Source of the DNA: Octopus sinensis
Taxonomy: Eukaryota
DNA length: 64,000 bases
Direction of reading: 5' to 3'
Assembly: GCF_006345805.1 (NCBI RefSeq)
Contig: NC_043012.1
Coordinates: 17,546,001 to 17,610,000 of the forward strand
This document shows positions 1-64,000 of this stretch, in pieces. The position numbers and the translations under genes were made by a program. Every line of letters starts with the position of its first letter. The first letter of the stretch is position 1. The notes below the pieces were generated by a model. That model was not told the origin of the DNA. It did not search any database and saw nothing but the letters and a program-made list of their open reading frames with translations.

Positions 1-693
1 CTAACGTTTCTGTCAGCTCGCCGTCTAGGGAGTCGATAAAAATAATGTTCCAATTATGTTATGAAGTAGATTTCCTCGGTTATGCACTACCCAACACTTA
101 TGAAAAAGGTGAAACATCAATACAAGTGCACGGAGCGAGCATATTTTGCCACTAAATATAATACCGTTGAGGTGAGGAGACGGATTGTATTCAAGATTGA
201 AACAAAATAAATTTTTCCTGGGACGCATGAGCATCAGATATTTCTATTATTGTTTAGTCTCAGGTCATCTCTGATCAAGCAGATAACTGTTTAACACTTT
301 CGAGCCATGGCTATCCTTTATAATTCAAGACAAAGCATACAAGAATTTAAAATACATTACGTGCTTCTGTTCGATAGTAAGATATATTTTGTGTGATTTT
401 ACCCGATATTTCTCGGAGAATGTGTTGGTATGTAAATGGCTCTTCCTAAAAGCTTAAAAGAGAATAATTGCGATGAAATTATGATTTCTAATTTAGTCTC
501 AAGGGCAGCAATTTTAAGGTGAGTGGCTCGTCGATACCATTGGCCCCGATGCGCGAATGAATGAAAGGAAGAGTTTACCTTTGAGGGATTTGAACTCACA
601 ACGTGTGTATGTATGTATGTATGTATGTATATGTATGTATGTATGTATGTACGTATGTATGTATGTATGTATGGATGGATGGATGGATGGGTG

Positions 694-1107
694 TATTCTT
701 TTATTCTTTTACTTGTTTCAGTCATTTGACTGCGGCCATGCTGGAGAACCGCCTTCAGTTGAGCAAACCGACCCCAGAACTTATTCTTTGTAAGCCTAAT
801 ACTTATTCTATTGGTCTCTTTTGCCGAACCGCTAAGTTACGGGGAGGTAAACGCACCAACATCTGTTGTCAAGCGATGGTGGTGGTGGGGGGGGGCAAAA
901 ACAGACACACAAACATGCACACACACATACACACACGTATATATATGACAAGCTTCTTTTAGTTTCCGCCTATCAAACCCACTCACAATGTTTTGATCGT
1001 CTCGAGGCTATAGTAGGAGGCACTTGCCCAAGGTGTCACGCTGTGGGACCGAACCCAGAACCATGTGGTTGGTAAGCCAGATACTTACCATACAACCAAC
1101 CTGTGCT
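694..1107 (-). mobile_element. tRNA-head SINE family A (CORE-like) with internal (CA)n/(TA)n
   Basis: Minus strand has a tRNA-like head followed by CCTTGGGCAAGTG, an internal microsatellite and the body ending CAGCATGGCCGCAGTCAAATGACTGAAACAAGTAAAAGAATA. Homologous copies at 5040, 8615, 31215, 53752 and 56402. Confidence 0.88.
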
Positions 1108-1217
1108 TATGTATGTATAAATGTATATATTAAATTATTTAATTGCTCAATTTATTATTTTGGTTTCCATTTCTAATTTATATACATATATGTGAAAATA
1201 TCTGTTCCGTTCTGGCT

Positions 1218-1321
1218 ATTTCTTACTGACGAATCTAAGGGCCTATGGAAGATTGGCTTGATAATTTAATCAGGTATTTACCATTAAGTATACATAGATA
1301 ACGGTGCATCGTATAAGAAAT
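1218..1321 (+). ncRNA. Type I hammerhead ribozyme motif, copy 1 (core lesion: GAAA reads AA)
   Basis: Stem I ATTTCTTA(1218-25)/TAAGAAAT(1314-21); CTGACGA 1226-32; stem II ATCTA/TAGAT(1295-99); then AACG-GTGCAT-CGTA, two nt short of GAAACG. Predicted cleavage after 1313. Confidence 0.7.
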
Positions 1322-1698
1322 TACAGGGTAAAGTTTTTTAATTCTCCTGGTTTGCGGAATTAATTTATTTTGCGTTGAAGCTTTGCTGTTATTTCTAGTG
1401 GGTGAATGGCCTATTATGGCCGTTCCTTGATTGTGATGTTGAACTTATAAATGGTCTATGACTATTAATTTTTTCCCACTAGGCCGCTGGTGGCAAAAAA
1501 ATTCTACAAAATTTTTTTTTTGCCACCCTATATTGAATAATATGAATTTTCTGGTTGATTCCGTAATGGAATCGGCGGCTTATATTTATTTGCTGCCGAT
1601 AAATTTGGCCGCGAGTGCGATGATTTGAAAATTTTAGGTCAGATATTGCCGAGGCAGGGACAGAAATGCCTCGTGAAAATATCTGTTCCGTTCTGGCT

Positions 1699-1804
1699 AT
1701 TTCTTACTGACGAATCTAAGGGCCTATGGAAGATTGGCTTGATTTAATTTAATCAGGTTAGTTTACCATTAAACAGTAGAGAAACGGTGCATCGTATAAG
1801 AAAT
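1699..1804 (+). ncRNA. Type I hammerhead ribozyme motif, copy 2
   Basis: ATTTCTTA(1699-1706) CTGACGA(1707-13) ATCTA...TAGA GAAACG GTGCAT CGTA(1793-96) TAAGAAAT(1797-1804). Lacks one T at the base of stem II. Predicted cleavage after 1796. Confidence 0.82.
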
Positions 1805-2184
1805 TACAGGGTAAATGTTTTTTAATTTTCTCCTGGTTTGCGGAATTAATGTTATTGCGGTTGAAGCTGTGGCTGTTATTTCTAGTGGGTGAATGGCCTA
1901 TTATGGCCGTTCCTTGATTGTGATGTTGAACTTATAAATGGTCTATGACTATTTAATTTTTTCCCACTAGGCCGCTGGTGGCAAAAAAATTCTACAAAAT
2001 TTTTTTTTTGCCACCTATATTGAATAATTATGAATTTTCTGGTTGATTCCGTAATGGAATCGGCGGCTTATATTTATTTGCTGCCGATAAAATTGGCGCG
2101 AGTGCGATGATTTGAAATTTTAGGTCAGATATTGCCGCGGCAGGGACAGAAATGCCTCGTGAAAATATCTGTTCCGTTCTGGCT

Positions 2185-2289
2185 ATTTCTTACTGACGAA
2201 TCTAAGGGCCTATGAAGATTGGCTTGATTTAATTTAATCAGGTTAGTTTACCATTAAACAGTAGATGAAACGGTGCATGTATAAGAAAT
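2185..2289 (+). ncRNA. Type I hammerhead ribozyme motif, copy 3 (complete catalytic core)
   Basis: ATTTCTTA(2185-92) CTGACGA(2193-99) ATCTA...TAGAT(2262-66) GAAACG GTGCA TGTA TAAGAAAT(2282-89). Stem III has a G-U in place of a G-C pair. Predicted GUA cleavage after 2281. Confidence 0.85.
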
Positions 2290-2420
2290 TACAGGGTAAA
2301 TGTTTTTTAATTTTTCTCTGGTTTGCGGAATTAATGTTATTTTGCGGTTGAAGCTTTGGCTGTTATTTCTAGTGGGTGAATGGCCTATTATGGCCGTTCC
2401 TTGATTGTGATGTTGAACAT

Positions 2421-2425
2421 ATATG

Positions 2426-2500
<75 letters not shown>

Positions 2501-2540
2501 CATATATATATATATATGCATATATATATATAATATATAT

Positions 2541-2616
<76 letters not shown>

Positions 2617-2763
2617 TGGAAATGGAAACAAAATAATAAATTGAACAATTAAATAATTTAATATATACATTTATACATAACTAGGCACACACACACACAT
2701 ATATATATCAAATCAGTGTTATATACGGTATATTGTATATATTATATATATAATATAATATAG

Positions 2764-2794
<31 letters not shown>

Positions 2795-2960
2795 GTGTGT
2801 GTGTGTGTATGAATTGAATATATATTCATATAGGGTGTACACAAGCTCATACACGAACACACACGAACGCACGCGCGCACACACTTAAACGCACATATAC
2901 AAACATATACACACATACGCAAACACGCGCACACACATACAAACACATACACATACATGC
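2421..2960. repeat. (TA)n and (CA/TG)n microsatellite complex
   Basis: Directly visible dinucleotide runs. Confidence 0.95.
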
Positions 2961-4329
2961 ACGCACGGATGCGTGTATTGGTGAAATTTGAACTAAGTAT
3001 GTAGAATCCGTACATTTACCCCAAACCATTTTTCAGACAAATTAACAGTTCTGCCAAGCGGTTGTCTTGGTAAATGTGTTCGATGTCCATAAATGAATGG
3101 GTTGGGCGGGGTGGGAGACACGCTTGCAGTGTGTAATAGTAGACAGTCATGGACATCATTTGTGAAGTGAAAACGAAAAAAAGGAAGAACATCTCAGCAT
3201 CGTCTCTCGAACTCCTAAAAATGGCAGCCTTATTTCCCTCAGAATTCACCTAACTGTTAAATACATAAAAAAAGAAAAAAAAGAAGAAAGAGTTGTTATG
3301 GCTTGAAGGAATTCGATGATTAGACAGATCGATCATAGTTGAGCAAAGGCTACAAAAAAATAATAATAACAAGAATTCCAACACCAATAAAACGAAGTCA
3401 GAAAATGGTGCGAGTCGGTACAAGTGCGGAAACATTTCTTTTTGATCTCTCTTGTATTAAATCCTTTTTGCACGAAAGGATGGTATTTCAGAAATATTTT
3501 ACTGCTATTTCTTGCAAGAGAATCAACCACATACAGGCTCTTTCACTGTCTCCTAAAAGTGAATGTTTACGTTCCGAAGATTCTATGGGTTTTGCATGCT
3601 TTTTATAGTGAGGTTATTAAGGATTACAGGATTCAGCTTGGAATTAATCGAATGTTGTTGGTTGCTGGTGAGGTTTTGCAAAAGGTATAATCTGACGGAG
3701 CATACCTGTACTCAAGAGCGCGCCCGTCGATTAAACCAGTTTTTTAGACACTGTAAATCTAGACTGTCATAAAATTCAATATGTCTGTATAATTTTAAAG
3801 CGTTAGGATAACGTCTTCCAGCCATTTTGCTACCATGCCTAATAAGTCCAAAGCTCGCGAACTGATCGATTTCAGCTGAAACTGATACCATCAAATTGTG
3901 TTTTAAGGTCTTAATGTATCTAGGAATCCACTGTCCTATGTGCATATTTATATTTAAGATGGTAGGATAACATGTTTGAAGAAATTTTGGTGTTTTGTCT
4001 AATAAGTTAAGTGCCGGCTACCGGATCAGTTTTGGCATTGCATACGTCTAAGCTCATACCATCGAGTATTTTTTTAAGGCTAAGTGTATCTAGAACTTTG
4101 TGATCTAATGTTCTGACATTTTCTTGCTTTAAAGTCAGGCTAAACAATCATAACTGACTTGCAGCTAAGCAAGAGCAACATCCACCGAATCATTGATAGC
4201 AACAGTAAGAGATTAATACTAAGAATAGCTGCAACGTGTTTAGAATCAATAAAACCAACAACTGCGAGTCTAAAATATGACGATGAGGAAGATGAAGTAG
4301 AAGAAGAAGGCTAATATCAACAGCAACAA

Positions 4330-4355
4330 CAACAAAAATAATAATAATGATAATA

Positions 4356-4417
<62 letters not shown>

Positions 4418-4447
4418 ATATTATTATTATTATTATCTTTATTATTA
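4330..4447. repeat. (AAT)n switching to (ATT)n microsatellite
   Basis: AAT run to ~4407, then the complementary ATT run. Confidence 0.9.
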
Positions 4448-4774
4448 TCCTACGTATTTCAATAGTACAACCCAAATAACACATCCACTAACAGAAGGCA
4501 CACACTATACAGTAAATATCCAATAAAATAAACAGCCCTCAGAACATGTACTCTACAGATCTGATACCCAACAGAAGAACACAACTAGCATTGCGCACAG
4601 AAACACAAAATACAAAAAACGATACGCAAAAAGACTGTATCTAAATCCGATATAACTGGACAAGCGAGCGCAATACAATACCGGAAAAAAAACATTGCAC
4701 TTCCCCAGCAACAAAAGCAAAAAAAAAAAAAAACAACGCAATACCGCACACACCTCTGGAACGGGGAGGCGTAG

Positions 4775-5015
4775 CCTGTCCCAATCGATATAAACGTATC
4801 TGTGAAGGCCTATCAAAAACTGAAGATCTCGAAATAGAAATTAGCAAAACGTGTCCCTATTGTGATCGGAGCATTGGGTTCAAAATCACTCAACGTGAAG
4901 AGACATCTGGAAACTTTAGAAATACTCTACAACCTAGGTGTATTACAAAAGTCGGCATTACTTGGAACTGCACGCATATTGTGTAAAGTACGGTCTGTCT
5001 GCGGTCCATGTACGC
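4775..5015 (+). mobile_element. R4/Dong-type non-LTR retrotransposon, decayed C-terminal RLE fragment
   Basis: Frames give AVPIDINVSVK, EDLEIEISK and PIVIGALGSKSLNVKRHLETLEILYNLGVLQKSALLGTARILCKV, matching the R4-clade C-terminal pattern (VIGALG...LQK..LLGTA.IL). Confidence 0.75.
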
Positions 5016-5039
5016 ATAACATGTACAAACTATATCTAA

Positions 5040-5211
5040 AGGCGCATGGAGTGACTTTGTGCTTCCCAACCACATGGCACCGGGTTCAGTCCCACTGCGT
5101 TGCACATTGGGCAAGTATCATCTACTATAGTCACGGGGAGTGTGAGTGGTCTTGGTAGACGGAAACTGAAAGAAGCCCGTCATATATACCTGTATATATA
5201 TATATATTATA

Positions 5212-5251
<40 letters not shown>

Positions 5252-5462
5252 TAGTTATCTGTGTCTGCGTTTGTCCCCCTCATCTCTTGACAACCGTGTG
5301 TTGGTGTGTTTACGTCCCTGTAACATAGCGGTTCGGAAAAAAGAGACAGTTAGAATAAGTACAAGGCTTACAATGAATAAGTCATGCGGTTCGATTTGTT
5401 CGACTAAAGGTGGTGCTACAGCATCGCCATATTCAAATTACTGAAAGAAGTCGAAGAAAAAA
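5040..5462 (+). mobile_element. SINE family A, full-length, with internal (TA)n
   Basis: Head CCGGGTTCAGTCCCACTGCGTTGCACATTGGGCAAG, GACGGAAACTGAAAGAAGCCCGTC, (TA)n, then the family A body. Confidence 0.85.
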
Positions 5463-5613
5463 TGAAAAACTATATATACGCTCACACACACATATACACA
5501 CACACACACGCCACTCATCGCGGGCACGTACCCCCTCCCAAACGCACACACGCACCCATACATTCTCGCACATTCAGACGCAGACGTTTACAGATATACT
5601 CTCGCTCTCTCTT

Positions 5614-5753
5614 ATACTCTTTTACTTGTTTCAGTCATTTGACTCTGGCCATGCTGGAGCACCACCTTTTAGTCGAGCAAATCGCCCCCAGGACTTATTC
5701 TTTGTATACCTAACACTTATTCTATCGCCTTTTTTTTGCCGAACCGCATCGGT

Positions 5754-5757
<4 letters not shown>
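5614..5757 (-). mobile_element. SINE family A 3' part, interrupted by the RTE insertion
   Basis: CTTTTACTTGTTTCAGTCATTTGACTCTGGCCATGCTGGAGCACC...GCCGAACCGC, then (TA)n. Confidence 0.8.
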
Positions 5758-5813
<56 letters not shown>

Positions 5814-5818
<5 letters not shown>

Positions 5819-8320
5819 ATTGTATTGTATGGCATCCTTCTGTCTCGGGAGACAATGGAGTTGCGCATTTTTTTTTTTCTAGGTCTAGTCCGGCTGTATA
5901 TTTTTATTTCCTGTTACATTTCTTGCTGTGGCTGTGTAGTCCTATCCTGGACAAACACACCTCTGGCAGATACTGCAAATGTAGCGAAGACTGTTCCTGG
6001 CTGGTTGTAGTGCCATGGTCTCTTGTTTATGTCTCTTCCTTTCTTTCCATTCTCCTCTCTCTTTCTTCTCTCTTCTCCGTCACTCCTCTGTATACCCTCT
6101 TTTACTGTACGTGTCGTCGCCATTCTCCACGGTTGCGGCGACTGCCTTCCCAACCGCTAATGTTGATGTTGCAGGCCTTCATATCCCTTTTGCAAACATC
6201 CTTGTAACGTAAGATCGGTCTACCCACAGACTTAGTACCCCTAGCAAGCTCTCCGTAGAGTATGTCCTTGGGGATTCTGCCATCTTTCATACGGCTAACA
6301 TGCCCAAGCCATCTCATACGTCTTTGTGTGAGGAGTGCAAACATGCTTGGTATTCCTGCTTGCCTGAGGACATCTTTGTTGGGGATATGATTCTGCCATT
6401 TGATGTGGAGGATTTTTCGGAGGCAGCGCAGGTGAAAGATGTTTAGGCGACGCTCTGGCGTGTGTATAGCGTCCAGGTCTCGCTTCCATACAGTAGAGTG
6501 CTGAGTACACATGCCTGGTAGATCTTCTTTTTGTGGTCTTGGTCAGCTTATTGTTGTCCCAAGCCCGTTTGGAGAGTTGGGCCATCGCAGCAGCTGCCTT
6601 GCCAATGCGTATATTGAGCTCAGCGTCAAGGGATAGGTTGTAGGTGACGGTAGAGCCCAGATAGGTAAACTTCTCCACCCTCTTGTAATCTGTGGTCTCC
6701 AATATGTATGTTTGGGATGTCCGATGTAGCCTGGCCCCATGATGTTGGTCTTCTTAAGGCTGATAGCTAAGCCAAAGTCGTTACATGCTTGCTCAAAACA
6801 GTTAATGAGCTTTGGAGGGCTTCTTCTTTGTGTGTTTACCAGAGCGGCATCATCAGCAAATAACATCTCCTTGATCAGGACGTTTCTGATTTTGGTCTTG
6901 GCACGCAGGCGCGAGAGATTGAACAGTTTCCCATCACTTCTACTGTGCAGAAACACTCCATCATCTGATGTCTGAAAGGCATGTGACAGTAAGAGTGAGA
7001 AGAAGATGCCAAACAATGTAGGAGCGAGGACACAGACTTGCTTTAACCCCCTTTTTATTTGGAAGGCGGCTGATGTTGAACCGTTTTCTGTATGGTGCCT
7101 TGCAGTCATCATGGAAAGACTTGATGATCCTCAGCAGCTTTGGTGGACATCCGATTTTTTGGAGCAGGAGGAAGAGGCCTGTTCTGCTTACCGAGTCAAA
7201 AGCCTTTGTTAGATCAATGAAGGCCATATATAATGGCATTTTCTGCTCTCTGGACTTCTCCTGAAGTTGGCGTATGGAGAATATCATATCGATAGTTGAT
7301 CTGCTTCTTCTAAAGCCACATTGCGATTCCGGATAGATTCGAGAAGCAAGTAGTTGTAGCCTGGCCAGGATAACGCGGGCAAAGGTCTTTCCAACAGTGC
7401 TTAGAAGGGATATACCACGGTAATTGTTACAATCACCACGGTCACCTTTGTTTTTGTAGAGCGTAATGATGTTGGCATCCCGCATATCCGAGGGACTGTA
7501 CCCTCTTCCCAGCACTGACACAGAAGCTCATGAAGGTGCCGAAGGAGGATGGTGTTTTTTGCCGGCTTTGATGATCTCTGAGGGGATGCCGTCTTTTCCC
7601 GGAGCCTTATTTCTTGCTAGGGAGTCAACAGCCTTGGTGAGCTCTGCTATAGATGGCGGACTGTCAAGTTCGCACATGACTGCAAGATCTTGACACTCTC
7701 GACTGCACCTCAGCCACTGTGGTCTCCCGTGAGTAGAGATCCTGGTAGTGCTCCACCCATCTATCCATTTGCTTGCCTTGATCCCTGATGAGATCTCCAG
7801 TAGTTGATTTCAAGGGGCTGACTTGGTTGCGGATGGACGGAGGGCCTTCTTCAAACCGGCATACATCCCACGGGTGTCGCCCCTGTCAGCAGCTGACTGG
7901 ATACTCTGACAGATTTCCTGCCAATACCTATTTGCACAGCGTCTGGCTGTCAGTTGGGTTTTATTTCGTGCCTTTCTGAGTTCTTCGAGTGACTTTGTAG
8001 AAGAGTCACTCTTGTATTGCACCAGAGCTGCACGCTTTGCTTCGATAACTGGCTCCAGCTCTGAGAGCCCAGCATTGAACCAATCTGGGTTTTGCCTTTC
8101 TCTCATGCCGAAAGTATCCAATGATGTCGTATACAAGGCTTCTCCCTAAAAAAGTCCATCGCTCCAAGAAAGTGGGCCGACCACGCATCAACACCGCCAG
8201 AACCTCGGACCCTACACTGCGAAAATGTTTTGCTGCTTCTATCAAGGTTGCCCTCAGTAGCTGCCCAACCTCCTCTGCTGAAAGTAGGTGGGACTATATC
8301 AGGAGCCTGTACCTCATTGG
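5814..8320 (-). mobile_element. RTE-clade LINE, 5'-truncated, frameshifted RT pseudo-ORF with intact 3' end
   Basis: Overlapping minus ORFs give KNKGDRGDCNNYRGISLLS, YPESQCGFR, FIDLTKAFDSV, LAPTLF, LFADDAAL, FTYLGS, RMRWLGHVSRM, GRPILRYKD and a terminal Cys/His motif. 3' UTR CCATTGTCTCCCGAGACAGAAGGATGCCA and a (TACAA)3 tail at 5814-5830. Confidence 0.95.
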
Positions 8321-8334
8321 ATATATAGATATAT

Positions 8335-8413
<79 letters not shown>

Positions 8414-8417
<4 letters not shown>

Positions 8418-8565
8418 CGGGCTTCTTTCAATGTCTGTCTACCAGATCCATTCACAAGGCTTTTGGTCAGCTCGAGGCTATAGTGGAAGACACTAAGCCC
8501 AAGGTGGCACGCAGTGGGGCTGAACCCGGATCCATGTGGCTCGTAAGCAAGCTACTTACCACACA
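8414..8565 (-). mobile_element. SINE family A head (5' part of the interrupted copy)
   Basis: CGACGGGCTTCTTTCA...CCCAAGGTGGCACGCAGTGGGGCTGAACCCGG...CTACTTACCAC directly after (TA)n 8321-8413. Confidence 0.8.
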
Positions 8566-8614
8566 TATGTATATATGCCTACGTATATATATATATATTT
8601 TTTTTTCTTTAATT

Positions 8615-9005
8615 TATTTATTTGTTTCTGTCATTTGAGTGCGGCCATGCTGGAGCACCAACTTTAGTCGAACAAATCGATCCCATGACTTATTCTTTGG
8701 AAGCCTAGTACATATTCTATCGGTAACATTTCCCCAACCACTAAGTTACGGGGATGTAAACACACCAACGTCAGTTGTCAATCGATGGTGGGAGGAGAAA
8801 CACAAACACATAAACACACACACACACTCACATACACAAACACACATACGATGGGTTTCTTTCAGTTTCCATCTACTAAATCCACTCACAAGGCTTTGGT
8901 TGGCCTGAGGCTATAGCAGAAGACACTTGCCCAAAGTGCCACGCACTGGGACTGAACCCCGAACGATGCGGTTGGTAACCAAGCTGTTTAACACACAGCC
9001 ACTCC

Positions 9006-9010
<5 letters not shown>
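8615..9010 (-). mobile_element. SINE family A, full-length
   Basis: Same body, (CA)n linker and tRNA-like head as the 694-1107 copy. Confidence 0.88.
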
Positions 9011-9044
<34 letters not shown>

Positions 9045-9207
9045 TTTATATATATATGTATGCATGCATGTGTGTGTGTATGTATCTCTCTCACTTTGCT
9101 TGTCTGTTTGTCTCTCTATCTCTGTCTTCTGTCTTTGTCTCTCTCTCTCTCTCTATCCGTCTGTCCTCCTCTCTCTCTCACTACATACACACACACACAC
9201 AACACAC

Positions 9208-9259
<52 letters not shown>

Positions 9260-9839
9260 GTGTGGGAGAGAGTGAAACAAGAGACTTCTGCCACGTGAGT
9301 AACGTATAACGGAGCAGCGGAGATTGCTTTGGAAGTTGATATAATTGATGATTGTTGCATAAAACTGCAGTTTTATTGCTGCATGTGTATGAAGCGATTG
9401 TGAAGTAACTTTGCATGGAGAGTGTATCAATGAAATCCAGCTGTGATGTTGAAAAGAAAAGAGCGCAATCACACGCATTGAATTTTAATAGTCAGAAGTG
9501 AAAGAAGGTGAAAGACATTGATGGAGATTGAAAGATAAAAAGATGTATGCAGATATATATATATACATCTGTATATGCATATATGTAAGTAATGCATGTA
9601 CGTGTGTGTATGTGTGTATGTATGTATGTACGTATGTGTGTTTGTAGGTATATAAGTGCACGCGCGTATGTATGCGTGTGTATATGTATGTGTGTATGGA
9701 TGTATATATGTATGTATGTGTGTGTATGTATGTATGCATGTATGCATGTGTGCTTGTGTATATATTTATGCATGTATGTATGTATGTATGTATATATGTA
9801 TGTATGCATATATATATATGTATGCATACATATATATAT

Positions 9840-10235
9840 ATGTGATATAAGATGGACAAGAACGCCAAAACTGCCAGACAGTTGGGTGATACAAAAAAAG
9901 GGACATCAAAACCTCTAGATAGACGATAAAAGAAACACGGACGGGCCATTTGGAGTTTTTTTTACTCGGTAGAGTTGCAGATTATCTTTGCAATTTCGGG
10001 TCTTTATACTCGAGATTGAACCAATTTGGCCAGCCCCAAAGAAAAACTAAGCTAAGAGCAATCTCGAGTATAACCAGCTGAATTTGCAAAGATAATCTGA
10101 AACTCGACTGAGGAAAGAAAACTCCAAATGGCCAGTCATTATTTGCTTTGTATCGTCTGTCTAGTTTTGTTTTCCCTTTTTGCTTCCACCTAACTGTCTG
10201 GATGTTTTGCGTTCTTGTCCCATTTTGTATCGTAT
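9840..10235. mobile_element. Foldback/MITE-like element, ~175-bp inverted arms, 40-nt spacer
   Basis: Left arm ...GGCCATTTGGAGTTTT...CAGATTATCTTTGCAA...TATACTCGAGATTG (ends 10018) is reverse-complemented from 10059 (CAATCTCGAGTATA...TTGCAAAGATAATCTG...AAAACTCCAAATGGCC). Flanked by (TA)n-rich sequence. Confidence 0.85.
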
Positions 10236-10636
10236 ATATATAACTAGCGGCGTACGTACACTTTGATCTCTCATATGTATATATATATATATAAATACAT
10301 GAGTGTATTTTTACCTTGTTAACAATTAACACGGAAAAATAAATAAATAGTTACCAGGGCAGCAAAAATCTCACAAGTAAAGATGTTGTAACTCCTTGTT
10401 TATAAAGGTTGAAACTTCGTTTTTACGTTGAATAAGATTGCATTGTTTATACCATTTATTCTTTTGAATAGTATCAGTGGAATTTTCGAAACATGTGTAG
10501 AAAGTAAAAATACTTGTTTAAACCTGCGTTAACTCCATTTTTTATTCATATTTTAGTAGAAGAAATAGCTATAACCCTTTGACTGCTATTTCTAATTCGG
10601 TATGTGGTAAGGCAACTCGTTGCTAAACCCTGCTTA

Positions 10637-10683
<47 letters not shown>

Positions 10684-11107
10684 TACATATACATACATAC
10701 ACACACACTCACACCACACACACACACACACATATATATATATAATATATATTATACACATATGTATGTATATATGTATCTATTAGATGCACACATGCAT
10801 ATATTTACATATATATATATATGTGTATATATATGTATATATATGTGGGTGTGTATGTATATATATGTACAAACACATAAATACCCGTGTATCTTGAGTG
10901 CACGTCTGTTCTTAGTCTTGTGTCAGAATATCAGAGTAAGTGTTTGTGAAGTCTTTCACCTTCGGAGATCCTACTTTTCAAATATTCTATTGGGATTCAA
11001 AGAATGTTTCATCCATTATTTTCCACATATCAGCATCCGCACATGCATACGAGCGCGCGCGCACACACACTCTCATGCACGCGCGCGCACACACACAAAC
11101 ACATGCG

Positions 11108-11150
<43 letters not shown>

Positions 11151-12982
11151 TGGCCCGGGAGTGAAATTTGCTTCGGTGGGTTGAAATCCAGGTCCAAAAT
11201 GTTTTACAACTTCGTTTCTTTATGGTTATTTATTTTTGTTCATTTATTTTTTTTTACCGTTCTTTGAGGAAGGAAAACCTAACTTGGACCTACTTTTTAT
11301 AGATCACCTTTTACGCACCGAGGAAAGTAAATACGGATACAAAACTTTGATTGTGGACCCCACAAAAATTTTAAGGGGTGCGCTTGCACGTCTTACACCC
11401 CAATTTCCATGCCCATGTACACACACAGACACACACACAGACACACGCACACACACATTCGCACCACACGCAGAGACACAGACACATAGACACCCACAGA
11501 CACGCACACACGCACACACGCGCGCGCATAAAAGTATTGGGTTCACAGTATGCAGTTAGATCCAGCATGGGCCCTGTTCATTAGTCTACTTACAGTGTAT
11601 ATCTGACTGATAATTTTGTGTTTATCCAGATTGTACAAGACATTTTACAGTCAGTCTGTAGAGTTCCCGGCGGAAAGTCGAAGATGTCGTCAACATTTTC
11701 TTGACAACCGAATTTAAATATGATGCCCCACTCAAACGTGTTGAACGTTGCTTCAGAGAAGGATGCCAACGTGAAAGCGAAATCTTTACGTCATTTAAAA
11801 GTCCATAATAAACTGAAAAGCTAAAGAATATGGTCGTTGATATCAACTTATGATCTGTGTCAAAATTTACATGAAAAAGCAAAGCAAACGCCTAATGTAA
11901 GGCCTTCCTCATTTAGCATATAAAAATACTGTGATTATATATATATATGAACACACACCCACACATACATACTTATGTATGATACACCACATACACACAC
12001 CATATATATATGAACACATAAAACATATATACATACATATAAATATAATATATATTATATATATATTAATATATATATATATATATGATACATATAATAT
12101 ATACTTATAATACATACATATATATATATATACACACGCACACGTACACACACCACAGGCACGCACACACACATAACATATGTGCATACACATATAGACA
12201 CACATACACGCTATATGTAAGATATTTAGTATATGCATCAGGCTAAATATATTATATATACATATATATATTGAAATAAATAAATACTTATATAAGTTAC
12301 ACATCACTATAAATATATATATATACCTAAATTCCTTGAAATCAAACGCACGTATAACATCCAAAAGTATGAGAACCTGAAGAGGATAGGAAAAGAATGA
12401 CAGAAAATCGGTTGGAAGCATGCTGAAAAATGACCAATATTTATTGTTAGCCTTATCTTTGAAGTAAGACCACCTTTTGATTGGATGTGGAGGAAAGCGT
12501 TTCTGAGAGATAAGTGATTCATGTGCAACAATTGGAATATTGCTGATGTTATTTTGCCGAACAGATCAATAGAAAACCTGCATATATATACAGCCATGGA
12601 ATATGCATGTGATTTCGGCATCGGCATGTGAATGTGTACGTTTATACATTGATACAGACACACATATATATATAGATATCCATGCACATGCACATAAACA
12701 CGCACACACACACATATACACACACACATATAATGTATATAAGCATACATACACATAAGGTACCAACCACACATACTCATGCTTATGGATTTATATACAT
12801 ACATGTATATATGTAGATTCATACTTATATACATACACACATATATGCTACATATAGGTGCGTGTATATATATGTGTATATATATATATATATTTCTACA
12901 TAACATGCATATATATATGTATATATGCATATATACATACATGCATATATCTATCTATCTATCTATCTCTCTCTCTCCTCTC

Positions 12983-13022
<40 letters not shown>

Positions 13023-13033
13023 CATACAAGCAA

Positions 13034-13075
<42 letters not shown>

Positions 13076-13427
13076 GTTCATACATGCATACTTTCACACG
13101 CGCACATGCGATTACATATCAGTAACGACGTACATTCAATCGAAGTTGGTCAGTCTCTGTATCTTGCCTCACAGCTTATCTGTATGGGTTGCAATTCAGG
13201 CAACAATTATGTACATAACCTGGAGGGACGTCGATAGAGAGAAACGGTAAGCGCGTGAAGTGTTAGCAGAGGATGAATAAATAAAAATTCTACAATATAT
13301 ATACAATGTTCTTTCTTACGTTTGGCTCACAAGCGTATTATAATTCAAGTGGGGCGCTGAAAGAGAAACTCAGACATTATATACATTACATACACACATT
13401 AATACATAAAAATGAATACGTACGAAC

Positions 13428-13467
<40 letters not shown>

Positions 13468-13493
13468 AGGTTTGGAGATGATGTACAGGTATT

Positions 13494-13934
13494 ATATATT
13501 AGAAGAAATGAGGTAATCAGAAGATCGGATGGTTGGTATTTACAGATATTTATTTATATATTACATTTTTTACATATATATCATATCACTTAGTTCATTA
13601 GCGCCTTCTCCCATTCTAGTGGGGTTTTCAAATGAAAATAAGTTCCTTTGCTGGGGATTTTAATCATTTTATAGTTTCTCGTTGTTATGGGGAGGAATGT
13701 AAGACAGTACAAGAGGGTGAGGTGTCTTACATTCCTCCCCATCACAACGAGAAACTATAAAATGATTAAAATCCCCAGCAAAGGAACTTATTTTCATTTG
13801 AAAACCCCACTAGAATGGGAGAAAGCGCTAATGAACTAAGTGATATGATATATAGTAAAAAATGTAATATATAATAAATATCTGTAAATACAAACCATCC
13901 GATCTTCTGATTACCTCATTTCTTCTAATATATA
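13494..13934. repeat. Near-perfect long palindrome, ~213-bp arms, 16-nt spacer
   Basis: 13494-13706 is the reverse complement of 13723-13934 with about 5-6 differences. Spacer GTACAAGAGGGTGAGG. Confidence 0.95.
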
Positions 13935-13936
13935 TA

Positions 13937-13983
<47 letters not shown>

Positions 13984-14126
13984 ACTATATATATATATGT
14001 ATGTATATGTATATGCAAATGTATATATATGTGTGTTTGTGTGTGTGCGTGTTATTATATGTACGTTTGTGCGTTTGTATGTATGTATGTATATATATAT
14101 ATATATATATATATTTGATGTTCACA

Positions 14127-14738
14127 GTATAAAGTTAAGAGCCAGTAATAGTTTCTTCCTTCGGAAACACGGGTCTAGGCAGGTTTTATAATACGAGTTG
14201 TGTCCCCAAGCAATCTACTGACTTTGGCCATACTATGAATTATTTTCGCAAATCAGGATGTTGGTACAAGAGAAATCACAGGAAAAGAACGAAAGGTTTG
14301 GTTTAAAATGTGGAAACGTGAATAAAAGACGGGAAAATAAAGAGAATTAGAGCGATGTCTCGTTTGCTCCGAAAGCCATTATTATTCAACGGACAGGGAT
14401 CCAAAGTCTGCTTAATCCGGAGAGAAACAGCTGTCTCGCAGAATTTCAACCCCTCACCCTTGAATAATAATCCCACAACTAGCTTAATTTTGTCTTTACG
14501 TTGAATGGGAGCATGACACAAAATTTCGTCTATTTTACAGCTTTCATTAACCTTTCCGCATTTTGCATCTTCTTTTTCGTTTCTTCTCATGATTTGTCTT
14601 GTACCAACGTCCCTATTTGCAGATAGACCATGCGGTTAGAGCCGAGAGCTAGCTTGGGGACACAGAGATGTGTTATAAAAACCTTCCTAGATACGTGTCT
14701 CCAAAGCAGTAAACTATTAGTAGCTCGTAACTTTATAC
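14127..14738. repeat. Old degenerate palindrome/foldback element
   Basis: GTATAAAGTTAAGAGCC...TGTGTCCCCAAGC...GCAAATCAGGATGTTGGTACAAGAGAAATCAC is mirrored by ATGATTTGTCTTGTACCAACGTCCCTATTTGC...GCTTGGGGACACA...GCTCGTAACTTTATAC. Similarity continues inward. Confidence 0.8.
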
Positions 14739-14893
14739 GATGTACATTAAATCATATTTATCTCTCAGTCGATAGAGTACATTTTTCGTTGATCTTACCT
14801 TAACGGAGGTGTAAACGAAATGCAAATTATATGTACGCACACACACACAAACACACACACGCACACACACGCACGCACACACACACACACACA

Positions 14894-14929
<36 letters not shown>

Positions 14930-14931
<2 letters not shown>

Positions 14932-15500
14932 GACTCGAGGCAATAGCTGACTTCATGCTTTCTTGTTCCCCTCCATTCTTCTCACTTTTGTTATACATAT
15001 TTATATAAATTACATATGCCAAACTCACCTTAAGAATACGTATACGAATATAATTCCAGCTGAACTATGATACGAAAACATATATTATGCGAAAAAACAT
15101 ATTTATATTTTTAGATGTCATACATATAAACACATAGAACAAAATTATTACTTGAATATGAATTTGTCCTATATTGCAAAAAAAAAAAAAAAATGAAACA
15201 AACAAAAAAAAACCGCTTTTAGAAGCAAAACTCAAAAATGTATATACTAAAACCTTTTTCTATACAAAAGACTCGAGGCAATATGTGGCTCCTTATTTTT
15301 CCTTCTTCCCTTCCATTTTTTCCCTTTTGTCATATATATTTTTATATAAATTATAGCTGCTAAATTAACCTTAAGAATACATATAACAATATTATTACAG
15401 TTGAACTATGATACGAGGACATTTATTCTGTGAAAACGTATATTTACATATTTATTTTTCATTTATATAAACACTTAGAATAAAATTATTCCACACTTAT
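14930..15500 (+). repeat. Diverged local direct duplication (~235-bp segments, ~338-bp offset)
   Basis: AAGACTCGAGGCAATA at ~14930 and ~15268. CCTTAAGAATAC and GAACTATGATACGA occur in both copies. Confidence 0.75.
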
Positions 15501-15554
15501 TTTAAAAAGTTAAAAACTTGCTTTAATAATACAATATATATATATATATATATA

Positions 15555-16225
15555 TTGGGTCAACCCATAGATAATGCGTTTTTTTACACCTCTTTTATTT
15601 TTCAAAATTTAGATTTTTTAGTTCTTTTTTAATCTAAAATATACTTTCCTTCATTTTCTACAATGCTCTTCCATCTATCTGGTAGACTTGCATGACCATT
15701 CTTCCAAAATTCTCTTGTCCGGGACGAAAAATATTCCTCCAGTACTGTTCTGACCTCATCTACAGAATTCATATTTTTTTCCGTCCAAATGATTTTGAAG
15801 ACTGCAGAATAAATGATAATCAGATGTGGCAATGTCCGGCGAATATGGTGGGTGGGAATCGCTCCCCATTTAAACTGCTCCAACCTTTGGAATGTTATGG
15901 TTGCTGCATGTGGTCGAGCATTATCCTGATAGAAGAGCGCCTTTCGTTTTGAACTCAAAGATGGTTGTTTTTCTTCTAGCGATGACTTATGCCGCTCAAG
16001 CTGCTCGCAGTAGATCTCCTTTGTTATCGTTTTGTTTGCGTTTAAAAGTTCAAAGTGGACTAAGCCATTTATATCTCACAAAACAAATAACAACACTCTT
16101 GGTGGAGGATGACCTTCTTTAGCTTGGGGTGCCGGTGTTTCTCCTTTCCCTATCCACTATTTTCCATACTTGACTTTCTCGTCCCTAGTCACTATCCGGT
16201 CCAAAAATAAGTTTATTCGTGAGAC
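15555..16225 (-). mobile_element. Mariner (DD34D) transposon relic, 3' half
   Basis: Minus frames: LFLDRIVTRDEK, FELLNANKT, YQDNARPHAA, LPDRWKSIVENEGKYILD. Terminus TTGGGTCAACCC next to TA at 15553-54. Confidence 0.9.
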
Positions 16226-16954
16226 GTAACAGCAAAGAAGAGCACAAATTTGGAATTAAAACGACAATGAGTGAAAATGCTGCTAATTTTCAGAAAAAAT
16301 AATATAGTGTGGCAGGTCAACTATTTCACAAAACTGTTATCATTGTGAAAGAGTTGGCGAAATCTTTCATAACAATTGAGTCATTTTCACACTATATTTC
16401 AATCAGTTTAAATATGGCTGCCAAAGTTTAAAATCACACTTCTCAACCGACATACATATATTAATTCAAATTTTGTTAGATTGAAGTTTCTCAGCTAATA
16501 AATGTAATACGGAGAAGGTATCATTTTGGTATTTAACTGGATGCCTTGAGAGGCATATATGGACGCTTACGCACATACGCGTATATGAGAGGCATATATG
16601 GACAAACATACGCACATACGCGCATAGGTACATATACATCTTCAGGCAAAGAACTAATAGGCAGAAAGTCACTACGGCGTGAGCGGGCAGAGGGGGAAAT
16701 TTTCGGAGGAAGAACTCTCGTGAAGCAAGTCTTTTTGCTCGACAGTTCTTGGCACTGACCGGGAGGCTGCTCGCCTTGATCATGACTAGTCGGTGTCCTT
16801 TCTCTATTTTTGAAATGATACTTTCCGTGTGGATTGAATTTAGAACCTTCGAGTGATCTTGTTTGAGAATGTGTAGCGCGAGAGAAAGAGAGAGGGGGAG
16901 AGAGAGAGAGAGAGAGTGAGAGAGAAGAAGGGAGTGACGAGATAGATAGATTTA

Positions 16955-17225
16955 TCCATTCATTCCTTCGGTTCTCATTGTGCCATGTGACATTTGAGGC
17001 GACAGCAAGATCATTCCACCTTCTAACACTGAAAGCATCTTTCACAGCTTGTTCCATCGTTAACCCTCTGCTTTTAAGTTCTTTTGTTATTGTTCGCCAC
17101 CACGTTTCTTTTGGTCGGCCACGTCTTCTTTTCCCTTATAGAACCCATTGCAAAGCGATCCTGACAATTGAGTTCGGTTTATAGCGACAAACTCGACCCA
17201 GCCATTTCCATTTCCTTGCTTCAGT
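16955..17225 (-). mobile_element. RTE-clade LINE extreme 3' fragment
   Basis: KWKWLGRVCR...IALQWVL*GKRRRGRPKETWWRTITKELKSRGLT...RRW, the typical RTE C-terminal signature. Confidence 0.8.
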
Positions 17226-17844
17226 AGATACACAGACAGGAAATGGATGATAGAAAAATATTGCTGTCGCTATGGCTGTAAACTCGTAAGTGCTGAAAGA
17301 AACTAAGTGCTGGAATGATATATGCGTGCTTGAGTGGGTACGTCTATATGCACGTATGAACAAGTGTGTGTAAGTGGGGTAGGACATACTATATTATATA
17401 AAGTAAAACATGTTAATCAGCACTAAGCCTGTGGATAATTCTGGACAATAGTTTGGAATTAATATTTCTCGTACTGTCTATGTATGCTACTGATACTCAA
17501 CATAAAAACAATGCATGGCATTTCTGTGTTTATTAAAGGAAAAATCTGACATTGTAAAGTAAATTTACAGTTATATGATTGAACGCCAATATATACATAA
17601 TATCTAACATATTAATCTTGTTAAAGATATACGATGGAATCTCGAAAGAATTTTACAACGATGTGCCAAAACATACATTATTTAATAAAGATTTCTGACA
17701 TTGGCAGAAAACCACTAATTTTGGATGTGGGAACAGTATTTGATTGGTAATTATTTTATCTCAATAATGGTTCACTGGAAATTATAAATGTACGATATTT
17801 AATATATTCTTCAGATATGTTTTGAATGAATGCATTATATTCTT

Positions 17845-18972
17845 TCCTACTCTTGGCACAAGGCCCGAAATTTTGGGGGAGGGGGCAGTCGATTAGATCG
17901 ATCCCAGTACGTAACTGGTACTTAATTTATCGACACCGAAAGTATAGAAGGCAAAGTCGACCTCAGCGGAATTTGGACTCAGAACATAAAGACAGACAAA
18001 AAAAAACAAAAAAAAGCGAAGCATTTCGCCCGGCATGCTAAAGTTTCTGCCAGCTCGCCGCCTTATCATGAATTAACATTCGTTTCTACTCTAGGCACAA
18101 GGCCCGAAATTTTGGGGAAGGGGACCGGTCAACTATATCAACTGCAGTATGCAACAGGTACTTAATTTATCGACCCCGAAAGGATGAAAGGAAAAGTCGA
18201 CCTCGGCGGAATTTGAACTCAGAACGTAAAGACAGACGAAATATCGCTAAGCATTTCGCCCGCCGGTGTTAACATTTCTGCCAGCTCGTCACCTTTTCTA
18301 AACCCTCTAATTGACGACAGCCAAAGGTCTTTCTCAGCAGGATCTGAACTCAGAAAATAGCCAAAATTGAAAATAACATGTACACTTCAGCTATCAAACT
18401 GTGATGTTTTTTTTTTCAAATATCTCGTGCACAAGAATGTCTAAAATGAATGATGGGAAGTAAAGAAGATAGAATAAAATCTCATTTTCATTTTGCTCAC
18501 CCACCTTTGTCTACCACTTGCTCTCATTTCATTTTCATAAAATCATAGGGAAATCTTAGTCTATCGTCGTTTAGTATCCTTTCTACTATAGGCAGAATAG
18601 CTGCAATCTTGTGGGGAGGATGCTAGTCGAGTACATCGACCCTGTGTTCGACTGGTACTTATTTTACCGACTCTGAAAGGGTGAATGGCAAAGCTGACCT
18701 CCTCGACACATGAATTCAGAATGCAAACCCGGAACAAACACCGCTAAGTATTTTGTCCTGCGTGGTAACTACTTTGCCAGCTCATCGACTTTGAACATTA
18801 CATCTTATTCGAATCAGCTCTGCCAATTTGATGCCTATCGAGGTTTAATACCCTTTCTACTAAAGGCATAAAGCCGACCACGGCGGAATTTGAACTCAGA
18901 ACGTAGCGACGGGCAAAATGCCGTAGGCATGCCGTCCAGCGTGCTACCGATTCTACCAGCTCGCCGCCTTAT
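17845..18972 (-). mobile_element. Cluster of four SINE family B copies (Nin/Deu-like central domain)
   Basis: Copies at ~17845-18065, 18085-18297, 18590-18790 and 18860-18972, each the reverse complement of GGCGAGCTGGCAGAA...GAGTTCAAATTCCGCCGAGGTCGACTTTGCCTTTCATCCTTTCGGGGTCGATAAATTAAGTACCAG (last copy partial). The domain name is from memory. Confidence 0.88.
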
Positions 18973-19289
18973 CGGGATTTAATATCGACATCTGTTCATT
19001 AGGTGTCTTTAGCGGAATTCAAAATGCTCTGCTACAAACAGTCAGGCTATGTTTCTTGTCAAAGCAAAATATTTGCTTTCCCCATCTCTAATCCGAGAAG
19101 CCCCAGCGTAGTCTTCCAAGTGATTATATCTTATTTAGGCTTTTAGAATAAATGTAAGACTCTCGATACAATAGAATCATGAACTTAACCAAAATCTATA
19201 ATGTCCGGATAACGTCTGCTGAGCTGTTTCATTTATCAGCATAGGAGACACATCCTGAGTGCACAAAACTCACTGAACATGATGCCTAT

Positions 19290-19470
19290 CTGGTTCACGA
19301 TTACCCTTCAGTGACTGCTGATATTAATTTTCCACTGAGAGTCCCCGATCAATGAGAAATTAAGTATTTTTCTCAAGACAAAAGACAACAACAACCATGT
19401 CCGTGAATCGAATCCGTAATCTAGCGTTTGTTAGTGCACTACGCTAACCACTGGGTCATAAGCATCCACC
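19290..19470 (-). mobile_element. Decayed tRNA-head SINE fragment
   Basis: GAATCGAATCCG...CTAACCACTGGGTCAT is the reverse complement of a tRNA-like A-box/B-box head. Confidence 0.45.
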
Positions 19471-22400
19471 AAAAGAAATGTGTATTATTAAAATACATAA
19501 TTAAATGTATCATATTTGCTATGTTTCTAGAAAAGTATATTGAAATACTTTAATACTCTCTACAGCTCAAATGATTCTCTTTGTTCTTTAAAGCTGTAAA
19601 ACTCCATTGTACAAACATCCTAACAATCAATAAAGAGTAATTAACATTTTATATATCGAAGTTACAAACTATTAGTAAACGATATCAGAAATTAATTAAT
19701 TGTAGAAAAAGACGGGAAATCTGAGATGCCATATTCAGACTGACATTTTCACTTCGAATATCAAAGCCTATTTAGTAGGCTACTGTGACATTCCTTTAAT
19801 TATGTGATACGCCAGAACGGCAATAACGAAGATATCAGTTGGGTATCAAATTGTTCTCATCACGTAAAATGGGATTTAATTTAAAGAAACAACGAGTAAT
19901 AAATCAAATGAAATTTTGATCATTTTTAAAAACTGATTCCCTATTCCATCTGTTAAGCGACTTGATGCCAAAAACAAAAAACAAAACAATTCCAAGTAAT
20001 GGATTTTAGAAATAGGAAGAAGTCTATGGTAGAGTTAACTCCGCAAAGTTAACATGACATGCAAAATCTAGTTGTGTAAGATTCTGAGCTTGATAGTTAT
20101 ATCGACTTCAGAACGTGTAGTTGAACTGAGGATGTGGCACTGACATGAAATCTGTAGCTGTCATCAATCATCGTGAAATTTCATCTTTTTTTTCTTATTT
20201 ACAAGCATGTTTTTCTCGATGTTTTCAAATAAGAAAATTCAATCTTATGGATAAATTGATCCACTACTATCATTCTGAAAAGGCACTTCGTTTTGTGATA
20301 CGTTTCGACTTTGACGGTACAATCTCCTTCGAATGACACGTTGTATGCGAATTGGGTGAAATATAAATTAGTCACAGATCCGGTATGAGATTGACAATTC
20401 GGGAGGTATTTCAGAGATTGTTAGTGTTCGCTGTTTTTCCTTCTACTGATTGTTCACTTTCAGGTGGATTACCGAACATAAGGTTTCTATCTTAGCAACC
20501 ACAAGCCAGTGTTCAATGAAGATATGATATCGTACAATAATCTACCTGCATATTTATTTGATGGACCTCAGACTTGTCACAGTGAAAAATAACCTCAACT
20601 GTTTTTGAATGCTACCGATTTTGCAAATACAAAACCATTTCTCACTACAATACCACACATAATTTAAGTTAAGAGTAAATTAGAGCAGAAAGACATCGGT
20701 ATGCGACGGGTATATATCATTATCAGGCACGAGAAGTTGAACACAGAACATTAAGTGGCGTATAGACTGATATATAGAGTTGGTTACGATATTCTGTTGG
20801 ATAATTTAGGCTACAAAAATACACAAACTTGTATATATATCATTACATAAGTGTAACACCCCTCCTTCACACTCTCTCCCTGCATACATAAATACATACA
20901 TAGATATATAGATAGATAGATACATATATATATATATATATGCATGCACACGCATAATTTCATAGAAATATATGCGCATGAATATATATAAACGTATGCA
21001 CACAAACATTTATATGTGTATTTACAATACATATATATTATATATACGTATCTTTCTATAGCTATGTATATACATACGTACACACCCTCACACACAGACA
21101 AACTGACCCCCCATATATATACATATATATATACATATATATACACACACATATATATACATACATAATTAAAGGAATACACACACCACACACACACACG
21201 CACATACAGACGTGTATATATATATTTATATATATACACGTCTGTGTGTGTGTGTGTATGCACATTCACACACACGAGACAGAGTGTATTATCAGTTTCC
21301 AAAAGGTTCGTGCCTAAGAACAGCATAAATAAATGAAAGAGCAATTCAGGCATTACTCTTCTTTGAACAGCATCCAACCATAAATTAAATTGTTCGTTGT
21401 ACGGATATAACGAACATCAAAGATATTTATTTTATTCAATTTATACTTTATACTTTGCTAAATGTTTAATTCATATTTAACTATACTTCCCCTGTGCACG
21501 TATGAGATGTAAGGTTAATTGTCGAAGTGTTTGGGGATGGTGTTCAATTAATATATGAAATACACTCGATACAGTTTGGCCATCGAAAGATATGACAGGG
21601 GTGAACTGTTACTAGCAACACCAGGATACTAGCGAGTGTTTTATCATGTACAGATAAGCAAGAAAACAAATTGAATCAGAGATCTTAGCGCTAATAAAAA
21701 CTGCACTTTGACACGTCTCTTTACACGTCTTATTTGGGTTGTTTTCTGTTAGTGTCCAGGTTTAACTGTTGAAATATAAGACAGTTTTAAGTCTCGCAGA
21801 TAAAACAATCCGAAACCATAAATGTCATTAACACAAATGAAGGTGATAAAATAACGAATTTTGATATTTTTTGATACTTTTAAATATGAGAGAATCGACA
21901 CGGAATTGTTTGCATAAATAAAAAGCAAAGAAAAACCAACAAACCATTCTATCAAACTATTTGTTTGTAATTCGCATTTATATAGAATTTATTTTTACAC
22001 ATAGCATTTCAATATGACTGAGATTTATTGCAAAATAACTATCGAGGTAAAAACGTTCCACTAGCTGGAATAGGCACCCCAGGATCATATAAATCTATCA
22101 TCATTACTATTGTCATTATTATTGGTAGTATCTAATGAGAATATAGTGAGCAGGAAGACAAATACAAACAAGATACAAGAAATATTCAGTTCTTATAGTA
22201 CACTTTAGGTTTGTATGAGATATATGTATTTGATAACATAGAAAAATAACATTTCATAACTGACAGATACTTATGCGTAGATATAGCTATATACTTAAGC
22301 ATATATGAATACATAAATACATACTTACAACCACCCATCTATACATCCATAGATCCATACATACCTAAATGTGGGCGTTGTGTTTCGCCAAGAAAAACAC

Positions 22401-22883
22401 AAGAAAACTCATTCACATTCTCGAAATATAATCTTTGTTATCTATTCCAAGGATTCTACGTTTGGGTTTCATGGAATGCATTTATACACGCATTCTAATC
22501 TACATACAGTACAGCGACATGCCTAAACAGCAGTGGAAGACATTCCTATGCACAGCCATTATATGGATGCAAGATTATTTACATATGATTCCTTCATATA
22601 TTCACTTACTAATTCATATATTCGCAAAACCCAGGTCCTTTCTTGAGTAAAACAAAATGCGATGATAAAACATAAATACATCTCAAAGAAAACAAACAAA
22701 CAATTAATTACTTACAGGGACACCGTATTTCGTTATGTAACCATAAGATACTACATAGTAGATTAAACACATTATAAATCAATGCTATATCCTACTGTGT
22801 TAGCAGTGCTACTAAATCTCATGTGTGTAATGCTTTATTCAGAAGCAGCATATGAATATTAAATTCTAATAACAGGTTATTGA

Positions 22884-22920
<37 letters not shown>

Positions 22921-22976
22921 TATATATGTATATGCCTATATACATATTCATATATATGTATATATGTGTATATATA

Positions 22977-23930
22977 TTAGGTTGTTAAGAAAGTTCTTGC
23001 ACTTTTTAACCTTTAAATTCAGATGCACACATCTCGGCTCAAACAAAACTTTATTAATCGAAATAAACACCATCAGAATCAACACACTTTTGCCAACGCG
23101 AAACAAATTTATTGATGCCAGTAGCGTAAAAATCCTACGTTCTGGTGGCGATGAAGTCGTTGAAGGCGTGTTTGGCATCGCCTTGGTTTTTGAAGCATTT
23201 CTCATGCAGGAGATGCTTGAAGAAGTGGTAGTCGGTAGGCGAGACGTCTGGTCAGCATGGTGGATGAGGCAGAGTTTCGTAGCCCAATTCGTTCTACTTT
23301 TGCAGGGTCAGTTGTGCGACGTGCGGCCGAGCATTGTCGTGGTGAGAGTACTTCTCCGCCGTAATGGTTTCACCCGGATCCAAAAAGCTGTGATGGATAA
23401 AACCGGACGCAGACCACCAAGCAGTCACTATGACTTTCTTTTTGTGGCACTTTGGATTCGGGAAGTGCCGTGGAGCTTCGTCGGCGTCCAACCACTGAGC
23501 TGAGCGTCGCCGGTTGTAAAGAATCCACTATTCATCGCAAGTCAAAATCGGATCGAGAAACGGGTTATTCTTGTTGCGTAAAAGAAGGGAAGACGACACT
23601 TCAAAACGGTTTTTATTTTGGCTGTCGTACAATTTGTGCGGCACACATTTCTCAAGTATTTTTGTTTTTCCTATCTCTTTCAAGTGGTTGGAAATTGTTG
23701 TATGTGTTACGTCGAATTCAGAAGCAAGCCTCCGAACAATTATTCGTGGATTAGCTTTGACTAGGGCTCTTAGTTGATCGTTGTCAACGTCCGATGGCCG
23801 ATCACAACGCTTATCATCTTCATGTCTCTTGTCACCGCTACGGAATTTTTTTGAACCACCATTGTGTCGTACGCTCATTAGTGGATCCTGGGCCAAACGC
23901 ATCTTTTCGGCATAGGTTGAACTGGAATTA
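22977..23930 (-). mobile_element. Mariner transposon relic with internal deletion
   Basis: Minus frames: KFRSGD, CVPHKL, ILTCDE, HHDNARPHVA, SPTDYHFFKH, SRWQKCVDSDGVYFD. Terminus TTAGGTTGTTAAGAAAG after TA. No matching second TIR found. Confidence 0.9.
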
Positions 23931-24053
23931 AAAAAAATTGTGCAAATTTGCTTCTTGTCCCTGTTGTATTCAATGTTCCGAAAAAAAACGGCCTAATTAT
24001 TCATAAACGAAAAAAGAGTAAGACAATTAGATAGAGCGAAACCGGGATTTAAA

Positions 24054-24449
24054 TCTTTATACATAAAAGAGAAGTTGTGTGTCTGTCTCCTACGATTTAG
24101 ATTCCTAACTACTCCCACATTTTGTGGTGCAGTTTAACCAAAAGCGGGTATCTTATAGTCGTGATTCATATCGAGCCATTCTGGGTATTAGCGCGCGTCT
24201 ACGATGAGTCTACGATTAAAAAAAAAGTTACCATAATTTTTTTCCATTTTAATGCATTTTTTTCGCTATTATATAAGGGAAGTAACTCTCTAACATGTCT
24301 ACGATGAGTCAGCGATTTAAAAAAAAATTACCATCATTTTTTTCCCATTTTTAATGCATTTTTTTACAAATTTTTTGCTATAACTCTCTAAAAATGCTTA
24401 TCTAGTTATTTCCCTTACAAACCCGAGCAACGCCGGGCGATACTGCTAG
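24054..24449 (+). mobile_element. Non-autonomous Helitron
   Basis: Starts A|TCTTTATACATAAAA. Ends with subterminal hairpin CCCGAGCAACGCCGGG and CTAG|T, with no TSD. Contains an internal ~60-bp direct repeat (CTACGATGAGTC...TTAATGCATTTTTT) twice. Confidence 0.8.
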
Positions 24450-24715
24450 TGATATATAAAGTCAAAGTAATTTAGCGAAAATTAATTTGAATATACATAA
24501 TTTAAAACCAAAATTTAAAATTCCGCAATAAATTTCTTGACAACCTAATATACATACATACATACATGCATATATACATACATACAATGTATAAATTATA
24601 TTCCTGAGCGCCATACTAATATAATTGTTTGTTTGTATTCCACCTGCCTTCGTCTTTTGTTTATTTTCATAAAGCTTCCCGTTATACATACATACATACA
24701 TACGCACATACATAC

Positions 24716-24760
<45 letters not shown>

Positions 24761-24777
24761 ATTTGTGTGTGTGTATA

Positions 24778-24821
<44 letters not shown>

Positions 24822-25195
24822 ACAATCAAAGGAAAGGAATCCCTTCAAAGGGGTGTGTAATACATCCAGTTCACTGTTACGTCTCTTGAATGCAACATAG
24901 ATATGCGCCTAATGCAAATTACAAACAATAAATTCAATAGAGGGATTCATTCGACAATCCAATAATTTGGCTTCGTCTACCTATAAACCAAAGCTATGAA
25001 GAGACTTATAAAAATGGAGATGTATTGCTTATAAATCCAATAATGTATATTAATGGAAACAAGTTGTTGGCCGTTTTGGTTTTTGAATGATTTTTTTAAT
25101 GTTATATTAGTTTATAGTATATTTGCTACGTTATAACATAAATAAATTATTGGATTGTCAATTGACTTTCTCTATTTAATGTTTGTTCATATATA

Positions 25196-25229
<34 letters not shown>

Positions 25230-25403
25230 TGATTTTTTTGATTTTCCAGTTTCAGCTAATGAGCTGTGGCCATGCTGGGGCACCGCCATTTTATATATAT
25301 ATGTATATATATATATTTATATTTATATATATATATATATGTATGTATGCATATATATATATATTATATATATATATATTTGTATATATATATATATATT
25401 TGT

Positions 25404-25488
<85 letters not shown>

Positions 25489-25491
<3 letters not shown>

Positions 25492-25620
25492 AGAGTTTAC
25501 GAAAAAAACAAAAAACGAAGACAGGTGGTGTACAAAACAAACAGATGTATTAGTATAACGCCCAGGAATAGAAAAAGTCTTTTATGTTTCGAGCTTACGC
25601 TCTTCTACAGAAAGGGAAAC
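25489..25620 (-). mobile_element. Penelope-like repeat fragment carrying a degenerate minimal hammerhead
   Basis: Minus strand CTTT-CTGTAGA-A-GAGC GTAA GCTC-GAAAC-ATA-AAAG. The downstream part is repeated in opposite orientation at ~24600-24682, without the ribozyme. Confidence 0.55.
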
Positions 25621-26114
25621 AAAAAAAAACAAGGAGAGAAAAAAGGAGAGAATTTATATATATATATATATATATAGTTATCGCCAACTAATATGGCAGT
25701 CCAGAAATATAGGAAGAATGCTGCCGTTGATTAGCTCCAAGAGGCCATCGTCTCTAGCTATTTACAGATATATACATACATACACACAGATATATACATA
25801 TATAGATACACACACACAGACACACACGCTCACACACTTATATATAGTTTTTAGAGATAAAACTAACATGTAAAACAAACAGCATGCACACGTAAATGTA
25901 AATGAAGTGCGAAAAAGTGAAGTTCTGCCGATTCTAAAGATTAAACCAGATTATGTAGCCGTAAATACAGAAAAAGTTCCCGCTCAGATAACATAGTGTT
26001 ATTTCAGGAATACTGATTAGCTTATTTCATAATGTGCTACCTTAAAAAACCTGTGTCAAATCTCCCTCCGTTTTTACATTCTTAAAAAAAGTCTGAACAT
26101 CCTGAACAATATTT

Positions 26115-26477
26115 TCTACTTTAGGCACAAGGCCCGAGGTTTTCGGGGATGGTACCAGTCGATTAGGTGGACCCAGTATGCAACTGGTACTTAATTTATT
26201 GACCCCGGAAGGATGAAAGGCAAAGTCGAACTCTTCGGAATTTGAACGAGAACGTAAATACCTATTTCTTTACTACACACAAGAGGCTAAACACAGAGGG
26301 GACAGACACACGGATTAAGTCGATTACATCGACCCAGCGCGTAACTGATACTTATTTAATCGACCCCGAAAGGATGAAAGGCAAACTCGACCTCGGCGTA
26401 ATTTGAACTCAGAACGTAAGGCAGACCGCTAAGAATTTTGCCCCGCGTGCTAACGTTTCTGCCAGCTCTACGCCTTG
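26115..26477 (-). mobile_element. Two tandem SINE family B copies (first truncated)
   Basis: CTGGTACTTAATTTATTGACCCCGGAAGGATGAAAGGCAAAGTCGA at ~26183. Second copy 26262-26477 ends TGCCAGCTCTACGCC. Confidence 0.88.
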
Positions 26478-26658
26478 AACATCCTGAATGATGTGATCTC
26501 GTAGTTTACCTTTGGTTAAACAATAAAAAAATGCATAAATGCTAACATATATATTGCGAAGCTATTTCATTTCGCAGTCAATTTTGAGTTTCCATCAATT
26601 CACATTGCACTCTGAACTTGCTTAACGCTTGTGTCAGATGCGTATAACCGGTTATACC

Positions 26659-26729
<71 letters not shown>

Positions 26730-26902
26730 CTATGTGTGTGTGTGTTTGCGTTTGTGTGTGTGTGTGTGCGCGCGCACACGCACAAATCATACATACATAA
26801 TACATACATGCATATATATAATGACCCCTCTACCATTATATAAAACAACAAATATTAATGCTTGCAAGAAAATCGATTATCTTCATTATCAATATTGTTG
26901 TC

Positions 26903-27399
26903 AGCCCCTTCGATCATGAATGACCATGGGATTGCTCCTAGAAAGTTACCCTCCGAGACACAACTCAGGACAAGGTTGTTTTTGGAAGACCAGCAGTCAC
27001 CCACGCATAGCAGCCGCCCATCTCCATGCCACCGATGTTATTCAAGGGAAAGGCAAAGGCCGATACAGCTTGGCACCAGTGACGCCACAGCTCGTTTATT
27101 AACGTGCAAGAGGCTGAGCACTCCACAGTGTACCCTTAACGTAGTTCTCGGCGAGATTCAGCATGACGTAGAGTGTGACAAGACTGGCCCTTTGAAATAC
27201 AAGTAGAACAGAAACAAAGAGTGAGAGAAAGTTGTGGTGAAAGAGTACAGCAGGGTTCACCACCATGCCCTGCCGGTGCCTCGCGGTGCTTTAGGTGTTT
27301 TCGCTCAATAAACACTCACAATGCCCGGTCTAGGAATCGAAACCGCGATCCGCCAACCGCGAGTACGCTGCCCTAACCACTGGGCCATTGCGTCTCCAC
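26903..27399 (-). mobile_element. tRNA-head SINE family C (~500 bp)
   Basis: Minus strand begins GTGGAGACGCAATGGCCCAGTGGTTAGGGCAGCG...GGTTTCGATTCCTAGACC (A and B boxes), then a GC-richer body and short ACA tail. ATTATCAATA lies near both ends (possible TSD). Confidence 0.8.
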
Positions 27400-30300
27400 T
27401 AATTATCAATATATGAATACAATAACAATACAGAGAATTAGTGATGAAAACCCGACTGGATTGTATATATTGTGCTTAATATGCAACAAATTGCAATCTA
27501 TTAACCGCGGAATTTATTGAGATTACAGCTTACTAATTTCCTAAAAATTACTAATGGACAATAAATGCACGAATTGCAGTTTAAAATTTAAAGTATGTAG
27601 CAGTTGCAAATAGTCAATTTCCAAATGCACCATCTAACCTTGTCGGAAACAAACTTCGACAACAAAAATGGTTGAGTCCTACATGTACATCTGATGCTAA
27701 AGATTACGTGCTTTCCCAAAAATATACTCACGCACTTCGCTAAGAGCATCTTTAATTAACTGATGACCAACCGCATTTAATAGAAGAGCAATATGCATAC
27801 AATGATTCAGTTAGTATCTAGCGGATTCATACAACTCATTAAATAGCTGTTATATTCAATAGCTGTAATAGCTGTTCTCTGCTATTCTCAGTAAAACATT
27901 AACTGCATATGTCGGTGGGACTCCAGCTTGGATGTAAGTAATCTGGGGAATATGAAGTCAAACTTCAGTCACCACTACTCCCATATCCATTACAGCCTGC
28001 GGTAATAATACCTGTCAAGAGCTCCAAAATGGGTCAAATACCAGGAAATATTCCTGTGGCTAACACATGTAGGATTCGTGTGTCCCACAGGTGTAACGGC
28101 CCTGATGTGACGGGGGTCATCCCACCTGCCTAAGTGTTAAAGAACGCAGAAGAGCAGGAAACAAGCTGAGTAAACAGTAAATAAATCAGTAGAAGGAAAT
28201 TCAAAACCATGGCTATATGTTTTTCACAAAATTCTTGAGTTTTCAGACTTTGGCGTGAAGGACATTTATTGCCGACCTCTTTGAAACAGAAATGATACAC
28301 GAAGAGCGAAATATCACAAACATAACAAACAAGTGGAAAATAAAGGACGCATGATTTCAACTATAGGTTTTTTTAATCAATGTTATCTCATTATCAGCAA
28401 AAGAATTTCCTATATGTTGCAAATTTCCACATTCCGCCATGATCAGAAGATTTTCATCTCAAGTTCATTGAAAATAGCGAGGCAACTTTAAATAAGTTTG
28501 CTAACACCATAACAACCGTTAATTATACGGAAAAAAAAAATAACGAATACTTCCAATTATCAGAACACAAATTTTATTAGCAACCTAATTTGCTGTAGTA
28601 ATTTATTGAACGTATGCCCAGTAAATGTCAAATGACTCGGAAAACTAGTTATATATGCACTTACTGTCATATTTAACATTAAGCAGACAGAATAGATTAC
28701 ATCAGTGTGGCAACAAATAAATTAAAGCTGAAATATGTGAAACATAAATATACATTACCACACCGCAATCAAGATTGGACACGTGTTTAGTGAACATTTT
28801 TTATAATCTACAATCTCAGCTGGTGCCATTTAGAAAAAGCAGTATTTTTAAAATAATTTTCTTTTCTTGTAGGTTATGCAAATGGGAAATTGGTATTGAT
28901 TTAAATATAGGACAAGAAAACACCGCATTAGCACACACAGGTGATTTCCTTTCGCCCACCAAAAAACAAATACCTTACTACATATTATGCCAGCAATGGT
29001 ATTCTTAAATACGAAACCAAACATTCCTGAAATATCGAAGGCACACATTTTTATATAAAAGAATGTTTGGAATTCTTCAATGTATTATATATATATATAA
29101 CAATATTTTTATGTACACATCAATAAAGTTATAGTGACCTCCTCTTAACAATAACCTTGCTAGCATTTCCCCATTAAGCACATATAACACATACACACAC
29201 ATAAACAGACACACGCACACACATACATATACATACACACACATGCGCAATATAGGTTTAATTTCCTTCCTATATTCTCTTCTTTACACAAAACAACGAG
29301 CTTGTTTTTTAAAGATTTAAACATTATTATTAGATTATTGAACCGGTTAAAACCACATATACATACAATACATACTGGAAGCAAAATCTCTGAAAACAAC
29401 ATCCAAAATGCAGCAACTCTGACAAACATTGTTAACAGATTTGAAACAACTTCTAAATTATCAGTGAATTTGTTTTTATATAATAAATAGTGTGATATCA
29501 AAATAATACACAAAAGCGGTGGACTTGGCAGAATCATGCGAGGAGAGAATATAATTCAAAGAATATATCTTAAGATTTTACCTTCTTCGTTCAAATCCCT
29601 GTAAGGTCAGATATGCACTCTTTTATCTGTCTGGAATCATTCAAATAAAATACTAGTCTAACACTGTACTCCACATTTTACAGGGTGCGAAGTTTATTTA
29701 TTCATCATTTAATCTTTAAAAGACTTTTAATCTATTCCACAGTCCCCAGAGCAGTTAAAATGCTAGCACAAGGCATAAAAATGTATGAAATCTTGTCAAC
29801 ATATATGCGGAAGACAGAGATTTAGAAATGTCAAACTTAATGTGTTGCTAGATCAAGGGTACGAAACATCGGTTAGAACTGAAAGCTTCTCGAGGGAATG
29901 TTTTAACTCTATCAAAGAGAGCAAAAAGTCTAAATATTCGGTCACTATAAGAGCATTATAAATGCATCGAACGTGTTCAAAACAATCGATCATGATTCCA
30001 GAAAATGAATGATGGCCATCCCTAAAGAACTTTGTATGTAGATGTACAGAAATTTTGTGTGTGAGGATATCTCATACAGGTGATATGAACTGAAATCAAT
30101 GCCATTCCTGTCTGCAGGTACGGGAAACCTTTTGACCCGTGGCTAACAGTTACTCTCACAAATATGGCATGCGTTGGTTCTTCTCAGATGCGAAAACCTG
30201 TGACAAAGGCCAAGAGCCTTACAAGAGAAATGATAGAATCTTAGGTGCATAACATTCTGTTCTCCTTAGGGCAATGCACACAGAGTTTCTATCAATTATG

Positions 30301-30817
30301 ACGGTTTTAGTAATGGTGAGCAATGAAGATCATGCTATGTTACCTCAAATCTTTCCACAAAGTATTAGAATTAATGTTGCTGGAAATAGCTGTTAACCTC
30401 TGTTTGGATGAAAGACGCAATGTATTTCTATACGCTTTTCAGCAACACCCAGCACCATCTAACAGAGATCATGTAACCTGAAAATGGATGTTAGACAGTT
30501 TTTTATGATCATATAACATCTAACTTGTGGAGACTGATCGACATCCACGTTATATCATATCGTCCCTGAAGCTTATCGTTATACAGTTGATATCAAAGTT
30601 TCCGTTCCCGCATCAATGTGTCATCGAAACAATTTTTTGGTCATATATACTGAGATCATGAAATACAACGAAGGGTAGGAATCTTATTTGTAGAAAGACT
30701 GTGCTCTTCGCATACAACACCAGTAAACAGCTAGCGACGTAATGGCAGTGCTCCTTACATCAAGATACGCACGCACACACATACACACACAGACAAATAA
30801 ATACATACATATATATA

Positions 30818-30858
<41 letters not shown>

Positions 30859-30977
30859 TATGTATGTACATATATATATGCATGTATATATATATATGTA
30901 TGTATGTATATATATATATATATATATAAATATATGTATATATATACATACATATATACATACGCACACACACACAC

Positions 30978-31034
<57 letters not shown>

Positions 31035-31214
31035 ATATATATACACGAGGGAGTGCAAAATCGAAAGACGAAGGCACTCAACTCGTTTGGTGGGAGTTGT
31101 ACATATTGAATAAAGTTGATTAGCCTCGTTGTCTGATTACACGAGCGGCTCTCGTTGCCTGAGACCAAAAAACTAGATTTGTGTAATGAGTCTACGAAAC
31201 CTTAATTTACATGG

Positions 31215-31425
31215 AGTCTTTTACTTGTTTCAGTCATTTGACTGCGGCCCTGCTGGAGCACCGCCTTTAATCGAGCAACTCGACCCCGGGACTTATTGTT
31301 TTGTAAGCCCAGTACTTATTCTATCGGTCTCTTTTGCCGAACCGTCAAGTAACGGGGACATAAACACACCAGCATCGGTTGTCAAGCAATGCTAGGGGAC
31401 AAACACATACACACAAACACACACA

Positions 31426-31465
<40 letters not shown>

Positions 31466-31630
31466 TACGACGGGCTTCTTTCAGTTTCCGTCTACCAAAT
31501 CAACTCACAAGGCTTTGGTCGGCCCGAGGCTATAGTAGAAGACCTTGCCCAAGGTGCCCCGCAGTGGCACTGAATCTGGAGCCATGTGGTTGGTAGACAA
31601 GCTACGTACCACAGAGCCACTCCTGCACCT
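31215..31630 (-). mobile_element. SINE family A, full-length, with internal (CA)n(TA)n
   Basis: Body, microsatellite linker, then CGACGGGCTTCTTTCAGTTTCCGTCTACC...CTTGCCCAAGGTGCC. Confidence 0.9.
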
Positions 31631-32321
31631 ATGAAAATATTATGTATATATATATATATATAATATATATATATATATTATATATATATATACATATACA
31701 TATATATACACACATACACACAGGAACACACACATACACAAAACTCACACACACACACACACATATATATATATTCACTTACAAAATATCGTGTTCATTA
31801 AGTCGCATTAAGAGGCATCCAAAATGGAAAGCCTTGTGCTAGAAAGAGAGTAAAAAACTCAGACCACTAATTAGGGATAAATTCTCGAAAGGATTAAAAC
31901 GTATACCATCTAATTTAGTTCCTAGGCCATGGTTTCTAACTCATTCCAGTAAAAAAATATTCACTGAGGCTCGTTTTCGTCAGTAGGGAGCCTTTAGATT
32001 TCAAATATACACACAACTAGATTCGCAAGTACACTAGCTGCTTGTATATCCTGACTTTTCAAAACCACTGCGGTGATGCAGTTTGTTCCCGGCGACAGAG
32101 GGGATGCCGATAAAATTTCGAACAAATCTATCAAAAAATATTTAAACATAATAAATAATATTAGAGTAATAAGAATTATAGAAATTATTATTACCAGTTG
32201 TCTAGCAGAAAAAATTAGTCAATAGACTATACATTATTCACAAAAAAATATCGTGTGCATTAAGACACATTAAGAGGCTTCCAAATAGGAAAGCACTGGT
32301 AATAATAATTTCTATAATTCT

Positions 32322-32360
<39 letters not shown>

Positions 32361-34289
32361 ATGTTTGTGTGTGTATGAATGTATGAGTGGTTAGCAGCAT
32401 GAAGGTGAGCTCAGCTGGCAGTAATATACTGTGTCACAGAAAAATAATGCTGATATATCAGAAGTGTAGTGACCTGGTTTGTGGCATTATCTAACAGTGG
32501 AACATACCATATTAGTCCCTGCATCTTATCACAGATCGGCATTCGATCAGAACGTCTATGGTATTTGTTACCTTATTGTGTCGGATCCCGAAGGACGAGA
32601 GACGAATTTTACCCCAATTGTGCTCGAACTCAAAGCATAAACGTGTAGAAGAAATAGAGCAATGATCTGTTGTCCGACGCTGTGAAGATTTACCAATCCA
32701 CCGTCCTTAAATAAATGGTTTAATGATATTAACAATATTTTACATTGCATAATCTTGTACGCGACAGTAAATGAAATATTATCAGAAATTATTATCTCAG
32801 TCAAGATTACAATAATCTGGTATACAAATAGATAATGGTGTCTACACTCAATAAAAGAATGCACACAGACACACACACACGCACACACACACACATACAT
32901 AGACACACACACATATTATCAACACGAAAATAAAGCGATGGCAGTAAGAGGTAAATATTTAATGGAAAGCGGGAAATGAATGTACAAGGAATGGAGATAT
33001 GTAGAATCTATTGCAGCAAACCCCCATCCCAAAACTCAAAACCCCAGAAAAACAACAATGAAACCACACACACCCTACAAAAACAAAAATAAAAAATAAA
33101 GACGATTGCACAAGCACACAGGAATCTGCTTAGACAAATATTGTCATAAATCTTCAAATCCTTCGCTTTTACAAATATGAACGGTAGCGAGATTGTCAGC
33201 GTTAATCCTTAAACAGAATATATCAACAACTGATGTTTCAAACATTTTACACAGATACTACCATCATAGTTGATACCAGTGATACTCGAGCGGTTGCTTC
33301 GTTAAATTGCAAATGGAAGATTTACACTGTTGCTCTGGTTAGGACAAAATCCTGGATGGAAAAACAGCGTCGGTTTTTCTGCATGTCTATATTCGTTTGA
33401 CACTAACAATGCAAAAAGCTCAAATGCAGTTATGCTCGCGCTAGATGCGAAGGAAATTGAATATTTTATGGCATTTTCGATAACGAGATTCTGAATTTTA
33501 TTATGCGACAATCTAAAATTATAGGGGAAATAAACATCAAAATATTGCCCTTAAGAAAATAAGTCACATGTTTTGTTTTTGATCATTTCATGCATCCCTA
33601 TCACGCCGTTTAACGTTTAAGTGGGAGAAATGCAGAGCATGGAAATGTTAAGAAATCCTGAGGACAAATGGAACAGAAGAAACCACCTATCCAAGCTCCC
33701 AAATCGCAGGAAAACTCACAAAAAAAAAAAAAAATGAAAGGGACAAAAACAATAATAAGAATAAGAATAAGAACAAAAAGAAAAGCCAAGGGAAGTGCAA
33801 AATAGGGAGTGAGAAGATGAAGAATTATAACAGTAACAGAAAAGAAAAGTATTACGAGAGCAAATAGATTCAATAAACAAAACAGACACAACGATTCCCT
33901 TATAAGGAGAACAATAACACAGGAACAGTAAGCTCTTTCTCAATGTCATTGTTGTCTGGAGGACAATGGAGCTCACTACAAATTTATGGCTTTAAAGGAG
34001 CTCATGACAAACTTACTCAGTTATAGCAGCACTTAGTGAGGACAAAAAATAAATCTACCCGAATTCAAAAACAGATGAAAATCTGGCTCAGACAATACCA
34101 TGTTTGAATGAATATATATCTCCATGAACTGGATTCTTTAGGAAGAGTCGATTTAATCTTTTTACTAGATGCTAATACTCAACTGTTTGGGAATTTTAAT
34201 TTAGCAACATGTGGCCAATAACACGCAGTATTTTTAGTAGTCTAATTTCCTTGCTTGTATTCGCTGTGTAGCACAGTGTTTTTTTTTTT

Positions 34290-34670
34290 GGTATGGCACT
34301 GCTTTTTCTGTTAGAAGTACTTCACTTAGTGAGTGCAATGATCTTATGTGCATTTTTGTTACTTGTGTGGCATTGGTTTTGTATGGCTTTCCATATTGTG
34401 TTTTTTTTTAAGATACTAAACCACCTAGTTTTTACACAGATTGTTTCTACCTTCAGTCACCACATTCCAGATATCTCTATTTTAGGTTTGCTTCATATCT
34501 GTATTTGCTTTCCAGACAAATTGCCTGCCGCATCTGATATTTCGTTTAATTGGTATTTTATTCAATTATGTAGTAGAAACCTGGTGGGGTTTGATAAAGA
34601 TATCCGTTCGATTAGATATAATTTGTCAGTATTTAAGAAATGGCATATCCCAAATTAAAGTCACTTAATC
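34290..34670 (-). mobile_element. R4/Dong-type RLE fragment, heavily decayed
   Basis: Minus frames: TLIWDMP, TDK, ISNRTDIFIK, KIEISGMW*LKVET. Confidence 0.55.
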
Positions 34671-34852
34671 ATTCTTTTTAAAGAATTTTAAAGTGTATAC
34701 TATAACCATTCGTTTTCTATAGGCATTTCCTTAAGTTGGCACAATTTCTTGAACTGATATACTTACTCCTTTTTGATTCAGACTGGTCAGCCACGGACAA
34801 TGCGGTTAATTGCATTACTCAGTCTTTACATATTCTGCCATTTATAAATGTA

Positions 34853-36092
34853 TCAAGTCATCCTATAAGTTCTGTCCGTTTTTAGTATTCTAAAATTTGA
34901 ATGAAATGTAATAGTATTTTAGAATGTCTAATTATTATGTTTATGCATTTTTGTACATTTAAACTAATTAAATATTATTTTACAGGATAATAGAATTAAA
35001 AGTATCCAAAGAGCATTTCACACACATAATGCTTTATGAGTACAAAAAAGGAAACTCTGCAGCGGAAGCGACTCGATATATACGCTCAGTTTATGGGAAA
35101 GAATGCTTGAATGAAAGAACTCGCAGAAGGTGGATTGCAAAATTCAGAAGTGGAGATTTCAGCCTTTAAGTTGAAGATCGAACATGACGTCCAGTTGAGT
35201 TTGATGATAAACTCCTTGAGGCATAACGTAAAGAAAATCCTGCATCATCAGTTGAAGAATTGGCAATAAAGCGTAGTTAAAAACATACAAATGTTCATCG
35301 TCGTCTTCAACAACTTGGAAAGGTCCCTAAACTTGGAAAATGGGTGCCTCATGAATTGTCTGAAAACAACCGCAAATCCCAAGTTGACATCTACTATTCT
35401 CTCCATTCTCGCGAACTCATTTCACCCTTTTTCGATAGACTTGTGACATGTGACGAACAATGGATCTTCTATCAAAATGTTAAACGTCGTAAACAGTGGC
35501 TTGGTAAAAGGGAAAAAGCTTGACCACAACCGAAAAGGGAATTTCATGGAAAAAAGTTCTTCTCTCTATCTGGTGAGATTGCAAAGGAGTAATTCACTTT
35601 GAATTGTTACTACCTAATGCAACAATCAATGCTCAAGTCTACTGTCAGCAATTAGAGTGTTTGGAACAAGCTTTAAAGACAAAAAGACCCGCTTTAGTGA
35701 ATCAAAAAGTAGTGATGTTTCATCTGGACAATGCGCCAACCTACAATGCAAAGATCACATCACAGAAGATCGAAGAGCTTGGTTGGGAAAAATTCCCCAT
35801 GCACCTTATTCTTCCGACCCTACTGCTTCAGACTACCATTTGTTTCATAGTATACAGAATCATTTGGGGGACATAACTTTTGCAAGCCATGAGGAGGTCG
35901 AAATTTCAGAGTTCTTCGCTTTGAAACCAAAAGAGTTTTACATTGATTGGATTAAAATGCTTGTAAATAGATGGAAGGAAGTCATAGATAATCAGGGAAA
36001 GTACAATGATGATTAAATTTCAGTTAAATATAACATTTGATCACTTGTTTTGCTCTATTCAAAATTCGGACAAAACTTATGGGATGACTTGA
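34853..36092 (+). mobile_element. Full-length mariner element (1240 bp) with defective transposase
   Basis: 26-bp TIRs TCAAGTCATCCTATAAGTTCTGTCCG (34853-78) and CGGACAAAACTTATGGGATGACTTGA (36067-92), 2 mismatches, TA on both sides. Motifs HIMLYEYKKGNSAAEA, WVPHEL, VTCDEQW, HLDNA, YSSDPTASDYHLF. Stops and frameshifts present. Confidence 0.95.
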
Positions 36093-36119
36093 TATTTTCA
36101 TTTATCATATGTTTTTGGT

Positions 36120-37160
36120 GGTTTCTGTGGCTTTTAATATGTCTTTTCATTTGTGTCACGTATTAAGATGTTTTTCTTTGTCTGTGAACCTATGGAATGA
36201 TCTCTTCAGCCTCTTCAATATTTTATTAACCTTCATTATTCTACTTCATTGTACTCTTCTAAAATATTTTAAGTTTGAGATGGTAACATTCTTGTTTCGT
36301 GTGTTGTTAAGGTACACTTCGTAACATACTTCACCACACTAACCTCTTGCATCGATGCATCGATTTCTATTTTATTTCTTCTTATTACTACTTGACAAAA
36401 TCGCTTGAGATCAGTGCCAAAGTTTGTCATTTGTTCAAATAATAGTCGTTTTTTCAAACCGCTGTATATAGTCGTGATTTAGCAAAGATGTCTGTGTAGG
36501 TTCTTTAGCTTCTGGAAATTTCTTTTCCGTTCTGTAGAATTTGCCTCTTCTTATTTTTGATTTTTGTTCCTTTATGTTTGACCTCGTTAAATTTTGGAAA
36601 ATGTTTCTATATTTTCTCTATACTTATTTACTTCTTTCCTTCACTGCGTTTTTATAATCTCATCTGAAGAGATTTATTGGACTATAGTCCATTTATTTCT
36701 TTGTTCATGTCGTGGTTGTTTCGTGGATTATTTTGTTTCATTTTAGATGCATCACTATTTGCATTGTATCCGCCATGGGCAGGTTTAAGATGTTATGTTA
36801 TTTGGCTGTAAAATCTATGAGATTTATCCGTGGGAAGTATTAACATCGGTGCACCAAGAGAAATTCTATTGATTTTAATTCTTTAATTATTTCCACATAG
36901 ATTTTCATAACTTCTGACTACAGAATTCTCTGATGTTTAAATCATCCTATATCAATTTTTATTTATAGTTTTGAATGTATGGTTTTAGTTCAGATTTTGT
37001 CCGTCAGTTTTATATAAATATTTTAAGTTTTGGTTGTTGTTAGATTCCTTGCGTTGTCTCATGTGCACATGTTAACTTTTTCAACAATAATTTTAGTTTC
37101 ATAGTTTGCTTTGTATTTATCGTTTGGATTTCACTGATGTATTTTCTATCTAATGGTTTC
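36120..37160 (-). mobile_element. Possible very old LINE 3' region
   Basis: Strand-skewed A-rich minus strand with broken fragments such as KSRLY and YYLN and a His/Cys-like remnant. Clade not assignable. Confidence 0.25.
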
Positions 37161-37854
37161 TATTTCAATTTGTGATATATTGATTTTTCTTTTTGACTTT
37201 GAAAGTATATCTTAATTTTGCTCTATAAATCGCGACAAAGTTTATGTTTTGAAAATGGGAATTTTTTTCCGGAAAATTCATAAGCGAATATTGTAAAATT
37301 GCGAATGTAAGATATGCATGTAAGATAGAAACAGAATTTCTTCGTGTCAAATGTGTTGTTATATAGGTGAGAATCGAAGAGAAAGGTCACCAAACCTATC
37401 AGTTATATCAACATTTTTGTAGGGTGTCATTTGTATCCATTTCGGGTGTTGCTGAAATTTGTACAATCAATTTTTCGTATTTTTTTCATTTTTTATGCAT
37501 TAAGTTCAAAGTACTCATTTGATCTTTTGTATTCTTTATGACTTTTGTGCAAGCAAAAGGAGACGGCTTAATGTTCAAATAGACTGTGGTCAGAGGTTTT
37601 GCTTACACGTGTTTACAGATCATTGTCAACATTTGTGATAACTAAATTGTATAAGATTAAAGTCAATATTTACACAAACATCCTTGAACGAACACGCCAT
37701 TCTTTAATGTTATATAAATTGTAGCTTTTGTTATAGTCATAATCGTTGCAGTTATTGTTAGTAATATCAATATTGTCCTTGTCTTACTTATTTTTCTTAT
37801 TATTGCCATTATCGTTGTTGTTATTGTCATCGTTTGGTCTTATTCTTATTGTGT

Positions 37855-38110
37855 GATTTCCCAGAGTTTGATTACTTTGCCTTTCTCTGAGGAATTCATT
37901 GGTATTGCTGTACGATCTCCACTCTGCTGTTTCATAGGTTTAGCTCAACTTTCATTGAATGCTAGTCTTGACTCTGTCTTTTTCAGTGGAGGGAATTTTT
38001 CAATGGCTAAGGTTGTACAGGTAGAGATAATGCGACTAATGGTTACTTCTCCATCTCCACATATTTTAGAGTTGCTAACTATGCTGCTCTATATTTAGTG
38101 ACGTATGTTT
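37855..38110 (-). mobile_element. R4/Dong-type CCHC zinc-knuckle fragment, decayed
   Basis: Minus frame KICGDGEVTISRIISTCTTLA and KVIKLWE, paralleling GDGEET...IISGCPVLA...ILWD in the 39870-40923 copy. Confidence 0.5.
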
Positions 38111-38180
38111 GGGACTTAAATCTAAGTGAAAGCGCGTCCAAGGATTACATTACCTTTTTTCTTTCTATATTGATAAGCAC

Positions 38181-38408
38181 GGCGAGCTAGCAGACACGTT
38201 AGCGCGCCGGGCGAAATGCTTAGCGGTATTTCGTCTGTCGTTACGTTCTGAGTTCAAATTCCGCCAAGGTCAACTTTGCCTTTCATCCTTTCAGGGTCGA
38301 TAAATAAAGTACCAGTTTCGCACTGGGGGCGATATAATCCACTCAATCCCTTCGTCTGTCTTTGTTTGTCCCCTCTATGTTTAGCCCCTTCTGGGCAGTA
38401 AAGAAATA
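38181..38408 (+). mobile_element. SINE family B with 15-bp TSD
   Basis: TATATTGATAAGCAC at 38166-38180 and 38409-38423. Confidence 0.93.
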
Positions 38409-38486
38409 TATATTGATAAGCACCAAATGAGCATTGAAGCTGATGTAACCGGCATCCTCTTTGGGCTTTGACCATATCGTACAAAG

Positions 38487-38542
38487 AATTATTATTATCA
38501 TTATTATATTATTTTATTATTATTATTATTATTTTATTATTA

Positions 38543-38580
<38 letters not shown>

Positions 38581-38613
38581 TTATTAACATCATCATTATT
38601 ATTATTATTATTA

Positions 38614-38680
<67 letters not shown>

Positions 38681-38759
38681 CATCATATTATTATTATTAT
38701 TATTTTATTATTATTATTATTTTATTAGATTATTATATTATTATTATTATTAATCATCA

Positions 38760-38812
<53 letters not shown>

Positions 38813-38872
38813 ATTATTATTATATTATTATTATTAATCATCATCATTTTATTATTATTATTATTATTATTA

Positions 38873-38915
<43 letters not shown>

Positions 38916-38920
38916 CATCA

Positions 38921-38983
<63 letters not shown>

Positions 38984-39012
38984 TTTATTATTATTATTAA
39001 TCATCATCATTA

Positions 39013-39046
<34 letters not shown>

Positions 39047-39089
39047 TATTATTATTAATTATTATTATTATTATTATTATTAATCATCA

Positions 39090-39140
<51 letters not shown>

Positions 39141-39167
39141 TATTAATCATCATTATATTATTATTAA

Positions 39168-39200
<33 letters not shown>

Positions 39201-39205
39201 CATCA

Positions 39206-39247
<42 letters not shown>

Positions 39248-39265
39248 TATATTATAATTATTATT
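38487..39265. repeat. ~780-bp (ATT)n array with periodic AATCATCAT interruptions
   Basis: Directly visible. Confidence 0.95.
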
Positions 39266-39555
39266 TTCATATACACTCAACAGATTAGATTTTGGAAAAG
39301 AAAAAAAAATCCTAACATCGAGTTTCAACAATAACTTTAGATGCCAAGAACCCTCCTAGCTGTCCCTAATAACAATGGTTTTTGGAGTTGTACTAAATTG
39401 GGTTTTATGCCTATTTCCTCTATTCACTTGTTCATATGTTTAGGAGTAGTTCCCAAAACACCTATAACTACTGGGATAAATTTTACCTGCACATTCTATA
39501 GTTTCTGTAATTCAATAGCTAGCTCCTGATACTTTGCAACTTTTTCTATACCTCT
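39266..39555 (-). mobile_element. R4/Dong-type retrotransposon 3' end abutting (AAT)n on its sense strand
   Basis: Minus frame EKVAKYQELAIELQKL*NVQVKFIPVVIGVLGTTPKHMNK*IEEIGIKPNLVQLQKPLLLGTARRVLGI*, a short 3' UTR, then the repeat array. Confidence 0.85.
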
Positions 39556-39788
39556 CATATACATATAAAACTTGCAATAAGAATAACCAAGATAAATATA
39601 TGGATAAAGCAACGAGCCCTCATAAACTAAGTAACGTAGGGAGATATATTCTCAAAACAAAACAAATATATGTATGCATGTATGTATGTATGTTGTATGT
39701 ATGTATGTATGTATGTATGTATATATGTATGTATGTATATATATATATATTTATATATATATATATATATGTACGTATATACATATAT

Positions 39789-39864
<76 letters not shown>

Positions 39865-39869
39865 CAGGA

Positions 39870-40923
39870 TAAAACGATGGCAAATATTGGGCTTAGAAAA
39901 TCGGCGAGAAAATCAAAGATATTGAGACTAATGGATATAAATATCTGAGGATATTCAGAACAACTATGAAGAAAAAGAAGAAACAACAAAGGCTGTAAAG
40001 CAACTGAAATCCAAGCTAACGGATCATGGTAAAACGATAGTAAGAAAAGCCGCATCATGGCAAATATTGGGCTCGGCTAAACTGAAAAAGATAGGCAAAT
40101 ATAATCTCAACAATGGATGAGAAGCTCAGTAGTCAAAGCAGAGACTGATAGATTTTAATTCCAGCCCTAGATCAAAATCTCCGCACCAGAAATCACCCAA
40201 AACATATTATGAAAGAGAAACACAAGTAACTAAAAAATATATGGTGATGGAGAAGAAACAATAAATTATATAATCTCTGGCTGCCCAGTTCTGGCTAAGA
40301 AGTAATATATTCACAGACATGACAAAGTTGGGACCTTTATACACTGAAAGTTATGTAAACACTGGAGAAACAACAGAAAAAAGATGGTATAGGCACATGC
40401 CAGAAAAGGTCACAGAAAATGAGAAAACAACCATACTGTGGGATATGCTAATACACACAAATAGAGTGCTAATACACACTTCATCCGCCAACAGGCCAGA
40501 TGAAGATGTTAGAGATCACGAAGAAAAATATGCTTACTAATCGATATCTTAATACCATCAGATGACAATGTTTCTCTAAAAAAAAAAAAACAAAAAAAAC
40601 GGAGACATTTTCAAAACACATAAATCTGGAAATAAAGGTGAGTCGAATGTGGAGCTTAAAAACATAAACAAGTCCTATAATAAAAGGTGCATTAGGTATG
40701 ATGAAAAAGTATTAAGACACATACATAACCAAAACACCAGGACTTACAAGTATACATAACAAACAGAGGATAGTACTATTAGGCATCGCATACATCCAAC
40801 GTAAAGCTTTTTCAATACAGTGAAACTAAGAGCATCACCACAAACCACAGCATATACCCAAGGCACACACAACTGCGCTCGGTTGTGCAATGAAAGCACG
40901 TGAAAAAGATAAGACCACTGAGT
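39870..40923 (+). mobile_element. R4/Dong-type retrotransposon, ~1-kb 3' fragment followed by (AAT)n
   Basis: KPHHGKYWARLN, QWMRSSVVKAET, DQNLRTRNH, IISGCPVLAKK*YIHRHDKVG, WYRHMPEKVTENEKTTILWDM, ANRPD, IDILIPSDDNVS, GALG. The 3' UTR ends at AATAAT. Confidence 0.9.
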
Positions 40924-40930
40924 AATAATG

Positions 40931-40977
<47 letters not shown>

Positions 40978-41003
40978 TAATAATAATGATGATGATAGTC
41001 GTT

Positions 41004-41051
<48 letters not shown>

Positions 41052-41092
41052 ATAATAATAATAATAATAATAGTAATAATAATAACAATAAC

Positions 41093-41130
<38 letters not shown>

Positions 41131-41134
41131 CAAC

Positions 41135-41209
<75 letters not shown>
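40924..41209. repeat. (AAT)n/(GTA)n microsatellite array
   Basis: Directly visible. Confidence 0.95.
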
Positions 41210-41763
41210 GCCCTGATGCAGTACCAGGCAGTGGCTCTCATGGCTTCTGATCTTAACTGATTGGAAGTGTTATCATGTACATTGTTTTGTCTTGGTATAA
41301 AAGATGGGCTACAGCAAATATTCTGCTCAATACCACAGATTTGCTTGTCAGTTGTTTGACCTTAACCAGTTGAGCATGTCCCTTAGTGGCTGACGATATG
41401 TGCATCTCTGATCACGAGCAGAAGTAGTGGGGGAACATCATAGCCATGTGTTGAGAGGGATTCTTTGGGGTTTGAATAGTTCACCTCTGGAAACATGGGT
41501 GGTTCTTTCAACATCCTTAAACAACCCTTATTCAGGGACCGTTTGAGCGGGATGGGCTACTCAACCTGAAGAAAATTCTAACTGGGCCCCACCTGCAAGG
41601 TCATGTGCCGTTTATCTTGATATGAGATCACCATGTCGCGCACATATGGTTGTGATGCATGTGCCTGGTGTACCCTTATCAGACGGGTAGTCATGATGGG
41701 TATTTTGGGCTTCGTATATTATACCCCAGTGTCACTTTGATGGCATGAACTGCTCTCTCACTC
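41210..41763. mobile_element. 554-bp interspersed element embedded in (AAT)n, copy 1
   Basis: GCCCTGATGCAGTACC...CTGCTCTCTCACTC flanked by AAT repeats. Roughly 95% identical (by eye) to 60598-61150. Confidence 0.9.
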
Positions 41764-41781
41764 AATAATAATAATAATAAC

Positions 41782-41830
<49 letters not shown>

Positions 41831-42048
41831 TGATAATGATAATAATAGTAATAATAATGATAAGAATGAGTTGTTCTTATTATGAGGAAAGAGATTATGA
41901 AGATAATTTTCCAATTCGCATGTACATATCTATTTAAATATGATCTGTGTTATTTTGTATTCTTTGCTATTATTATGTGTTTTTTTATGTCATACGGCGA
42001 TTGTGCAGAGAATGCGCTGTGTTCGTGAATGTGTTTAACAAGTGTGGA

Positions 42049-42076
42049 TGACGTCAGTGCAAGATGGGTGACGTAA
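42049..42076 (+). promoter_or_regulatory. Paired CRE/ATF-type sites 20 bp apart
   Basis: TGACGTCA at 42049-56 and TGACGTAA at 42069-76, ~110 bp upstream of the ATG at 42188. Function untested. Confidence 0.4.
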
Positions 42077-42187
42077 GCGTTAGGCGTGGTCTGTAGTGGC
42101 TAAAATATAGTGAGAAATGGCATAGATTTCATATTTTTGACTGGCCATTCAATACCAAATGCCTTACTGCCGTCCACATTACAATAA

Positions 42188-42875
42188 ATGTATAAGAATT
42201 TCTTCACCGACAAAGTCGAGAAGTTCAGAAATAGCATGAGCACCAGTAGCACCAATAATAACCGATATTGGAACCTTACGTTTCAGTATCCTCAGCGGTC
42301 GGTTGCAATTCAGGGGGTAGCCGAAAATTTCGCTTTGAGTTATCAGGATGAAATGCCGAAGACAAAAGGTCTACTATTCCTGTCACAAGTAGCATTGACA
42401 CTCAAAGGAACTGAAGAGACCAACTGTCGGTCACAGTGTTATGGATGCAAAACTGAACTCGAAAAAATAAATTACTTACAGAAGACATACGAATAAAGTG
42501 AGCGGGGTTTCGATTCATTATTGGAAGGAACCCAAACTGAGAAGCTTACTCCACTACTTCGAGAAACATGAAGTTCTCGTTATCGAATTTCTCCAACGAG
42601 GAACTAATGGACTTTCTGAAGGAAATCGGAATCGAGAAGATATTTGCTTTAGAAAAAAAATATTCAACGCAGAACAAAGAACATTCTGTAGCGATAATAT
42701 TTTCATTGCAGATGACTACGAAAACGTAATCAACTTTTTATTGGGGAATGTATCTGAGCTTTCAGTAGAATGTGGATCCTCTTTATGCCTATCACAGTGC
42801 TTAAATTTCTCACAGGACCGTTTGGAACTAAACAATCAGTATGGCATATATGTATGTCCTTCTGACTTTCCCTAA
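42188..42875 (+). pseudogene. Possible disrupted ORF or exon of an unknown protein
   Basis: Microsatellite-free complex segment with near-contiguous open frames (42188-42496, 42498-42875 and an overlapping MKFSLSNFSNEELMDFLKEIGIEK frame). No family recognised. Confidence 0.25.
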
Positions 42876-43414
42876 CTAGTGGGTTCTCGCCTATTTGCTG
42901 TGATACTTAAAAATTTGCTTTGAAACTTTAAAAAAAAAGTATCTGTTTTAATTATTGTGCATTCCATTACATATATTAATTATGCATGTTAAGTGTATAT
43001 GAAAGTATTAACAGCCTTTTATATTATGCAATACCTTTATCCAGTTCTTGTTTTTCTGTAATGTCTTTCGGCAATCACTAAGATTTAAACCCCTATGGAT
43101 AACGTTCTGATTACATGTTTCAAAACTCCCTGGCAATAATGGAAGCAAGGTTTTATTGCTCTTTTAATTAAAAAAATGGTAAATCGGTGGACAAAAATGC
43201 AGAGTGGTTTGTTGTGACGCCTATTTAAAGTCTATATTCAAATCATGCCACGGTGAATTTTTATTATTCATTCAATATTGCCGGAGTAACAGCATCCATT
43301 AAAACACTGGGGTCGATTTCATCGATTATACACGCCTTCAAAATTTATGGCCTCCTGCCAATTTTAGAAATTATTATCATTGGAAAAAAAAAGAAAGTAA
43401 TAATAATAATAATG

Positions 43415-43481
<67 letters not shown>

Positions 43482-43664
43482 TTTTATTATTATTATTATC
43501 ATTAATATTATAGTGCATTGCCAAAATTTATAATTTTGGAATCTGCTTTTGTCACGTTCCTGGCAATAATGTCGGTTAATCCTCTTTAGGCACTTTGAGG
43601 ACATTGCAAAAACGAAATACAAACTACACAAGCTAAACAATGAACGCACACACGCACGCACGCA

Positions 43665-43745
<81 letters not shown>

Positions 43746-46700
43746 ACGATTTCTAGATACACTCTTATTTCCCGTTCATGAAATATGTTTACTGTGTTTT
43801 GTTAGGGAACTATTAAATTGATTAAATTCTTAGATTAGAGGGAGACTTTACTGTGAATACGATTATTTACACGTGAAAACATTTGTTCATGTTTCCATTT
43901 AAACTACATCGGTCGTCATCAGGTGTCTTATTATTTTATGTTGTATTTTGGAATGGATTCGAACTAAGAGCGTGTATTTTAAACTAATGGCAGCCACGTT
44001 TTTAATCAATAGGCTAGTGATTTATGTACGGATACTTATAGTATAAATACCAATAGTATAATTGTGCTGAATTGATTCGTTAGTGAAAATAGAATGTCTA
44101 AGTTTTTCAGCATTTAAGTACCTGAACGAAGAAACGCGATCATGTTCTATTCAGGAGCATTCCTTCCCCTGAGCTTCTCCCGACGGATATTGTGTACTTA
44201 GAACCATATTGTGCATTGTGTATTTCCCTTTTAAATCATGTACAGTGTCTATGAGGTTGATCTAATTGCAATTTCTGTCAGTTTTGATGACTGTGTAGCA
44301 GTTTCCTAATGAGTTTCAAGACATCTTGTTACTTATAGACAGATCTATCGTCTCACCAAATGAAGAGCCTCCCATGGCTCGTATCTTTAAAGTATTCCGT
44401 ATCTTTAGAAAAGATTCTCTTATTTCACTGTTCCATATCATCATTACTCTAAATGTCAATCATGGTTGATGGGGCATATACGGTGGTTCGTTAATTTATA
44501 GATCTGTTTTAATATCCAGCGTTGAAACATTCCACAGAATATTGCGCTTATCTGTTAATAACCGAGAGCACGTGAGTGAAGGAGAACAAAGAAAATAAGA
44601 GAGAAAGAGAGAGAAAGAGAGATAGGGAGAGAGAGAGGAAATGAGAGAGAGTGATAGAGCAAGTGAAAGAGAATGCAAGAAAGAGAAGACTAAGGATGTA
44701 AAAGATACTTTGGTTGATAGCAAGGGGAAGAAGTGGTCTGAGTGATTCTTCAAACTATCTAATTTTATAAAACATTAATGACTTAAACCCCTTAGCTCCA
44801 TGTTTGCTTCGCTGGGTTGACCATACCAGGCGAACTATACCAGTATCAGCGCTGAAAGTTGGTAGTGAAATTAAATTTAATTAAGAAACCTCATTAATAC
44901 AGCAGACTCGCCACCGCATTATCAATACACTAAACGTTTGCTGTCTTCAGTCACAGGAAATTGATAAATGAATGCGTTACACTGAAATGTGTTGCTAAAA
45001 CGTATTGGCATTTCAGTTTTACTTTGACCGTTATATACGCCATGATATCTCATATTGAATCTTAATAAAATCAGTAAATGGAGGAAAGATAGTCAGAGGT
45101 AGATGTATTATTCTATGGCTGATATTTTGAAGGATACAATAGACAATACAATAAAATATTTTCTAAAAGTGGCATTTATAGCTAAATGAACCGAAGCCTA
45201 ATTTTATAACCGCAGTAAGAAATACATCAAATTCAATTACAATAATCGATGATTTAAAGGAGAAGTTAAGAATAAAGTGTATTGTGATATCTTTTTGCAG
45301 CATCATTGCAAAGAGTGTTTCGTAATATTCATACATGATCTCATTCTGTAAATTGAAATAATCATTTTTGGTGATGATATAGTAATTTGACATATTATTC
45401 GTTTGTAGAAACAAAAACATTAGGAGAAAAAGATAGAAAGAAAAAAAAAACTTTGAATGAATTTTCGTTTCAAAATAAGTGAAATTTATATGAAATAACC
45501 ATTTCAGTTAATGATGATAACTCGCCTGCATTAGAGTATATATATTTCAATGGAAATAGAAAGTAAGTAGAATACAAATAGTTTCAGATTAAACTGGCAA
45601 ATATATTTACTGTTAATGATTCCAAAATGTTCTTTCCTAGTGAAGCTTATGGCTCATTGCTTCGTAAGCTATTTAACACAAACGCGACTAGCAAAGACCA
45701 AAGATAGCTGAAATGGTTTTCTAGTCACACCAAATATAATTTAGATGTTCTAGGTGAATGGTTTAATAGGAGACAAGCTCTCCAGAGTTATGTAGCAATC
45801 TATGATGAATCAGCCAGGAAATTAACCTTATTTCACGGAATGGTAAACAAATACGTACATGCCTCACAGAATATGAAGAAATGCGCAAATATTGTTATTA
45901 GTTTTATGCAGTTGAATGCGTTCTAATATACTTAACTACCAAGTGATATTGTCATTTCTTACAGCTCTTGTTGACAGACAATATTTACAAGTTACAGTCT
46001 TAACATGGCATTTCTTCATACAGCTCGCTGTCTCTACTACGTCCACTGACACAAAACATTTATCAACCGATAGATGAAACATTTCCATGTTGTAGTGTCC
46101 AACTCTAATCGCATTTTCGCATGAAGGCCGACGATATATATAGAAGCAGTATCGCCAGCTCATTGGCTTCAATGATGGAGTCTCCCAGGAACAGACAACT
46201 TCAACTGATGGAATATCATAATATAATTAACTCCCATCAACAGAGCCATTACTACACTTGATCCACAGCAACATCGAGTTACAATAATAATAACATTTTA
46301 CATTAAGGGTTGGAAATTATAGTGAAGGCGATGTAGTCGATGTAAATAACGTTGTGTATTACTGGTAATTATTTTACCGAACCAGGAGGGATGCTAACTC
46401 TGAAGAGAAGAGCTGTAAATAAAACTTAAATATACTTATCTAAGCCTGTTCAATTTCTTCCATTCCGCTGCTTTAATAATGATGTCTACATTTGGCAAAA
46501 AGCCATTATTTCTCAGGTTTGTACGTCGCCGGTGTAATCAATTCCAGAACTTAGCTGGTTCTTATTTTCTCGGCTCTGAAGATATGAAAGGAAATTAAAT
46601 CTTCACGAGATTTGAAAACGGTATGTAAAGGAACGTAACTAAATATAACACGTTATTTGGTCCAAAGATCTCTCAATTCAACCACGTTGATGGATATTGG

Positions 46701-47199
46701 ATTAACAATAAAGAATTATACATTTATTTTGTAATAAGATCTACAAAACGAATAAAAGCTTTGAAGACAGAGTGCCTGATGTTAATAGGATCCAAATAAA
46801 CCCTAACGTTTCGGTTAAAACCCTGTAATTCACAAGTTACAGTCTTACTCTTATTCATTATCTGCCACTTGTCCGTACATGCCATCAATAGTGCCTGAAA
46901 ATTTCAAACTGACACTTCTGGGAATATTCTTAATTGGCACCTAGTTCGCGCATACACTAACTAAGATAGTGGCTAAAAAAGAATGTTATAGAAAAATGCA
47001 ATTTGTAGAGCATAACACTACGCTCAACATTTTCCCATTAATACTGCTGCTGCTCGGTATTTCCCTTCTCTGAGGTATTGTTAAAGATATTTTACATCCC
47101 TTTGCCTTTTATGCTGTAAGTTATAAAACAATGTTTCTGGTTGGCCATGGAAATGCCTGTTTTTACTTCACTCTTCTTCGCACACAGTTTCTCAAATAG

Positions 47200-47610
47200 C
47201 AGCCGAAATCTCATCAACTACATAATGGTGTATTTTCATTTCATCTTTTGCCTCTTTCAGTCATTGGACTGTGGCCAAGCTGGGGCACCGCCTTCAGTGA
47301 GTTATCGGACAAATCGTCCACAGTATTTATTATTTTAAGTCTAATACATACTCCATTGATCACTTTCGCCGAAGCGCTAAGCTATTCAGGCGTAAACAAA
47401 GCAATACTGCTTGCCAAGCGGTGTGTCGCGTGACAGCAGAAAGATACACGCACATATAAACGACTAGATTCCATATAGTTTCTATCTACCAAAATCAATA
47501 ACAAGAGATTGCTCTACCCGGCTCATAGTTAAAGGTGCTTGTCCCAAGTGCAACGTATAGGGAACGAACCCAAACTCACGTTGTTGCAGAGCAAAATACA
47601 TAGCCACAAA
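47200..47610 (-). mobile_element. SINE family A, decayed
   Basis: TTTCAGTCATTGGACTGTGGCCAAGCTGGGGCACCGCC body and CTTGTCCCAAGTGC head remnant. Confidence 0.7.
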
Positions 47611-47965
47611 AAATTCCCATTAGTTTCATACAATTATTATTATATTTTTGTAAAGTACTCTTCATCCGAATGAGTGCATTAAACTTATTCTGTATTCTCA
47701 TTCTCTATAACATACAGCATCGTACGAAGAACTAAGTTCTTCATGCGTAGCGCTAAATAAATGCTGAAGTGCCATTTTGAACGCCAGAACATTAGCTAGG
47801 CTGTATTTTCCCAAAAATAGCTGTTCATCTATTGAATAGTTATTTAATTTAGTATTTTCAAAAGCATCGTAGTTATTAAAACTGCGATTTTATTCACATA
47901 CATCATTTTAACTCAGTAGATCATTTATTTCCTCTCATAAAAAACAGATGAAATAGTTTATAAAT

Positions 47966-48198
47966 AGGGCGGCGAGCTGGCAGAGTCGTTAGCACGCCGG
48001 GTGAAATGCTTAGCGGTATTTCGTCGGCCGTTACGTTCTGAGTTCAAATTCCGCCGAGGTCAACTTTGCTTTTCATCCTTTCGGGGTCGATTAAATAAGT
48101 ACCAGTTAAGCACTGGGGTTGATATATTCGACTTAATCCGTTTGTCTGTCCTTGTTTGTCCTCTCTGTGTTTAGCCCCGTGTGGGTAGTAAAGAAATA
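47966..48198 (+). mobile_element. SINE family B with 16-bp TSD
   Basis: GAAATAGTTTATAAAT at 47950-47965 and 48199-48214. Confidence 0.93.
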
Positions 48199-49278
48199 GA
48201 AATAGTTTATAAATGTGTTTTGCGCACGATTTCTGTGTCGAAAACAAGGGGTTTTCCTTTAAAAGGATTGTACAAATCACACGCTCATGGTTTGAATAAA
48301 CATCTTTATTCGATGTAATTTCTCAGCTGTTTAACCGAACCAGCCCGGTGTTATAGGCCATTTAATGCTGCACAAAACATTTAGCTCTATCCTACTTACA
48401 GACACATCCATCCATCCATCTATCCATCCATCCATCCATCCATCCATCCATACATACATACATACGTACATGCATATACATACATACACACACACATATA
48501 TATACACATATGCAACATATGTAATGTACTTAAATTTTGTTATTCGTTCTCTTGCTTTTGTTCATTTCTTAAGACTTTCTACCAATGTATCAAATCATTT
48601 TAAGTACTACACTTCGTATGAAGCGTCAGCCATCTTGATTTTTTCTCCCCGTCCCTCGGTTCTGAACTGTCCGCTCTTAGGTCTTATTGGCTTTGAATTG
48701 CGACCAATGCGTCTGTAACATTTTTTATTATCTAATGAAGGCTGTTGGACTCCACAGAAGTCATTTTTATCTCCAGCAAGAGCTGATTCATGCTTGTCTG
48801 GCTTCTACTCTCTGATCTGATGCAGATCTCAGCGTCATTGAAGCTTACAAACCATCACACAACAAGAATCATTGGACCTCGTGGCGGAAATGAAAATACG
48901 AGTATTCTAATTCATATCTTTGAAGGCATAATATTCTTCTCCGGTTGCTGGCATGCTAGTTGCTTCCTTTTAGTGTCTTTAGCTCACTTTTTAAGATCCT
49001 AGCTCACTGAAGGTATTATTTTATTGAGTTCCTTCACTCCAAAGTGTTCGCGTCTGTTTGTCTGCCACATTTGAAAGAGGTTTTGATGTAATTGTGGAAA
49101 TCAAATATATGGAGACGCCCATGCCACGGTTTTAGTTTCAAAATATCTTTAAACACTTGTAGATTTAGCGAATCACATTATAATGTAAGCCACTCAGAAG
49201 AAGAAGTATATGATCTGCTTTTTTTTCCAAGATCATAGTCACTTGCACAGACTTGATTAAATCTCACTTAATAGAGCA

Positions 49279-49550
49279 AGAAACAAACACAGGGGAAGTG
49301 TATGTATGTATGTATGTATGTATGTATGTATGTATGTATGTATGTATGTATGTATGTATGTATGTATGTATGTATCTATCTATTTGTGTATGTATGTGTG
49401 TATGTACGTATGGGTGTTTGTATATATGTATGTTTGCGTGCATGCATGTGTGTATGTATGTTTGCATGTATGTATGTATGTATGTATGTATGTATATATG
49501 TATGTATATATGCAGGTATGTATGTATATATATATATACATACACACACG
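49279..49550. repeat. (GTAT)n tetranucleotide microsatellite
   Basis: Directly visible. Confidence 0.93.
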
Positions 49551-52500
49551 TATCTGTGTTGGCAGATTTCTACATAACTTGGGTCATACACTTTTTGATG
49601 ATGCACTTTCATTGTGAAATGATGGAATCTTTCGACTTATGATTAACCTACGTATGTGGTTTGTGAGAGGAGGTTTCTTTCATTATGCCAGCCGTTTTAG
49701 TATTAGGAAAAGAAACATTAATGCCTCTTTGCAATGTTTGCTCCCTATTTGCATTTAAAGCATGTAGGTAGTCTTTATCTTACTGAGATTTTTCTCTTTC
49801 TCTTAGGTTCGTAAATAGCATTTTCATATAATTTACTTTTGTCGTTTTATAAAATTAACCTGTTAACATAGGTCAGATGTTTTGGTAAAAATTCAATATT
49901 TTTTTTACTCTTTATACTTTTTGAATTGTGTCTCAATAATAATATATGTATTTGGGGCTGTAAAAATGTTTGCCTGTGAAAAGAGTGGATTAGCAGGAAA
50001 ATTGGCGGCGCATGAATGATAATATTTTTTAATGAATCTAGAAAACTCCTCGGCAAAGAGTAGTTGATTATTAATATTTCAGTTAAACATGGAATGGCGA
50101 TAAAAAAAGATATTGCTTTTAGTTTCATTGAAACGAAAAGGTATCGAATCAACTCTTCAGATATTAACCCCACCTATGGAAACAAATGTATAGGAAACTT
50201 TCTATAGTTACTCTCTCTAGAATAAAATATAGTGAATGATGGCAGAAATCTGAACCAATCGTTTATGATTTGAGATTTATCATCTCCTTGAAAATTTAGC
50301 TACTTTCCTCTCATATACTTCCAACCAAGGTTGGGGAAAGTAACTCGGTTGCAGTTTAAATTCCCCATAATGCTCTGGAAATCTAACATTCTTGAGCTCT
50401 TGATACTTAGAAACACCCAGCAATACTCAGGTCTTCTTAACTGCTTGACTTTAAAATGTTTTACCGGAAAGTGCACAACATTTAACTTACCTTTCTGTAC
50501 TCTCTGCGTACAAACCTAAAAAATGATGTCTTTTAGTCATTATTTTTCAGCGGAATGGAAGAAATTGAACAGGCTTGCGATAAGTATTTTTACGTTTTAC
50601 CACATGTGGGAATCTATGGGGGAAAGAAAAATGCTCCTTCACGTTTAGCCACCTTATTAATATCATTGTCAAGCGCACACTATCCTTCTCCGTAATTTTC
50701 CTTACTTGTTTTCAATCCGAAACCCCCTCAAGTGGGGTATTATTTATTAAATTCAAATTCGAAATCATTCTCCAATAATTTTAGGTTTCCAGGTTACTAT
50801 TCTCTATTATTCCAGATTTAATTAATTGCGTAAACTTTTGTTGCTATCCCTTGAAATTTTCCTGCCAGTTTAAATGTGTCACAAATTACCAGAAACTGAT
50901 ATGCACGCGCTTTAAATCGTGAACCCGTGTACAACCGATAACAGGTTGATATATTTGTTCTTTACCCAGGTGATTGTGAGGTGACGCCATTGTACTTTAA
51001 ACATTTCGATGTTGATCAATCGTCAGTTTTAGGAACAACTCCAAAGGATGTCGAAACAGTTAAGTTTTCTAAGAATTATGAATATTCAAAATTTGGTTTG
51101 GAATATAAAGATTTGTTATCGATAATAACAATGCACAGTTTTGGCGTTTCTTGTTGACAAATTGATGGTTTCTGCAGCAGATATGTGAGTTCTGACATTG
51201 CCACATGGACATACATTTCTGCAAGAAAGGCGATATACTTGCTATTTTATCGATCATATAAGTATAAAAGGCAAGTTCGACCTCACAGAGAATATTGATT
51301 TATCCTTTGAACAGAGATCTGCTTATTTGTAATGTATAAGAGAGCAAAAGTGTTAGCATTAACAAGGATAGAGATTTTCCATTATTTTCTTGGATCAGAA
51401 ACTGACCACCAAAAACAAATGAAAACTTGAACACAAACACACAACAGAAATATTACCATGGAAATACACAAGAAATTGACCACCAGCTCTTCCAAAGTTT
51501 TATCCACTAAAACAAGTCAGAAATTGACCTCAAGTACAATATAAACGGATTACTGAAACACATCAATAACTGACTGCAAGCACACATCAGAAGTTGGCTA
51601 ACAAAACATATCAAAAATCGAAAACCACAAGCGTTCTCTGGATGTTACATAATTTATTTTTCCTCACCCGATCAAGCGAATGGTTTTCATCGGAAGGGTG
51701 ACACATATGCATCCTGCTACTTCCATTGTCTAATCTCTTTAATTCCTCTATCTTTCATTGACCCAGTCAATAAAAGTATAAAAAGTTCCACGATTAGGTA
51801 CACGTCTTGCAGTATACAAACATTTCTGGTCAAGTTCTGAGTCTGTACTGAGTTCCATTCGTTGCTCAGTCTTCATATTAGAAGTCTCATGTAAAGTAAT
51901 TTACCCCATCTTAATTAAAATCTACCAAACATTAAACTGAACAAAATTACAAACTTTATCTATTTAAATTGTTAAACTAATCACAACGTTCAGCTAATAA
52001 CGAATAATATGCATTTTTACAAACTAAAAAAATATTAAGAAACTCATCATGTTTTAGCTAACAGAAGTATTAACAGAGGTAAAATAAGAGTATTATGATG
52101 AAAAAGATGGCGGCAAGTATCACGATGAAGATGAGTAAAAAGAAAGGAGGAAATATGAAGAGGAAATAAATGAAGTGGAAGAGAAAAGGTTATAACCTTA
52201 AATTGAGAGTGTTCAATTGAGACGGATGTTACTGAATACGAACTCATTATCACCTTGCTGAGATTTGAGTGTCATAGCGTAACCCTTCAGCCATCTTATG
52301 ATCTCAATTGCTAGTAACAGTATGAAGATTGTGGTAAAGGTCACCTTGGTGAGACTGAGTGAAAGAAAACATCAAAAATGAAGCGAACGGGGTGGCGGTG
52401 AAATAATTGAAATGATTATATGTAGTAGAATGGAAGTAAACTTCGACGGGGGTATAATTAAACATGCTGGTTTGTTAATGAAAAAAATATCAAAAAGTTC

Positions 52501-53751
52501 ATTAAATCTAAGAAACTTGCATTGCGAAGGAAACAAATTAGATCTATTGAATTAATTTTAATGAACACTATACCTGAGCTGAAAATATGAGTCAAAGAAC
52601 AGCATGACATTTAAGTAATCTGAAATATCAAAGCAACACCGACTGACTTTATACAAAAGGTAAAAAAGTAACATTTTGTAATATAATTATCGAAAAGGAG
52701 AATGACATTTGATGAAATTGAAGTAATTCGCAGAATACCAAACGTATGAAATGGAAATGCTATGAGGGAAGAGTGTTCAAAACTAAAAGATATTCTTCGT
52801 CAGGACAGGAAGGACTGAGGTTATAGCATAAATTGTGATCTCCTGATGTGACCAATTAAGAAGGAAATACCTATTAGTTTTACTCAACGTACGAACCATG
52901 GCTTCATATGCTGACTTTATTGAACCAAAGGACAAACTTTAAAGGAAATCTCTCTAAAAAAAAAAAAGAAAAAAAAAGAAATGATTAAATCAGGAAAAAC
53001 AAAAATCAAAAATAGTAAATGATGAATGTTTGGAATTAATTACCTTCAAATGATCTATTGATTCTTAGCGTTGGCACAAAGTAACAAATTAGTTGGGAAC
53101 AAATTTAGTAGAGGATTGCACGTGTGTGGAACTTTAACGATTATGGATATGAACTAAGAAGGTATCGGATTATAATTAAGTACCATAGGGTATTCTGTGT
53201 TCTAGCATTTCAAATGCTAGATATTTCAAATGAAATAAATATTCTTTATGTAGACACAAGTCACATAATTATAGGTGTTGATTTTGTTCTTATTATTGAC
53301 ATTTTAGGTCTCATCTAGCAGACCTTAAATCAAAGACATTCCAACCGTGTTTAAGTTATGCGCAAAGAACTCGAGAAGTATTATCTTATAATTACTTTTG
53401 TAAGAAGACGTGCTGTAAATTCAAAGAAACTTAGATACTATTTCTAGCAAATCAAAAGGTTACGAGGAGGTTCCTTCTGTATATTGGGATGTAGAAAGGC
53501 ATAATGCCAAGTCAATGTTGTCAATAATGATATCATTGTAACAAATGAGAGAAGAGTAATTCGTACTTAAACTAACTGAAATAATATTCTTAAAGAAACT
53601 TGATTTGCATTCTTGTAGTTTCGGATTCAGCACAACGACGTGGTAAGTTGGTCAAATTTCTTCCCCTTGCCCTAGAACCGATCAGTGATTTGTGAGCGGA
53701 TTTCATAAATGGAAACTGTGTTGAAGCCCCTCATATATATATTTGGGCGAA

Positions 53752-54030
53752 GATATGGCTGTCTATGTTAAGAAGCTTGCTTTCTAAACATACGGTTCCG
53801 GGTCCACTCCCACTGCGTGGCACCTTTGGCAAGTGTCTTCTACTATAGCAGCGGGGTGACCAAAGTCTTGTGAGTAGATTTGGTAGACGGAAACTGAATG
53901 AATCCCTTTGTATATATATGTATATATCTGTGTGTCTGTCTCTGACCCCCAGCATCGCTTGACAGCCGATGTTAGTGTGTTTCCGTCCATGTAATTTAAT
54001 GGTTCGGCAAAAGACACTGATAGAATAAGT
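53752..54030 (+). mobile_element. SINE family A, 3'-truncated at (CA)n
   Basis: GGTTCCGGGTCCACTCCCACTGCGTGGCACCTTTGGCAAGTGTCTTCTACTATAGC...GGTAGACGGAAACTGAA. Confidence 0.85.
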
Positions 54031-54048
54031 AACACACACACATACACA

Positions 54049-54148
<100 letters not shown>

Positions 54149-54339
54149 TAGAATAGGTACTATATATATATAGGCAATAAATATCTGGGTGAAGTATAAA
54201 CAGTAGCTGCAACACATCGTGAAATAGATTTGCCACTTATATGTGGATAACCCCTAAGGGTGGATGCTACAGTAGCTTGTAGTCCCAGGAGTTCACCTCC
54301 TCCAGCTGGTTATTGACACACTTTCTGTGCCCTATATAT

Positions 54340-54730
54340 ATATATCACCAGAGGGGGTTACGTGAGGTGATCCCACAGCGGACCAACGAGCCGACACCCC
54401 TGGGGGGGCATTCGCATTCTTCCAGCCCCATACGATTGGAGGTGGACAACTCTCCCGACCGTAGGCCGTCTGGTGGAAAAGAGAGGAAACTCTTCCGAGA
54501 AAGAGAGGATGTACTGGCCGCTCATCCCTCTCCTCGGAAGAGAACTAGGTCTGCGTGTACAGGTGTACCGCTGCCCAGTAGGGGCCTCTCTTGCGTGGTG
54601 CCGCGAAGCAGAAGAGATGTTGGCAACGTTGAGGATCCGTGATAAAGCGTTCATGCGACTACTGAACAGAACTACAATGCTCTGTACGTACAGCAAGTTG
54701 AAAGACTGATTCTCACGGGGGCTGGATCAT
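54340..54730 (+). mobile_element. Possible RLE-type (NeSL/R2-like) retrotransposon C-terminal fragment
   Basis: GC-rich island. Frame EKERMYWPLIPLLGRELGLRVQVYRCPVGASLAWCREAEEMLATLRIRDKAFMRLL resembles the EK..Y..L...V....VGA.G.W......L..LGI pattern. Confidence 0.4.
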
Positions 54731-55966
54731 GCGGCGAAACCTGGGGGCTGATTGCTATACAAACGCACATACACACACACACATACACACACATACACTC
54801 ACACTCACACATGCATATATATTGCGTGTATGTGTGACATTTGTTTGTCCCCACTGTGTGACAACTGGAGTTGTTATGTTTCCTTCACCGAACTTAACGG
54901 TTCGAAATAATAGACCTATAAAAGTATCCTAATCAAACGAAACTTCACTACTGTTCAACGCCCTTCATCTGTGCAGAAGTGGTGCACTGGAAAAGAGAAT
55001 TAAAGTTATTGTTCCACTGAATGGATTAGGGATAATATTTTGCTTTGCTTTTTATCTCACTTGGATACTTCACGCCTAATATCTTAATATCAACTCATAT
55101 AAATAGGTAGAAACAGGACGGGAAGCCGTATTATGAATAAATAAGTGCATACTGGAACCCATTTTATGTGTATACATATCTATGTTTAATCTTGTCGGTT
55201 GAGAATTTGCCGAGTCGGACAGATTGCCTTCTGAAATTTGTTCGCATTCTTTGAGTACTGTGTTTAAATCCTATTGAAAATAGATTTGATTTTCTTCCTT
55301 TCAGGATCAATAAATGTGCACCGATCCAAGGTGATGGAATAGCAACAATAGCAAAAATGTGGTAGCAAATGTTTTGTGATATTTATTTCGGCCTTTCAGT
55401 TCAAGTCCTGTCATGAGCTCCAGCGGTAGTAAACGAGATCTGCGAACTGCTTTAACACGGTTACCTGGCACGTTTAATGCCTTTAACAGATTCCTCGCTG
55501 TTGCAGGCATTCAGAGCAGATTTCAGTCCTAGGATACTTCCATCACACCTACATATTTCGAAGACTTTGCTTTGCATCTTGACCATAAGGTAAAAGGCTA
55601 TCATTCAAAGGATACCATTTCAAATACGGATACAATACTACAAGTGCCAATCAGATCACCTCTACTTAATTGCTCCATATGCTGCTAGAAATATAAACTA
55701 AGTTACTCTGAAATCACAGCGAAATCTTTCTCAGACGATGCGTAGCAGTTTTTCCAGTTTTAAAGTTTTGCAGAACGTTTACTAATTTTTTGGTGTTTTA
55801 AAATATGGCATATTCATAGTTTTGTTAAACACGGATATGATAGTATGATTAATAACACAAGGCAAGCGATTCTTTTAGACGTTATCGTTGAAATTTTTAA
55901 TTGTATGTGAATCTTATTTTAAAATTTGTTCCGAGAAATACTTTGGTAACTTAAAACTGTCTATAA

Positions 55967-56254
55967 CAGTGTTTCTCAAAGTGGTGGTCAGCGGACCGGT
56001 GCCGGTCTGCCAGCAATCAGCTGCAAGTACACGGCGAGTTTCCATAAAAGAAAGAAATATTATAAAATGCTTATGTAATATTGTATTATTTGTTTACAAA
56101 ATAAATATACGATAAAAAATGTCAACTTTTATTATATTCATTATATATTTTGTTTCCTGTATAAATTGATATTACTAAGAAATATTACGGTCTCTGGCAC
56201 GTTGGAAAAAATAAAACTGTTGGTATGCCACATCAGATAATTTGAGAAGCACAG
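55967..56254. mobile_element. hAT (Charlie-like) MITE, 288 bp
   Basis: TIRs CAGTGTTTCTCAAA / TTTGAGAAGCACAG. Exact 8-bp TSD GTCTATAA at 55959-66 and 56255-62. Confidence 0.9.
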
Positions 56255-56401
56255 GTCTATAAAACAAGACAGAACAAGAACTGCAACCCATGTCCGTTAA
56301 AGAAGGGAAGGTAGATTACATAGCATTGGTTTAGATGCATCTTCACTACAACCGAAATACACAGTCTTTCCTTATATGCCCGTTTTGCTGCTCTCCTAAT
56401 A

Positions 56402-56787
56402 TTCTTTTATTTGTTTCAGTCATTTGACTACCGTCATGCTGGAGCACCGCCTTGAGCGGTTTACACCAAAGAAATCGATCGAGCCCAGGACTTAATTTTT
56501 AAAGCCTAGTACTTATTCTATCAGGCTCATTTGGCGAACCGCTATGTTACGGGTACCTAAACACACCAACACCGGTTCTCAAGTGGTGATGGCGGTAAAG
56601 ACATAGACACAAAGACACACACACATATATATACAACAGGCTTCTTTCAGTTTCCTTCTACCAAATCCACTTAGAAGGCTTTGGTTGACCCGATGCTATA
56701 GTAGAAGACACTTGCCTAAGTGGGACTGAGCCCAGAACGATGTGATTGGGAAGCAAGCTTCTTACAACACTGCCACGCCTGCGCCTA
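56402..56787 (-). mobile_element. SINE family A, near full-length
   Basis: Same body/linker/head order as the other copies. Confidence 0.85.
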
Positions 56788-57952
56788 CATATCTATCTAG
56801 AATATCAGACCAACATTAATTTTTGCTCACTATTATCACGAGGCCGAAGTTTGGATCTTTAAATTCGCTTCTATCATATTTCTGAGGATTAATTTATGAG
56901 TTTCCTCTGCACATATATTTAAATGTAGTTGGATCTTGCAGATTTCTTTCTGCTAGGATATGTAGAAAACATTACGATAAAGCGAGTTGGAGTTGTAAAC
57001 AGCCTCAAACGACTGATATATAATGGCATTAAGAAGATCTAAAACATTCATTTTCATTTGATTCGAAACGATGGCTGTATTATATACATTTATCGTGGAG
57101 AAAAGAGCGGTGAGACGTTCATAATTATCCTTAGGATAATAGCATTCTGTGCGACGTGAAATTACATAAATCGGGAGTGAAATGGAGTCAGTGGTCGTGT
57201 AGATTTTACCGGAGTTTACATCTTAGCTGATGTATAGTGTTCGTTAACAATATTTAGGAACGAGATATTGATTTTTTTTCTAACGAGTCAAAACACCAAT
57301 TCTTATAGAGCAAGGCAAATAATCGATGAAATCAATTCAGTATGTTGTTGGTTAATTTCGATCGATGCAAAGCAAGCCAAAGGCAAATATGACCAAGCAG
57401 AGATTCACTCAGTATGATGGTGGTCTAAAATATGTACCACAAAGCGTTCTATCTTTTCTCGCAACTAATTGCTAGAATTTACCAAAAATGATTTGTATAT
57501 TTGTTTAACTTTGCAGCTAGCCTTACATTATATGGGAAATGGATATGGGGTTTGTGATGTTTATTCTTTACATTACTTCACTGAGGATACAAGTTGATTG
57601 CATTTGGATCAACAATCAAACCTCGCGTCTAGCCGACACTGCGTCGATAAAATATTACGTATAAATTTATATCTTGTAAGATATTCTCTTTGAAGGTTTA
57701 AATTAAGTGCCAAGTCCTGGCTTCCTGTGTTTGCTTATACAATTACTAAGCAAAAGCTTGACGCTGTAGTTAAAGTCCCCGTACCATACTTCCGCTTGTA
57801 CTTTGCGTTTGCTGATTACTTTCGGTGTCTACGTAGAATTAGATACCTTCTTGGTCCTCCCGCTGTTGAACCAGCGGATCAGCCATTACGTGACAATTGC
57901 AAAGAGAGTGAGCAGTGCTCCAACATTTAGTTTTTAATAATATTCATCTGCA

Positions 57953-58165
57953 AGGCAGTGAGCTGGTAGAAACGTTAGCACGTCGGGCGAATTGCTTAGC
58001 AGTATTTCGTCTGTCTTTACGTTCTGGGTTCAAATTCCGCCGAGATCGACTTCACCTTTTATCTTTTCGAGGTCGATAAATTAAGTACCAGTTGCGTACT
58101 GGTGTTGATCTAATCGACTGGCCCCTCCCCCCAAGTTTCGGGCTGTGTGTCTAGAGTAGAAAAAT
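57953..58165 (+). mobile_element. SINE family B
   Basis: GAGCTGGTAGAAACGTTAGCACG...GTTCAAATTCCGCCGAGATCGAC...GGTCGATAAATTAAGTACCAGT. Confidence 0.88.
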
Positions 58166-58711
58166 ACATTTCCATCTGTGTAAACTGAATCAAGGTAAAA
58201 TGAAGAGCCCTGCTTAAGGACTGAACGCGCCGAGTTGACTAAGAATCAAATCCATGATCTTTGGTTCGTGTGCTTTATTTCCTAACCATTGGGCTAAATA
58301 CCGAAAACGAAACGGTATTATAAGCCAAAATGATTCTTCAGTTATACTGGTTTAAAAATGGGTTTTGTAAACTTGAAGGCAAAGCAGAAAGCTTTAGCTG
58401 AGAATTGAAACCTTATCTTTGTGTAATACTGTTTAGCAAGCTAACAAGTATTTCGTCTTCAGTATTTTCTGAGTGAGAAATAAAAATTCTCAGTTTCTAA
58501 TGCAAATGTAAAAGATATTAAAAAATACGTGTTGTAAAATATTCATCACTTCATATTAAAGAAGGCGAACAATTGTGAGCAAGAGACGTAACTCTTGCTA
58601 GTTTAGGCCATCACATGGGCTTGGCACTTACCGTTTGTAAAACTTTTTATTTACCGCAACAGAAGCTCTGGGATTCGTTACTGTTTATAGCCTTTTAATA
58701 CTATTAAAAGC

Positions 58712-59350
58712 TGTGAGCTGGCAAAATGGTTAGCGTGTCAGGCAAAATATTTGTGACATTTCTTCCAGCTCTTTATGTTTTGAGTTTAAATTCAGCAGTA
58801 GTCGACTTGCCTTTCACCTTTTTGGAGATGGATAAACTATAATCCAGTTAAGTACTCGGGTCGATGTAGTCGACTTCCCCCTCCTTGAGAACTGCTATGT
58901 CTCAAAATTTCAAACAATTAATTATGCTATAAGTCTGGCGTAAAAAATTGATTGTCACGTTTCATAAATAAATATGATTGAGCCGTAGAGATAGCTTACT
59001 GCCAATAGGTAGGATATAAGTAGAAATTTTAGAGTTGTACACAAAAACTTTGTAACACAGTTCCACATCCTATACTGTAGTCTATTGCCCAAGCCCTCGT
59101 TTAAATAACACCTCACGGACTTGGTTGTAGTTACCAGAGACCCTCTCCCACAAAGTATGTAAGTGATGTCCACAAAGCCAGCAATTTGGTTGGAGATGTT
59201 AAGTCGATTATAGCGACTCCAGTGTTCGAATGGAACTCATTTTATCGACCCTGAAAAGATGAAAGGCAAAGTCGACATTGGCGGAATTTGAACACAGAAC
59301 CTAAAGATTGAAGACATACCGTTCAACCTTTCTGCCAACACTCGCGCCCT
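58712..59350. mobile_element. Two decayed SINE family B copies (58712-58905 +, 59195-59350 -)
   Basis: GAGCTGGCAAAATGGTTAGC...GTCGACTTGCCTTTCACC, and ATCGACCCTGAAAAGATGAAAGGCAAAGTCGAC. Confidence 0.75.
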
Positions 59351-60452
59351 CGATGAACTAACATATTAGAAAAAAAGATTATTCCTACTATTCAAAACTT
59401 GAAGTGACTCAAGTTGTTGCGTGGTGGATTAAAAACATGGAAGTGTTTCGATGAAATCTTTCTAGACCAGCTCCGGTTTATATCTATGCAATAAAAAGAA
59501 AAGCAACATAATGATCAATCATATATGAGGCGCTCCCAACTAGCCTTATCCCTTAACTGCAATTTGCAACCTTGTAGCAGGCAATATGTGGAAGGAGTAA
59601 CAAACAATATGCTGCAAATAAAATATGAAGCTTGTCAATGCATCAAATCTCATGATGGATTATAATGATTATTCCACCACACTACACAGCAGTTATAAAA
59701 CTATCCTAGCCATTACAGCAATGTGAGTGGGAGAAAGTGTTATCGAAGTCAAACATTGTTATTTTTCAATATGCTCCGCATTTAGTATATTCCTGAAAGA
59801 TTGACCATCATTCAAAATCGCCAAATACATCCATGAGCATTTTGCTACTCTCTTTAAATTATTATTAAATTAATAATGATAAACACTACATTTGTTTATC
59901 TCGTAATTTATTGTAAATTGTCTTTTCTGTCAGATTCTATCAAGATGGCCATTCAATCAACCTGTCTGTTACTGTATGTTGGAGAATCCTATTTAATAGA
60001 CTTGCAGCGTTTTACCGCAGTCGACGCTTGATGTTTCCTAAAGGAACCGACTATAGTTTAGGGCTCATCCTTGCTTGCATCACAACTAAATTGCAAAGCT
60101 ATTTGTACCTTCAGAGTTTTTACATTCTACTTTACCCTGCATCTCATCGCCTTCATAATTGAGATCCACTGCAATAGAAGGAAATGTAGCAAACGCGACA
60201 ACCCCCAAAATCAACAAATGGTCTTAACAGTAATTCATGGCTGATGAAGTGATTAGTGGTATCAACGACTACGACATCAACACCAATAAGTAAGAGCAGC
60301 CAATGGTAGCTGCGAAAACAGCTTTAATGAATAGTAACATTTGCAGCTGCATTACAAGTCACTGGCACTGCTTTGATAATAAAAATAAAAATAATAATAA
60401 TAATAATAGTAATAATAATAATAGTAATAATAATAATAACAACAACAACAAC

Positions 60453-60495
<43 letters not shown>

Positions 60496-60536
60496 GCAAT
60501 AATAAAAATAAAAATAATAATAATAATAATAATAGC

Positions 60537-60597
<61 letters not shown>

Positions 60598-61150
60598 GCC
60601 CTGATGCAGTACCACGCAGTGGCTCTCATGGCTTCTGATCTTAACTGATTGGAAGTGTTATCATGTACATTGTTTTGTCTTAGTATAAAAGATGGGCTAC
60701 AGCAAATATTCTGCTCAATACCACAGATTTGCTTGTCAGTTGTTTGACCGTAACCAGTTGAGCATGTCCCTTAGTGGCTGACGATATGTGCATCTCTGAT
60801 CAAGAGCAGAAGTAGTGGGGGAGCATCATAGCCGTGTATTGAGAGGGATTCTTTGGGGTTTGAATAATTCACTTCTGGAAACATGGGTGTTTCCTTCAAC
60901 ATCCTTAAACAACCCTTATTCAGGGACCTTTCGAGTGGGATGGTTACTCGACCTGAAGAAAATTCTAACTGGGCCCCACCTGCAAGGTCATGAGCTGTTT
61001 ATCTTGATATGAGATCACCATGTCGCGCACATATGGTTGTGATGCATGTGCCTGGTGTACCCTTATCAGACGGGTAGTCATGATGGGTATACTGGGCTTC
61101 GTATATTTTACCCCAGTGTCACTTTGACGGCATGCACTGCTCTCTCACTC
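60598..61150. mobile_element. 554-bp interspersed element embedded in (AAT)n, copy 2
   Basis: Same termini and orientation as 41210-41763. (AAT)n at 60377-60596 and 61151-61285. Confidence 0.9.
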
Positions 61151-64000
61151 AATAATAATAATAATAATATATAATAATAATAATAATATAATAATAATAA
61201 TAATGATAATAATAATAATAAAATAATAATAAATAATAATAATAATATAATAATAATAATAATATAATATAATAATAATAATAAGAAGAAGAAGAAGAAG
61301 AAGAAGAGAAGAAGAAGAAACACTATCATTACTATCAGCAATGGATATACAACCAGAATTTGCAGCAATAGATACCAATGATCTTATCTCAAATTGATGG
61401 CATACATACATACATACATATGTGTGAAATGGATGTCTTTATGCGCGTGTTTATATACATATATAAATATGCATATATATATATATATACACATATACAT
61501 GTATGTGTATACACACACACATACATATATATATATATATGTGCATACATACAAATATATATAAAAGTAAATTTACTTATGTAAGCAACGGCAGCATGAT
61601 CATCATCATTATAAGAACACCTGTTACCATTTCTAACATTAGCAGCAGCTGCAATTGCTATTGAAGCAACATAAATGTTCGTATGTTCCTTCTACTTACG
61701 ATAGAAACCTACCAGACACATAATATGGATGACATTTTCAGAGATTTATATTAAGAAACTGAAACGGAATATGCAAAGATTTTAAAAATATTCTTTTTGG
61801 TATAATTTTCTGTTGAATATTTTTATAGGAAAAAAAAAAATATTTATAGTTCAAAACTTATATACAGGCAATGCAATGTGGTTAAACACTCTGCTTGTCA
61901 GATGTGTTGAATCACTTTGGGCGGCACTCCGAGTAAGTGTCTTTTGCCATAGATATGAGTAGATCTCTAATTTGCTTTCCTATTAGATTTAAGCTTTTGA
62001 GACAAATTTTCTCCAGAGCTCTTTATTGTGTTTTTAACACAACAAATCTAGAAAAGATATCTTACGACAAATACTGCAACAACTAGCATATCGACGGTGT
62101 GTATACATTATGTATGATACAGAGCTAGCAATATATATGTATATATATATATATGTGTGTGTGTGAGTGTGTGTGTGTGTGTGCGAGTGTGTGCATGTGT
62201 ATATCTATGCGCGCTTGCATATATATCTATATACATATGTTTTTGTTTGTATGTATGTTTGTGTGCGTACACGCGTGCGTATATATATATATATATACAT
62301 ACATACATACATATATATATATATACATATATATATAGATACTGACGGTTACTGTAATACAATACCACCGTCTTTGAATTTAATTTTGAAATATTCATAC
62401 ATATGTATTATTTAGAAATCTTTTTCATGCCATATCTTTTCCAAATTATTTCTCTCCTTTTCGACTACTATAATTTACTTAACAACTGCACCTGTTTCGA
62501 ATGCAGACACGATGTCGACCGACAGCAGCCATTTTTTTTTGTTTAATATTTAAATTTTAAATACTTACCTTGTATCACAGAACCGGTGCGTACGAGTAAA
62601 TCTTGTCGTGACGTACACAATTGTAATCTCGAAGCCTATTTCACCGTTGACTTCAAGTTTATATGGAAGGCAATGGACATGAAATTCAATTAGAAAATAC
62701 TGTTCGCATTATTGCACTCCGTGTTATGAGAATATTTTCATGATCTCAATGTTTCCATAACGCGGTGGATGCCTGTATATCTTTTTGTGGCAATCTCTTA
62801 TCACCTTTCCTTGAAGTTCGTGAACAAAAGGACTGTAAGATAAGAGGCAATTCAATATGATTTCATTTTAACGTAAAGCGAATGTGGCACCCAGTCAACA
62901 GTCGATTACTGTGCCATATCTCTTCTCTCTCACTCAGTCTATTCTAATCTTTATTGCACGTATGACGGCGGCCTGTTAATATACATTTTCATCAATATTT
63001 ACGATCTAATATATTTGTAAATTTACTCGTGTCAACACCTTTCAAAAACTGTTGGCGAACAAGATGGTAAGTTGAAATACGTTATGTTAAAATATATTTT
63101 AGCATAATTAGATAGAAAGTAAGAGGAATACCATTGTCGGAAACTTCTTCAAATCTCTAAATTTAAATAATATCCAGCGAATGAATATTAGATCGGTTCT
63201 AGAGTTGAGTTTGCAAGAAAATAATAAGAAAAACATCGTGAAATGCGGGTAAGTACGCAGGTTTTTACACAAATAAAAAGGAAACACAGGTAGAAGGAAC
63301 ATGAAAACCAGCTTTAAGCACGTCTCAGTGTTGTTAGCGGGTATTAAATAACAAAACAGCGAGAGTTTAATGAGAAAATCTTAAAAAATATCCCTTGGAT
63401 GCTCTCAGAAACAACAGCCAGATGCTAGAGAGCAGCGCCATTTATTGCGCCAAAACTACCATATGCTATATAGTCATTTACTAATCTAGCATGAGCTATT
63501 CTTTTAGGGTAATTGCAACTATGTATATATTAGATATATGAAAACCTACGGTATAACGCAGTGAAGAGACAAAATAAATATTTTTCTTTTTGAAGAACCG
63601 GCAGAAATTCCTGTTTCTAGCTTTCGACAAATTCTCATCAAAACGATGATTCTCATAACAATATGTGACATATTCAACACTAAAGTATGTATTATAAACA
63701 CCACAGAGTGGTAGCAAAAAAGCTTCTTCATGCGCACATTGTCCTCTCGATTAAAAACAAAATCGGATCTAATCGGATATACTCAATTACATAAGCAGAT
63801 CTTTTCAACATCGAATCCTAAACACAAAAGGCAATTATTTTTAAAATAATAAAACATGCATCGAAAGGTACCCAAAGGAACTGATGTAAGAAGCTCAAAC
63901 TAATGAAGATGCATACCATACTTGTGTCTAAGATAGAAAATGAGAATTGGTAAGGTTGTTGACATTGACATCCAACAGATCGTGGTTTACGACCCTCTGT

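Follow-up and report, generated by a model that had tools for sequence, protein, structure and literature searches.

A decayed tandem repeat with type I hammerhead motifs, probably of the metazoan non-LTR retrozyme kind

The tandem array at positions 1192-2417 (+ strand) of the 64-kb window, by which we mean the whole stretch of DNA analysed, is probably (we put the probability near 0.6) what remains of an old insertion into the genome by a non-coding tandem repeat that bears hammerheads and is of the kind known as metazoan non-LTR retrozymes. The array, the anatomy of its hammerheads, the intact motif of the ancestral unit, the self-pairing of the unit, its non-coding character and its location bordering an (AT)n tract were all shown by the analysis. 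Judged from its sequence, the present locus is decayed and partly broken. It would represent a further family of a kind already known from molluscs and many other phyla.

The array consists of 2.5 units of ~484 bp each (1192-1676, 1677-2160 and 2161-2417, + strand), with a pairwise identity of 94-96% by MAFFT and BLAST. Tandem Repeats Finder delimited it at 1192-2423, with a period of 487, 2.5 copies, 95% matches and 3% indels. The tandem array of the original prediction is real. Copies 1 and 2 are separated by 14 substitutions and 14 indel events, and the units are 4-6% divergent, so the array is not an exact assembly duplication. Its GC content is 36.6% and the longest ORF within it is 56 aa. 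When the unit was translated in six frames and compared as a pseudo-protein with 5.8 billion proteins, no relatives were retrieved, and its ORFs of 56 aa and 40 aa had no exact match in the protein index. No second copy of the unit was detected in the 64-kb window (BLASTN, word size 7), and neither the unit nor the neighbouring SINE-like repeat is present in two other loci that were compared (L001 and L002, 47-52% GC). Exact 21-24-mers from both halves of the hammerhead were absent from metagenome, viral and prokaryote genome contigs.

Every unit has the layout of a type I hammerhead, with the elements in the order ATTTCTTA / CTGACGA / ATCTA...TAGAT / GAAAC / ACG-GTGCAT-CGT / GTA / TAAGAAAT, but the full core and the three helices are found together in copy 3 only. 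The original prediction had placed the full set in each unit. The elements do lie where it put them, and its hammerhead reading is borne out by copy 3 and by the ancestral unit; however, copy 1 lacks G12-A13, copy 2 lacks U11.1 and copy 3 lacks C16.3. The predicted cleavage sites, after 1313, 1796 and 2281, are those given originally.

In copy 1 (1218-1321, + strand), stem I (1218-1225/1314-1321), CTGACGA (1226-1232) and helix II are present, and the sequence reads TAGAT-AAC. GAAA is thereby cut to AA with the deletion of G12-A13, which makes this copy defective, with a nominal cleavage site after 1313. In copy 2 (1699-1804, + strand), CTGACGA (1707-1713), GAAAC and stem III (ACGG/TCGT) are all intact. 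Here the sequence reads TAGA-GAAAC: with U11.1 deleted, the A that follows A9 has no partner, and TCTA/TAGA forms the start of helix II. In copy 3 (2185-2289, + strand), the core is complete (2193-2199, 2267-2270, U2280 and A2281). Its stem I (2185-2192/2282-2289) has 8 bp and is followed by CTGACGA (2193-2199), helix II (ATCTA 2200-2204/TAGAT 2262-2266) with a 57-nt insert, GAA (2267-2269) and stem III (2270-2272/2278-2280; A-U, C-G and G.U), with A17 at 2281. C16.3 is deleted in copy 3 (GCAT-GTA), yet stem III re-pairs. The three helices of this copy have 8, 5 and 3 bp; loops cap helices II and III, and helix I is open.

Both the majority consensus and the parsimony ancestor of the units have a canonical core and all three helices; on the consensus the original prediction was correct. 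Since the three copies carry three different deletions of 1-2 nt, the ancestral unit had the full motif, and an ancestor more canonical than its extant copies is not expected of a chance motif. The hammerhead region is conserved no better than the rest of the unit (worse in copy 1), which makes the genomic copies look decayed. No compensatory changes were found among the three local copies.

The long stem II proposed originally was confirmed as a 57-nt insert, which in copies 2 and 3 forms a 14-bp hairpin. Stem I is also extended in the predicted folds of all three copies, by 5 bp past an internal loop; in copy 3 (2177-2296, + strand), TTCTG (2177-2181) pairs with CAGGG (2292-2296) across the internal loop GCT/TA. 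The internal loops of stem I (GCU/UA) and helix II come after 8 bp and 5 bp, respectively, against 6 bp and 4 bp in canonical metazoan hammerheads, and their sequences also depart from that pattern. No recognisable loop-loop contact between helices I and II was found in the predicted folds. The loop of stem III is palindromic (UGCA). The pair 10.1-11.1 is A-U in copies 1 and 3, and its A is unpaired in copy 2; this A-U departs from the strongly conserved G-C of type I hammerheads, which only the pair 15.1-16.1 exceeds in conservation. A fold constrained to be hammerhead-competent lies just 1.2-3.3 kcal/mol above the unconstrained MFE.

A type I descriptor (stem I of at least 4 bp, stem II of at least 3 bp, stem III of at least 2 bp and a helix II of up to 110 nt) was compared with dinucleotide-shuffled windows. 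In its strict form it is passed by copy 3 only. In its relaxed form it gave 0.027 matches per shuffled window over both strands, and the observed 8/5/3 bp were reached in none of 300 shuffled windows. The extrapolated chance rate is ~3e-5 per window, or roughly one such motif per 3-Gb genome. With covariance models, Hammerhead_1 (RF00163) was the best of 4227 Rfam families for 2176-2300, at 14.4 bits (E=0.65). Copy 3 aligns over the full model (1-45) with the helices as originally drawn and the 57-nt insert in helix II. The Rfam check called for in the original prediction thus returned the expected family on top for copy 3, but at a score well below the gathering threshold of 34 bits for RF00163. 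At gathering thresholds, a scan of the whole window returned no hammerhead and no other ribozyme class on either strand, and a scan of 1000-2500 at E<=10 gave no ribozyme family on either strand. In 125-nt scans, Hammerhead_1 was obtained for copy 3 alone, with no match for copies 1 and 2. The possibility of another ribozyme on the opposite (minus) strand was rejected, as neither the descriptor nor Rfam finds any.

The monomer between the cleavage sites of copies 2 and 3 (1797-2281, + strand, 485 nt) is predicted to be strongly structured, with an MFE of -147.5 kcal/mol (z -5.2 to -5.9), or -141.3 kcal/mol (z -5.3) when folded as a circle; the other monomer of the array has a z of -6.3. In the fold of 1797-2281, stem I draws the two ends of the monomer together. 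Folds of the + strand use 23-33 G.U pairs, against 2 on the minus strand. However, both strands have strongly negative z values, so the strand asymmetry of folding is weakly informative.

Two monomers, 1314-1796 and 1797-2281, had been expected from a read-through transcript. Copy 1 lacks the essential G12 and should be catalytically dead, given the missing G12-A13, so the first of these monomers should not be released. The single-base deletions of copies 2 and 3 may be tolerated, and the locus could yield at most one 485-nt monomer, 1797-2281, which is the sole plausible one. The unit also carries an A7/T10 hairpin (1977-2015 and 1489-1527, + strand), and the T10 run in each unit would be expected to terminate Pol III. 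This run and an empty ARAGORN search led us to reject a tRNA-like or Pol III ancestry for the unit.

Both ends of the array fall in mid-unit, away from the cleavage sites, and each adjoins TA-rich sequence: 12 nt on the 5′ side (1180-1191) and an (AT)n microsatellite (2418-2612), the putative target tract, on the 3′ side. These flanks allow a possible 6-bp ATATAT duplication that is indistinguishable from the microsatellite, and a clear target-site duplication cannot be made out. The array is bracketed by an inverted repeat. The left arm (1101-1191, + strand) comprises ~43 nt from one end of a SINE-like repeat (940-1144) and ~47 nt of unique flank, and the right arm (2601-2690, - strand) is ~92% identical to it. 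The inverted repeat is neither the terminal repeat of a transposon nor something that (AT)n tracts generally have: it occurs only at this locus and duplicates the junction of the SINE with its flank. The flanks of the array are unique and continuous.

Among the large ORFs of the window are a LINE RVT_1 and a Tc1/mariner-like HTH, with no Penelope-like ORF. The LINE-type reverse transcriptase (RVT_1, 6100-7530) is the only one nearby; its matches, 60-81% identical, come from snails, turtle, butterfly and ENA contigs.

If the array is of the retrozyme type, its life cycle may be inferred as follows, from transcription through cleavage and circularisation to reverse transcription, along with the element that mobilises it. 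A multimeric + strand transcript would form a type I hammerhead wherever two units meet, with a stem I of 8 bp and its 5-bp extension, a 67-nt helix II domain, and a stem III of 3-4 bp closed by the UGCA loop. Cleavage after GUA would then release monomers of ~484 nt with 5′-OH and 2′,3′-cyclic phosphate ends. Stem I would keep these ends together, and the circle would be closed either by the hammerhead reaction in reverse or by an enzyme of the tRNA-ligase type, with ...GGUGCAUCGUA|UAAGAAAU... (GUA|UAAG) as the predicted junction. The reverse transcriptase of an autonomous element, most likely a Penelope-like one, would copy the circle for more than one round, and the multimeric cDNA would integrate in a (TA)n tract. 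In favour of the retrozyme reading of the original prediction are the tandem non-coding unit of a length known from other retrozymes, the low GC, the self-paired monomer and the (TA)n insertion, Penelope-like elements being biased towards microsatellites. It is weakened by the missed curated Rfam threshold, by a hammerhead that is not preferentially conserved, by the A-U at 10.1-11.1 and the divergent sizes of stem I and helix II, and by the want of a second copy or Penelope-like ORF in the window, of relatives in the collections searched and of a clear target-site duplication. A unit of ~480 nt is not unusual, the published consensus lengths of retrozymes being 51-972 bp.

Four other explanations were weighed against the retrozyme type. 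The array might be a fragment of a Penelope-like element, with tandem pseudo-LTRs or 3′ ends that carry the element's own hammerhead instead of an independent retrozyme family. Such elements make partial tandem insertions, have type I hammerheads in their pseudo-LTRs and show an insertion bias towards microsatellites; in their hammerheads helix II is larger and, as in copy 2, the base that begins stem II on the 5′ side is unpaired, and a 2026 preprint places retrozymes as sister to Penelope-like pseudo-LTRs. However, the units are contiguous, with no RT or GIY-YIG remnant between or beside them and an empty six-frame search of the unit; the nearest RT is LINE-type and not Penelope-like, and the full helix III and long stem I differ from the minimal Penelope hammerheads. 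We therefore consider this origin unlikely. It is rather improbable that the array is a hammerhead satellite or local tandem duplication, amplified as DNA through slippage or unequal crossing-over (like newt satellite 2 and pDo500), in which the ribozyme would process transcripts without any retrotransposition of circles. The ~500-bp units of pDo500 do carry a type I hammerhead, the repeat occupies one locus only within the 64-kb window, and the unstable (AT)n tract and the locus-specific inverted duplication around the array point to local DNA rearrangement. Against this stand an array of just 2.5 units, a hammerhead without the preferential conservation of that of pDo500, and the later reinterpretation of the classical hammerhead satellites as retrozymes.

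A more sceptical view is that an ordinary non-coding tandem repeat contains a hammerhead-like motif by chance and was never a ribozyme. The Rfam score under threshold, the A-U at 10.1-11.1, the oversized helix II, the lesion in every copy, the want of comparative support and the one motif of equal strength expected by extrapolation per ~3 Gb all speak for it. However, the shuffled windows never gave an equal motif, and this one sits in tandem units of a few hundred bp, the very context in which type I hammerheads are known. The reconstructed ancestor is also more canonical than any extant copy, stem I extends past the descriptor, the loop of stem III is palindromic and the unit is strongly structured, which leaves a chance origin highly unlikely. 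Finally, noisy long reads might have produced the array or its indels as an assembly artefact. Indels affect ~3% of the inter-unit columns, many of them in homopolymer runs, and all three core lesions are small deletions. But the units differ by substitutions too, the flanks show neither repetition nor break, and an assembly artefact would not generate a hammerhead; we regard this explanation as very remote.

Returning to the retrozyme type, it is possible, and we suggest it tentatively, that the array is a relic of a lineage-specific family that is still active, distinguished by a structured helix II domain of ~67 nt and by the A-U at 10.1-11.1. If this is true, such a form of helix II scores below the Rfam threshold and lies outside the canonical helix sizes assumed by descriptors, some hammerheads escape the standard covariance models, and censuses of hammerheads and retrozymes in cephalopods or molluscs come out too low. 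The tertiary contact between helices I and II could then be replaced by an internal-loop contact made on a long helix II. Were the family multi-copy and active, cephalopod-type genomes would join the phyla that make abundant ribozyme-derived circular RNAs, and a naturally occurring hammerhead whose helix II is very long would become available for the study of the peripheral tuning of cleavage and ligation. As a single decayed locus, its value lies mainly in annotation, with 1192-2417 described as a retrozyme-like hammerhead repeat and not as an anonymous minisatellite.

The closest known systems are the non-LTR retrozymes of metazoans (Cervera and de la Pena, NAR 2020, PMC7229834), with families of 350-390 bp in mussel and 220-240 bp in coral. 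In the published elements the tandem units measure 150-450 bp, a broader survey giving 51-972 bp, and most arrays have up to 7 units, with a type I hammerhead, low GC and self-paired circles. The present array likewise has short non-coding tandem units with one type I hammerhead each, a GC content under 45% and highly self-paired monomers; in those retrozymes arrays range from dimers upward and LTR, PBS and PPT are absent, and the present array likewise has no evident LTR, PBS or PPT. It differs in its helix II (a 67-nt domain against ~4 bp and a loop), in its stem I (8 bp and the extension against ~6 bp), in the A-U at 10.1-11.1 and in having no recognisable loop 1/loop 2 contact, all as known here from the sequence of one locus.

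The pDo500 repeat of Dolichopoda cave crickets (PMC2837043) shares the ~500-bp unit, the type I hammerhead and a G.U in stem III, and it shows natural Watson-Crick variation at 10.1/11.1. However, its hammerhead is compact (49 nt against 105 nt here) and, in a comparison of 12 species, more strongly conserved than the remainder of the unit, a preference not seen in our units, and pDo500 is a large satellite where the present array has 2.5 units.

The hammerheads of Penelope pseudo-LTRs (Cervera and de la Pena 2014, PMC4209133) are likewise of type I and in tandem, with a palindromic loop 3, and their larger helix II and unpaired base 5′ of stem II are the form seen in copy 2. In the minimal hammerheads of these elements, in contrast, helix III is absent or very short and stem I has 2-5 bp (3-4 bp and 8 bp here); they act as dimers and flank an RT-endonuclease ORF, which the present array lacks. 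With Rfam Hammerhead_1 (RF00163), copy 3 shares the core and the three helices, in register.

The sole long-period tandem array in the window spans 1192-2423 (Tandem Repeats Finder: period 487, 2.5 copies, 95% matches, 3% indels). MAFFT and BLAST divide it into units at 1192-1676, 1677-2160 and 2161-2417 (copies 1, 2 and 3), copy 2 sharing 94.3% identity with copy 1 and 96.2% with copy 3. The units have diverged through both substitutions and indels (copies 1 and 2 by 14 of each), which means that the array is not an exact assembly duplication. BLAST found no further unit copies elsewhere in the 64-kb window. The unit has a GC content of 36.6-36.9%, its longest ORF is 56 aa, and a six-frame search returned no protein relatives.

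The original prediction of a full type I hammerhead ribozyme in each unit was largely right: the layout stands, and the predicted cleavage positions (after 1313, 1796 and 2281) match the sequence, but the motif is not complete in every copy. The stem I 5′ strand ATTTCTTA leads into CTGACGA (C3-A9), followed by helix II (ATCTA...TAGAT, enclosing a 57-nt insert, which in copies 2 and 3 folds into a 14-bp hairpin), GAA (G12-A14), stem III (A-C-G-(G)/(U)-C-G-U, with a palindromic UGCA loop at its end), A17 and the stem I 3′ strand TAAGAAAT. A 5-bp stem I extension (UUCUG/CAGGG), past a GCU/UA internal loop, is predicted in all copies. G12-A13 is deleted in copy 1 (TAGAT-AAC), U11.1 in copy 2 (TAGA-GAAAC) and C16.3 in copy 3, where a G.U pair restores a 3-bp stem III. 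Only copy 3 passes a strict descriptor (C3 at 2193; helices of 8, 5 and 3 bp), for which the minus strand gave no passes. In the established hammerhead mechanism, the conserved core residues G12 and A13 are essential; copy 1, having lost both, should be catalytically inactive. Copy 2 may not be dead, because the unpaired base that it carries at the 5′ end of stem II is usual among Penelope-element hammerheads (PMC4209133).

Across the whole window, no Rfam family attained its gathering score, and no Rfam hammerhead family matched within 1000-2500 at E≤10. When 2176-2300 was searched alone, Hammerhead_1 (RF00163) came top of 4227 families, with copy 3 aligned to the full model (1-45) through the same helices; its score, 14.4 bits (E=0.65), falls short of the threshold of 34. 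Copies 1 and 2 gave no hammerhead match in Rfam. Copy 3 departs from the model at the 57-nt loop 2 insert and at an A-U 10.1-11.1 pair. In hammerheads generally, only 15.1-16.1 is more conserved than the 10.1-11.1 pair. Watson-Crick variants at this pair are found in the active pDo500 family, a hammerhead satellite of Dolichopoda cave crickets (PMC2837043). The array is thus not a hammerhead by the curated Rfam criterion; by the core-and-helix definition, copy 3 is.

How often such a motif arises fortuitously was estimated by scanning both strands of 300 shuffled versions of the window in which dinucleotide content was preserved. A relaxed descriptor (minimum helix lengths 4, 3 and 2 bp; helix II up to 110 nt) gave 0.027 hits per shuffled window, and helices of 5/4/3 or 8/5/3 bp were reached in 0/300 shuffles. 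Extrapolation over seven extra pairs, with a pairing probability of ~0.38 per extra pair at this base composition, puts the chance rate at ~3e-5 per window. At that rate a 3-Gb genome would still contain roughly one motif of this kind; the strength of the motif is therefore by itself no proof. At each lesion position, the canonical base is common to the two other copies. Three different lesions, each canonical in the other two copies, point back to an ancestral unit with a complete core and three helices, and a fortuitous motif is not expected to turn more canonical when traced back. A chance origin is disfavoured by this more canonical ancestor, together with a context typical of metazoan type I hammerheads. 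A hammerhead is a well-supported reading of the ancestral unit and of copy 3.

At the RNA level, only 1.2-3.3 kcal/mol separate the hammerhead-competent secondary structure from the unconstrained MFE. The monomer 1797-2281 (485 nt), which runs between the predicted cleavage sites of copies 2 and 3, has a predicted fold of -147.5 kcal/mol (z -5.2), closed by stem I with the two ends side by side. Folded as a circle it reaches -141.3 kcal/mol (z -5.3), and the other monomer has a z-score of -6.3. The strands differ modestly in z-score; because the minus strand is negative too (-4.5 to -5.0), many hairpins reflect inverted repeats in the DNA itself. The hammerhead (+) strand of 1797-2281 is 59% G+U, its MFE is ~45 kcal/mol below that of the complementary strand, and its predicted fold contains 23-33 G.U pairs vs 2 on the minus strand, an asymmetry that lends weak support to selection on the + strand RNA. 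Each repeat unit carries a 13-bp A7/T10 hairpin, GGTGGCAAAAAAA...TTTTTTTTTTGCCACC (1489-1527 and 1977-2015). On the hammerhead strand the T10 run would terminate Pol III, and multimeric + strand transcripts would therefore need Pol II or read-through. Judged from its sequence, the locus appears decayed, and its output could be at most one 485-nt monomer.

Upstream of the array lies a SINE-like repeat (940-1144, minus strand), with seven other diverged copies in the window, among them 5061-5188, 8408-8614, 8857-9034, 31462-31664, 53764-53918 and 56628-56796. The family shows 72-77% identity, a B-box-like GGTTCGGTCCC and microsatellite-rich ends; ARAGORN called no tRNA in the repeat. The family may resemble the abundant octopus tRNA-derived SINE. 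The array adjoins TATATACATATAT at its 5′ end and a 195-bp (AT)n tract (2418-2612) at its 3′ end. Both ends fall inside a unit, the first cleavage site lying 122 nt in from the array start and the third 136 nt short of its end, as would be expected if a circular or multimeric template had been copied from an arbitrary point. The unit sequence just past the 3′ junction (TTATAAAT) is similar to the TA-rich target, and from this likeness microhomology priming there is conceivable. Penelope-like elements have a microsatellite insertion bias, (TA)n being the commonly observed target in the Naiad clade. An inverted repeat (1101-1191 and 2601-2690, 92% identical over ~90 nt) brackets the array and the (AT)n tract, and is unique to the locus (local alignment score 143; the flanks of 21 other (AT)n tracts score 12-44). 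We rejected a transposon terminal repeat, as this repeat copies the junction of SINE end and flank; it is therefore a local inverted duplication with the (AT)n tract at its centre. It may have arisen at an (AT)n cruciform through fold-back repair, or as an insertion by-product.

The window as a whole has 35% GC and dense AT, ATT and TGTA microsatellites (98 tandem-repeat entries). Very long examples are (ATT)n at 38488-39265 (~263 units), (TAA)n at 40923-41209 (~96), (ATA)n at 60376-60595 (~73) and (TGTA)n at 49299-49535 (~59). A LINE reverse-transcriptase remnant at ~6100-7530 (minus strand; RVT_1, E=1.9e-17) is broken up into four ORFs that overlap and lie in different frames. The proteins closest to it, 60-81% identical, belong to very different animals (snails, turtle, butterfly), and on two contigs the related RT gene adjoins an Exo_endo_phos endonuclease gene. 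The 124-aa ORF at 23528-23902 (minus strand), with weak HTH_Tnp_Tc3_2 and IS630-type HTH matches, is probably a Tc1/mariner transposase remnant. GC content, microsatellites, SINE copies and these remnants show that the genome is metazoan.

Non-LTR retrozymes consist of non-coding units of 150-450 bp, low in GC and arranged in tandem, with one type I hammerhead per unit. Corals, mussels and salamanders express them as circular, self-paired RNAs, and reports of retrozyme-like repeats exist for many other invertebrate phyla (Cervera and de la Pena 2020, PMC7229834). A 2026 survey gives consensus lengths of 51-972 bp, with at most seven units in 75% of families, and places retrozymes next to Penelope-like element pseudo-LTRs. 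The unit length and short array seen here are within the norm for published retrozymes. With 235 Rfam Hammerhead_1 loci listed in the giant squid genome paper, the presence of hammerheads in a cephalopod is in itself nothing new. Judged on anatomy and context, a retrozyme is the best fit, with a probability of roughly 0.6. In canonical metazoan type I hammerheads, helix I measures ~6 bp, helix II measures ~4 bp and has conserved loop contacts, and helix III, 1-2 bp long, ends in a palindromic loop (PMC4209133). Here, helix I is 8 bp plus the extension, helix II is a 67-nt domain and helix III is 3-4 bp, the palindromic loop (UGCA) being common to both. What sets the unit apart is its long helix II, possibly an interesting variant: in the published hammerhead papers that we found, a "long" or "large" helix II is 6-8 bp.
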